Virus record (IMG/VR): IMGVR_UViG_3300042301_003793
Length of the DNA stretch: 64,000 bases
DNA from: a virus
Reading direction: 5' to 3' (one strand)
Shown in pieces: positions 1 to 64,000 of this stretch. The notes below the pieces were generated by a model. That model saw only the letters and a list, made by a program, of their open reading frames with translations, searched no databases and was not told the origin of the DNA. A program made the position numbers and the translations under genes. Positions within the stretch are counted from its first letter, which is position 1, and each line of letters begins with the position of its first letter.

Positions 1-580
1 CTTTGTTGCTTTTCCAGTCTGTTATTAATAATCCAATTTCACCACTTGTTCCGATAACTAACCACACCTTATCTGGTTGTCCGGTATATCCAAGTTCTGG
101 ATGTCCCAAAACAATTTCAGTATCAATTAAAACACAACCTCTTTTTTTTAATAATTCAACGTAGTTTTTACCAGCAACAATCATTGCATCACTCGTTGTT
201 ATTTGTTCGGCATCACACTCAAAGATTGGTTGTCTAACCTGTTTTATTACGTTAAATTCTTTTAGTGTATGTTCCTCCAAAAAGTAATGAACTCTGGACC
301 CCATATTTGTTGATCTTGTCCCTTTTTCGGCCCATTCGGCAAGTAACTTTTCTGTTTCATCTGGGTCTCCTCCAGACATTTCAAATGCTTTTTTTTCTGA
401 TGGAAATTCATCATAAAAAAGTTTCATTACCTTTGATACAGAAGGAAATTTGGAATGTAAATTACCGTCCAAATCAAGCATTGTGTATTTGTGTGTATCT
501 TCTTCAAAAGTTAATTGGAACTCTTTTTGTCTTTTAGATAAGATATCTCTTATTTCTTGTGCTACTTTATATAAATCCAT
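1..580 (-). CDS. PD-(D/E)XK (Cas4/RecB-like) exonuclease, 3'-truncated by the window edge; missing from the supplied ORF track
   Basis: Manual translation from ATG at 580: MDLYKVAQEIRDILSKRQKEFQLTFEEDTHKY...FPSVSKV...GSRVHYFLE...DTEIVLGHPELGYTGQPDKVW...ITDWKSNK, open to position 1. It shows the F-x-E-x-x-H-x-Y, G-x-x-V-H, E, PD and D-W-K motifs. The start overlaps the primase stop (TAATG). Confidence 0.8.
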   Translation of the reverse strand, partial: MDLYKVAQEIRDILSKRQKEFQLTFEEDTHKYTMLDLDGNLHSKFPSVSKVMKLFYDEFPSEKKAFEMSGGDPDETEKLLAEWAEKGTRSTNMGSRVHYFLEEHTLKEFNVIKQVRQPIFECDAEQITTSDAMIVAGKNYVELLKKRGCVLIDTEIVLGHPELGYTGQPDKVWLVIGTSGEIGLLITDWKSNK

Positions 581-1482
581 TAGTCTCTTATTTCAATATA
601 ATATTCATTTATTTGTCCCTTTAAATCGCAGACATCTCTATCGTCTGGTAATCTTACAATTTTAACCCTACCCCACAATTCACCACCATTTAATTCGTGA
701 TATAATCTTACAGCATTATTCCAAGCATCACCATCCAAACAAATTATAACATCACCTTTTGCGTTATTGTAGATTGTTTCAAAAAGAAGTTCTGACATGT
801 GTTTTCCAAGCATCACAACTGGATTATCTAAAAACATTCCATCAAACGCACCCTCAACAAGGTAGATGTCTTTATTCCAATCAATTAGATTTTCCCAAAA
901 TATAATCTGTTCTTTTTCTGCTTCCGGATTTCTGTATTTTGCTCTACTGTTTGGGTCCCAACTTCTACCGACATAATAGTTTAAATCACCTTTTGTGTTG
1001 TATGATGGTATAATAATTCTACCCATATGACTTCCTTTATCACAAAAACCAATTCCAAACCTTTCGATTATTTCATCGGTTATTCCACGATTTTTAAGAT
1101 AGTTATAAGCTTGTTTTCTTACTGGATATATTGGGTGTGAGTCTTTGAATAATGTAAAACTATCAGGAAGTACAACTTTTGGTTTTTTTACTTTTACAAC
1201 TTTTTCAGTTTCATCTGGTCTTAAAATATTATAAAGTTTTTTTAACTTTCTATTACCAAACTTATCAAAAAGTTTTCCTAAATTACCGTGGGTTCCTTCA
1301 CTATCACCACAAGCCCAACATTTATAAACACCATCAAAGTAATTTACTTCAAGATTATGTTTATTTCTATCATCATCACATACAGGACAATTAAAAGAAA
1401 TTTGACCACGATTAGGATAGTGTAATCCGTGGTCACCCAAAACCTCTTCTAATAATTCTACGATTGCTTCTTGTTCATCCAT
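580..1482 (-). CDS. dnaG: DNA primase (Zn finger + Toprim, DnaG-like)
   Basis: N-terminal CPVC...CWAC zinc-binding domain, YLKNRGI, GRIIIP, Toprim motifs LVEGAFD and LDGDA. Confidence 0.9.
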   Translation of the reverse strand: MDEQEAIVELLEEVLGDHGLHYPNRGQISFNCPVCDDDRNKHNLEVNYFDGVYKCWACGDSEGTHGNLGKLFDKFGNRKLKKLYNILRPDETEKVVKVKKPKVVLPDSFTLFKDSHPIYPVRKQAYNYLKNRGITDEIIERFGIGFCDKGSHMGRIIIPSYNTKGDLNYYVGRSWDPNSRAKYRNPEAEKEQIIFWENLIDWNKDIYLVEGAFDGMFLDNPVVMLGKHMSELLFETIYNNAKGDVIICLDGDAWNNAVRLYHELNGGELWGRVKIVRLPDDRDVCDLKGQINEYYIEIRD

Positions 1483-1489
1483 TCACTAT

Positions 1490-1518
1490 AATATAAATGA
1501 ATTTTTTAACTTAATCAA
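1490..1518 (-). promoter_or_regulatory. Host-type promoter upstream of primase (TTGATT-N17-TATATT)
   Basis: Minus strand reads TTGATT (1518-1513), a 17-nt spacer, then TATATT (1495-1490), 7 nt before the ATG. Confidence 0.5.
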
Positions 1519-2035
1519 ATATTAATTTTTTTCCGTTTCTTTTTGACTCATATAAATCGGAAACGTTGATATAGTGTTTTAGAAATCTTTTTTCGTCAAT
1601 TGAATTTGCGTCGATTTTAATATTTTCATTTTTGTGTTCACACTTTGAAACCTGGATTGTGGACCAAATCCATAAATTTTCATATAACCAGGTATTAACC
1701 ATATAATCATAATCCCAATTATTTTTTTCACATTCTTTATGGATATGTCTTCCGATTTCGACAGTACCAATTACGTGGTCACCAAGTTTTTCTCTTTTTT
1801 CAATAGATTTTTCGGTTCTAATTGCAAGACTAAGACCACCTTGTGTTCCAATACCCATATAACCTAAACCACGGTATGAGTCAAGTTTCAAATCACCTTC
1901 TGGTGTATTTAAATTTATTGCATTTTTTAAATCTATTAGTTTTCTGTAGAAATACCTTTGGTATTTTTCTTTATTTTCATTCCAATAGTGGTCTCTTCTG
2001 AACTCATTGAAATATTTTTTTACGTCTATACCCAT
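1511..2035 (-). CDS. Hypothetical protein (174 aa)
   Basis: ORF with its own promoter; no recognisable family. Confidence 0.6.
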   Translation of the reverse strand: MGIDVKKYFNEFRRDHYWNENKEKYQRYFYRKLIDLKNAINLNTPEGDLKLDSYRGLGYMGIGTQGGLSLAIRTEKSIEKREKLGDHVIGTVEIGRHIHKECEKNNWDYDYMVNTWLYENLWIWSTIQVSKCEHKNENIKIDANSIDEKRFLKHYINVSDLYESKRNGKKLIFD

Positions 2036-2055
2036 ACTGAAATTATATTATTCTA

Positions 2056-2086
2056 CAAAGATAAGTAAAATATTTTAATTAGACAA
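2056..2086 (-). promoter_or_regulatory. Bacteroidota-type promoter (TTG...TATCTTTG)
   Basis: TTGTCT (2086-2081), N17, TATCTTTG (2063-2056); matches the TAnnTTTG -7 consensus of the Bacteroidota primary sigma factor. Confidence 0.65.
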
Positions 2087-2124
2087 CTTCACAAGATTTT
2101 TTGATTATCTATATTTATATCTAT

Positions 2125-2346
2125 ATGCCTATAGACATAACAATTAACGATATTTCTGGTCAAACACCATTTGATGTTTACGTATGTAACACCGGACAGA
2201 CATATTGTGTGTATTCGGCAACAATAACATCTGGTGACTTACCTTACACTTTTGAAGTTCCAATTCCTTTTTTGAACTCTGAAGGTGTTAATTTAAGAAT
2301 TATTGATGATAATGACTGCCAAATAAATGAAATACTAATAATATAA
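2125..2346 (+). CDS. Small Cys-containing virion/adaptor protein (73 aa), paralog of 13268..13564
   Basis: Start reassigned to ATG 2125 (MPIDITIND), just after TATTTAT at 2112-2118. Shares the pattern I-x-I-x-x-I-x-G..P..Y-x-C..C-x-Y..P-x-T..P..F..L-(R/K)-(I/L)-I-D..C with 13268..13564. Confidence 0.7.
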   Translation: MPIDITINDISGQTPFDVYVCNTGQTYCVYSATITSGDLPYTFEVPIPFLNSEGVNLRIIDDNDCQINEILII

Positions 2347-3416
2347 TGGCTTGTACTGAAATAAATTTTTGTGTAGATTCTGGTGGTAACCTTTATGATG
2401 GTCAATATACCACAGATAGTGGTTTGTATAATGGTTTTACTTCTTACACTGGTGATAGTGTACCATTTTTTATATACTATTCATTAACTCAAGACAGATG
2501 GTGTTTATCCACAAGTTTGGGTGGTTCTTGTTCACAATTTGGTCCAGTTGGTATTGGTAGTGATTGTCCAGATTTTGATGAAAGTTTTTTTATAACTGGT
2601 GTTTGTATTACAACCACAACAACAACCTCGCCTTGTGATGTTTTTAATTTTGAAGCGATTTTTGATTGTTTGGTCCCAACAACAACTACAACGACTACTT
2701 TAGCACCAACAACTACTACAACAACTACGGTTCCTTTTAATCCTTGTACTGGTGTATCGGTAAATGCTTCAATAACAGCTTACACAACAACTACAACAAC
2801 AATTCCAGTTACAACTACAACAACAACAGAAGTTATAAGACCTTGTAATTTTGATGGTGTTGTAACATTTAATACATTTGATGAATATATGAGATGTGGT
2901 AATAGTAAGAAATTTAGGGATTGTTTAACGGGTATTGAATATTTTTCAAATGATTTATTATTCAATGAATCAGGTGATACATTAATTCAAAATTGGGTTT
3001 ATAAATCAACAATTAATGGTGTTTCTACTTGTGTTACGTTTATGGGTCTGGTAGATAACATTAGTGGTTCTGACGTTATAATAATAAATGAAACTTTAGG
3101 TTCCGAATTACAAGGTGCTTGTTTAGAGTGTGTTCCGGACCAAACAACTACGACCACAACTACCGCGGCACCAACTACGACCACAACTACGACTGTTGGT
3201 TGCCAAATAATCCAATATCGTGTACAAAATAATGGAATTACTGTTCAAGAATTTAAATATTTTGATTGTGATGGAAATACTATAAATTGTATTGTTTCGG
3301 GGTATGGAACGAGGGATATATGTTCAAGTACTCCACCAACTGTTTTACCTAATTCTAATGTATTGGTATATCCAGTTACACCACAAACTTTTTGTAATTC
3401 CGCAACAATTTGTTAA
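2346..3416 (+). CDS. Cys-rich modular virion protein with poly-Thr linkers
   Basis: 356 aa; seven runs of 6-7 Thr separate Cys-containing modules; start overlaps the stop of the upstream ORF. Confidence 0.7.
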   Translation: MACTEINFCVDSGGNLYDGQYTTDSGLYNGFTSYTGDSVPFFIYYSLTQDRWCLSTSLGGSCSQFGPVGIGSDCPDFDESFFITGVCITTTTTTSPCDVFNFEAIFDCLVPTTTTTTTLAPTTTTTTTVPFNPCTGVSVNASITAYTTTTTTIPVTTTTTTEVIRPCNFDGVVTFNTFDEYMRCGNSKKFRDCLTGIEYFSNDLLFNESGDTLIQNWVYKSTINGVSTCVTFMGLVDNISGSDVIIINETLGSELQGACLECVPDQTTTTTTTAAPTTTTTTTVGCQIIQYRVQNNGITVQEFKYFDCDGNTINCIVSGYGTRDICSSTPPTVLPNSNVLVYPVTPQTFCNSATIC

Positions 3417-3447
3417 AAAAAAAATATCGTCTAAAAAGACGATATTT
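3415..3447. terminator. Intrinsic terminator between convergent genes
   Basis: Perfect 11-bp stem aaatatcgtct(3422-3432)-aaaa-agacgatattt(3437-3447), with an A-run on the left that is a U-tract on the minus strand. Confidence 0.7.
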
Positions 3448-3472
3448 AAAATTATCGGTATTTTAAACGATG

Positions 3473-3790
3473 TTATCTTCTTCTTCTAAAATATCTTGAT
3501 TCTGTCATTTGTTCTGAATCCATCCTATCTTGACCCCAATTTTGGTTTGGTCTTTGATTTGCAACATCCATATCATTTCTTTCACTTCTAATTGCAAATT
3601 CTAATTCTTTTAAGTCAGACATAATTTCATCTGGTGTTCTTGCACCCAATGTACCACCTCTTTCTTCTAAAAAACTTCTTACAAAGTCCATAGCACTTCT
3701 TTGTTCCATTTTTTCATCTTCCATTTCAAAAATGGTTCTTTTAATTATTCTTGATAAATCTCTTTCTGTTAACCTAACTATTTTTTTCAT
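3473..3790 (-). CDS. Putative internal head protein with MKKIVRLTE-type N-terminal peptide (105 aa)
   Basis: Start reassigned to ATG 3790 (MKKIVRLTERDLSRIIKRTIFE), TATTTAT at 3810-3804; acidic body, C-terminus ESRYFRRRR. Confidence 0.65.
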   Translation of the reverse strand: MKKIVRLTERDLSRIIKRTIFEMEDEKMEQRSAMDFVRSFLEERGGTLGARTPDEIMSDLKELEFAIRSERNDMDVANQRPNQNWGQDRMDSEQMTESRYFRRRR

Positions 3791-3828
3791 AACTTTTTTT
3801 ATTATAAATATATCAATATTTAAAAAAG

Positions 3829-4437
3829 TTACTTCCAAATTTCTTTTAATCGCATATATCCTAACACACAAGTGTACGCATCTGTCTGGTCAAAATTTTC
3901 TTTTTTAAGTGTATTGTTTTTTGTATAACCCCAAGTTATTTGTGGTTCACGTTTTGCAACCTTTTCCCAGATTAACATTTTTTTATCAATGTCTTTTGGT
4001 AGACCACCAAATAATACAAATTTACCTTTATCGTTTTCTTGTACTAGTTCTGGCCAAGCATATTTCCTTGAGTTGTATGTTGATACAAATTCTGGAATAA
4101 TACCTAAAATATTATATATTTCTTTAAAAACAAAACTATTAAATCTTAATAAGGTTTGGATGGTATATACGTTATTTGAATTTAGTAGTGGTTCTTCAAT
4201 TATTACTTTAACAATTCCCAAATTAACATATTGTTTTAATTTTTCAGCAAAAATTTCTGATTTTAAAATTAACTCTTTTAACTTATCATCATCACCTTTA
4301 GCCATCTTTGGTCTTGGTGAAATATGTGTTAACTCCAACAGTTCTTGATTTTGGACTTCAAATAAAGCCCACCCAATTGTTTTGGTTGATATATCTAAAC
4401 CAAGTACTTTTGGTGAATTTTTAATTTGTTTTCCCAT
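3829..4437 (-). CDS. ruvC: RuvC-like Holliday junction resolvase
   Basis: LGLDISTKTIGWA, IIEEP and FDQTDAY provide the RuvC acidic tetrad. Confidence 0.8.
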   Translation of the reverse strand: MGKQIKNSPKVLGLDISTKTIGWALFEVQNQELLELTHISPRPKMAKGDDDKLKELILKSEIFAEKLKQYVNLGIVKVIIEEPLLNSNNVYTIQTLLRFNSFVFKEIYNILGIIPEFVSTYNSRKYAWPELVQENDKGKFVLFGGLPKDIDKKMLIWEKVAKREPQITWGYTKNNTLKKENFDQTDAYTCVLGYMRLKEIWK

Positions 4438-4486
4438 AATAATCTTTTTATTAAGATTATAAACTAAAAGGAATAAAACTAAATAA

Positions 4487-7192
4487 TTAGATGTCTATCT
4501 TAATCACGTACTGTTGAATGCCCTGTCTTAACGTTGGTGATTGTAGTTTAGACATTACAAGAATATCTTTGTTATCATCAAGTAATGCTATTTCAGTTAC
4601 GTATGATTTTGTACCTGGAATCCAAGATGGGTTTGTTGATACTTGAAACTCACTAGAACTTAAATTTATCTTATATTTCATTTCATAAATTGTTGCCATT
4701 ATGTCTGTTTCAAATGCACCATAGAAATAATACTCATCACCAAAATTTAATGATTGCCCAGTATATCCAACTGGTGTTAGATTAATGTAGTCATTTAAGT
4801 TATAGTATGGTGCTGAATCGTAGTTATCTGGAGAAATAATAAACGTTGTTCCAGTTAATGAACTTTGAGTAATAAAACCATCTATAAAACTATTTTGGAT
4901 TTGTGTTGTAAAATCTACTTTTTTCCACATCGCAGGATTCGGTCTTTGTCCTGTTTGTACTTTTTGAACAAGGATTTCAAATTCATCACCAAAGAAACCG
5001 TTTGGTGTAATACAAGGTGAACAATTTGGTAAATAATTTGTAGTTGTAGTTGTTGTTATTGGAAATATTGTTGTAGTTGTTGTTGTACATCCACTACAAT
5101 CATCAACCAAATCAATGATTAAATCACCTTTTGATTGGATACCAGAACTTGAACAAACAACAGTTCCAGTATTTCCTGGTAATGTGAGTGGTGATGTTTT
5201 TGTTTCATCACAACAAGGTGTAAATATAACATTTGTACTTCCAGTAAGTTCTGTATTTGTAATTTGATATCTACCACAGAATGAATTAGTTGTTGTTGTC
5301 GTAGTAATAGGTTGTAAACTATATGGTTGTATTAAACAATTAAAGTCACCACCAAATCTTACAGCGACATTTTTTGAAACGTCTGGACTACACTCGTTAT
5401 TGTTACCTTTAATCGATGAATAATAATTACAATGTAATGAATTTGTAAAACAGAAAGTGTTATTTATTCTATATGTCACAAATAAAGTTTGTGAATCACC
5501 AGTTAATATACCTTGTGATGATGTTGTTGTATCACAAGTATTTGGTGTTATTAATGAAACTTGTGGTGCCGGTAATGTCCAGTTTCTATTTGACTTATAC
5601 GACATCGCTGCAATAATTTCTTCATCATCAATAATAACTAACTTACTATCTGGAAATACCTTACCAATTCTATTTGGTAATCCATCTGAATTAGGGTTTG
5701 TGTCCCACAAATGATAATACCTAATACCAGGTTGATTCATTCCTTCATTTTTTGTGGACTGAATATAATACGGTGTAAATAATTCTTTATCGTCAAATCC
5801 TGGAGGATCTACCCAGAAAGTTTGACCATTACAACAATTTGGATTTTTATGCCACATTAACCAAGGAATATGTAACTTAAAGTTTCTTGCTTGTCCAGTT
5901 GTATCATCTGGATTGGTTGGGTCGTATGGTTCTAATGCAAATTTTTCACCATAGAAGAAATCAATTGTTTGATTTGTATAATGAATTATTGCAATTGCCT
6001 TTTGTTCTTCTGGTTTTACTTGTACAATTTCACCAAAAGAATTATAATAAAAGGTATAACTTGTGTCTGTTTGTCCTAGACTAGAATTATAACCAAAATA
6101 TTCTTTACTACCTATATAATCTATTGAACCGAATTGCGTATAGTCTTTGAATTGACTTGGTATCAACCCTGCTGGGTTTTCTGTCCAAGGAATGTTCATA
6201 TTCCATACTTTAACATCAAATTGGTCTGTATCACAAATAGATTCAAAATCAATAACTTGTTCACTCCAATGTGGCATAGGTGTTATACTATCATATAATT
6301 GAGTCATACTAGAAGGATATAAAATTGCTCTAGAATAACAATTTACAGGATAACAAGTATAATTTGGTACGTTTCTATCAACTGTGATTGTATCCAAACA
6401 AATATCAACAATTTTGTAAGTTAACATAATTGTACAACTTTGTACTGGCATAAAACATTGTGGTGGTGGAGGTAATGGACATTGTGGACTAGGTGTTGGT
6501 GTTAAACAAGGAGTCTTTGACGGTGTAGGTGTTGGGGTTGGTGATAAACAAGGTATAATGGTTGTAGTTGTTGTAGTCGATGTTGTTGTCGTTGTTCCAG
6601 TAGGTGTTGGTGTCGGTGTAGGTAAGTTTACACATAGACAATTACAATCTGCTTGTCCGTCATAAAAAATTGTTATAATATCACCAATTTGTGGTTTTAC
6701 TGTATTTGGTGTATTACATCCAGAATAAATAAGTGTAATTTGATTTGACCCATCTAATGTCGACATATCAACAACATAGTTACCACTTAAAGCATATTGA
6801 TTACCAGTTAAAACTTCCCAATTTATTGTAGATGCTGTTGTAATTCCACCAAAAAATCCTCTTAATGGTGCTCTATTAAAAACAGAGTCAATAACAGAAT
6901 CCATAAATGGAATACCATAAGTGTTTCTTTGGTTAGTATCGGCATAATAAGGATATTTAACATACTGTCTATTTGATTGTGGAACACCAACAGTATTTTG
7001 ACTGTTAAATCCAGGTTCTAACACAAAACTATTAGATTGGTTGTAGGTTTGGGGTAATTTATCATACGATACTTCACTATCTCCAACTTGGAAATAAGAT
7101 ATTTTAAAATTACCTTGTGATAATTTTTGTCTACCTACGTCTGTGATTCTTGTGTTTACTAGACCTGATGTATTTTTTATTATGTATGCCAT
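4487..7192 (-). CDS. Baseplate/tail-fibre attachment protein with PT and poly-Thr inserts
   Basis: N-terminal ITDVGRQKLSQG..FQVGDSE and C-terminal VTEIALLDDNKDILVMSKL resemble the split halves of a P2 gpH-type tail-collar domain; contains PTPTP and poly-Thr tracts. Confidence 0.6.
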   Translation of the reverse strand: MAYIIKNTSGLVNTRITDVGRQKLSQGNFKISYFQVGDSEVSYDKLPQTYNQSNSFVLEPGFNSQNTVGVPQSNRQYVKYPYYADTNQRNTYGIPFMDSVIDSVFNRAPLRGFFGGITTASTINWEVLTGNQYALSGNYVVDMSTLDGSNQITLIYSGCNTPNTVKPQIGDIITIFYDGQADCNCLCVNLPTPTPTPTGTTTTTSTTTTTTIIPCLSPTPTPTPSKTPCLTPTPSPQCPLPPPPQCFMPVQSCTIMLTYKIVDICLDTITVDRNVPNYTCYPVNCYSRAILYPSSMTQLYDSITPMPHWSEQVIDFESICDTDQFDVKVWNMNIPWTENPAGLIPSQFKDYTQFGSIDYIGSKEYFGYNSSLGQTDTSYTFYYNSFGEIVQVKPEEQKAIAIIHYTNQTIDFFYGEKFALEPYDPTNPDDTTGQARNFKLHIPWLMWHKNPNCCNGQTFWVDPPGFDDKELFTPYYIQSTKNEGMNQPGIRYYHLWDTNPNSDGLPNRIGKVFPDSKLVIIDDEEIIAAMSYKSNRNWTLPAPQVSLITPNTCDTTTSSQGILTGDSQTLFVTYRINNTFCFTNSLHCNYYSSIKGNNNECSPDVSKNVAVRFGGDFNCLIQPYSLQPITTTTTTNSFCGRYQITNTELTGSTNVIFTPCCDETKTSPLTLPGNTGTVVCSSSGIQSKGDLIIDLVDDCSGCTTTTTTIFPITTTTTTNYLPNCSPCITPNGFFGDEFEILVQKVQTGQRPNPAMWKKVDFTTQIQNSFIDGFITQSSLTGTTFIISPDNYDSAPYYNLNDYINLTPVGYTGQSLNFGDEYYFYGAFETDIMATIYEMKYKINLSSSEFQVSTNPSWIPGTKSYVTEIALLDDNKDILVMSKLQSPTLRQGIQQYVIKIDI

Positions 7193-7197
7193 CTATT

Positions 7198-7213
7198 TTA
7201 TAAATATTTATAA
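7198..7213. promoter_or_regulatory. Palindromic double TATTTAT motif (TTATAAATATTTATAA) upstream of 4487..7192
   Basis: Perfect 16-bp palindrome containing the recurring upstream motif. Confidence 0.5.
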
Positions 7214-7230
7214 CAATTAAATTTAAAATT

Positions 7231-9294
7231 TTAATTTGGTTTTATTGGGTTTACAACCTGCACATCACAACAATCACAATTATTAACCGTTGGTTTACCT
7301 ACAATATATAAATTAAAGTCTCTATTTGCACCACGACATAAACCTACAGGTAAGTTATTTATAATATCAGTATACGAGCCTGTTATTGTTTGTCCACCAC
7401 TTATTGTTAACTGTTTTGTATAAGTTTTAATTTGTTGGTTTTGTGTTGGTACAGGTACTATACAATTGATATTTAAAGCCACTTGACTATTTGTTATTAT
7501 TGGTACACCCATGTCTCCTAATCCACCATCAAATGTTACCGTATTATCTAAACTTGGTGTTGGTAGAATGTTTGGTGGATAGTAATTTAATTGTGAATAT
7601 TGTTCAATATTAAATGTAATTATTTGTGTTGGGTCTAAATTAATAGATGGTTGTATTTGGAATGTATTAGAAACATCGTCTAATGTTAATGTTAAAACAA
7701 AAGTTTCTGGATTAGTTTGTGTTAAAGTAACTAAAGAAGGTGTTGATTGATAACCTAAACTGTCTTTTACAACAACTATATAACTTCCAGCATTTAAATT
7801 AGAAAAAGTTGATAATGTACTAAATGTTGTTCCATTATTAATCGAATATTGATAGGGTGGTACACCACCAAATGCTTGTATTGCGATACTACCTTTTGTA
7901 TCACAAATTAAATCATTTTTTGTTATATTTAAACTAATTTCTTTATAGTTAACACAATCACCAGTTGTTACTGTAATATCGATAATAGTAGGATCACCAA
8001 GTCCTTGCCAACCAATTAAAGGTGGCGGTGTTGGATTGTTATTTATAATACTACCAAACACAGAACTTCCTGAAACAATCCACTGATTTGTCGTTCCAGT
8101 ATTAAAATACATAAAATATAAATCATTATCTGATAACCAACTTTGGGTTCCATTTGTAATATTATATGGTTCAAATTGTATTTGTTCAAAAATAACAGAT
8201 TGTAATTTTGTAGGGCCTTTTTTTCTAATGGTCATACATAAATCACCATATACTGGAATTGGTTTTGTTGTTGTAGTAGTTGTAGTTGTTGGTGTTTCAG
8301 CTGTTAGGACACAGGTTGTGTTGGCTGTAAAATCACCATAAAAATCAATAACAGTTGCATTGTAATTTCCAACATTAAGATTGTAAATTAATGGTGTAAT
8401 ACTTCCAGTACTCCAAATTATTGTATACGGTGATGTTCCACCAGTTATTATTAGTGTTGCGGCACCATCAAATGAATTATAAGTTGACGGATGTGTTACT
8501 AAACATTCAACTTCCATTGGAAATATTGTTAATACGTCACATTCATTTCTTGGTTCTATTGTAATTGGTATAGAACAAGAACATCCTTCTTCTTGGTTAA
8601 TCTCAAACCCATAAGTTTCAACACAGCTTTGTACTCCGATATATTTTACTTCGTAACATTTTTCTGGTATTGGTAATGGATCTGTTATAGTAATTAATAA
8701 TGAATTATTTACATATCCAGAGAAAATTGGACTTGCACTAGTAAATGTTGGTACTGTTCCATCACAAGAGGATATCTCATAACAATCTGTATCACAAGGG
8801 TTACTTTCAACACAACTTACACAACCCAAGTCACCAAAAACTTCTGGGTTTTTAAAAATTGGGTAATAATTTGGTTGTAAGCCAAATTTTATTGATTTTT
8901 TATCGTAAACATAAAAACACCCATCATATGTTTCACCGCTAAGTAATGAAGGTGTATAACTATCACAATATACCGAATCATCAAGATTTAAGTAATCATC
9001 ATTGGCTAAAATTGTAATGTATTGGTTATCAATACAACAAGAACTTAAAAAATAAATTGAATTTGGTGTTACAACTTCATCACGTTGGAAATTATTTGTA
9101 TTTCCACTTATTGGGAATAACCCACAAAAATTTATTATAGCACTTTCTTGTGGTTCAAAACTTTCAAAAACAGTATTTCCAGAACAATCAATAAAAGTTA
9201 GTGTTTCAGTTGTTGTTCCAGTATTAACAATACCAGTCACTTTACAAGTTGTAAAACAATTTAAAATAAGGGGTGAAAAACTAACTTTAGCCAT
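7231..9294 (-). CDS. Cys-rich virion protein with SprB-like repeats
   Basis: DGAATLIITGGTSPYTIIWSTG...NLNVGNYNATVID and KGSIAIQAFGGVPPYQYSINNG...NLNAGSYIVVVKD; one T8 tract; many C-x-x-C and CC pairs. Confidence 0.65.
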   Translation of the reverse strand: MAKVSFSPLILNCFTTCKVTGIVNTGTTTETLTFIDCSGNTVFESFEPQESAIINFCGLFPISGNTNNFQRDEVVTPNSIYFLSSCCIDNQYITILANDDYLNLDDSVYCDSYTPSLLSGETYDGCFYVYDKKSIKFGLQPNYYPIFKNPEVFGDLGCVSCVESNPCDTDCYEISSCDGTVPTFTSASPIFSGYVNNSLLITITDPLPIPEKCYEVKYIGVQSCVETYGFEINQEEGCSCSIPITIEPRNECDVLTIFPMEVECLVTHPSTYNSFDGAATLIITGGTSPYTIIWSTGSITPLIYNLNVGNYNATVIDFYGDFTANTTCVLTAETPTTTTTTTTKPIPVYGDLCMTIRKKGPTKLQSVIFEQIQFEPYNITNGTQSWLSDNDLYFMYFNTGTTNQWIVSGSSVFGSIINNNPTPPPLIGWQGLGDPTIIDITVTTGDCVNYKEISLNITKNDLICDTKGSIAIQAFGGVPPYQYSINNGTTFSTLSTFSNLNAGSYIVVVKDSLGYQSTPSLVTLTQTNPETFVLTLTLDDVSNTFQIQPSINLDPTQIITFNIEQYSQLNYYPPNILPTPSLDNTVTFDGGLGDMGVPIITNSQVALNINCIVPVPTQNQQIKTYTKQLTISGGQTITGSYTDIINNLPVGLCRGANRDFNLYIVGKPTVNNCDCCDVQVVNPIKPN

Positions 9295-9306
9295 ACTAAT
9301 AAATAA

Positions 9307-10287
9307 TTAGTTTTTTGTTTTTTCAATATAAGATTTCATAACATCAATATATTTTATTGTTGTACTATTAGAATCTATGTAATTAAAGTGGCTTTCATTT
9401 TCACGTAGTTTTTCAATTGGGTCAACATTTATATAATCGCCTTTATAAAATTTTGTGGATTTAAGGGTATCGGTTACACCCGCCATATGAAGAATAGGCA
9501 TTTTTTCATATTTTTCTATGTTGTCTGTTGCCCAAGAAAAATCAAGTTCATTTGTAATTTCAGTTTTATAATCAAATAACCATAAATTCCAAAGTAATGA
9601 CCACATTTCAGCTGTCCAAAATTGTATCTGACCAGGGTTGATTGGAAATCTTCTTTGGTAGTCTAACATTTGATTATATAGTGGTGTACAGTCATCATAA
9701 ACTTTTTTCCAAAACTCTGAATTTGTATTTTTTATAAGATATTGACCGCCACCAGAATTTTTTTGATTTTCTTTTATTACATCAACATCTATTCCTACAA
9801 CACTGGCCATTTCTTTTATTAGTTGTCCTTTTTCTGAATTTGGGTGTCTAGTTTCGTAGTTGTTACAACAATACATAATATAATCATAACCAATATATCC
9901 AATTGTGTCGGACAAATAACTTATATCATCTTTAACTAAACTTTTAAAGTCTGGTAGTGTTCTGAAAATAATATCAGCATCGTGTAAAAATATTTTTTTA
10001 CCCAGTTTTGGGAACTCTTTTAGCCATTGTGAAACAAGGTATGGTTTTATACTAGGTATGTAAGATTTTACATCTCTATTGTCTTCATAAAAATGTATAT
10101 TAACACCTAATTCCTTTAACTCTAAAGCACCTTTACTTGGTTCTTTAATTCCGTGAACAAGAGCTAATAAAACGTGTATTTGTTTTGGTTTAATTCCTTT
10201 TTCTATGAAATTATGAACATATAGTTTAATTTGCCAATGAAAATATGGAACGTCTGGTTGTGCAGTTACAAATACAATATCTTTCAT
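9307..10287 (-). CDS. GT-A glycosyltransferase, SERGT1/HPAT-like (GT96/GT95-like) protein O-glycosyltransferase
   Basis: Ordered motifs YFHWQ..HNF..KG, Y-x-P-x-I-K-P..WL, LHDADIIFR (DxD), GYIG, GG, WTAEMW and PILH parallel those I recall for plant peptidyl-serine galactosyltransferase. Confidence 0.7.
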   Translation of the reverse strand: MKDIVFVTAQPDVPYFHWQIKLYVHNFIEKGIKPKQIHVLLALVHGIKEPSKGALELKELGVNIHFYEDNRDVKSYIPSIKPYLVSQWLKEFPKLGKKIFLHDADIIFRTLPDFKSLVKDDISYLSDTIGYIGYDYIMYCCNNYETRHPNSEKGQLIKEMASVVGIDVDVIKENQKNSGGGQYLIKNTNSEFWKKVYDDCTPLYNQMLDYQRRFPINPGQIQFWTAEMWSLLWNLWLFDYKTEITNELDFSWATDNIEKYEKMPILHMAGVTDTLKSTKFYKGDYINVDPIEKLRENESHFNYIDSNSTTIKYIDVMKSYIEKTKN

Positions 10288-10316
10288 ACTAAAAAAGTAT
10301 AAAGGATTGTTTTATT

Positions 10317-11537
10317 TTATAAATAATATAATACTTCAGCAGTTCCTAAAAATGTCGCACTCGCACTTAGTGGTGTTATACATACCCACATTTCATCAAG
10401 TGTTCCATTAACATTAGAACCAACTCTAATTTGATTGTCATCCACTTTAATCGTTGTAAGTGCTGATGTTCCTAATTCACCAATTAAGGATGACATAATG
10501 TGACCTGGTGATGTTATTGTTGCTGTCACAGTTCCGTTGTAAATTGAATATTGGAATGGTGAATTTGGTATATCGGTCCAACTTGGGGTTACAGACAATG
10601 TGGGGTTAAACTCAATAGTCACCAAGTAATTATCATTTGTGGTGTTTAAAATACTCAAACTACTATATTGTGATGTCACTGATTTATAACCTTGTTTAAG
10701 TCTATAACCAATATATGGGTATTTTGTACCTGACGAATTTAAATCTGCGTTTGTTGCGTTTTGAATACCTACAGTGGAGTACAACCCGTTTAATGCCCCT
10801 TCTGTTGATACTTGTGAACATATCATATCAAAATATCCAGAACCAACCCCAACCTGTCTTATTTCGTACCTGATAGGTTGATTTGGTGATGACATATAAA
10901 CATTTGGTTCATTATTTGCACAATTGTGTTCTGTAAAATAAAATAATTGTCCTGCGATATCCAAACCGAATCTCATTCTACCAACACCTAACCATTGATA
11001 ATCAACCGACATTAAATTAGTGTTAGACCAATTTATTCCTACTGGGTCAAACCCATTATTATCCCACACTGTTGTTGCGGCACTATATACCGTTGTACCC
11101 GACCTCCATATCTGAAAACTTATAGTGTTTGTGACTCCATTACTTTCTAAAAAGAATCCATCAAATACTGAATTATATGTGGATGCGGTTGTTGATGTGA
11201 ACCCACCAACTCTTTTTATAACATTTGTCTCTAATTGGAAGTTTGAGAAACTCGCTTGAAATAATTGACTCTTACCTGGTTGATAAATTGGGTGTGTTTT
11301 ACCTTGTCTAATTACCAAATCATTATTTGCGGATGTTGACATTCTAACTCTAGCATACTCTTGATTAAAAATAGAAGTTGCGGTTCCTGCTGTAACTTCG
11401 TTTATTTGTAATGGATTTTTATCATAGACGTGTTTTATATCCACTAAATTTTGTACGGCTGCTGTTCTTAATCTACCAAACGCATCAAGGTTTGGGCTAT
11501 CTGAATAAGAAACTTTATTATTAAAAATGAAACTCAT
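10317..11537 (-). CDS. Virion structural protein of the DAFGRLR-motif family (probable lectin-like beta-sandwich)
   Basis: NLDAFGRLRT motif near the N-terminus, YQPGK, WLGVG; start reassigned to ATG 11537 (ATGA overlap with the upstream fibre gene). Confidence 0.6.
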   Translation of the reverse strand: MSFIFNNKVSYSDSPNLDAFGRLRTAAVQNLVDIKHVYDKNPLQINEVTAGTATSIFNQEYARVRMSTSANNDLVIRQGKTHPIYQPGKSQLFQASFSNFQLETNVIKRVGGFTSTTASTYNSVFDGFFLESNGVTNTISFQIWRSGTTVYSAATTVWDNNGFDPVGINWSNTNLMSVDYQWLGVGRMRFGLDIAGQLFYFTEHNCANNEPNVYMSSPNQPIRYEIRQVGVGSGYFDMICSQVSTEGALNGLYSTVGIQNATNADLNSSGTKYPYIGYRLKQGYKSVTSQYSSLSILNTTNDNYLVTIEFNPTLSVTPSWTDIPNSPFQYSIYNGTVTATITSPGHIMSSLIGELGTSALTTIKVDDNQIRVGSNVNGTLDEMWVCITPLSASATFLGTAEVLYYL

Positions 11538-13234
11538 ATTATCCACCAATTATTATTTCTTGCCACAAATGTAAGTGACATATAGTTTATGTTCATATCT
11601 ATATAAGTATTACCATCTATTAAACCAGTTGTTGGTGTTACCCTTATTCTATAAGAACCTGCAGTTCCTCTTTCGTCTTTTATTTTAAAATTAAAACCAT
11701 CTAAACTTAATGGACTAGGAATTTGTATATCAGTATCACCACTATAAGTTACACCGTAATATGTGAAATTTGTTGATGCGGTATATCCTGATACCGAAAC
11801 ACTTGTTGTGTTTATATATGATGGTTGTGCTGTTTTATATTTTACAACACCTGTTGCGGAATCTCTTACTAAATAATCAGTTAAAGATTGATCCAAAATT
11901 GGTGTATCCTGTAATGCTAAATAATTTACGTGTAGGGTACAAGCAGAAACAGATTTAACATCTTTACCTACAGCACTTGATAAAATATGGTTTACTGTGT
12001 TACCAGAACCTCCTAAAATAGATGAATAACTACATAGTGTTGTATTTAATCTACCACCACCAACAAACGATCTACATCCAGAAGTTTTGTTTGTATCACC
12101 TCCAGCAATTGTTGAGTTTAGACTTAAGGCTTCATTTCCAACACCACCACCAATTGTTGAGTAACATGACGCGGTATTGCTACCACCACCACTTACTGTT
12201 GAAAACAGTGTTGCTGTATTATTACCACCACCGGCAACAGTAGAGTAGTCTTGATTTGTGACGTTGAATGTACCTCCATTTATTGAATTTGCATAACCAG
12301 ATGCTGAGTTTCCCAAACCACCAGAAACAACCGAATAAATTCCTGATACCGTATTGTAGTAACCACCTGAAATTGTGGTATAAATTGCTGAAGTTGTATT
12401 ACAATATCCACCACTTATTGTTGACATACAACCATTTGTTGTATTACAATATCCACCGCCGATTGTTGAATAATTACCATTTGTTGTATTTCTAACACCA
12501 CCACTAATTGTTTGACCATTGTAATATGAAGAAAGTGTTGTATTAAAAGTTCCTCCAGCAATTGTATTTCCATAACTATCAGAGTAAGCACTATAAGATG
12601 ATATTGTGTTAAAAGAACCGCCACCAATCGTTGACCCATAAACACAATAACTTCCAGATGTTGTTATTGTGTCTATTTTATTTAAACATCCTCCTCCGAT
12701 TAAACTTGAGCACGTATCTACTATTGTATTTCCTTCACCTCCACCTATTACTGAAACACCTCCAAACACCACGTTACAAAACCCACCACTAATTGTTGTG
12801 TAATTATTTAGAGCTGTATTACAACCACTTGTATTAAAGCTTCCGCCACCAACTATTGATCCTTCACCACCGGTTGTATTATTTTGACCACCACTAATAG
12901 TACCAAGAAGATCTATTGATTTGTTATTCAATCCGCCAGAAACAACGGCCCAATATCCACTAGCTGTGTTACAAAACCCACCACTTACTAATGAACAATT
13001 ACCACTAGCATCATTATTAAAACCAACTCTCTGTGTTGAGTCTGTGCCAAGTCCTACTTCATATAATTGTGTATTTCCAGTAAATCCAGATAATATTGCG
13101 TCAGATACTTGTTGTATTGTTGCTTTATATGATGAACCAGCTGGATTTTGTGATGTATCACCAGTAATCACAATATGTATTAAATCTTGTAATGTAACTC
13201 CTGTTGCTAATGTTCTGTCGGTAAGAAATGCCAT
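11534..13234 (-). CDS. Tail fibre/spike with about 21 Gly-rich 15-aa repeats (S-T-I-x-G-G-x-x-N)
   Basis: Tandem STIGGGxxNT repeats (trimeric beta-helix/YadA-head-like); short N-terminal anchor and a C-terminal domain ending NNNWWII. Confidence 0.75.
   Translation of the reverse strand: MAFLTDRTLATGVTLQDLIHIVITGDTSQNPAGSSYKATIQQVSDAILSGFTGNTQLYEVGLGTDSTQRVGFNNDASGNCSLVSGGFCNTASGYWAVVSGGLNNKSIDLLGTISGGQNNTTGGEGSIVGGGSFNTSGCNTALNNYTTISGGFCNVVFGGVSVIGGGEGNTIVDTCSSLIGGGCLNKIDTITTSGSYCVYGSTIGGGSFNTISSYSAYSDSYGNTIAGGTFNTTLSSYYNGQTISGGVRNTTNGNYSTIGGGYCNTTNGCMSTISGGYCNTTSAIYTTISGGYYNTVSGIYSVVSGGLGNSASGYANSINGGTFNVTNQDYSTVAGGGNNTATLFSTVSGGGSNTASCYSTIGGGVGNEALSLNSTIAGGDTNKTSGCRSFVGGGRLNTTLCSYSSILGGSGNTVNHILSSAVGKDVKSVSACTLHVNYLALQDTPILDQSLTDYLVRDSATGVVKYKTAQPSYINTTSVSVSGYTASTNFTYYGVTYSGDTDIQIPSPLSLDGFNFKIKDERGTAGSYRIRVTPTTGLIDGNTYIDMNINYMSLTFVARNNNWWII
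11970..13010 (-). repeat. Degenerate ~45-bp / 15-aa coding repeat array
   Basis: Repeated GGxxN units such as STIGGGYCNTTNGCM, STISGGYCNTTSAIY and TTISGGYYNTVSGIY. Confidence 0.8.
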
Positions 13235-13267
13235 CTATAGTTTTATTTATAAATACATTAAGTTTTA

Positions 13268-13564
13268 TTATTGGAACTGATAAATTTGATAATCCATAAA
13301 GAAGAAGTCGTCACCATCTTGATATTGTTTTTCAACTGGTTCAGCTTCAATACAAATAAGTGTTATTAATTTTTCACAACCAGTAGAATCAATCAGTTTT
13401 AAACCTATGGCTGGTGCTGTATCAAATTGTGATGGTAAGGTTATTGTAACTGGCGTTGTTATTATTTCACCAATATAAAAACATTGATTACCATAAACAT
13501 CACAAGCGTAACCACTAAATGGTGGTACTAAACCAGTTATTGAATTTATAGTTAAATTTGTCAT
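13268..13564 (-). CDS. Small Cys-containing fibre adaptor (98 aa), paralog of 2125..2346 with extra C-terminal peptide
   Basis: Same module as 2125..2346 plus tail KQYQDGDDFFFMDYQIYQFQ; ATG at 13564. Confidence 0.65.
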   Translation of the reverse strand: MTNLTINSITGLVPPFSGYACDVYGNQCFYIGEIITTPVTITLPSQFDTAPAIGLKLIDSTGCEKLITLICIEAEPVEKQYQDGDDFFFMDYQIYQFQ

Positions 13565-13566
13565 AA

Positions 13567-15765
13567 TCAATCACAAGAAACACAAGATATATTATATTCT
13601 ATTACTAGATTTGAGATGATTTTTGTATCATTTAATAAATTATACGTTTCCTTTCTACAATTTTTTTCAATTTCACTACAATCATTTGTTATAGTAATTT
13701 TATTATTTGTGTAATCAATAATAACTTCACCGATACCAACAAATGTTTCTAAAATGTTTTTTAATCCAAGTCCCCAGTCTTGGTCATTTGGAAAGTCATT
13801 AAGTCCGTTTGATATATAAAATATGTCTTGTTTTGTTTCTGTACCAACTGTAACCTGGACACTAAATTTAGCTTCATTTACAATGCAGTTTGTATCACCT
13901 GAAGTTAAATCATAGAACCCCTCGTTAAACATTTGTTTAATTCCTCTTTTTCCTATTAGTTCAGAATTTTGGAAATTACCCTCACAGATTTCAAAAGTTG
14001 TGTATGTTCCTAAAATTTCTGTACCTTTTAATTTTGTTGTTCTAGTAAATGAACATCCATTAGAATCGATTACGGTACAAGAATATGTCCCAGATGTTAG
14101 ACCGGTAATAATAAGACCAGTTTGTAATCCCACATTTCCTGTCCAATTAAATGTAAATGGTGGTGTTCCACTTGTAATTAGAACATCTATTTCACCATCA
14201 TTTCCAAAAACAGGATTAAAGGTTACAAAGTCAAAATAAACACTACTTGATGGTGCAATAAATATTGGTTTGTACTGAACACATCCAGTACTATCTGTAA
14301 CAGATAATGTGTAGTTTCCAGATGGTAGACCATTAAAATTACCATTAAACTGAAAAGGTATATTTGTAGGTCCAGTTAAACTATAAACTATTGGAAATGT
14401 TGCACCGCTTGAAACAGAGACACTGAATTTTCCATTTGAAAGGCCACAAGTTGTCCCAGTTGTTGATGCCGAAATTACAAATTTATCAACAGATGAAATA
14501 CTTGTTGTCCCAGTGTAAACACAGCCTAAGTTATTATCAATAAATAAAGTATATGAGCCATTACCTAGTGAGGCGAATTGTTTATAAACCCCACCAACTA
14601 TGTTTGATATATATGTTCCATTTGCACCAGATAATGTGAATGTATAATTTCCACTTCCAATACCATTATTAATATAAACATCTAAAATACCATTATTTGC
14701 ATTACAATTTGAATTTGTTGTTATTAAATCAACCGAAGCAAACGAATTTGGTGGTGAAAGTGTGTACTGACCAGTTACGGTACATAGTGCCGAATCTGTA
14801 ACGGAGAATGAAAATTGACCAGAAGATAAACCAGTAAATGTATAGTTTGTATCAAAAGTTACTGAAACATCATTGTTTGATCCACTATAATAATATGGTG
14901 CCGTTCCACCATCTATCACAACACTTAATTCACCATCTGGTTGTAAACAAGTTGGTTGTTGTGTTATAACACTTATAATTTGAATAGGTTGTACCTCATC
15001 TATTTGTATATAATCAACATTTGTACACCCTTCGGAATTTGTAATTTCAACAGGGTAAAGACCTTGTGTTAAACCCGTTACAGTAGTTCCAGTTTGTCCA
15101 TTAACATTGGCTAACCAATTTATTGTATAAGCACTTGTTGGGCTTGTAAGACCAGTAATGTATATTTTTCCATTATTAATTCCTGGTACACACCCAGCCG
15201 AATTTACCTTATAATACCCAAATGTAAAATTTGTAGAAGACCTAATCACACAAGATTCTGAAGTACCAGAACAACCACCATTATCAAACGCATCAACGTA
15301 ATAAGAATCTGGTGAAAGGTTGTTAAAAACAACATAGTTTTGTAATGTCGATGTGGTACCACTATCAATGTAATTATTTAAAATGTCGTATAAATATATT
15401 TCGGTTCCATTAACATATGTTTCAGTAGTTGCCGTTATAGAGCCGTTATTAAGATTACAAGTTGTTCCTTCACAAGTAAGTGAAACTGTTACACCAGATG
15501 AAATTGTAAAAGATAGGTATTGTATTGTTGGTGGTAAATCAGAGTCCTGAATTGTTAAATTATAATTCCCAACTGGTAAATTATTAACATAATAAAAAGG
15601 GTCTAAAGATGTAACCGCTGAGGTTGGTAATAAACCACTAACACTAGGACCTTCATAGACAATCCAATCAGGACTACCTCCAACTATTTCAAATTGTAGA
15701 ACACCAGAAGATGTATTACTACAATCGCCTGTTATTAATATTGATGGAAATGTTATAAAACTCAT
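13567..15765 (-). CDS. SprB-repeat virion protein (about 7 repeats)
   Basis: Repeated C-x(2-5)-N/DG-x-I/L...GG-x-x-PY...GL-x-x-G-x-Y-x-x-x-V-x-D-x-x-GC units of about 85 aa; start reassigned to ATG 15765 (ATGA overlap). Confidence 0.75.
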   Translation of the reverse strand: MSFITFPSILITGDCSNTSSGVLQFEIVGGSPDWIVYEGPSVSGLLPTSAVTSLDPFYYVNNLPVGNYNLTIQDSDLPPTIQYLSFTISSGVTVSLTCEGTTCNLNNGSITATTETYVNGTEIYLYDILNNYIDSGTTSTLQNYVVFNNLSPDSYYVDAFDNGGCSGTSESCVIRSSTNFTFGYYKVNSAGCVPGINNGKIYITGLTSPTSAYTINWLANVNGQTGTTVTGLTQGLYPVEITNSEGCTNVDYIQIDEVQPIQIISVITQQPTCLQPDGELSVVIDGGTAPYYYSGSNNDVSVTFDTNYTFTGLSSGQFSFSVTDSALCTVTGQYTLSPPNSFASVDLITTNSNCNANNGILDVYINNGIGSGNYTFTLSGANGTYISNIVGGVYKQFASLGNGSYTLFIDNNLGCVYTGTTSISSVDKFVISASTTGTTCGLSNGKFSVSVSSGATFPIVYSLTGPTNIPFQFNGNFNGLPSGNYTLSVTDSTGCVQYKPIFIAPSSSVYFDFVTFNPVFGNDGEIDVLITSGTPPFTFNWTGNVGLQTGLIITGLTSGTYSCTVIDSNGCSFTRTTKLKGTEILGTYTTFEICEGNFQNSELIGKRGIKQMFNEGFYDLTSGDTNCIVNEAKFSVQVTVGTETKQDIFYISNGLNDFPNDQDWGLGLKNILETFVGIGEVIIDYTNNKITITNDCSEIEKNCRKETYNLLNDTKIISNLVIEYNISCVSCD

Positions 15766-18700
15766 TGTTCTGCACAAAGTATAGTAAAGTTTATACCTAG
15801 CTCAAGTGTAAAGATATCTTCATCGTCGAAAGGTGTACAATTAACATTATAAATAGTTAAAATTTCACTATTAACATTAATATCATACGTATATCCATCG
15901 TTTTCAATTTCTGTTAGTATTGTTTCAACACCAGTAATCCATTCCGAATCAGTTGGGTAATTTTGGTACCCATAAGTTTCACTAAATAAATCACTTGACA
16001 ATGTTATACCATTTAATTTTGATATCACATACCATTGAACATATAGGGTATTAAGTTGGCACTGATCTAAATTAGATAGTCCTTGACTTTCTAAATAAGA
16101 ATTTAAAGCGGTTGTTAGTAAAACACCAAATCTACCACCGATAGGGTTGTATGTCCAAGGATATAGTCCACATCTAAGGAATTGTGTTGGGCAATCGTAT
16201 GCAAATAACTGGGTTACTAATGAACAAGGTTTACAAGGAATCGGTACAATTTTACAACCAAATTGTCTTCTCCACACAAATTTTTGTCTATGGAATATTG
16301 AATTTTCTAATCTAACTCCGGTGTTCCAAATTGTTGTTGCTGGAACCATTTGTTCTACTAGTCTTATCCAGTAATCACCAATACCATTAATGTAGTCCAA
16401 CATTGTTTGATAATTAAAATTATCATTTTTAATTCCTGCTAATTGTTGTGACTCTAAATATTTCCAATATATTGACGATAGTGTTGGGTAACCACCTGTC
16501 TTACCATCTGTAATAAATTGTCTATTTCTAACGTTAATCATATTTCGCCAGAAAGTTTGTGCAAATTCAAAAAAAGTTTTTTCTTTTGGTTTTGGTACAA
16601 TTTCAGTCCAATCTATACCACCTCTTTTTGGGTAAGGTGTGTTTGGATTTGGGTTACAATAAGTTGGCTGTACATAATTTAAACCTTCGTTTGGAATTGG
16701 AAAATTATATTGTCTTGACATGCTCCAAACATCATATACCAAACCAAAACTTGGGTTCAACATAACATCAACATTTTTAACATTCAAAACAAGACAGTCA
16801 TCTGAAGCATAATAATAAGCATTAAAATTACCATCAGAACTTTTTCTCAAATCACTTTCATTATCGTACCAACTTTTTTTGTTATCTATAACTCTTCTAA
16901 GTCTAAATCCTAAATCCATATATGGAAACTTCCTATATCTTTCTAGGTATTCTTCACCATAATTAAATGGTAATAGTTGGGTTTGATAACTAGGATTTGA
17001 ACCAGTGAAAACAGATGTAGTTAAATCTATTTTTTCTGGCATTCTATGTTGTGGTGTTGATTCGAACCATCCACCACCAATTTGGAAATAATAATTTTCA
17101 CTATCCACTGGTGTACTTGGGCAACCAAAACTATCTATTGGGTAATCTTCTCTAGTTAAAGAAATGTCGATTATTTTACTTGAAGTTGTAACCCCGGTAT
17201 ATTGTACACCCATAACAGAATAAACATCTGTTGGGTCCAAAACTGGTATTGATTCAACATATGTCCCTGTAGCAACAATGCTAAATTTAGAATCAAATTC
17301 GTTTATATTAATTCTTTGATCCGCAATATAAATGTACTCGTTGAAGTCAACTAGAAATTCTGGTGCTCCAACCAACCTTAAAAGTATTTCTATAGATTTT
17401 CTAGTTCCTTTTGATTTGAAAAGAAATGCCGAATTTAAAATTAAATTTCTAAAGTACTGGTAGTTTATTTCATCTGGTGTCTTACCTACTGGTACGCCAC
17501 TAAAACCACTTTCACTTGTACTAAAAACAGAGTTTAAGAAATTCTCTTCAGTGATTGGTGACATATTTATTTTCCAACCTAATGTTTCGGCTAAATTCTT
17601 AAGTAATTGTGATGGTATATCATTTTTAACATTATACCTAACTGAGTTCATTGTTGATAGAGCATCAATAAATGTTTTAGTTTCATCAAAACTTCTTCCA
17701 TAGATTTGCAGTACTTTTTCAACTTTTTTATCTACAGTATCAAATTCTTTTATGGATGCTGTTGTTAAAAACCTAGAAATTAAATTTGTTTTATATAAAT
17801 CAAGACTTGTTGCAAAACTGTTAAGTTCGGACAAATAATTATCAAATGACCTAGTTTGTAAATCTAAATTCCAAGGACCGTTTTTTGGAAATCTTAATGC
17901 TTTATAACTGAACGTAAAAGTACCATCTTCATTTTCAATTGGTACTGAAAAATAAGATGTATAGATTGGTGTGTTATTTCTATTTAATAAGAAATTTTCT
18001 ACCTCATCAAAATCTTCGTTAAAAACTTTATTAACATAAAAATCACTAGGTCTAACTATTATATTGTCGTAACTAACCGAATTACCAGAAAATGCGTTCC
18101 CTTCGACATAAATTGTTAAGACCTGGTCTCCATTTGTTACTGGTACAATTTCATTTATTGGGTAATGTTTATCATCAACAATAACTACATATTTTGAATA
18201 GTTAGTTTTTAAATTTCTTAAAGTTGAAATAGATAATTCAGTAGCTTGGAAATTTTTTTCAGCATTAACTGTAAAATCAATTCCAAATGGATTATTAATA
18301 TTTTCTAACTCTAACTCAAGTTTTGTTTCGTTTTCAACAGAATTGTAAACAATATTTATTGCTGTTGTTCCAGTTAAGTAATTTATTCTTGGGTTTGTAA
18401 CTTCAAGAGCTGCTGGAAAAAAATTAATTATCTTTTTAATCGAAGCCGAAAATCTTAGTACCAAAGAACCATATAATGTAAAGTTTGTAACTTGAGATAA
18501 ATCGTAATTTGGATATACCTGGAAATTATTTGCAATAATCATTTTTGATTCTTCGACATTAGATATATTCATAGTGTCGAGTGAAATTGGGTCTGAAAAC
18601 GAACCAATCTCAAAATTCCTATCTTGTTTTTCTGTAATATTAGTTGTGAAGGCAAAATTTGCTTGGGTAAGTCCACCACCATCAACTAATTGTAAACCAA

Positions 18701-18767
18701 CTAGATTGTCAGAAAAGGATCCTTGACCGGATGCTTGTGGTGGGCATGTAAACTTATTTATAGCCAT
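15762..18767 (-). CDS. Baseplate wedge/structural protein (P2 gpI/T4 gp7-like core)
   Basis: IPSQLLKNLAETLGW...LFKSKGTRKSIEILLRLVG matches the gpI-type L-x-x-LA..W..KGT..I..L pattern. Confidence 0.6.
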   Translation of the reverse strand: MAINKFTCPPQASGQGSFSDNLVGLQLVDGGGLTQANFAFTTNITEKQDRNFEIGSFSDPISLDTMNISNVEESKMIIANNFQVYPNYDLSQVTNFTLYGSLVLRFSASIKKIINFFPAALEVTNPRINYLTGTTAINIVYNSVENETKLELELENINNPFGIDFTVNAEKNFQATELSISTLRNLKTNYSKYVVIVDDKHYPINEIVPVTNGDQVLTIYVEGNAFSGNSVSYDNIIVRPSDFYVNKVFNEDFDEVENFLLNRNNTPIYTSYFSVPIENEDGTFTFSYKALRFPKNGPWNLDLQTRSFDNYLSELNSFATSLDLYKTNLISRFLTTASIKEFDTVDKKVEKVLQIYGRSFDETKTFIDALSTMNSVRYNVKNDIPSQLLKNLAETLGWKINMSPITEENFLNSVFSTSESGFSGVPVGKTPDEINYQYFRNLILNSAFLFKSKGTRKSIEILLRLVGAPEFLVDFNEYIYIADQRININEFDSKFSIVATGTYVESIPVLDPTDVYSVMGVQYTGVTTSSKIIDISLTREDYPIDSFGCPSTPVDSENYYFQIGGGWFESTPQHRMPEKIDLTTSVFTGSNPSYQTQLLPFNYGEEYLERYRKFPYMDLGFRLRRVIDNKKSWYDNESDLRKSSDGNFNAYYYASDDCLVLNVKNVDVMLNPSFGLVYDVWSMSRQYNFPIPNEGLNYVQPTYCNPNPNTPYPKRGGIDWTEIVPKPKEKTFFEFAQTFWRNMINVRNRQFITDGKTGGYPTLSSIYWKYLESQQLAGIKNDNFNYQTMLDYINGIGDYWIRLVEQMVPATTIWNTGVRLENSIFHRQKFVWRRQFGCKIVPIPCKPCSLVTQLFAYDCPTQFLRCGLYPWTYNPIGGRFGVLLTTALNSYLESQGLSNLDQCQLNTLYVQWYVISKLNGITLSSDLFSETYGYQNYPTDSEWITGVETILTEIENDGYTYDINVNSEILTIYNVNCTPFDDEDIFTLELGINFTILCAEQ

Positions 18768-19675
18768 TATCCTGTTATGTTATTGAATGCTTTACTAAAG
18801 TCTATATTTGTTCCCCTATCTTGTCTAACTTCAAATAATAATTCATTAAATTGATCACGAATTTCATATAGATTGTATTGTTTATAAATGTTATTTTGAC
18901 TATCGTAAATTGTATAAACACCATCGTCAATAGATTTGGTTTGATTGCCGTAAAGGGCGATTGCAAGTGTCGAAACATCGTGTTCAACAATTTCAATTTC
19001 AGTTGTTATTGGATTAAAAAATGTATTTGTTATTATTATATTTTGATTTGGTTGACCAATAAATGGAATAGCATTTGGTTTGTTTGTTGGTGACGATGAT
19101 GGTGAAAGAGTACAAAAAAGTAAATTTGTAACACCCTCAACGTATCTATATCTTACAGCTTTTTGTGATGTATTTGTTAAGTTAACATAAACTGGTTCAC
19201 AATAAAACGAAGATGTTATAAGTCTAAAAAAGTTAGGAATTTTTGTTCCGTTATCGTTTAAATATTCAACTCTAAAACCAATTAAACCTTGATTAACAAA
19301 TTTATTTCTAAATGTACTTGGTACGTTATTAATATCAATAACAATTCCTTGAACGTTTGGTAATGATGATAATACGCCACAATCTGTTATTTTTGTTCTG
19401 ATTTCCGCTGGTCTAATATATAGTGTATATATACCTAATTTATTAAATTGGTCAGCAGGTAATTTAAGATTGTAAAGTCCACCCAAAATCTCTACATTAG
19501 CGTTTCCACCAGTATTAATATTATGAAAATATGGTTTTAGAACCGCCCTAGCATCTAATTTTGTAAGTAAAAAATTATCCGTGTCGTCTCTTGAAGGTGT
19601 GTAATTTAATATAATTTCAACATCTTCTGGACTAACATCTGCTGGTCTTATGGTTCCGTAATTTCCTGTTGCCAC
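18767..19675 (-). CDS. Conserved virion structural protein
   Basis: 302 aa, GTG start, lies in the baseplate operon, TATTTAT upstream (19711-19705). Confidence 0.55.
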   Translation of the reverse strand: MATGNYGTIRPADVSPEDVEIILNYTPSRDDTDNFLLTKLDARAVLKPYFHNINTGGNANVEILGGLYNLKLPADQFNKLGIYTLYIRPAEIRTKITDCGVLSSLPNVQGIVIDINNVPSTFRNKFVNQGLIGFRVEYLNDNGTKIPNFFRLITSSFYCEPVYVNLTNTSQKAVRYRYVEGVTNLLFCTLSPSSSPTNKPNAIPFIGQPNQNIIITNTFFNPITTEIEIVEHDVSTLAIALYGNQTKSIDDGVYTIYDSQNNIYKQYNLYEIRDQFNELLFEVRQDRGTNIDFSKAFNNITG

Positions 19676-19718
19676 TTTTAATTATTTATAATGTTTATCT
19701 TTTAATAAATACGACCTT

Positions 19719-20891
19719 TTAGAATTTTTTGACTCTAAAAAATCCATAACCATACTTGGTTATATCTCCCAAGTTATCTATTTCACCAAGTCTCTGCATT
19801 GTTTCTAGTCCCGAAACCTTGCCACGTTCTATAAATAACTCCGATTCAATCGCTGGTTCATCAATAACATTGAGTAATGCCTCGTTTTTTGTTATTGCTG
19901 ATAGTGTGAATAAATCTACATCTATACCATAAGAAGAAATAAAATAAATTGTAGTACCATCGGACAAATCCCAATATAAAATATTATCTATTGTATATGC
20001 CGTATAACTATTTGTTGGGTCTGGACCTAAATAAACACCCTGTGTTCCAGAGTTTCCAGTTATTGGTATATTAAGTTTGAACTTTCCACCAAATAAATTA
20101 AATTTTGGTCCATAAACCGCAAGATCGTTTACACTACTTTGTGTAAAACCAGTAATTAAAAAAGGAACTGTTGTATAATTATTACTATCATAGTCAAGAA
20201 TGTTTGTATTTGAGTCACCAGTAAATATGTAGTCATAACTAACTGGTGTTCCAGTCCAGGTACAACCTGCTGGTGTAAAATACGCGGTACCTTGTGGATT
20301 ATCTATTGTTAGTCCGGTATATGGTAATTTAATTGGTTTTTCTACATTTGATATACCCCAAGGTGACTTAGATTCCAATTTAATAACATAATCTTGTGGT
20401 GAATTAACATAAGTATGTGTTATAGGTGAACTACTCGTTAAGGTTGTTATAGGTGAACCATCACCCCAATCTAATGTGTACTTACTTAGTGTTAAGAATT
20501 TTTTAAGTTCTTTTTCTGAAGTATTAAAAAAAGTTACAGTATAAGGTGAACTTGTATCCGCCGACCATAAAAAATTAATAATAACATCTTTTTGTAGTAC
20601 GGCACCATCAAAAGGTGTGTAATATCCAATATCTATTGCTGTTTGTGTGAAAAGAAGTGGTACTGTTAAACAAGTAAGTAATGACTGATTATTTGGTCCT
20701 GCAGACAATAAGTAGTCCATTGGTAAATAATAACCAGTCGTTCCAGTCAAGGTATTTACTGTTGTTGATGTTATAGGACAACAAGGGTCTATTGAAACTG
20801 TGATGTCTGTTTCACCAGTATAAGGTACTTGTACAATATCACCTAATATGTTTTCTCTAGAAATTTTAAAATAATACTTTTGCTCTTCCAT
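19719..20891 (-). CDS. Virion structural protein with PKD-like domain
   Basis: YTLDWGDGSPITT...THTYVN..YVIKL is a PKD-type signature. Confidence 0.55.
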   Translation of the reverse strand: MEEQKYYFKISRENILGDIVQVPYTGETDITVSIDPCCPITSTTVNTLTGTTGYYLPMDYLLSAGPNNQSLLTCLTVPLLFTQTAIDIGYYTPFDGAVLQKDVIINFLWSADTSSPYTVTFFNTSEKELKKFLTLSKYTLDWGDGSPITTLTSSSPITHTYVNSPQDYVIKLESKSPWGISNVEKPIKLPYTGLTIDNPQGTAYFTPAGCTWTGTPVSYDYIFTGDSNTNILDYDSNNYTTVPFLITGFTQSSVNDLAVYGPKFNLFGGKFKLNIPITGNSGTQGVYLGPDPTNSYTAYTIDNILYWDLSDGTTIYFISSYGIDVDLFTLSAITKNEALLNVIDEPAIESELFIERGKVSGLETMQRLGEIDNLGDITKYGYGFFRVKKF

Positions 20892-20892
20892 A

Positions 20893-21711
20893 TTATGGGT
20901 TTAAATATTCATACCAGTTTATCGATGAAACATCTGTTCCAACTCTAAGTCCAGTTATTGTATCATAAACCTCATATGTTTTTGACGGGTAATTTAAACT
21001 AACTTTATAGTAAAAATAATTTGCTTTATTAAATGTATAATAATTACCTGACGCTGAAAATATTGATTGGGGTCGATTCATCATATTAACAAAAATTCCT
21101 CGTCTTGCATTAAAAAATTTAGCAGACATATAAAATTCATTTATGTTTATATAAAAATTCTCACGTAACCAATAAATGAAAAATCCTTCTTTATCTCCAA
21201 CAAAATCTAATCCCATTTTTGGTTTTCTAATTTGTACGTTCTGTAAAAAGGTTGAAATTGTTACTGTTTCAAAATCACCTTGTTGTACTGGTAGTATTAT
21301 AGAAAAATAGTTTTTTTGGTTAGATTCATTTGGTGTATCATAAAAATCTAATTTAAAAAATGACTTCGTAAAAGGTTTTGAAAAGTAATAAACGTCTTGT
21401 TTTGTAAAATCTTCATACAAATAACTGTTGTACCAAGATGTTGAATTACTTATTGTGTCGCCAGTATCAAAGAAATAAAATTCGTAATTTATTTTTGTTA
21501 GTATGTCCACATTATTTGTTGCAACATACTGACTATGCGAAAACCTTGAAAGTTCAAAGTCATTTGGCAATCCAATAAGTTCATCAAGTACCTCACCTTG
21601 GTAGGTATCAATAGCCTGGTCTCTTTCTGAAAAATCCCATTTCATTTCGATTGGTAAATCTATTTGTTTACCAATTGCTGATTTCACTATTTTATATTTA
21701 TTCACACTCAT
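20893..21711 (-). CDS. Virion structural protein (hypothetical)
   Basis: 272-aa ORF coupled to its neighbours in the baseplate operon. Confidence 0.5.
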   Translation of the reverse strand: MSVNKYKIVKSAIGKQIDLPIEMKWDFSERDQAIDTYQGEVLDELIGLPNDFELSRFSHSQYVATNNVDILTKINYEFYFFDTGDTISNSTSWYNSYLYEDFTKQDVYYFSKPFTKSFFKLDFYDTPNESNQKNYFSIILPVQQGDFETVTISTFLQNVQIRKPKMGLDFVGDKEGFFIYWLRENFYININEFYMSAKFFNARRGIFVNMMNRPQSIFSASGNYYTFNKANYFYYKVSLNYPSKTYEVYDTITGLRVGTDVSSINWYEYLNP

Positions 21712-23452
21712 CTTCGGTTGGTTCTTGTATTTGTGTTATATCTGGTTGACCTATACCTTCATAGAATAATCTAAAAATTGTTGTATTAAAAGGATAGTGT
21801 TTTCCATTTGTGAATGGATAGTCAACACCTAATCCAGAAGAATCCACATAACCATAAGGATATATATCTCTCCATCTAAAACCATTTGAACTATTTGAAT
21901 AAAATGCCCAATCTGGTATTCCGGTCACAACATTTGCATCACCTTCTTCAACGTACTCAGAAAAAACTCTAATTGTTACTGGATTGTGTGGGTAATAGTA
22001 ATAACCAAGTTGGTTAGTTAATGAAAATAAATCATATTGTGTAAACCAATTTTGATTAAATGTAAATTTATGAACTTTACGTGAAACAATCCTTTCTTCT
22101 TGTGTAAAGTCATTCCACTCACAAAAATCACCATATAATAAATCATCTTTTTTTAAGTCACTATTATAGTAAAAAGGTCCAGAACCTACATTAGATGTAT
22201 ATGAAATATTTGCTACGTTTGTATTTGAAAGACCGTTATTTAAATCCCAATAAATGGATGGTGCGTTATTCTGTAAAGGCATATTAAATTCATACCCTTC
22301 TCTTAATTTATTTGTCCAACCCCAATACCCTTTCCAAACACTTGTAAAGTATAGTTCGTTTATTGGTCTATTTTGATTATCTCGTATTTTACTAATATCA
22401 ATGTCTCGATTAAATGATAGTGTATAACATTGTGAACCTTCAACTATTGATGTTCTTGGACAAGTTGGTGGTGTTAGAATTTGAAGTGGTGTTCCGCCAG
22501 ATAAAACTTTTTCAAATTGTGTTTTTAAATTAAAAATGTTTTCTTCAAATCCAGATTTTGTTAAAATTGCATCACCAACTTCAGTCAAAATCTTATTAAC
22601 CTTAACATAATATTTCGACATTGTTTCGGCAGAATTTACTGGATCCAAAACTTTCTTTAAATTACCAGTATTTCCTGGGTCAAAATTTGTTGTTAAATAA
22701 CCAATATCAAATATGTTAAAAATATATTCTTCACTACCAGAACCACCATCACCAACGGAATCAATTTCAAATAAATCTGTCCCATTATAACTGAATGGTA
22801 GCTGGACGTATTGTCTTGTACTTAATCCGTGTTTCATCGGACATCTAAATGTAATTAAATTATTAATTCTTGATGTGATTAAGTACGGTATACCGTCTTG
22901 AGCTTGAAAAGTCCAAGTTGCAATTGTTTGTGGGTCGTGAACATATAATGTTTTTGTATAGTCGTTTGAATATGGGTAAGACATATAGTGTGTCCAATTA
23001 TAAGTTGACGCACTTTTGTTTATAAAAATTTGATGGTTATTAACACCTGATGTGTAACCAACTTGGTTATTATCATTTCTTATAAAATCAAATTCAGAAT
23101 ATTGTGGAAAACCATACCATTCAATAGGTGTTAATCCAGGATTACAAGCAATTTTTTCAGTTGTTTCGACTACTTTTGTGTAAGCTAAGTAATCAACATA
23201 TGGTTGGTAAAAAGTACTTCCAGAATATTTGTTTTTTATTATTAGATTATATTTTGTACTTGGTCTAAAAACGTTAGATGCTTCTCTTTCATTAACAAAA
23301 GTTTCTTCAAGATTAACATCTATATATCTTTCATATTCAACTTGTTCGTGTGATGTTTGTTCAAGAACAATTTTTTGTTGACCGTCAAGTACTGGTGCAC
23401 CTTGGTATCTATTATTACTTCTAACAATTACTGTTGGGTTATCTATTGGCAT
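21698..23452 (-). CDS. Virion structural protein (hypothetical)
   Basis: 584-aa ORF overlapping both neighbours. Confidence 0.5.
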   Translation of the reverse strand: MPIDNPTVIVRSNNRYQGAPVLDGQQKIVLEQTSHEQVEYERYIDVNLEETFVNEREASNVFRPSTKYNLIIKNKYSGSTFYQPYVDYLAYTKVVETTEKIACNPGLTPIEWYGFPQYSEFDFIRNDNNQVGYTSGVNNHQIFINKSASTYNWTHYMSYPYSNDYTKTLYVHDPQTIATWTFQAQDGIPYLITSRINNLITFRCPMKHGLSTRQYVQLPFSYNGTDLFEIDSVGDGGSGSEEYIFNIFDIGYLTTNFDPGNTGNLKKVLDPVNSAETMSKYYVKVNKILTEVGDAILTKSGFEENIFNLKTQFEKVLSGGTPLQILTPPTCPRTSIVEGSQCYTLSFNRDIDISKIRDNQNRPINELYFTSVWKGYWGWTNKLREGYEFNMPLQNNAPSIYWDLNNGLSNTNVANISYTSNVGSGPFYYNSDLKKDDLLYGDFCEWNDFTQEERIVSRKVHKFTFNQNWFTQYDLFSLTNQLGYYYYPHNPVTIRVFSEYVEEGDANVVTGIPDWAFYSNSSNGFRWRDIYPYGYVDSSGLGVDYPFTNGKHYPFNTTIFRLFYEGIGQPDITQIQEPTEDECE

Positions 23453-26400
23453 TATCCTTCGGTGTTGATGTAAACTTTTATGAATTTATCAATTGCTGTA
23501 TTTCCGTTTGAAAGTCCAAAATAAAAATGATATGGTGCTCCAACAATAACACTTTGATTTGGTAATCCATTTACAACACCGTTTGGTAAAATTTCTGGAT
23601 TATCATTAGAATCAAAGTTTGTTATAAATCCAAAATTTTCAAGGTTATTTGATTTCCTAAAATATGGGTCTGTATTAAAATCTAAATCTTGATAAGTCTT
23701 ACTAAAGAATCCACCATTTGATAAAACCTGCGTATTCCAATTATTATCTTCTGTTCCAAAAATACTATTTGTTGGTCCTGTTATCCTCCATAAATAATGT
23801 GGTACATTTTGGTCGTGAGGATAACCATAATAATTAAATACACCACCACACTTGTAACTTAAAGCTTCAATACCAGGTGATAATTTTCTTCTATAACTAT
23901 AATCTTCGGTAGATGATGAAAAGAAAATACCAAATACAGGCTTTGCGTCTGGTGTTGCATCTGAACCAATATATAAGAAATTATTTGGGTAATTTTCTTC
24001 AATGTATGGACTTACTCTCCACTCAGAATTTATTGATAATGCTTGTGCGATATCACCATCAATTCTTTCCGCTTGTCTTGAGCTATTAAAAAACTGAACA
24101 ATACCTTTACCTTCTGATGATCCACCACTTGGGTTACCAATTGGTATTATTTGGTCCCAAACTGAAGCATTAAGTAGTCTTGAAATAAAACTCATTTGTA
24201 GCAAATCAGAATTATCTTGGTAAGACGTTGATTTTACTTGGTCAACAAGATATCCGTTAAAATCCGAATCATTACATATTTGACTAATAAACTTATCTCT
24301 AGGTCCCATATCCATTACTGTTGTTGGAAATTGTATTCTTTTTGTGTTATACCCTAACCCTGGGAAATCATTTATTAATTCTGTTGGCCAAAACTGACTT
24401 GCTGGCGGTGATTCAACACCAATAAAATTATTACCATTCCAAGGTGAAGACCTGTAATAAAAACCATTAGTTAATTCATTATAAACAATAGTATCTTGAC
24501 AGTACTTATATTGTGGTTCATCTGGTTGTGCTAAATTAAATTTACTTACTTTATTAAATGTAAACATATATAAAACACCATTAATCCAGTTGTTTTGGAA
24601 TGTTTGAGAAAATACTCCTCTACATGCCGCAAATGTTAGTGTAAATCTTGTTTTCCATTCAAGTAACAATCTAGCGTCTTCTGGAAATTCAAATAAAAAA
24701 TCTTTATTTAATAAACAATAACAACCTCTAACCATTCTATTTTCTGGTATATCGCAGTTTGGATTAATACTTACATTGGTCCCGCTACCTTGGTAACATT
24801 CTAAAGGTTTCATATTTTCACAACTTAATGTTGATGTTAAACCTTGTACAAATTCTGACTCATCATAAACGGCTTGACCAGCAGATGGGTCTGGTGCTAA
24901 AGCTATTGTTGGCGATGATTGACCTTGTGCACTAAAATATTGGAAATTAGTATTTTGATGTAGTGCATAACTTGTTTCAGCGTAATTTTCTTGGGTTCTT
25001 GTTGAGGTTGGTAATCTGTCACTTCTCATAACAAGGTATTGTGGTTGTCCAGGTGTTTGGTCAACTGTAAAGAATATTGGTGCCGGATTGTACTTATAGT
25101 AAGCAGGTGAATATACAGCATATTTAGTAAGTCCTACAGAATATTGGTCGTTATTTCCATTAAAATTTTGGGTCATACCTTGATAAATCTGACCAGCAAA
25201 TGAATTAGATGCTGTAAATGAACCACCAGCAAAATAATAATTTAAAGTAGATTGTGGTAAAGTTTGATGAAAAGGTGTGTTTGAAACATCATAAATTGTT
25301 GGTAAAACAGATGATCTTCCGTTTGAATTACTTAAAATAGTGTGTTGATTTGGTGCAATTGATGATATTGTTTGGAAATTTAATAATGGTGATGGTTTAT
25401 AACTATTAGCAATAAATTCATCTGGACATAAATAATAAAAAGGTAATGTTGACGTAAACCCAGTAAATTCATTACAAGTTACACCACTTACTATATATGT
25501 TTCTCCAATTCTAAAATTATATGGTTCAAAAAATAAATCTGGCGCTGAATCATTTTGTGTTATGATATGTGTTGTTGGTTTTATTCCTGTTGCTTGTATT
25601 GGTATATTCAAATAATATTCACCCTCAACAATTGGTCCTTGTCCAAATGATTTACCAAAAATTCTAGATAAATCGTATTTATTTTTTTGTTTAGGTGAAT
25701 GTGGGTCAACACCTCTAGTAATAATTAAAACTTCTAAATTACCAAATTGTGGAATATTTTCAACAATATTGTTAAAATATGAATACTGATAATTACTTGC
25801 CGGTGGTGGTGCTTGTGTTAAATTACAATCACCATCTTGATAAACAAAAACAGCATCGTGTTTTAGATATTTACTTGGGAAGTAATTTGCATTTGTGAAA
25901 CTTGCAAGTGAATTAAATTGGTTGTATGTATATCCGGAAATTAATTGGAAGTATTCTAAATCTATATTGTACTGTAAATAATTTTCACTTTCACCAGAAT
26001 AGAATAGTTCATATTGTACTGATTGGGAGTTGGTTGGTGTTGTTGGGTTTGCATAACTTAAATTTGTAATACTAATACCAGTTGTTGTGAAACCAGTAAC
26101 GGCATTATTTCCAAATTGATTTTCACCAAAATTATTACCATCGTGAAACGTAACACCTGTCAAATTTGGGTTACACAAAGAAATCACACCATCTTGGAAT
26201 GTAAATAAACTACCAACACCGATTTGACTTGCGGTTCCGGCTTTTGCTAATATTACCAATACTTGGTCTTTATGTTTTGTATTTTGATTATTAGTACTTG
26301 TTGTGTTAAATGTTACTTCAATTTGATTTACATTATCAAAATATTTTTGTCTCAAATTAAATTCATTTAATTTTTGTGAATATGTTTCAGTATATGGTTT

Positions 26401-29070
26401 TGCAAAAAATCTCCAATCACTACCTAAATATTTTTGAGCTGAAAGTAAAAAATGATTTGGTGCGTGTAAATATGTTTTATCTGGAACACCATAATAATCA
26501 TTTCCAATATCTAATGATTCACTACCGCTTAATAATCTTTGATATCCAAGAGTTGCGGCAATAATAACATTTGTGTCTATCCATTGTTCTCCGATTGAGT
26601 AACTTAATGATTTATGCCCACACCAAGGTACGTTCCAAAATAATGGTGAATTACAATTGAATGTTGGATTACAGCTAAACCCATTAAAATAATAGGGTCC
26701 TGTAATTGGTTGATTTTGTGGTTCTGGTTGAGACACATTTGGATGTGATAATGTTGGGTAAGAAGAAGGTAGATTAATTGGTGCAATAAAAGAATTATCA
26801 GTAATTGCTGTTGTTGGTATTCCTTCTGGTAAATCTGAACCGTCAACTTGTGATTGAGCATCAGATATTCCTTGATTAACACTAGACTCATTTATGTTAT
26901 TTGCCTCAGAAAAGTCTGCGTTTCCACATTCACAATCACATGCTGTACAATCGGGATATGATAACATTGGTAATCCAAGTCTTGGGAAGTTATCAATATT
27001 TATTAAATATTTTAGTGTAAAAGCACTTAAAGCAATACCTGCGGCAACCATAAATAACACTTTCACACCTTGTTTTATAATTTGTAAAATTGTTGCAAGA
27101 GAAATTACTGGACCACCTGCGTTTGCATCACCTATTGAAGTGATATAGTAATATAAATCAATTCCCGAATCAACACCAAGGTATGATATGTATACACCCA
27201 AAAATACTAACAAGTATTTAAGTACTGGCCAAATAAATGAAATTAAATGTGCTATAAACAATAAAGGAACAAAAACAAGTGGTGTTAATATTGAAATAAA
27301 CAAATTAAAAATAAAAAATAAAAAATCAAAATTTCTTACAACGTCATTTACTGGAAATGTGTTTGTTTCAGACTTACAAGTTCTATTATCAATTTCTTTT
27401 ATCCCTAAATGTTTTGCTCTTCCAAGACCTCTTTTATAACGATCAAGAAACATTGCTGTTGTATATACTTTATTATAGTGAAATTCATAAAAAGTATCTT
27501 CACAATTTATTGCCGCTTGTGAATCTGCGTAGTCGTCCCAATCTAAACTAAATGAATATGATTTTAATAAATCAAAATATTCTTGATTAAAAAACTTATA
27601 AACAATGTCTGATGGTTGATTTGGGTCCTCTGGAACCAAAGTTACATTTATAAAATCATTTGGTGTTTGTGTTGATATCACTTGGGTGTCACCATAATAT
27701 GGTGTCCAAGGTCCACCAATACTTGGTCCTACTTCAACAGAATAACTTGATACATTTACAACTTCTTTAAAAACTAAACCACTATTTCCAAGTGGACCAA
27801 ATATAACACTTGTACCTTGTCCGGGTTGTATTGTTCCGGTAAGTAATTGTACTTGTCCAGTTTTTAAAGGGTCACTATTATAAGTGGATACTGTCCACCC
27901 ATGTTCTTTAATATTTGGTACAAAATAATTTGCTCTTTGGAACTCATTTTGTAAACCACCTTCGTTTTCCCACTTAAATTTAAACCTATACCTTGCTTTT
28001 GTTGGTATTCCTAATTTTGGGTCATTTGAAATTGCTTGTTCACCAAATTCATTTGTGTAAACATAATCTAAGTTCATTGGTAAATTAACCAAATACGAAC
28101 CATCACCATCTATTACTTTTCCATCGTTTGGTAATTTAAATTCTTCAAGTATTGGGAGTCCTAACTGGTCAACATTTATTGTTTGTCTTATTGATAATAT
28201 TTGTCCTGGACCTGCGATTAACTCACAAAGATTTCCAGTATTATTTTTTGGTTTACAACTTACTCTTAGTGCATCGTCATCAGTTGTTGATATTATAGAA
28301 CCAAGAAAGACTGCTTTTGGTTCAATACTTATATTTGCTTCACTTAAATCAAAGTCAACTCTTGTAATACCTAATTGGCAAACGTCTGTATCACCCCATA
28401 ATGGTGAAATATCAATAATTTTATTTAATGTTTTTATCTGTGGAAGTTCATTTAAATTTGTAGAAGACTTAAATGTATTTCCATCAACTTGATTTTCTGT
28501 TGCAATTCCATTCTGGATTAAGTCTTGTGGTGTTAGTGAAAAACAACCAATATCCGACAAATCAACATCCAAAAATACAGTCTGGGTTCCTAAAGGAATC
28601 CCAAAAATCATATAATCACCACTTTCATTTGTTTTAGTTGTGAACTTATAATATTTGTCGTACACCTCAATATAAGATTGGTCTAATAAAACTTCTTCTT
28701 TTGTTGGAAAAGTTCCAGTTGCTGCGTGACCTTCATACGAGGGTAGTTTAGGTAATAAATTATATCTATAACCGTCGTCACTTACATCAGATAAACTTTG
28801 GTAAGGGTATAATTCAGTTATTACTGGGTTATTTTCATCTTCTGGTTGTAGCGGTATGAAAATAGAAACCCTTGCATTTGGTAATCCAAAACCACCATTA
28901 ACAAATACACGACCAACAATAACACCATAGTCAGAACATTGTCTACTATAAACCTCACTCTGTAATATTTTAAGAGAAAGTATGTTAATTTGGTCAAAAT
29001 CTTGGTCCAGATTAACTTTAACTGATTTGTCGACCCCAACCTGGGTTCTTATTCTATATGATTTTGGCAT
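23452..29070 (-). CDS. Large baseplate/tail protein (1872 aa) with N-terminal carboxypeptidase-regulatory-like domain and internal hydrophobic segment
   Basis: GVIVGRVFVNGGFGLPNARVSIFIP...TTKTNESGDYMIFGIPLG; long hydrophobic stretch at 27000-27330. Confidence 0.6.
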   Translation of the reverse strand: MPKSYRIRTQVGVDKSVKVNLDQDFDQINILSLKILQSEVYSRQCSDYGVIVGRVFVNGGFGLPNARVSIFIPLQPEDENNPVITELYPYQSLSDVSDDGYRYNLLPKLPSYEGHAATGTFPTKEEVLLDQSYIEVYDKYYKFTTKTNESGDYMIFGIPLGTQTVFLDVDLSDIGCFSLTPQDLIQNGIATENQVDGNTFKSSTNLNELPQIKTLNKIIDISPLWGDTDVCQLGITRVDFDLSEANISIEPKAVFLGSIISTTDDDALRVSCKPKNNTGNLCELIAGPGQILSIRQTINVDQLGLPILEEFKLPNDGKVIDGDGSYLVNLPMNLDYVYTNEFGEQAISNDPKLGIPTKARYRFKFKWENEGGLQNEFQRANYFVPNIKEHGWTVSTYNSDPLKTGQVQLLTGTIQPGQGTSVIFGPLGNSGLVFKEVVNVSSYSVEVGPSIGGPWTPYYGDTQVISTQTPNDFINVTLVPEDPNQPSDIVYKFFNQEYFDLLKSYSFSLDWDDYADSQAAINCEDTFYEFHYNKVYTTAMFLDRYKRGLGRAKHLGIKEIDNRTCKSETNTFPVNDVVRNFDFLFFIFNLFISILTPLVFVPLLFIAHLISFIWPVLKYLLVFLGVYISYLGVDSGIDLYYYITSIGDANAGGPVISLATILQIIKQGVKVLFMVAAGIALSAFTLKYLINIDNFPRLGLPMLSYPDCTACDCECGNADFSEANNINESSVNQGISDAQSQVDGSDLPEGIPTTAITDNSFIAPINLPSSYPTLSHPNVSQPEPQNQPITGPYYFNGFSCNPTFNCNSPLFWNVPWCGHKSLSYSIGEQWIDTNVIIAATLGYQRLLSGSESLDIGNDYYGVPDKTYLHAPNHFLLSAQKYLGSDWRFFAKPYTETYSQKLNEFNLRQKYFDNVNQIEVTFNTTSTNNQNTKHKDQVLVILAKAGTASQIGVGSLFTFQDGVISLCNPNLTGVTFHDGNNFGENQFGNNAVTGFTTTGISITNLSYANPTTPTNSQSVQYELFYSGESENYLQYNIDLEYFQLISGYTYNQFNSLASFTNANYFPSKYLKHDAVFVYQDGDCNLTQAPPPASNYQYSYFNNIVENIPQFGNLEVLIITRGVDPHSPKQKNKYDLSRIFGKSFGQGPIVEGEYYLNIPIQATGIKPTTHIITQNDSAPDLFFEPYNFRIGETYIVSGVTCNEFTGFTSTLPFYYLCPDEFIANSYKPSPLLNFQTISSIAPNQHTILSNSNGRSSVLPTIYDVSNTPFHQTLPQSTLNYYFAGGSFTASNSFAGQIYQGMTQNFNGNNDQYSVGLTKYAVYSPAYYKYNPAPIFFTVDQTPGQPQYLVMRSDRLPTSTRTQENYAETSYALHQNTNFQYFSAQGQSSPTIALAPDPSAGQAVYDESEFVQGLTSTLSCENMKPLECYQGSGTNVSINPNCDIPENRMVRGCYCLLNKDFLFEFPEDARLLLEWKTRFTLTFAACRGVFSQTFQNNWINGVLYMFTFNKVSKFNLAQPDEPQYKYCQDTIVYNELTNGFYYRSSPWNGNNFIGVESPPASQFWPTELINDFPGLGYNTKRIQFPTTVMDMGPRDKFISQICNDSDFNGYLVDQVKSTSYQDNSDLLQMSFISRLLNASVWDQIIPIGNPSGGSSEGKGIVQFFNSSRQAERIDGDIAQALSINSEWRVSPYIEENYPNNFLYIGSDATPDAKPVFGIFFSSSTEDYSYRRKLSPGIEALSYKCGGVFNYYGYPHDQNVPHYLWRITGPTNSIFGTEDNNWNTQVLSNGGFFSKTYQDLDFNTDPYFRKSNNLENFGFITNFDSNDNPEILPNGVVNGLPNQSVIVGAPYHFYFGLSNGNTAIDKFIKVYINTEG

Positions 29071-29145
29071 TAAATTTCTTCTTTTTTGATAAATAGTTTA
29101 TTTCCTATTTTCAAAAAATAATCCTTTTATAAAAAAAATAAATTA

Positions 29146-30984
29146 TCAAGAAAAGTTAATACCCTTAAAGTTAAGAACTCTTACATTAATATCCTTATTT
29201 GGGAACCTAATTTGATACATTTGGGTTGGTTCTGCAAATATGGTATCGGCAATTAATTCTATTTGTCTTGTTGCTGGGTCAATATATCTTTGTGATGTTT
29301 GTGATGACGAGTACTGACCACCAACTTTATTAAAGAATTGTACATCAGATATACTAATAACACCATCTAAATTTTGGATTCGTTTTCTAATTTCAGAAAT
29401 ATATACATTTTCACCCATTTGTCTATTAGCCGGTGAAAAATATTGTGTTATTATGTCTATAATTTGTGTAACAATTGTTCCTTGATTTTGGCTTGCATCT
29501 AAAACAACATCAACATTTGTACTTAAATCAATAACATTAGCACTTTCAACAGAAATATAATCGTTAATCATTCTGTAATTTGATAAGTAATTAGCAATAT
29601 TCTGTTTTAGTGTATTGGATGTTATTTCAGTTAATTTTCCATCACTATCATAAGATAATAATTTAATCTTAATTTTATTATTTTCTTCAGTAATCGTAAC
29701 TTTAGCTGGTGCACCAAATTGTGATGGCATTGTTCTAATTATTGATTCGTAGTCATTGATTGTAACCGCTCTATTTTGTGCTGAAAAGTTAAATGAAACC
29801 ATTTGTCTAACCTCTTCTGTTGATGGATTGTCTGCCCCACCAATTGCCGCTGTAACGTTATTACATCGTAAAGAATTAATAACGCTTCTATTAACATTAT
29901 CTGATGGACCATTAACAGCAAAATTAACAGTTCCAATTTGACTTATTACATTTATACCTAAGTTTGTATTACTACCACCACCAACTCTATATTGTATAAA
30001 CATTGTTGTGTTAGGTTTTAATGCGCTACCTAATGTTAGGTTGTTTGTATATTTTGAAAGGTCGAACGAAAGACCGTCTCTTGCAAATTCTCTTAACTGG
30101 TCTTCAGCTGAGGTATTACCACCACCAAACGTCATTTTAAAGAATCCTTCTGGTGTATATTCAGTTATAAACTTATCTGTTGTTGTAACATATTTTCCAA
30201 CTTTAATACCTGGACTATCAGATGTTTTTGTTGGGTCTTCAATAAAAACTCTATCTTCCATTAAGGCTTGAACTTCATACCATCGATTGTTTTGACCAAG
30301 AAATTCTTGAGTAGGTGGTATTGTTACATATTGTGTCCCTTCTTTTATTAGTACACTTGTTATACCCAATACATTTTTTTCTGGTAAGAATAATTCATAA
30401 AAAGGTCTAACGTCATTAGGTGTAACAACTTTTTTAAATACTTTTGTAACACCATTAACAACAACTTCACGTTTAATAATTGTATAGTTTATTATTTTTC
30501 CGTTTGAATCGAAATTAGGTATCTTTAATCTATTTGGTGAACCTTCGGCATTTACTGCGGATGAAAAATCGATATCATAAACAGTTTCAAACGGTTGTCC
30601 AGCACCAAGAACTTGAGCACCTCTTCTTAATATACCACAGTAACTTAAATTTTCTTTATCACCAAAAGCTGGTACAGTGATTGAAAAGTCTACTAAGGAA
30701 ACAGAAGGTCTTTGTCCTGGAATTTTTAACCCATAAGTTCTTGCAATATTAAAAACTGAAGATCTTTGTTGGGCATATTGTAAAACAGTTTCTTGAATAC
30801 TTCTATCAATATGGAATTGTAGGTTGTCTGTAACCGCCGCATTTAAATCCAAAAATACCGAAAAAATACCGGCATCGTTAAAGTTTTGTACAAGGTCTGG
30901 ATAATACTGTCTAGTAAAATTAATAAGTTCGGTTCTTATTCCTTGAAAGTCCCTTGTTGTGTACGATATTTTCTTTTCTGCCAT
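29146..30984 (-). CDS. Baseplate wedge protein (T4 gp6 / baseplate J-like)
   Basis: YTTRDF..IRTELI, VLQYAQQRSSV..IA..YG, YRVGGG..TN, GGADNPSTEEVR, QNRAVTINDYE. Confidence 0.85.
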   Translation of the reverse strand: MAEKKISYTTRDFQGIRTELINFTRQYYPDLVQNFNDAGIFSVFLDLNAAVTDNLQFHIDRSIQETVLQYAQQRSSVFNIARTYGLKIPGQRPSVSLVDFSITVPAFGDKENLSYCGILRRGAQVLGAGQPFETVYDIDFSSAVNAEGSPNRLKIPNFDSNGKIINYTIIKREVVVNGVTKVFKKVVTPNDVRPFYELFLPEKNVLGITSVLIKEGTQYVTIPPTQEFLGQNNRWYEVQALMEDRVFIEDPTKTSDSPGIKVGKYVTTTDKFITEYTPEGFFKMTFGGGNTSAEDQLREFARDGLSFDLSKYTNNLTLGSALKPNTTMFIQYRVGGGSNTNLGINVISQIGTVNFAVNGPSDNVNRSVINSLRCNNVTAAIGGADNPSTEEVRQMVSFNFSAQNRAVTINDYESIIRTMPSQFGAPAKVTITEENNKIKIKLLSYDSDGKLTEITSNTLKQNIANYLSNYRMINDYISVESANVIDLSTNVDVVLDASQNQGTIVTQIIDIITQYFSPANRQMGENVYISEIRKRIQNLDGVISISDVQFFNKVGGQYSSSQTSQRYIDPATRQIELIADTIFAEPTQMYQIRFPNKDINVRVLNFKGINFS

Positions 30985-30989
30985 TTTTT

Positions 30990-31451
30990 TTAAATATTAA
31001 GTATTACAAAATCACTTGATTCAAAAGCACTATTTGTAACTTTATAATCAATTTTTACTCTTGCTGTATATTCTTTTTGTGATAATCCGGGTACACGATA
31101 TTCTCTTTGTCCTTTTGAGTTAATATATGTTGCTCCTGGGTCCTCTAAATCAGCTGTTGCTTCTTTTATTTCAATATTTGTAACCAGTACTCCTGGCATA
31201 TATCTTCCAACACTTTCTCTAATTTCAGATTCAACATCAGAAAAAGTAGGACCATCTAATGGTTCAAAAATAAATTCATATAATCTTGTCCCAAAATCGG
31301 GTAAAAAATATCTAGTTCCTTTCCTTGTTAAAAGTAGGTGTATTAAATTACTTCTTATTTCATCATCAGCAGTTGGTGTAACACCAAGATACTTACCAAG
31401 TGATGATTGTTCAAAAGGAAATGCTAAACCATATGTTGTACCGTATGCCAT
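30990..31451 (-). CDS. Baseplate wedge subunit, gp25/gpW-like
   Basis: IRSNLIHLLLTRKGTRYFLPDFGTRLYEFIFEP is the GPW/gp25 signature. Confidence 0.9.
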   Translation of the reverse strand: MAYGTTYGLAFPFEQSSLGKYLGVTPTADDEIRSNLIHLLLTRKGTRYFLPDFGTRLYEFIFEPLDGPTFSDVESEIRESVGRYMPGVLVTNIEIKEATADLEDPGATYINSKGQREYRVPGLSQKEYTARVKIDYKVTNSAFESSDFVILNI

Positions 31452-31514
31452 ATAACATAAATATACATTATAGTAATTTTGAATAAATAATTAAAATCTT
31501 AAATAAGATTTCTA

Positions 31515-32291
31515 TTAGTCTAAACTATCTTCGTGCTTTCTAAAAAATTCTAGTGGTATGTCTCTATGAGCTTTACTGGTTTTTGTTAATGTGCCATTTT
31601 TTTCCATAGCGGCAAGTACTGATTTAATCGAAGGATAACCACCCCAATTACCACTATTTGATAAAGACTTAACATTTGACGGTAATTTTGTGTATACTTT
31701 TGATGAAGATGGATCAATAAGACCAATAAAATCATAGTCTTTTACATTATTATCTATTTCTTTCCAGACCAATCTTCCTCCAGCTGAAAATCCCATAATT
31801 TTTGTTACGTTTTTAGTTTCTTTAAGTTTTTCTAATTTTGAACCTTCGTTATAGTTTATAAATTCAACATTTTTGGTAGACAAACCAGCATTTTCCCATT
31901 GTGATTTCATCCAATTAGCTGTTGCATAACTTATACCACCAATAACCACTGTGGTACCACCACTTTCCGTTTTTGTTTTCTTTTCGTCTTTTTTTTCTTC
32001 AGTATCTTTTTCTTCTTTATCTTTACCGATTTTTACGTCTTTTTTAATATCTTCGATTTTATTTTTAATTTCCTTACCTGTTGGTACTTTATCAATTTTA
32101 ATATCATCTTTTTTATCAAAATCAATACCCGTTATGTCTTTAAAAACTTCTTTGGTTTTACCTTTAACTGTTTCATATGAAGATTTAACAAAATCTAAAG
32201 CATCGTCATACCAAGCTTCATTTAATGTACCATTATCTGTATATCTTTCAATAATTCTTTTTAATTGACTTTCGGTTATTTTGATTTTCAT
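31515..32291 (-). CDS. Alpha/beta-hydrolase-like protein with MKIKITE-type N-terminal peptide
   Basis: N-terminus MKIKITESQLKRIIE..LNE; K/E/D-rich linker; GFSAGG nucleophile elbow, LIDPS, C-terminal His (AHRDIP). Confidence 0.6.
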   Translation of the reverse strand: MKIKITESQLKRIIERYTDNGTLNEAWYDDALDFVKSSYETVKGKTKEVFKDITGIDFDKKDDIKIDKVPTGKEIKNKIEDIKKDVKIGKDKEEKDTEEKKDEKKTKTESGGTTVVIGGISYATANWMKSQWENAGLSTKNVEFINYNEGSKLEKLKETKNVTKIMGFSAGGRLVWKEIDNNVKDYDFIGLIDPSSSKVYTKLPSNVKSLSNSGNWGGYPSIKSVLAAMEKNGTLTKTSKAHRDIPLEFFRKHEDSLD

Positions 32292-32318
32292 AATGCTTTT
32301 ATTTTATAAATATGATGA

Positions 32319-32348
32319 TAAAAAAAAATCACTAATTTCTTAGTGATT
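32319..32348 (-). terminator. Intrinsic terminator after the DUF5522-like gene
   Basis: Stem aatcactaa-tttc-ttagtgatt (32327-32348) followed on the minus strand by a long U-tract. Confidence 0.65.
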
Positions 32349-32559
32349 CTTTTAAGTTTGTATTACCTTTTTGGTAAAGTGGTTCGTAGGGGCAGTGCTT
32401 GCAATTATTTCCACAACATTTACCTCGTTTCATATGGAAATATTCTGTCATAACAATATTACCAGAATCATCTTTATAAAAGTCAGGTTTAGGAGATTTT
32501 TTAGTTGTCTCCTGAACATATAACTGTTGTACCCAATCTTTTGATGCGTTTACCGTCAT
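32332..32559 (-). CDS. DUF5522-like small Cys-rich protein
   Basis: GNIVMTEYFHMKRGKCCGNNCKHCPY. Confidence 0.75.
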   Translation of the reverse strand: MTVNASKDWVQQLYVQETTKKSPKPDFYKDDSGNIVMTEYFHMKRGKCCGNNCKHCPYEPLYQKGNTNLKESLRN

Positions 32560-32562
32560 AAC

Positions 32563-34422
32563 TTATATAATTTCGCAAGCACCTCCGGCACAAGCGGCCT
32601 CACCTCTTAAATCGGTGTTATCTTGTAGTTCAATTACTTTTGTAAGATCAACGTTCTTTAATGTTGCCGATAATCTTTCAAAGTCTTCTTTTGTACAATC
32701 TTCAAATGGTGCCTGTGTGTAAGTTCCTCCGTTGTATGGTAAAACTGATAGTCCATTATAGAATTTTCTATTTTTCCACATCCAATCACCCACTAAGTCC
32801 CACTCATCTTCTTTAATTGAAACTGTTGCTGAAACGTTATGTGAATTTTGTCCACCTCTATGTCCAGGTCTAATCCACTCTTGAGATACTTTTTTCACTC
32901 TTTCAAGCATTTGGAATACTGATTCGTATCTTAAAATTGACCCTTCTGGTGACATTTGAGGAATTGTAATTACCGCAGTATCGTGTGGACGGAAATACTC
33001 ATCTTCAACTAATTCTGGGTGATTAATCGCAAGATACGAATAAATTGCTTCATTTTTTCCAACTCTAATTCTTCTTAAATAGAAGTCATTATGCCAAGCG
33101 TGAATACCAGATGATGTACCTAAAACCAATGATGATGTACCAGACGGTTTAACGGTTGTTGTACGGGCAGCTTTATTAATCCCAATTAAATTTGCAACTC
33201 TCTCATTTTCTTCTTTAACGGCTTCAGCTGCTGCTTTCATATCATAACCTAATACAACACCAGAACCAATACCAGTCATTCCTACACCAATAAGTGCGTC
33301 TTTTTCAGTTGTTCTTTTCCAAACATCTCTCAAATAATGGAAGTCTGTATATCCAGCTTGTAATGTTCCGATGAACGCTGCACCTTTAACTCTTTTTTCA
33401 AAGTCTTCTTGTGAGTCAATATCTGAAGCATTAACCTCACATAGATTACAGAATTGGTATGGACGTAAACCGATTTCACAACAAGGGTTTGTTCCCCAAT
33501 CTTTATCGTTTGATAAATAAATTCCTGGTTCACCAGCTCCAGATAACTCAATTCTTTTCCAAAGACTCATAAAATATTCTTGTGTTATTTTATGTCTTAA
33601 TAATACGGCTGAGTTATTTGCTCTACCTCTTTGTGGGTTTGATTCCCACCAATTTCCAGATTTACAAGAAATCATTTCATCATCATCAGCTGAGAATAAT
33701 GAAATAAGAGCTGCTCTTCTGATTCCACCCGCTAATACTGCGTCAGCAATATGACATACGATGTCGTGAGTTTCAATTGGTGTTAATTTATCACCATCAT
33801 TTTTGTTTTCCAACACCTTTGTAATATGGTGAATACAATCTTTTAATGGTTGAGGTCCTGGTGCTTTTCCACCTGATGTTACAAGGTTTGCCCCTTTTTG
33901 TCTAATATCTGAAAAATCAAATATTGGTGTTGATGCTTTGTATCCGAAATAAGATTCCATCAATACTTTAATTGCATCAGCCCATCCTTCAATAGAATCA
34001 CCAATTAAGTATCTTCTTGTTCTTGTTGGATTTGGTTTTTTAATTTCTGGTAGTTTATCTACGTGATGTCTTTGTACTGAGAATCCTACTCCAGTTCCAC
34101 CTAATAACAAAAACATTGTTTCTGAAAATGCGTCTGTGTGGTCTATCGGTAAATAAGCACAGTTATAAACTCTGTTTGGTGAAATCTCAATTGGTTTACC
34201 ACCAAATTGTAATGATCTCATAGATGGAAGAATTTTTTTATCGTATACCATTTTATATACTTCTTCTATCTCGTCTTTAATGTTTGGGTATTTTTTTTGG
34301 TGCATTTCTTTATTTCTTGTCACCAATTCTTCCCAAGTTTCCCTTCTATTTAATTCAGGGACAAATTTAGCGTATTTCATGTACACCGTAATATCGCTCA
34401 ATATTTTTTGTGAAATATTCAT
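32563..34422 (-). CDS. nrdJ: Class II (adenosylcobalamin-dependent) ribonucleotide reductase
   Basis: LPSMRSL, YNCA, GGTGVGFS, GGIRRAALI, NPCCEI, TTVKPSGT and C-terminal CAGGAC; no small subunit or activase nearby. Confidence 0.9.
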   Translation of the reverse strand: MNISQKILSDITVYMKYAKFVPELNRRETWEELVTRNKEMHQKKYPNIKDEIEEVYKMVYDKKILPSMRSLQFGGKPIEISPNRVYNCAYLPIDHTDAFSETMFLLLGGTGVGFSVQRHHVDKLPEIKKPNPTRTRRYLIGDSIEGWADAIKVLMESYFGYKASTPIFDFSDIRQKGANLVTSGGKAPGPQPLKDCIHHITKVLENKNDGDKLTPIETHDIVCHIADAVLAGGIRRAALISLFSADDDEMISCKSGNWWESNPQRGRANNSAVLLRHKITQEYFMSLWKRIELSGAGEPGIYLSNDKDWGTNPCCEIGLRPYQFCNLCEVNASDIDSQEDFEKRVKGAAFIGTLQAGYTDFHYLRDVWKRTTEKDALIGVGMTGIGSGVVLGYDMKAAAEAVKEENERVANLIGINKAARTTTVKPSGTSSLVLGTSSGIHAWHNDFYLRRIRVGKNEAIYSYLAINHPELVEDEYFRPHDTAVITIPQMSPEGSILRYESVFQMLERVKKVSQEWIRPGHRGGQNSHNVSATVSIKEDEWDLVGDWMWKNRKFYNGLSVLPYNGGTYTQAPFEDCTKEDFERLSATLKNVDLTKVIELQDNTDLRGEAACAGGACEII

Positions 34423-34446
34423 TTTTTACAAATTTAATTATTTTAT

Positions 34447-35835
34447 TTAAGATTTTTGTTTTTCTTGTTCTTTTTGTTGTCTTTTTTCCAACAATTCTTT
34501 GACTCTTTGTCTTTGTCTTTCTTCTTTTTGTTCTTCTAAACCTAAGAATGTGGTTGTGGATTCAGTGTCTATTTCAATCATCGCATTATCAAATTTACAA
34601 TTTTCAAACACCACACCGTCATCTCCAATACGAGACTTGGTAATTGCTATTGTGGCTAATTTCATTTCTTTTTGTTGTAATGTCTTTGCTACTGAAATAA
34701 TAACGTGTCCAACTTGTGCTTTCTTAATTGAGCCGCCCATCTGGTCTGTTGTTACAACTTCCGAAGAAATTGATGACCGATTACCTTGTGTTGCTGTCCA
34801 ACCAGCAATGTTTAGTTCGTGACACATAGCTTCAAATCCTCTCATTACCGAACCTTCACTCTTCCATTCATCTCCTAGGTTTTTATCTGGAACAACACAA
34901 TCAATGTAATCTAAAACAACCATATCTATTTTAACACCATCCGCAATCATCTTTCTAATTTCATTCTTAATTTGCAACATAGTCTTTGTGTCAGACGGTA
35001 GTTTCTTTAAGATTAACTCATTTGGCATTGTTTCCTTGATTTCGTTTACCTTAGTCATCACCTCATCCTTTTTTTCTGACAATTCGTCAGGGTGAATCTT
35101 TGTCCAGAGAGTAAAATGTTTTCTCTGTATCACTTTTGGGTTGTCTTCAAAAAATACTTGAAGTACGTTAAATCCTAGGTTAAATGCGTGGTTTGAAATC
35201 TTTGTTAGAATGGTTGATTTCCCTACACCAGTTGGTGCAAGTATTACACCAATTTCTCCTTTCGCCAATCCTCCTTTTAACAATCGATCAATTCCTGGTA
35301 TTCCCATTGGAATTGGGTGTCTATAGTCATCATCCAAGACTTGGTCTAGGTTTGAAAAGACATCTAACATTGATGTGTCTTTTGAACCAACAAGTAATGC
35401 GTCTCTTACCAATTCTTCTAGAGTATCATAGTTTTCAAACTCACCCCCGTCTATAATCTTTTGAGCCTTTTTCATAACCTTCTGTAATTCTTGTTGTTTA
35501 CAGAATTTTAATGCCTTTTCTTGTACGAAATCTACTCCGTCGATAGGTGCAGACTTGATTTTCTTAATAGTATCAAGCACAACCTTAACGGCAGTTTCTT
35601 GTTGAAGTTCGGATTTTGCGACTTGTTCTAATGTGTCAAATGATGGTGTATGGTCATACTTTTTATAGTATTCTTTTATCATTTGAATGATGATTTTGAA
35701 ATACTTGTTTTCAAAATAATTGTTCTCTATTACGTCAATAATCGAATGTGAAAAGTCTTTGTCTACAATGATTTGATTAAGTAATTGTATTTGAAAATTG
35801 TTGCCAAGATATTCAAAGTTTTTGTTTGTCGCCAT
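34447..35835 (-). CDS. dnaB: Replicative DNA helicase (DnaB/T4 gp41-like)
   Basis: Walker A APTGVGKS, VVLDYID, WTATQGNR, KSR arginine finger. Confidence 0.9.
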   Translation of the reverse strand: MATNKNFEYLGNNFQIQLLNQIIVDKDFSHSIIDVIENNYFENKYFKIIIQMIKEYYKKYDHTPSFDTLEQVAKSELQQETAVKVVLDTIKKIKSAPIDGVDFVQEKALKFCKQQELQKVMKKAQKIIDGGEFENYDTLEELVRDALLVGSKDTSMLDVFSNLDQVLDDDYRHPIPMGIPGIDRLLKGGLAKGEIGVILAPTGVGKSTILTKISNHAFNLGFNVLQVFFEDNPKVIQRKHFTLWTKIHPDELSEKKDEVMTKVNEIKETMPNELILKKLPSDTKTMLQIKNEIRKMIADGVKIDMVVLDYIDCVVPDKNLGDEWKSEGSVMRGFEAMCHELNIAGWTATQGNRSSISSEVVTTDQMGGSIKKAQVGHVIISVAKTLQQKEMKLATIAITKSRIGDDGVVFENCKFDNAMIEIDTESTTTFLGLEEQKEERQRQRVKELLEKRQQKEQEKQKS

Positions 35836-35868
35836 AATTTTTCCTTTTATCAGTAAAGATAAATACTA

Positions 35869-36318
35869 TTAGTTTTGAATAAATTGTGGATAAAAATAAT
35901 TAAATTTTCTACCTGAAAAAATGTCAGTAAGTTCAGATAATATGCTTTTCAGCCTTGGGCGTAGGTCTACGGTATATCTTACCTTTGGGGGGTATACTTT
36001 TGCGTCAAATGTCCTCTGACAAATTGTCATGTTCTCAACCTTAATATAAAGGTTAAAATTTTCTTGTCCTTCGGTAATTGAGGTGTTTAATACATCTGGA
36101 TTTTCCATAATTTCATACTGGTTCTCCATCATATAAACAACCGATCTCATTTTTAAATCATATTGTAATCCATTACAAAATGATTTAATGTAGTCGTAGA
36201 ATTGTTCAGACTTATGTGCGTTTTTGTTAAATCCTTTAACATTAAAGAATCTTTGTACAACGATATTATCATTACACATAAGAAGAAATTCTACTTTTGT
36301 TACATCTTGATCTTTCAT
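35869..36318 (-). CDS. Hypothetical protein in the replication cluster
   Basis: 149-aa ORF between exonuclease and helicase. Confidence 0.55.
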   Translation of the reverse strand: MKDQDVTKVEFLLMCNDNIVVQRFFNVKGFNKNAHKSEQFYDYIKSFCNGLQYDLKMRSVVYMMENQYEIMENPDVLNTSITEGQENFNLYIKVENMTICQRTFDAKVYPPKVRYTVDLRPRLKSILSELTDIFSGRKFNYFYPQFIQN

Positions 36319-36323
36319 TTTTT

Positions 36324-37340
36324 TTACTTTTTTGTTTTGTTTCTAAAATTTGTTTTTTCTTTTCTTGATAGTTTTAAAAATGGTTTTAAAAAATTTACCC
36401 AAGCGTCGTCACCCTTTGGGAGAAATTTGAAGAATCCGTCTTCCATCATCATTCTTATTAGGTTTCTGTGTCCTCGTCCATCAGGATCCAATGACTCTGA
36501 GTAATATGACCTAACAAGTTCTTTTCCTTCCTGAGAAATGAGTGGATTAGCTAGGTCCACCAATTTTTCATTAATTGTGAAAAACTCTTCTCCAAATATT
36601 CCCTCTTTGGTTTTCCCACTAAGGAGATTTTGTAAAGCAACATTTCCCTTCTGTTCTGAAAGTAACATTTCTGCCTTTGTTAAAATATCGGTATATTTTA
36701 ATTCAGTATCAAGTATTTCAGGAAACAGTTTAAGAAATGTTTTTTCACCCAAATAAAAAATACCATCAATATTATCTGAACTATCACCAGTTAATATTTT
36801 ATAGGTTTTAACATTATAGTGTGGTATTTCGGATTCATATATTTTAATTCCGTCACCATTCTTATAATATCGCTTTTGTTGGGGTGAATATATAGTTACC
36901 CTCTCAGAAATAAGTTGTGTTAAATCTCTATCTGATGAAAATATTGTTTTATCTTCATCTTCTGAAATCTGACAATAGTAAGCTATCAAATCGTCGGCCT
37001 CCGATTGTTCAACTTCTAATTGTCTAACAAACATTTCTTCTAGGTATTGTTTTACCCTATTTTTTTGGGTTGTAAAAGACTGTTCTTTAAAATCTTCGTC
37101 GTCTTTTTGTTTTCGATTAAGTTTGTACTTGGGATAGATTAGTCTTCTCTGAGAAGAACCTGTTTGACTATCCCAAAATACTACAACTTTATTATAATTA
37201 CTTTCCTCTAAAAATCGTCTTAGAGTGTTTAAAAAATGCCAGGTACCACCAACGTGTTCTCCTTTATTAAAAAAGTCTCTAACACCGTGAAACCCAATTT
37301 TTAATAGATTGTTTCCATCAACTAATAAAGTCTTAGTCAT
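36324..37340 (-). CDS. 5'-3' exonuclease / flap endonuclease (Pol I N-terminal-like)
   Basis: LLVDGNNL, VVFWD, EADDLIA, SSDRDLTQL, GDSSDNIDG. Confidence 0.9.
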   Translation of the reverse strand: MTKTLLVDGNNLLKIGFHGVRDFFNKGEHVGGTWHFLNTLRRFLEESNYNKVVVFWDSQTGSSQRRLIYPKYKLNRKQKDDEDFKEQSFTTQKNRVKQYLEEMFVRQLEVEQSEADDLIAYYCQISEDEDKTIFSSDRDLTQLISERVTIYSPQQKRYYKNGDGIKIYESEIPHYNVKTYKILTGDSSDNIDGIFYLGEKTFLKLFPEILDTELKYTDILTKAEMLLSEQKGNVALQNLLSGKTKEGIFGEEFFTINEKLVDLANPLISQEGKELVRSYYSESLDPDGRGHRNLIRMMMEDGFFKFLPKGDDAWVNFLKPFLKLSRKEKTNFRNKTKK

Positions 37341-38355
37341 TAGATATTTCGTTTATTGGATTTGACATTGCTGGTTCTTTTTCTTCCATATATTCAGAAA
37401 AAAATTCACTGAAAATCGCTTCCATAACTGGAACACAGATTGAGTTTCCAGCTAGTGCTACGTGTGCCGTGTTTGATAAAGTAGTTGTTAATAACAAATT
37501 AATATCTTCTTCTCTAACACCCATAAATCTATAACCTTCTCTTGCTGTAATTGTTCTCACTCTACCATCTTCAGTTAATAACTGTGGTGAACCACTTGTT
37601 GTAAGACAAGGTGAACAGCCTTCAACAGAGTAAATTCTTCTTGTTTGGTCATAACTAACATCGTCTCTTCTACCAACTAATTTACAAATCGTATGTTTTT
37701 TTGGTTCATGTGGTGTGAATGGACAATCAACAATCAAAGATTCACTAAAGTTTTCGTCAATAAAAGATTTCATTGGTACTCTTGTTTTTTTATGACTATC
37801 AACGTTCATCATTTTTTCTTGTACTTCTTCAATACTACTATTTAGAACTGACATCATAAAAACTCTTTCTCTATTTTGTGGACAACCGAAGTCGGCACCA
37901 TTAAGGACTCTCCAATAAGAACTATACCCAAGTCCTCTTAAAAAATAGATATGTTTTTTAAAATTTTCGTAATGATTTTTTGAAACCAAGTTTTTAACGT
38001 TTTCCATTAACAAAAATTTTGGTCTATTTGCCGATAATAATCTTTCAACATCAAATAATAATCCACTTCTTGTTCCTTCTTTAATTCCTCTTTGTACTCC
38101 AGATATTGAAATGTCTTGGCAAGGAAATGAATATGTTAGTAAGTCACAACTTGGAAAGTTATTTTCATCAATTTTTGTAATATCACCTAAATTTCCATAA
38201 GTTGTTGTATGTAAAACATCATAACATTCGTTTGCCTGTTTGAAGTTATCACAGTTTGCAACATTTTCATAGTCAACACCAATGTATTTAAGTGCTAACT
38301 CTTGTGTTCCGTAACCGGAAAATAACGATACTACTTTTAATTTATTCTTGTTCAT
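37333..38355 (-). CDS. dcm: DNA (cytosine-5) methyltransferase
   Basis: SLFSGYG (motif I), SFPCQDIS (catalytic PC), MENV, QNRERVF, AGNSI. Confidence 0.9.
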   Translation of the reverse strand: MNKNKLKVVSLFSGYGTQELALKYIGVDYENVANCDNFKQANECYDVLHTTTYGNLGDITKIDENNFPSCDLLTYSFPCQDISISGVQRGIKEGTRSGLLFDVERLLSANRPKFLLMENVKNLVSKNHYENFKKHIYFLRGLGYSSYWRVLNGADFGCPQNRERVFMMSVLNSSIEEVQEKMMNVDSHKKTRVPMKSFIDENFSESLIVDCPFTPHEPKKHTICKLVGRRDDVSYDQTRRIYSVEGCSPCLTTSGSPQLLTEDGRVRTITAREGYRFMGVREEDINLLLTTTLSNTAHVALAGNSICVPVMEAIFSEFFSEYMEEKEPAMSNPINEISND

Positions 38356-39352
38356 AAACCTTTTCTTCTTTTAAATCAAATTCACCATCTACACCAATAA
38401 TTGTTTTCCAATATTCGGCATAATCTTTTTTGTAGTCTTCAATAGACTTTTTTTCTTCCGTAGCATCCTTTCCAGGTAAAAACCCGTGAGGTGTTACAAT
38501 AATTTTACCATCTTCAAAACCAAGTCCATTAATGTGGTTTTTCATAACCGATACTTTTGTTCTTGATGCAAATTTAACAGTTCTTTTATCTTTTGTTGCT
38601 GTAATTTTTGTTGTTCCAGCACCTTTTTGATTTCCGTATAAAAATACTAAAGATGAATTTAACCAAATTGCTTCACCACCTTTTGCTTTAATTTTTGGTT
38701 GACCAAATGGATTGTCTGGTAATTCTACCCAAGGTTGATTTACAATAATTAATGTATTCTCAAATTTTGAATCTGCTTTTCTTGAACCAGAAATTCTTTG
38801 GTTAATTCCCATTCCAATCTTATCGGCTAAAACACTTGCATTGTGTTGTTTACCACCTTTACCTTCATAGGTCATTTTACAAGGAACGGAACCAACAGAA
38901 TCCCACATAATACATAATGAATAATCAAGTTCACCTTTTTCTTGAGCATCTAACAAATCATTAATGTAATCTGTAATTTGTTCAATATAACTAAAATTAT
39001 TATTAAACAAAAAGAATCCATCCCAAGTCAATTCACCTGTTTCTTCATCAACAACTTCATCACATTCAAACCCCATAAGTTTTGAGTGTTCAAAAGACCA
39101 TTTTTGTTCTGTGATAATAAAAACTGGTAGTATTTCTTTCTTTTGAGCATCAACAGCTGTTTTAACAAGTGCTGTTGTTTTACCGGTATCTGAGTGTCCC
39201 AAAAACATATTAATATGTCCCATCGCAGGACCTGGAAGACCAACAGCATCTAAAAATGCCGGTCCTAAATCAAAGTATCTTTGTGGTTTGTATTTTGCGT
39301 CCGAAGAGAATTTTTTCTTAATCGAACTAAAGTCATTTTTCTTAATTGCCAT
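38342..39352 (-). CDS. recA: RecA/UvsX-like recombinase
   Basis: Walker A GHSDTGKT, WDSVG, IVNQ, GGEAI, KVSVMKNH. Confidence 0.85.
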   Translation of the reverse strand: MAIKKNDFSSIKKKFSSDAKYKPQRYFDLGPAFLDAVGLPGPAMGHINMFLGHSDTGKTTALVKTAVDAQKKEILPVFIITEQKWSFEHSKLMGFECDEVVDEETGELTWDGFFLFNNNFSYIEQITDYINDLLDAQEKGELDYSLCIMWDSVGSVPCKMTYEGKGGKQHNASVLADKIGMGINQRISGSRKADSKFENTLIIVNQPWVELPDNPFGQPKIKAKGGEAIWLNSSLVFLYGNQKGAGTTKITATKDKRTVKFASRTKVSVMKNHINGLGFEDGKIIVTPHGFLPGKDATEEKKSIEDYKKDYAEYWKTIIGVDGEFDLKEEKVYEQE

Positions 39353-39363
39353 AATTATTTTAT

Positions 39364-40044
39364 TTAAATATAATCAATCATTTTATAATAATCATCATTA
39401 AAACATGGATTTAATGTAATATTTCCAACATTATTTTTAGTTATTTTATCTGTCCATTTAAATATTTCCTCATTTGATATGTTACCCATTCCAGAAACGT
39501 GATACGTTCCCATACCCCACCTATAAATCATAGTTTTTACAGTTTCGTCTTCAAATATTTTTGCGTTAAAACCAAGGGTTATATCATAATCTTCACCCCA
39601 ACTTTTATCACCAAATTGTATTCTTTCAATATATTTTTTAGTGTAGATATTTCCACTATTTAAGTTACTTTCTATACTTATAAAATTATTATTTTCAAAA
39701 TAATAAAAAGATTTTGGTCGGTATATTTCATATCCAGGATTATTTATAATCATTTCTTTTGACTGTTTCAACCCTTTTGGTACTAAAAGATCGTCGTCGT
39801 CAAGTCTATATATAAAATCAAAAGAACAATTTTTAAAACCCCATTCTAATTTTTTAGAGATGCTTGAAAATCTTTTGTCCAAATTAAAAATTTTAACCTG
39901 TGGGTGTGAAAAGTTGTAGAATGTACCTGGGCTATCGTTTACAACAATCATTTCAGAATCTGGTTCGTTCTGTAATAAAAACGAATGAATTGCTTCTTCT
40001 AAAATATGGTGTCTTTGATAAGTTAATGTTAATACTGAAATCAT
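39364..40044 (-). CDS. Family 2 glycosyltransferase
   Basis: ISVLTLTYQR..LEEAIHSFLLQ, EMIVVND, RLDDDD, WGED. Confidence 0.8.
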   Translation of the reverse strand: MISVLTLTYQRHHILEEAIHSFLLQNEPDSEMIVVNDSPGTFYNFSHPQVKIFNLDKRFSSISKKLEWGFKNCSFDFIYRLDDDDLLVPKGLKQSKEMIINNPGYEIYRPKSFYYFENNNFISIESNLNSGNIYTKKYIERIQFGDKSWGEDYDITLGFNAKIFEDETVKTMIYRWGMGTYHVSGMGNISNEEIFKWTDKITKNNVGNITLNPCFNDDYYKMIDYI

Positions 40045-40056
40045 AAAATAAGATAA

Positions 40057-40089
40057 AACTTGGACATCTTTTAGTTAAATGTCCAAGTT
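40057..40089 (-). terminator. Hairpin/terminator between SSB and GT2
   Basis: 11-bp stem aacttggacat / atgtccaagtt with an 11-nt loop, followed on the minus strand by T-rich sequence. Confidence 0.55.
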
Positions 40090-40097
40090 AATTAATA

Positions 40098-40964
40098 TTA
40101 GAACGGTAATTCTTCGTCGATATCGTCATCTTCCTGTGGGTCAACAACCTTTTTTTCTTCTTTTACTTTCTTGCCACCCATAGAAACTTCACTTTCTTCA
40201 TTGTTAGAATAAATGTATTTTCCAGTATCTGAGTCCCATCTTGGTGTTTCACCACGAGCGATTGATTCAAGGTATTCAGCAGGTTTTTTAGAATAAACAT
40301 CCTCCCAAGTAAGTTCATCTTCAATCCATTCTTTCATTGTATCTTCATCTTCGTGTACTTGAGATGGATCATCATACATAACTGTTTGGATTACAGTATA
40401 GAACGCACCTTTTGGTGTTTTTGCTTTTGTTAATTCTAAAATAAGGTCTCTACCTTTTTCACCATCAGCTACATCACCTTTTGCTTTGTAGATTGGAATG
40501 ATTTTATCAAAAATTCCTTCTTGTTTGTAATTGTGTTTGAATCTCCAGAATTTAGGACCATCTTGTTCGTTATCACGGTCAATAACTTTAACAATATAAA
40601 ACTTACGTGGTTTGTATTGTTTTGCTAATTCTTTGTCTGATTCTTTACCAGTAGACATAAGGACATCGTAAACTTCACTTAAAGGTGAGCGTTCGTTGTC
40701 GTTTTTTCCTGGATCATAGAATTTTTGCCATTTACCATCAACATTGATTTCGTGAAACCAAACTTCTTTGAATGGTGAAGAACCGTCCGGTGTAGGTAAG
40801 ATACGGATTCTTTTTTGTGCTTGCTTTTCATTGTCTTTAAGTATTGCAGCAAAATACTTTTTCATTCTTTCTTCTTGAGACATTTTTGAAGTGGAAGAAG
40901 AACCACTTTGTTTTGAGCTTTCATACTGAGCCAAAACTGCATCTAAAACATTGTTTGTCGCCAT
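40098..40964 (-). CDS. Single-stranded DNA-binding protein (T4 gp32-like)
   Basis: RIRILP..PFKEVWFH, FYIVKVIDR, GRDL, acidic tail DDDIDEELPF. Confidence 0.8.
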   Translation of the reverse strand: MATNNVLDAVLAQYESSKQSGSSSTSKMSQEERMKKYFAAILKDNEKQAQKRIRILPTPDGSSPFKEVWFHEINVDGKWQKFYDPGKNDNERSPLSEVYDVLMSTGKESDKELAKQYKPRKFYIVKVIDRDNEQDGPKFWRFKHNYKQEGIFDKIIPIYKAKGDVADGEKGRDLILELTKAKTPKGAFYTVIQTVMYDDPSQVHEDEDTMKEWIEDELTWEDVYSKKPAEYLESIARGETPRWDSDTGKYIYSNNEESEVSMGGKKVKEEKKVVDPQEDDDIDEELPF

Positions 40965-40995
40965 ATATATTATTTATTAAAAGTTTACAATAGAA

Positions 40996-41024
40996 ATTAT
41001 AGTTAAAATTTGTGTCGCAGTCAA
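40996..41024 (-). promoter_or_regulatory. Host-type promoter for SSB operon (TTGACT-N17-TATAAT)
   Basis: TTGACT at 41024-41019, exactly 17 nt, TATAAT at 41001-40996. Confidence 0.7.
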
Positions 41025-41029
41025 CAAGA

Positions 41030-41062
41030 AATTTTAAGGTCGTCTTGTGCGACCTTAAAATT
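41030..41062 (-). terminator. Hairpin terminator separating the structural unit from the SSB promoter
   Basis: Perfect 13-bp stem aattttaaggtcg / cgaccttaaaatt with a 7-nt loop, overlapping the stop of 41061..41744. Confidence 0.65.
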
Positions 41063-41744
41063 ATCTCATCATATTGTTTTCATCTTCATCTTCGTAGTCA
41101 TTAAAAGAGGTTTTTACTTCTTCTGGTGAATACTCTTCAACATCATCAGATGTTAATACATATTCATTTTTACCAGATTGTTTCATTTCTTCTTGTTTAT
41201 CAACAAAGAAATCAGATAGTTTTTGTTTAAATGGTCCAGAATCTAAACTTCTTAATTCAAGTTTTTCTTCTGGTGTTTTTGGTCTAAATTGGTCAAACTT
41301 AGTTTCAAGCGAATTAATTTTATTAACAAGTTGGTCCATTTCACCAAGTTTTGATTCTAGGTTTGAAAGTTGTGAAAAAAGATTATTAAAATATTCTTCT
41401 TGTTTATCTGACATTGTTTTTTGTGTATCAACAAGATCTGTAATATCAATTTCTTCTTCTCCACCTTCTTCATCAGCACCAATTTCTTCTACGTCAGCAT
41501 CAGCTTCAACATCAACTGGTTCACCTTCTGTTGGTGGCGCTGGTGCACCCGGTACAGCTCCTGCCGGTGGTGGTGCTCCTCCTGCCGGTGGTGGTGTTTC
41601 TCCACCTATTGGTGCTTCACCTCCTGGGGGTGGTGGTGCTCCTAATTCGTCTCCTGGAGGAGGGGGTGGAACTTGCTCCATAATGTATTTGTTGATACTA
41701 TTGTATCTTGCAATTTCTTCTAGAATTTTTTGGTCTACACTCAT
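41061..41744 (-). CDS. Pro-rich, acidic, coiled-coil protein (scaffold/internal head protein-like)
   Basis: IMEQ followed by a poly-Pro/Gly/Ala region, an acidic region and a heptad-rich segment. Confidence 0.55.
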   Translation of the reverse strand: MSVDQKILEEIARYNSINKYIMEQVPPPPPGDELGAPPPPGGEAPIGGETPPPAGGAPPPAGAVPGAPAPPTEGEPVDVEADADVEEIGADEEGGEEEIDITDLVDTQKTMSDKQEEYFNNLFSQLSNLESKLGEMDQLVNKINSLETKFDQFRPKTPEEKLELRSLDSGPFKQKLSDFFVDKQEEMKQSGKNEYVLTSDDVEEYSPEEVKTSFNDYEDEDENNMMR

Positions 41745-41745
41745 C

Positions 41746-41970
41746 TTATCCGTTTAATAATGTTTTTATTCCAGATTTTGTTTCAACCTGAATTTTTTTA
41801 AATTGTTTCATTGTGTTATCAACTCTTTCAATTAGACCATCTTTCATTCTAACTGTATAACAATCACCAGTATCTAAATCACATACTTCTTTAAATCCAT
41901 TACCAGCGTCTTTTTCTGACATTCTTGTGTTCTTACCTAAGTAATTATCCAATATTAGTTTTGTGTTCAT
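41746..41970 (-). CDS. Small hypothetical protein
   Basis: 74 aa, TATTTAT upstream (41992-41986), contains VCDLDTGDC. Confidence 0.55.
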   Translation of the reverse strand: MNTKLILDNYLGKNTRMSEKDAGNGFKEVCDLDTGDCYTVRMKDGLIERVDNTMKQFKKIQVETKSGIKTLLNG

Positions 41971-42013
41971 ATTTTTTATTTATTTATAAATATCTTACTT
42001 TATAAAAAAGTTA

Positions 42014-45000
42014 TTATGGTTTAGGAACATTGTTTAAAACAAAGTTAATTGGGTTTGAAACAATTTTTATATATTCTGTTTTAATTTGTTCAGATAATGA
42101 AGTCCAAACATTTTTTTCTGTTGGGAAATTATTAACAATGAATTCTGAAATACTAACAACATATAATTGTATTTTTATTGGTGAATTTGGCACTATACTT
42201 GGTATTTGTGATGCCGATATTTTTTCAGCATATTTTTCACCTAAAAATTTAATATGTGATTCAAAACTTGAAAATGTTGCATATGACAATTGTTCATTAA
42301 AACCTGATAAACAAAAATAATTATTGTTAAAATATTTTGACGCCAAACTACCATAGTTCGCATTTAGTGGTATCAAAGCAAAATTATTATTGTAGCTTGA
42401 GAGACTTTCACCGTTTTTACTAGCAAAATAAATCAAAGAGAATAAAGTGTTAATTACAGCACTTATTTCTTGTGGTGGTTTATTTTGTGAGCTTTGATTA
42501 ACAATTTGTGTAATTTTATTGTAAGCTTCAGCAATTGTAATTGTTGTTTTTACTGGTGTTGTTGTTGTATAATTTACATACGCACTATTTAACGTACTTG
42601 AACAATTTTGTATTTCGGCTGGTTTGAATATATTTCCTTCTTGTACTTTATTAGTTGCGTCAGAAGTTTCTTTTATTACATTGTTTGTTTCAGTTGTTTT
42701 TTTAACTTCTTCTTCTTCTTTAATTCTTTCTTTGATTGTTGTAAGAATATTTGTACTTAATGATTGTAATAACGAGTCAATTGCTGGAATACTATAAAAA
42801 GGTTGTCTTTGACCTTCAATTGAAGTATCGAAACCATTTTCACTAATTCTGTGACTTACATTTGTAATCATATATGGACCACTAAACATTGGAATGTGTC
42901 TAAGATTGAAGTACATCGTTGGTTGTATAAGTGCACATCCCAACATATCAATAGAACATTTATAACTTCTATTTCTATATATGTTATATAACGAAACACT
43001 CTGTGACGCACTTGTTCTATTTCTTGATTGGTTTGCCATTTGGTTCAACATTTCAAGTGATTCTGCGGTTGGTTTTCCAACGTCTTGACCAATATCTATT
43101 TGTTTAAATATTTGTTGATTTTGTGGTCCAAAATCAACATTGAACCCGACCACTTTATTTGATTTATCCCAATTTGTTTTACCTTCTTGATTTTCTATTA
43201 AGGGATTATCACTAGCTCTTCTCATATCAAAAGCATCGTCTCTAAATCTATAATCAGCATTTTCATTCATAGCCAAATGTTGACTAGTAGCATGTGCGTA
43301 CATTGCAACTATTTTTGATCCAGTTTCACGATAGTCAACTGTTGTGTGTGTTCCAAATAAAGTTTTAGCAAACTCTAAAGTACCTTCTGGTCTTGGATTT
43401 GGGTTTTTAGAAACGTCTTGTACATTATAGAAATTAGCATATGCTGGTAAAATCCAGTATGTAAATCTATTATCGGAAAATATTGTATTAACAATACCCA
43501 ACATATTATTTGTGTGCATCCATTGACCTATCCTATCTTTAAGTAAGAAAATATCAACAAATATTTTTTGTCCGACATCTCTACTCGCTCTATCAACAAT
43601 TAAAACATCTTCAAATAATGTTTTACTTCTTAAATCAGCGCCTGCAATCCAGGAATCGTTCATACCTTTAAAAGAGTCCCACATTTCATATCTTGATATT
43701 TCACCAAGATATTCTTTAAATTTTACACCAGTTTGATTTTGTTTAATCGAAACACTACCTAGTTTGTTTCTAACCGATGTTAAAGTGTTATCTAAAATTA
43801 GATTCAAATATGTTTCACCATCCCTTATGTAACTGTTCATAAGACCAAAAAACTTATTCATTGTTAAAGTTGGGTCTTTTAATTTTTGTGTTGCATACAA
43901 TTTAATCATTGGTGCGTAAAATTTTACATTACTTTCTGTAAACTCCATATCCATATCAATAAAGAAATCGGTAATGTATGAACCATTATTTGTATATTCT
44001 AATTCTGGTATTTCAGAAAAACCAACATACGTTTCTAAAGCTTTCCAAGTTTCTGGACTTTGTATTTTAGATTGTGCTAATGTAATTGTACCTCCTTGCG
44101 TTGGTAATAAACCAGGAGAATTTTGAACATATCCTGCCCAAGTGTATGGGTCTTGTATAAAATCAGTTGAGAATGTATAAAACATTTTTTTATCAAAATT
44201 AGACGGGTTACCATATTTGAATACGACTTGGTAATCCATAAATGTTTCAATTGTTTTTTGAAAAGATTTTTTTTGGTTTTCTGTTATTTCATTAATTAAC
44301 GCAGTTCCAGTTAATCCTTCTGGATTAATTGTTTTAAACATTGTTCGCATTAATCCGTGGAAATTTTCGTATGTTTCTTCAACAGTGATTTCATCTTCCC
44401 TTGGTTGTAAATTACTTTCAAAATCATAAACAGACTTACTAAACAATAAGAATTGGTTTTCAAATTGGTCTAATATTTCTGGTGTAAATGTTGTAAATAA
44501 TTCACTTATTTTTGAGTATTTTGTTTGGTCTCCAAAAATTCCAAAATTTTGTTGTTCTTCTTCGTTTGTAAAAATTTCTCTTATATATTCGTCTGGTTGT
44601 GGTTTTGCTAATTTTGAATTATCAAAATAACCGTAGTTTGGTGCCTTCCAGAATAATCTTACCGCCCCATTGTGAAGTGCGGGATTATTACTTATATTAA
44701 TTTTCATACTACCATTGTTATTAAAACATTCTTGTTTTGCTTGATTAACATTTGAACCAAAAGATGGTAGGACGTAAATTGATTTTTTATCTGGTGTAAG
44801 AGTATAACAACTCCAAGGAAGACAAATTAATGAACTATTAGGTGAAAGAATCCCAGGTCCTTCATTAATTAAGGCACTAGTTGTTGGGACCATTCTAAAG
44901 TTTTCACTTAATGCGTTTTGTATACTTGAGTTTTGGTAACCAGGTATTGGTTTATTTGTAACAATAAATGGTTGTGCGACTGTTGGTGGTGAAACCACAA

Positions 45001-48000
45001 CACCTTGTACGGGACTTATTATATAAGTTCCAGTACTTCCAGTAGCACCACTTATTTGTTCTATAATTGTTGTACCTGGGGCTAAGGTTGATCCGGATAA
45101 AACTAATCCTGGTTCTAAAGCAATAAAATTTAATGAAACAACCTCCAAGGTATTACCTGTAACATAATACGTTCCTTCAATGTTTGATGTTTGACTAAAT
45201 AATTTTGTTCCTTTAAAGAAAAGGTGAAAATCATCAAGTAATTTAGGATAAAATCCAGTATTAATAATTGTTTTTTGATTTGGTCCTAATGTGTTAACAC
45301 CATCTAATACAATATCGTAATTAGTACCATCAACTTGTAAGTTATATTGTGTTGTTGTTGATGAAAATGCTGGATCATAATTACCAACATAGTCTGTGTT
45401 ATCCCAGATTCCGTCTAAAATATCAACACCATCAAGTTTGAATTTTTTGTATCTGTGCCAAATTCCACCATACTTTAAAACCCAAGCATAAGGTACCTCG
45501 TGTATTGCTCCGAATTTTTTTAATGAAGGAAGTATATAACTATTTGTTATTATAGAACCATCTGAATTATATGTTTTATATTTATCTCTTAATGTCGCTA
45601 GTGGTAAACTATTTAAAAATAGATAAGCCGCGGCCTTATAAGGTGATTTTTCTATTAAACTATATTTAAATTCATATAAACCTTTTTGGATTGCGTTTGC
45701 AAAATATGGTGTATTAAATAATGATGTTGTTTGTTTTGCAACAAGTTTGCCGTCATAATTTTCATAAACAACATTTCCTTCGGTTGTATATTGTTCTTTG
45801 ATTTTTCTTTCTTTATAAAAAGTTTCTAAATTTTGTAAATTAAGTGTTTGGTCAAAAACACTAGTCTTATAATTAAAATTAACAATAGGTAAAAGATTTT
45901 CTTTGTTTTTTACAAGTTTGATAGATTTATTATATTCTAACGTATCACTTGTTTTAAATACATCTACCTTTGATTGGATTGCATTACCATTTGCTAAATG
46001 GTCTTTACACCAATCTAAATCAGTTAATGGGTATAAATCTGTAAAATCATAATCATCATTTATTACAGACCCACCAAAATAATTTATCACTGGTTGTTCA
46101 TTTGTTAAACCAACGTTTGGGAGTGCCTTGTCTTCGTCTAGGATAGAACCTTTATACATAAAAAATGAAACGTCAGTATCATTTTTCAAATATGGTGTAT
46201 TAATAATCCCACGAATAAAGTTTTGCCAACTTTGCCCTTCGCCTTGATTTGAGATGTGTCTTAAAAATCCACCATAGATTGAGGCGTTTATATTATACTC
46301 TTTTAGTTTTTGACTTATGAATGGGTTATCATCACTTATAGCTTTAAGTATGTCTGTTGTTTCTGACTCACCAACATATTGTTGTATATTATTATCTTTA
46401 ATGCTTTTTCGATTAAATTTAGAATAAAAAGAATTTACAAACATTCTTTCATAAATTTCATAGAAGAATTTTACTTCTTCAGTATTTTGGTAAACATCAT
46501 TTCCAATTGTAAATTCTGTGGCATTAAAACTAAATCTATTTGGTCTTTCTAAGAAATTACCAGTCGGTCCGTTATCAAATTTTGGTGGACTAACTTGTGT
46601 ATAACCTCTTAAAAATTCTTCAACAAATTGTACTTCTGGCCAAATTTCTGGATTATACGCGTTAAATTGTAAAGCTAACTCATCATCACCAGGATATGCT
46701 AATTCATATTTTTCTTTACCTTCCTCGACTGAAGATTTTATAATTTGTGGCCAAGGATAAATTGGTGAATCATATTCACCATTTTTATAATCAACACTTT
46801 GTACCGTAAGGCTTGTGTTAAAAACGGCTTTTTTTCTATTTGCGTCATCCCTCAAATCCCAAGCTTTTGTATGAACATCATCCATCATTCGTAAAAAAGC
46901 TTCACCTTGTGCAAAAAATACTGCTAAAATATTTCTAATTGTTGGTTGGAAACCTAATCCATTTGTTGGGTTAGAAAATTCTGCTTGGATTTCTTTGGTT
47001 ATATTTTCTTCAATTTCTTTTTTCTTTATTTCATATTTTTCTTGAATTTTTTTAATCAAGTCTTCATATGATTTTGGTCCTTCAAAATATGTTAAACCAG
47101 GATATTGTCCGACATTTGAGTAATCGGTTAGTTCTTTATTAAGGTCATTTCTATATTTAATATATTCTTCACTGGTTGATAAACCAGAAAAAGTTTGTCC
47201 AATTCTTTTTTTGTATGTTTCAGATATATTAATATCACCAATATTAACATTTTGGAAAAATGTACCTATAGTAATTGGTATTGATATATCTTTACCTATA
47301 GCAGAATTAGATGTTAGTATATTGTTATATTTTTTTATAATACCATCTAAATCTGTGATTGCTTTTGATTTTTGTTGAGCATCACTAAATTCTGGTTTGT
47401 ATTTATAAAGAACTGTTTTTTCTTTGTTGTTTTTTATAAAAACATTTTCATCGTCAAACCATCTTCCTTTCCAAGAATTAATACCAGAATACAAATATAT
47501 TTCACTAGTGTATTCACCTAACTTAATTAAATAATCTTCAACTTTATTTAAAACATCCAAATTTTTCTTTTTGAATTTTTCTTCAATTGTTGTTATTAGT
47601 TTTTCAAGTTTTTCTTTTAATTGTAGTATTGTTATTTCCGGAAAATTATCATCGATTAACCCTTTTGATTTATATTCAGAATAAAGTTCTTTCATTTTCT
47701 GAAGACCCAAGCTACTTGTAACTGTTTCTGTTTGTGAATTTCCTCCGCTTGAATTTGTTGTTACTGTTGTTGGTTTTGTTATTGAAAGTTGGTACATAGA
47801 TGGAACCGCATACATAGCGGCCCAACTTACCTGACTCATAATTGTATATTTGTAAGTATAAAACTGACAGTTGATTCTAAAGTTATGTGAAGAAGGATCA
47901 AAAGAACTTGTAAATGAATGTAACATTAATGGAAGCCTTATTGCTTTACCTAAATAACCTTTTATTGTTAAATAGAAAACAGGATAAGGTAATTGAAAAA

Positions 48001-48550
48001 ATGCGGCATAAGGTGAGTTGTTTCCGGCTTCAAATAATGCCCGACCTTTAATGTCTTCAAATGTTATACTAATTACTGGTAAAAAATCTAAACCATAATC
48101 AATGTTTATTTGGGTTATACCAAGTAATCCATTATCAACAGCACCTTCAACTCCGTTTGAATATAAACTTTGGTTAATATAATAATCGTCAGACAAGTTT
48201 GGGTTTTGAGTTACCGTGATTCTTGGTTGATTCACACCCTTACCTTCTATTGTACCTTTACCAGTTAATTCGTCAGACCAATTAGTATCTAAAAATTGTT
48301 TAAATCCTGGGTTCAAAAAATTAATCTTTCCAACCGAAACTGTTTTTACAGCTTCATTTGCTGGAACACCAACGGCTAATTTAGTTCTGGGTATTACCGA
48401 ACATTCAAGGTTGGCATACATTACCAAATCTTCCTGTCTAATTAACCTATCTTTAACATTCCCATCGTTATCTATTACTTTGTTTGGGTCTATTACTGAT
48501 ATGTTTTGGTAATCAAATTCAACTAATATGTTTTCTGAGTTATCTTCCAT
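42014..48550 (-). CDS. Large baseplate hub protein (gpD/gp27-like C-terminal region)
   Basis: 2178 aa; CSIDMLGCALIQPTMYFNLRHIPMFSGPYMITNVSHRISENGFDTSIEGQR resembles late-control-D/hub C-termini; expected position downstream of the tube initiator and LysM gene. Confidence 0.6.
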   Translation of the reverse strand: MEDNSENILVEFDYQNISVIDPNKVIDNDGNVKDRLIRQEDLVMYANLECSVIPRTKLAVGVPANEAVKTVSVGKINFLNPGFKQFLDTNWSDELTGKGTIEGKGVNQPRITVTQNPNLSDDYYINQSLYSNGVEGAVDNGLLGITQINIDYGLDFLPVISITFEDIKGRALFEAGNNSPYAAFFQLPYPVFYLTIKGYLGKAIRLPLMLHSFTSSFDPSSHNFRINCQFYTYKYTIMSQVSWAAMYAVPSMYQLSITKPTTVTTNSSGGNSQTETVTSSLGLQKMKELYSEYKSKGLIDDNFPEITILQLKEKLEKLITTIEEKFKKKNLDVLNKVEDYLIKLGEYTSEIYLYSGINSWKGRWFDDENVFIKNNKEKTVLYKYKPEFSDAQQKSKAITDLDGIIKKYNNILTSNSAIGKDISIPITIGTFFQNVNIGDINISETYKKRIGQTFSGLSTSEEYIKYRNDLNKELTDYSNVGQYPGLTYFEGPKSYEDLIKKIQEKYEIKKKEIEENITKEIQAEFSNPTNGLGFQPTIRNILAVFFAQGEAFLRMMDDVHTKAWDLRDDANRKKAVFNTSLTVQSVDYKNGEYDSPIYPWPQIIKSSVEEGKEKYELAYPGDDELALQFNAYNPEIWPEVQFVEEFLRGYTQVSPPKFDNGPTGNFLERPNRFSFNATEFTIGNDVYQNTEEVKFFYEIYERMFVNSFYSKFNRKSIKDNNIQQYVGESETTDILKAISDDNPFISQKLKEYNINASIYGGFLRHISNQGEGQSWQNFIRGIINTPYLKNDTDVSFFMYKGSILDEDKALPNVGLTNEQPVINYFGGSVINDDYDFTDLYPLTDLDWCKDHLANGNAIQSKVDVFKTSDTLEYNKSIKLVKNKENLLPIVNFNYKTSVFDQTLNLQNLETFYKERKIKEQYTTEGNVVYENYDGKLVAKQTTSLFNTPYFANAIQKGLYEFKYSLIEKSPYKAAAYLFLNSLPLATLRDKYKTYNSDGSIITNSYILPSLKKFGAIHEVPYAWVLKYGGIWHRYKKFKLDGVDILDGIWDNTDYVGNYDPAFSSTTTQYNLQVDGTNYDIVLDGVNTLGPNQKTIINTGFYPKLLDDFHLFFKGTKLFSQTSNIEGTYYVTGNTLEVVSLNFIALEPGLVLSGSTLAPGTTIIEQISGATGSTGTYIISPVQGVVVSPPTVAQPFIVTNKPIPGYQNSSIQNALSENFRMVPTTSALINEGPGILSPNSSLICLPWSCYTLTPDKKSIYVLPSFGSNVNQAKQECFNNNGSMKINISNNPALHNGAVRLFWKAPNYGYFDNSKLAKPQPDEYIREIFTNEEEQQNFGIFGDQTKYSKISELFTTFTPEILDQFENQFLLFSKSVYDFESNLQPREDEITVEETYENFHGLMRTMFKTINPEGLTGTALINEITENQKKSFQKTIETFMDYQVVFKYGNPSNFDKKMFYTFSTDFIQDPYTWAGYVQNSPGLLPTQGGTITLAQSKIQSPETWKALETYVGFSEIPELEYTNNGSYITDFFIDMDMEFTESNVKFYAPMIKLYATQKLKDPTLTMNKFFGLMNSYIRDGETYLNLILDNTLTSVRNKLGSVSIKQNQTGVKFKEYLGEISRYEMWDSFKGMNDSWIAGADLRSKTLFEDVLIVDRASRDVGQKIFVDIFLLKDRIGQWMHTNNMLGIVNTIFSDNRFTYWILPAYANFYNVQDVSKNPNPRPEGTLEFAKTLFGTHTTVDYRETGSKIVAMYAHATSQHLAMNENADYRFRDDAFDMRRASDNPLIENQEGKTNWDKSNKVVGFNVDFGPQNQQIFKQIDIGQDVGKPTAESLEMLNQMANQSRNRTSASQSVSLYNIYRNRSYKCSIDMLGCALIQPTMYFNLRHIPMFSGPYMITNVSHRISENGFDTSIEGQRQPFYSIPAIDSLLQSLSTNILTTIKERIKEEEEVKKTTETNNVIKETSDATNKVQEGNIFKPAEIQNCSSTLNSAYVNYTTTTPVKTTITIAEAYNKITQIVNQSSQNKPPQEISAVINTLFSLIYFASKNGESLSSYNNNFALIPLNANYGSLASKYFNNNYFCLSGFNEQLSYATFSSFESHIKFLGEKYAEKISASQIPSIVPNSPIKIQLYVVSISEFIVNNFPTEKNVWTSLSEQIKTEYIKIVSNPINFVLNNVPKP

Positions 48551-48863
48551 AATATAGGAAATGGTTATCTATCGCACTTTTATATTCCTGTACAGAAGTT
48601 AGTAACGGATATGGAATAGTCAATACAGCACCATCTGGTATATTACTTTCCATCCCGGTATATCTTGGGTTTGCTTGCATTATTAACCAACCAAATAGTG
48701 GACTGCCATAATGTTGTTGTGATATTTTATCTAATCTTGATTGTCCAAACCTATATATATGTTTTTTATCAGATGGTTTACTAGCTACATTTACGTATGG
48801 TACAACAGTTTGTTGACCATTTTGTAAAAACATTGCATATCTGTTATAATATTGTTGTGTCAT
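48540..48863 (-). CDS. LysM-like baseplate protein (P2 gpX/T4 gp53-like)
   Basis: RLDKISQQHYGSPLFGWLIMQANP...GAVLTIP. Confidence 0.75.
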   Translation of the reverse strand: MTQQYYNRYAMFLQNGQQTVVPYVNVASKPSDKKHIYRFGQSRLDKISQQHYGSPLFGWLIMQANPRYTGMESNIPDGAVLTIPYPLLTSVQEYKSAIDNHFLYYGR

Positions 48864-48864
48864 A

Positions 48865-64000: not shown

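Follow-up and report, generated by a model that had tools for sequence, protein, structure and literature searches.

Analysis of a 64,000-nucleotide stretch of DNA from a large lake-water phage (IMG/VR record IMGVR_UViG_3300042301_003793, here named the window) revealed, among its tail-fibre genes, a gene for a so far unnamed, predicted glycosyltransferase that is distantly related to the plant enzymes glycosylating cell wall proteins. In unrelated phages, relatives of this enzyme come and go with poly-threonine tracts on head and tail proteins. Based on this genomic context, the enzyme probably glycosylates proteins of the virus particle, although this function is inferred and without experimental support so far.

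In this study, we closely examined the gene at positions 9307-10287 on the minus strand, which is a single ATG-to-stop open reading frame (ORF) of 326 amino acids. A preliminary description of the sequence had listed nine motifs in this ORF and, based on their order and spacing, proposed a phage homolog of plant peptidyl-serine galactosyltransferase (SERGT1). The observation itself was confirmed, as all nine motifs are present: YFHWQ at residue 15, HNFIEKG at 25, YIPSIKP at 76, QWL at 87, LHDADIIFR at 101, GYIG at 130, WTAEMW at 224, KTEITNEL at 241, and PILH at 264. The ORF is a real conserved gene. A total of 1168 relatives were found at an E value of ≤1e-3 in a collection clustered at 90% identity, there are 847 clusters at 50% identity, and at least 594 IMG/VR contigs carry a relative. 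Furthermore, an identical contig of 2756 bases is present in a lake-water metagenome run. In contrast, the nearest virus record, a 45-kb fragment with 15% completeness, does not carry the gene. One lake metatranscriptome contains contigs with 90 to 95% identity to the upstream structural gene only and none covering the enzyme gene, which says nothing either way about its expression. The gene and the relevant features of the window are as follows.

9307..10287 (minus strand): 326-aa soluble, predicted GT-A glycosyltransferase of the phrog_4417 family, a distant relative of Pfam PF23452 (HPAT).
9973..9981 (minus strand): DxD motif (D103-A-D105; the codons translate to DAD), the presumed metal and nucleotide-sugar binding site.
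9487..9489 (minus strand): invariant His267, the presumed third metal ligand of the GT-A site.
10317..11549 (minus strand): 410-aa virion structural protein (phrog_1645, E 3.4e-47) directly upstream, in the same direction and with a gap of 29 bases.
7231..9294 (minus strand): 687-aa fibre-like protein directly downstream (gap of 12 bases) with an SprB repeat (PF13573, E 9.7e-8) and a T8 run at 8266-8289, which translates to TTTTTTTT; candidate acceptor.
4487..7192 (minus strand): 901-aa fibre-like protein with four Thr runs (residues 200, 630, 703, and 713) and a Pro-Thr linker (residues about 190-250); candidate acceptor.
2346..3416 (plus strand): 356-aa Cys-rich protein with seven runs of 6 to 7 Thr; candidate acceptor.
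48865..54015 (minus strand): 1716-aa protein with two Thr runs (residues 1057 and 1070); candidate acceptor.
59136..62795 (minus strand): 1219-aa protein with two Thr runs (residues 303 and 423); candidate acceptor.

The protein matches the family phrog_4417 (function unknown) with an E value of 1.1e-71, with residues 6-319 aligned to profile positions 3-290 of 293, but no Pfam or NCBIfam family above threshold. Its AlphaFold2 model (pLDDT 97.2) is globular throughout and shows a GT-A fold. No transmembrane segment was found (maximum 19-residue Kyte-Doolittle mean of 0.8), indicating a soluble, cytoplasmic protein. The nearest solved folds are retaining enzymes of GT8/GT24/GT77, with VIA Z values of 15.6 to glycogenin, 14.6 to the Skp1 alpha-galactosyltransferase (6mw8), 14.1 to LgtC, 14.0 to UGGT, and 13.6 to GlyE. 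The residues D103, D105, H267, and K282 are invariant across diverse relatives (for D103 and D105, in sets of 35 and 80 sequences). Sequence searches of the PDB with the protein, the family profile, and the PF23452 profile gave nothing meaningful, and there is therefore no solved GT95/GT96 structure to compare with. Since no PF23452 structure exists in the PDB, the fold search could not have found one.

We next sought to assess the proposed link to the plant enzymes. The nearest named sequence family is PF23452 (HPAT, the plant GT95 family), and GT95 is described as related to GT96 (PMC8012813). The protein itself gave no PF23452 hit at E ≤ 10 and thus does not reach the Pfam gathering threshold of 23.9 bits. 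PF23452 was the only Pfam family hit by more than one of 57 relatives, but only below threshold (3 of 57, best E 0.046), and none of 80 genome-derived relatives hit it at E ≤ 0.1. Six-frame PF23452 searches of the nearest virus record and of three phage genomes also found no candidates, but this method is not sensitive enough for the distance. In contrast, certain bacterial proteins pass the threshold (34.6 and 30.6 bits), and profile-profile alignment (hhalign) of the family against 25 bacterial PF23452 proteins gave a probability of 85.6% with an E value of 5.6e-6 over 266 colinear columns. Controls under the same method yielded 3.8% over 57 columns for a GT8 protein and 0.4% for a GT2 protein. 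Reciprocal hmmsearch scores were 17 to 28 bits. Furthermore, the model of a bona fide PF23452 protein found a phrog_4417 member as its best viral structure, about 180-fold better in E value than the next hit, and 18 of the 30 nearest named Atlas clusters carry PF23452.

In the alignment to the bacterial PF23452 proteins, the W-Q, Y-x-P-x-x-K-P, DxD, W-x-x-[ED]-M, H, and K-G-x-Y positions are in register. D103/D105 align with the invariant D99/D101, E227-M228 with D197-M198, H267 with the invariant H235, and K282 with K251. Six of the nine motifs of the preliminary description (YFHWQ, the HNFIEKG region, YIPSIKP..QWL, LHDADIIFR, WTAEMW, and PILH) align in register with these proteins, while GYIG and KTEITNEL have no clear counterpart there. 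This comparison rests on bacterial sequences, as three large homolog searches returned only phage and bacterial proteins and no plant sequence. A search of IMG/VR with a back-translated LDADMII motif, attributed to the plant enzymes, yielded 43 in-frame ORFs that did not match the family; those tested were GT8 and GT2-TPR proteins, a cytidylyltransferase, and a Thy1 protein. Taken together, the interpretation of the preliminary description is partly supported: the protein is a glycosyltransferase by fold and conserved residues, its kinship to the HPAT family is probable but not certain, and the idea of a large, unrecognised prokaryotic and viral branch is right. The specific assignment to SERGT1/GT96, with serine as acceptor and galactose as donor, was not supported; the protein is not a membrane-anchored Golgi enzyme, and the context points to threonine tracts rather than Ser-Hyp motifs.

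To find hints on the acceptor, we analyzed the genomic context. In the window, the gene is packed between a virion structural gene and two fibre-like genes with Thr runs. The large ORFs of the window hold 17 runs of five or more Thr residues in five fibre-like proteins, where 0.08 are expected, and the codons are mixed. In 64 of 73 related jumbo-phage loci with enough flanking sequence, a downstream ORF has a run of five or more Thr. The runs in the window and its close relatives are internal and lie in downstream genes, not in a C-terminal tail of the upstream gene, and the cleanest evidence therefore comes from other phages. In 25 of 35 loci with a stand-alone relative, the ORF directly upstream carries a poly-Thr tract, in 20 of them at its C terminus, compared to a background of 25 of 351 other ORFs (7%; odds ratio 32.6, p 8.6e-18). 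These loci are not phylogenetically independent; after collapsing to 13 enzyme clusters at 60% identity, 7 keep the pairing, and the partners fall into 14 protein families. Examples are the major tail protein (gp50) of the Enterococcus phage phiFL1A, which ends in a Thr/Ser tail followed by the enzyme gene (gp51), and the probable capsid protein of Lacticaseibacillus phage R3.3. The cultured Lactobacillus phage Semele and Chryseobacterium phage MA9V-3 also carry the pair. Ten of the 35 stand-alone relatives and nearly all fused bacterial forms (43 of 44) have no poly-Thr neighbour, so the family has other acceptors too.

Analysis of 27 IMG/VR homologs of the phiFL1A major tail protein revealed covariation. 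All 12 homologs with a poly-Thr tail have the enzyme gene directly downstream, and all 15 without the tail lack it, a pattern that appears in two separate identity groups. Furthermore, bacterial PF23452 proteins are fused to a PqqD peptide-binding domain and sit beside P4H-type oxygenases, and in 3 of 7 sampled loci a member of the phage family is the next gene. An apparent 1003-aa fused form at one locus (L029) proved to be an over-extended ORF in high-GC DNA overlapping the HPAT gene, and the real arrangement is two adjacent genes.

The explanation that we favor, with fair though not full confidence, is that the gene encodes a soluble, metal-dependent GT-A glycosyltransferase made in the infected cell. 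It most likely transfers the first sugar from a nucleotide-sugar donor onto threonine (and perhaps serine) hydroxyls in the poly-Thr and Pro-Thr tracts of the phage's own fibre and baseplate-associated proteins, before or during assembly. The result would be mucin-like glycosylated linkers on the virion. The analysis itself establishes the modelled fold, the conserved DxD/His/Lys constellation, the kinship to PF23452 at the strength given above, and the pairing with poly-Thr tracts, which is genomic and not biochemical. The enzymatic activity, the acceptor (Thr in virion proteins), a retaining mechanism giving an alpha-linked sugar (from the GT8/GT24/GT77-like fold and the kinship to GT95/GT96), and the benefit (stiff, protease-resistant, or shielding linkers) are inferred. 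A shared fold does not give the acceptor, and we found no paper on this family.

Other explanations appear less likely. The resemblance to HPAT/SGT1 might reflect only the generic GT-A scaffold, making the protein another GT8-like enzyme with no special tie to the plant families. The missing PF23452 hit of the protein itself, the few subthreshold hits among its relatives, the GT8/GT24/GT77 structures as best neighbours, and an hhalign probability not above 95% are in line with this view. However, the low control values, the length and register of the alignment, the best viral match of the PF23452 model, and the Atlas clusters argue against it, and we consider it unlikely. It also seems unlikely that the enzyme modifies a host surface glycan (teichoic acid, LPS, capsule, or cell wall polysaccharide) to block superinfection or change the serotype, as many phage and prophage glycosyltransferases do. 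Many relatives do lie in prophages of Bacillota and in bacterial chromosomes, the GT-A enzymes TarP and TarS are among the weaker structural neighbours (Z 9.8-10.2), and fused bacterial forms carry second GT domains and have no poly-Thr neighbours. Yet, the gene sits inside virion modules and not next to integrase or lysogeny genes, it tracks the poly-Thr tail of the neighbouring tail protein exactly (12/12 against 0/15), it is conserved in large T4-like phages, and neither a membrane segment nor a nearby flippase or Gtr-type partner was found.

Modification of hydroxyproline as by plant HPAT, with the Pro residues flanking the Thr runs as true sites, is doubtful. The nearest named family is HPAT, the Thr runs in the window are often flanked by Pro, and bacterial relatives sit in clusters with a P4H-type oxygenase. 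However, no 2OG-Fe(II) oxygenase or prolyl hydroxylase was found among the roughly 30 window ORFs scanned, which do not represent all ORFs, and the tags in phages of Gram-positive bacteria are almost pure Thr/Ser with few or no Pro. In the bacterial clusters, a separate bona fide HPAT gene is present alongside this family, which suggests a different job for the latter. Least likely is a role in glycosylation of phage DNA as in T4. Although the window is from a T4-like phage with a DNA methyltransferase, and phage GT-A enzymes that hypermodify DNA exist (bioRxiv 10.1101/2023.12.21.572611), those enzymes are TarP/JGT-like with an R...DDD...EDY/F motif and sit in clusters with methyltransferase, dioxygenase, or thymidylate synthase genes. 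The gene studied here has a different motif set and sits among fibre genes, about 27 kb from the methyltransferase, and the covariation with poly-Thr tails in small siphophages has no DNA-based explanation. A separate GT2 gene (39364-40044) in the DNA-metabolism block is the better candidate for that role.

A more far-reaching hypothesis, which we regard as about as likely as not, is that of a widespread and so far undescribed phage system of mucin-type self-glycosylation. In this view, an initiating O-glycosyltransferase of the HPAT/SGT1 superfamily (phrog_4417) would work with short poly-Thr glycosylation tags that are gained and lost with it on capsid, tail-tube, and fibre proteins, in siphophages of Enterococcus, Lactobacillaceae, and Bacillaceae, in Bacteroidota phages, and in freshwater jumbo phages. 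Together with the bacterial clusters of a prolyl hydroxylase and a bona fide HPAT fused to a peptide-binding domain, this would make the plant extensin-type toolkit (hydroxylase, Hyp-glycosyltransferase, and Ser/Thr-glycosyltransferase) an ancient prokaryotic invention. Self-glycosylation of phage particles has been shown only in mycobacteriophages, where it shields virions from antibodies (as cited in PMC11256854 and PMC12363180). If the family described here does the same job, virion glycosylation would be common in phages of lactic acid bacteria, enterococci, and Bacteroidota and in lake-water jumbo phages, with a bearing on phage therapy (immune recognition), dairy phage biology, virion stability, and adhesion. 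It would also give a name and a testable function to a large family of hypothetical proteins, supply a simple sequence rule (a poly-Thr tag next to the enzyme gene) for predicting glycosylated virion proteins, and link the plant GT95/GT96 enzymes, described so far almost only in green plants and algae, to a prokaryotic and viral radiation.

Among known systems, the HPAT family, i.e., the plant hydroxyproline O-arabinosyltransferases HPAT1-3 (CAZy GT95) and the related peptidyl-serine alpha-galactosyltransferase SGT1/SERGT1 (CAZy GT96), comprises a domain of about 300 residues with the same order of conserved positions (W-Q near the N terminus, Y-x-P-x-x-K-P, DxD followed by F-R, W-x-x-[ED]-M, His, and K-G-x-Y) and acts on protein acceptors (PMC8012813). 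The phage protein differs in failing the Pfam threshold, in lacking a membrane anchor, and in its likely acceptor, poly-Thr rather than Hyp or Ser-Hyp4. The retaining GT-A enzymes of GT8/GT24/GT77 (glycogenin, the UGGT catalytic domain, LgtC, Skp1 alpha-galactosyltransferase, and GlyE of the pneumococcal serine-rich repeat protein pathway) are the best solved structural neighbours (Z 13.6-15.6 over 211-243 residues) and share the DxD plus His metal site. Several of them act on proteins or protein-bound glycans in the cytoplasm or ER, and GlyE decorates a Ser-rich repeat protein. However, sequence identity is only about 10%, and no hit to the GT8 profile (PF01501) was obtained, so that only the fold is shared with GT8. 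A64R of PBCV-1 (PDB 2p6w) is likewise a virus-encoded cytoplasmic GT-A enzyme tied to glycosylation of the virus's own capsid protein, but it is a weaker structural match (Z 11.3) from a eukaryotic virus and of a different family. The mycobacteriophages Che8, Corndog, and Myrna encode glycosyltransferases that glycosylate their own capsid and tail tube proteins (Freeman et al. 2023, Cell Host Microbe 31:1216, as cited in PMC11256854 and PMC12363180), and the genomic logic is the same as for the relatives next to capsid and major tail genes in Enterococcus and Lacticaseibacillus phages. In contrast to that experimentally supported system, the enzymes described here belong to a different family, as a tblastn search of 50,697 phage records with the 326-aa protein listed no Mycobacterium phage among the named host groups, their hosts differ (Bacillota, Bacteroidota, and those of freshwater jumbo phages), and the putative acceptor tag is a recognisable poly-Thr tract.

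We first examined the single ORF at positions 9307 to 10287, which encodes a protein of 326 residues (P0001) and is tightly packed in a long co-directional block. A gene for a 410-aa virion structural protein (phrog_1645, E 3.4e-47) ends 29 bases upstream, while a gene for a 687-aa protein with an SprB repeat starts 12 bases downstream and is followed by a gene for a 901-aa protein. The window is part of a T4-like myophage and carries genes for a gp25 wedge protein, a gp6-like wedge subunit, a T4 baseplate protein, a gp19-like tube protein, ribonucleotide reductase, a DnaB-like helicase, and a UvsX-like recombinase. Relatives lie on contigs of 290 to 318 kb, and the same DNA is present without a single difference in lake-water metagenomes. 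SprB repeats and a Chryseobacterium phage as the best hit among cultured phages point to a Bacteroidota host. The following positions of the window are of interest:

9307-10287, minus strand: ORF of 326 residues (P0001), the glycosyltransferase studied here
8239-8382: stretch that encodes the T8 run; contig depth in lake metagenomes jumps about tenfold over it (108 against 11 in run X1), and many different organisms or phages in these samples appear to share similar Thr-run coding sequence
37333-38355, minus strand: DNA methyltransferase (phrog_116, E 3.6e-73) in the replication block of this T4-like jumbo phage
39364-40044, minus strand: second glycosyltransferase of 226 aa, GT2 family (PF00535, E 2.7e-10), between a UvsX-like recombinase and DNA methyltransferase block and an SSB-like gene

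The GT2 protein could extend a glycan or modify DNA, and together with the nearby methyltransferase it may hint at DNA modification. The preliminary description had proposed, from nine sequence motifs, that P0001 is a phage homolog of the plant peptidyl-serine galactosyltransferase SERGT1. All nine motifs are present, at residues 15, 25, 76, 87, 101, 130, 224, 241, and 264, and the observation as such is confirmed.

Analysis of P0001 with Pfam gave only a subthreshold match to Nucleotid_trans (E 0.007), and NCBIfam gave none, while PHROGs assigned the protein to phrog_4417, a family of unknown function (E 1.1e-71). This family is large, with 1168 relatives in a 90%-clustered collection, 847 clusters at 50% identity, 77 cultured phage records (mostly phages of Lactobacillus, Enterococcus, Staphylococcus, and Lactococcus), at least 594 IMG/VR contigs, and 134 stretches in bacterial genomes. 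One relative, 69% identical, lies with phage-like neighbors on a 5.3-kb contig labelled as a Candidatus Woesearchaeota MAG (CAYGYN010000024.1), most likely a phage contig binned into an archaeal MAG by mistake. An AlphaFold model built on 35 diverse relatives (mean pLDDT 97.2) shows a GT-A glycosyltransferase fold. Its best solved neighbors are retaining enzymes of the GT8/GT24/GT77 kind, i.e., glycogenin (Z 15.6), the Skp1 alpha-galactosyltransferase (Z 14.6), LgtC (Z 14.1), the UGGT catalytic domain (Z 14.0), and GlyE (Z 13.6). D103 and D105 (the DxD motif), H267, and K282 are invariant across the diverse sets, and W18, Q19, Y76, P82, G180, Q182, W224, M228, and W229 are invariant or nearly so. 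Since no hydrophobic segment was found, sequence and model indicate a soluble cytoplasmic enzyme with an intact active site.

To assess the proposed plant connection, we used the Pfam HPAT model (PF23452, 307 positions, cutoff 23.9 bits) and proteins that pass it, so that the comparison with plants rests on a Pfam model and on bacterial go-betweens. P0001 does not hit PF23452. Among 57 stand-alone relatives, PF23452 is the only Pfam family hit by more than one member, but only 3 hit it, with a best E of 0.046, and none of 80 genome-derived relatives did so at E ≤ 0.1. The lead came from a protein-language-model Atlas, in which 18 of the 30 nearest named clusters carry PF23452, including a bacterial cluster of 282 aa where 58% of the members carry it. 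A family search of five bacterial genomes then revealed two proteins over the Pfam threshold, at 34.6 and 30.6 bits, and a search with one of them returned 120 bacterial proteins, all preannotated as PF23452 and most fused to a PqqD peptide-binding domain.

Profile-profile alignment of the phage family with 25 of these proteins gave 85.6% probability and an E of 5.6e-6 over 266 columns covering the whole domain, with W18-Q19, Y76..K81-P82, D103-x-D105-x-x-F-R, W224..E227-M228, H267, and K282-G-x-Y285 in register. Single-sequence comparisons gave 77.7% and 48.5% for two PF23452 proteins, in contrast to 3.8% for a GT8 control and 0.4% for a GT2 control, and reciprocal hmmsearch gave 17 to 28 bits in both directions. 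Furthermore, the AlphaFold model of the bacterial PF23452 protein (pLDDT 91.7) found A0A6J5SW30 as its best hit among predicted viral structures (E 3e-10; next hit, 5.5e-8), which is the same phage protein that is the best hit of the P0001 model (E 3.5e-35, TM 0.88). No PF23452 structure exists in the PDB, which explains why the PDB searches show only GT8-like enzymes. We conclude that the family is a probable distant sister of PF23452, not a member by Pfam's rule. The interpretation put forward in the preliminary description is therefore partly supported: kinship with the HPAT/SGT1 superfamily is probable, nothing in these data singles out GT96 over GT95, and the assignment to SERGT1 remains a conjecture.

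We next asked on what the enzyme might act, for which the evidence is comparative. The large ORFs of the window hold 17 runs of five or more threonines where 0.08 are expected from composition, and the runs use mixed ACN codons, so the selection is on the protein. They lie in five proteins, namely, the two encoded directly downstream of the enzyme gene, a 356-aa Cys-rich protein with seven runs, and two very large proteins. In this particular phage the tracts are internal and downstream. In 64 of 73 related jumbo-phage loci with enough flank, a downstream ORF carries such a run. Thr-rich tracts encoded beside the enzyme gene were also observed in other lineages. In Enterococcus phage phiFL1A, the relative gp51 follows the major tail protein gp50, which ends in a 27-residue Thr/Ser tail, and the probable capsid protein gp45 has such a tail too. 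In Lacticaseibacillus phage R3.3, the relative follows a probable capsid protein that ends in Thr runs, and in Chryseobacterium phage MA9V-3 the upstream protein has an internal 25-residue Thr/Ser tract. In Lentibacillus, Pseudogracilibacillus, and Oceanobacillus prophages (loci L022, L027, L032, and L034), the gene upstream of the enzyme encodes a small protein of 113 to 122 aa, about half of which is a Thr/Ser tract (roughly residues 57 to 120), and this could be a dedicated glycosylated decoration protein.

Over 35 loci with a stand-alone relative and an upstream neighbor, 25 have a poly-Thr tract in that neighbor (20 at its C terminus), compared with a background of 25 of 351 other ORFs in the same loci (odds ratio 32.6, p 8.6e-18), although the loci are not phylogenetically independent. 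Collapsed to 13 enzyme clusters at 60% identity, 7 keep the pairing, and the tagged partners belong to 14 different protein families. Ten of the 35 stand-alone relatives lack a poly-Thr neighbor, as do almost all fused bacterial forms. The latter, found in L008, L015, L017 to L019, L025, and about 40 more loci on Chitinophaga, Mucilaginibacter, Pedobacter, and Sphingobacterium chromosomes, are 450 to 590 aa long, with this domain followed by a second glycosyltransferase domain (Glyco_transf_7C/GT2 type). They are regularly followed by a 340- to 390-aa ORF, have a poly-Thr neighbor in 1 of 44 cases, and probably serve a different, nonvirion acceptor. To follow presence and absence, we examined 27 IMG/VR homologs of the phiFL1A tail protein. 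The 12 that end in a poly-Thr tail all have the enzyme gene directly downstream, and the 15 that end without it all lack the gene. The tagged ones fall into two identity groups (83 to 100% and 66 to 67%), interleaved with untagged relatives, which implies more than one joint gain or loss.

A second line of evidence came from bacterial gene clusters. In a Myxococcales MAG, three co-directional genes abut, encoding a 2OG-Fe(II) oxygenase of the prolyl-hydroxylase type (PF13640, E 4.2e-12), the HPAT-PqqD protein, and a member of the phage family (E 7.7e-78), and the same order recurs in two metagenomic contigs. These clusters are located as follows:

L183, 1-3567 (same place as L029): Myxococcales MAG
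L186, 4566-8237: metagenomic contig
L299, 3597-9041: metagenomic contig

Loci L011/L184 also belong to this group of observations. In a Microthrix MAG the two glycosyltransferases lie 4 kb apart, and three further sampled loci lack the phage-family gene. A gene for PF11397 (Skp1-type GlcNAc transferase) is often nearby, and single polypeptides that join the oxygenase, HPAT, and a PF11397 domain also exist (P0399 and P0401). PF11397, O-FucT, and Glyco_transf_7C domains are fused to some members of the phage family itself. The arrangement looks like an extensin-style peptide hydroxylation and glycosylation cassette in bacteria, and the company this family keeps is thus peptide- or protein-directed glycosylation. 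In those clusters it works beside a bona fide HPAT rather than in its place, which fits a different acceptor residue.

Several alternative readings were considered. The exact covariation with poly-Thr tails speaks against modification of the host surface and against glycosylation of DNA, while the lack of a hydroxylase among the window ORFs that were scanned and the nearly pure Thr tags in Gram-positive phages speak against hydroxyproline as the acceptor. That the protein is only a generic GT-A enzyme is disfavored by the GT8 and GT2 controls and by the reciprocal structural hit.

The best explanation is a phage virion protein O-glycosyltransferase aimed at poly-Thr tracts. In this view, the enzyme would bind a nucleotide-sugar through the DxD/His metal site and, in the cytoplasm of the infected cell, transfer the first sugar to Thr hydroxyls of exposed, disordered poly-Thr and Pro-Thr linkers in fiber and baseplate-associated proteins. 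While the predicted fold, the conserved residues, the probable kinship to PF23452, and the genomic pairing come from the analysis itself, this mechanism, including donor binding, catalysis, acceptor, and benefit, is inferred throughout and without biochemical evidence for any member of the family. Given the retaining GT-A neighbors and the retaining chemistry of GT95/GT96, an alpha-linked sugar is the most likely product, and extension by other enzymes is possible. Likely benefits are stiff, hydrated, protease-resistant linkers or a glycan shield, by analogy with mucins and with the virion glycosylation already described for mycobacteriophages (as cited in PMC11256854 and PMC12363180).
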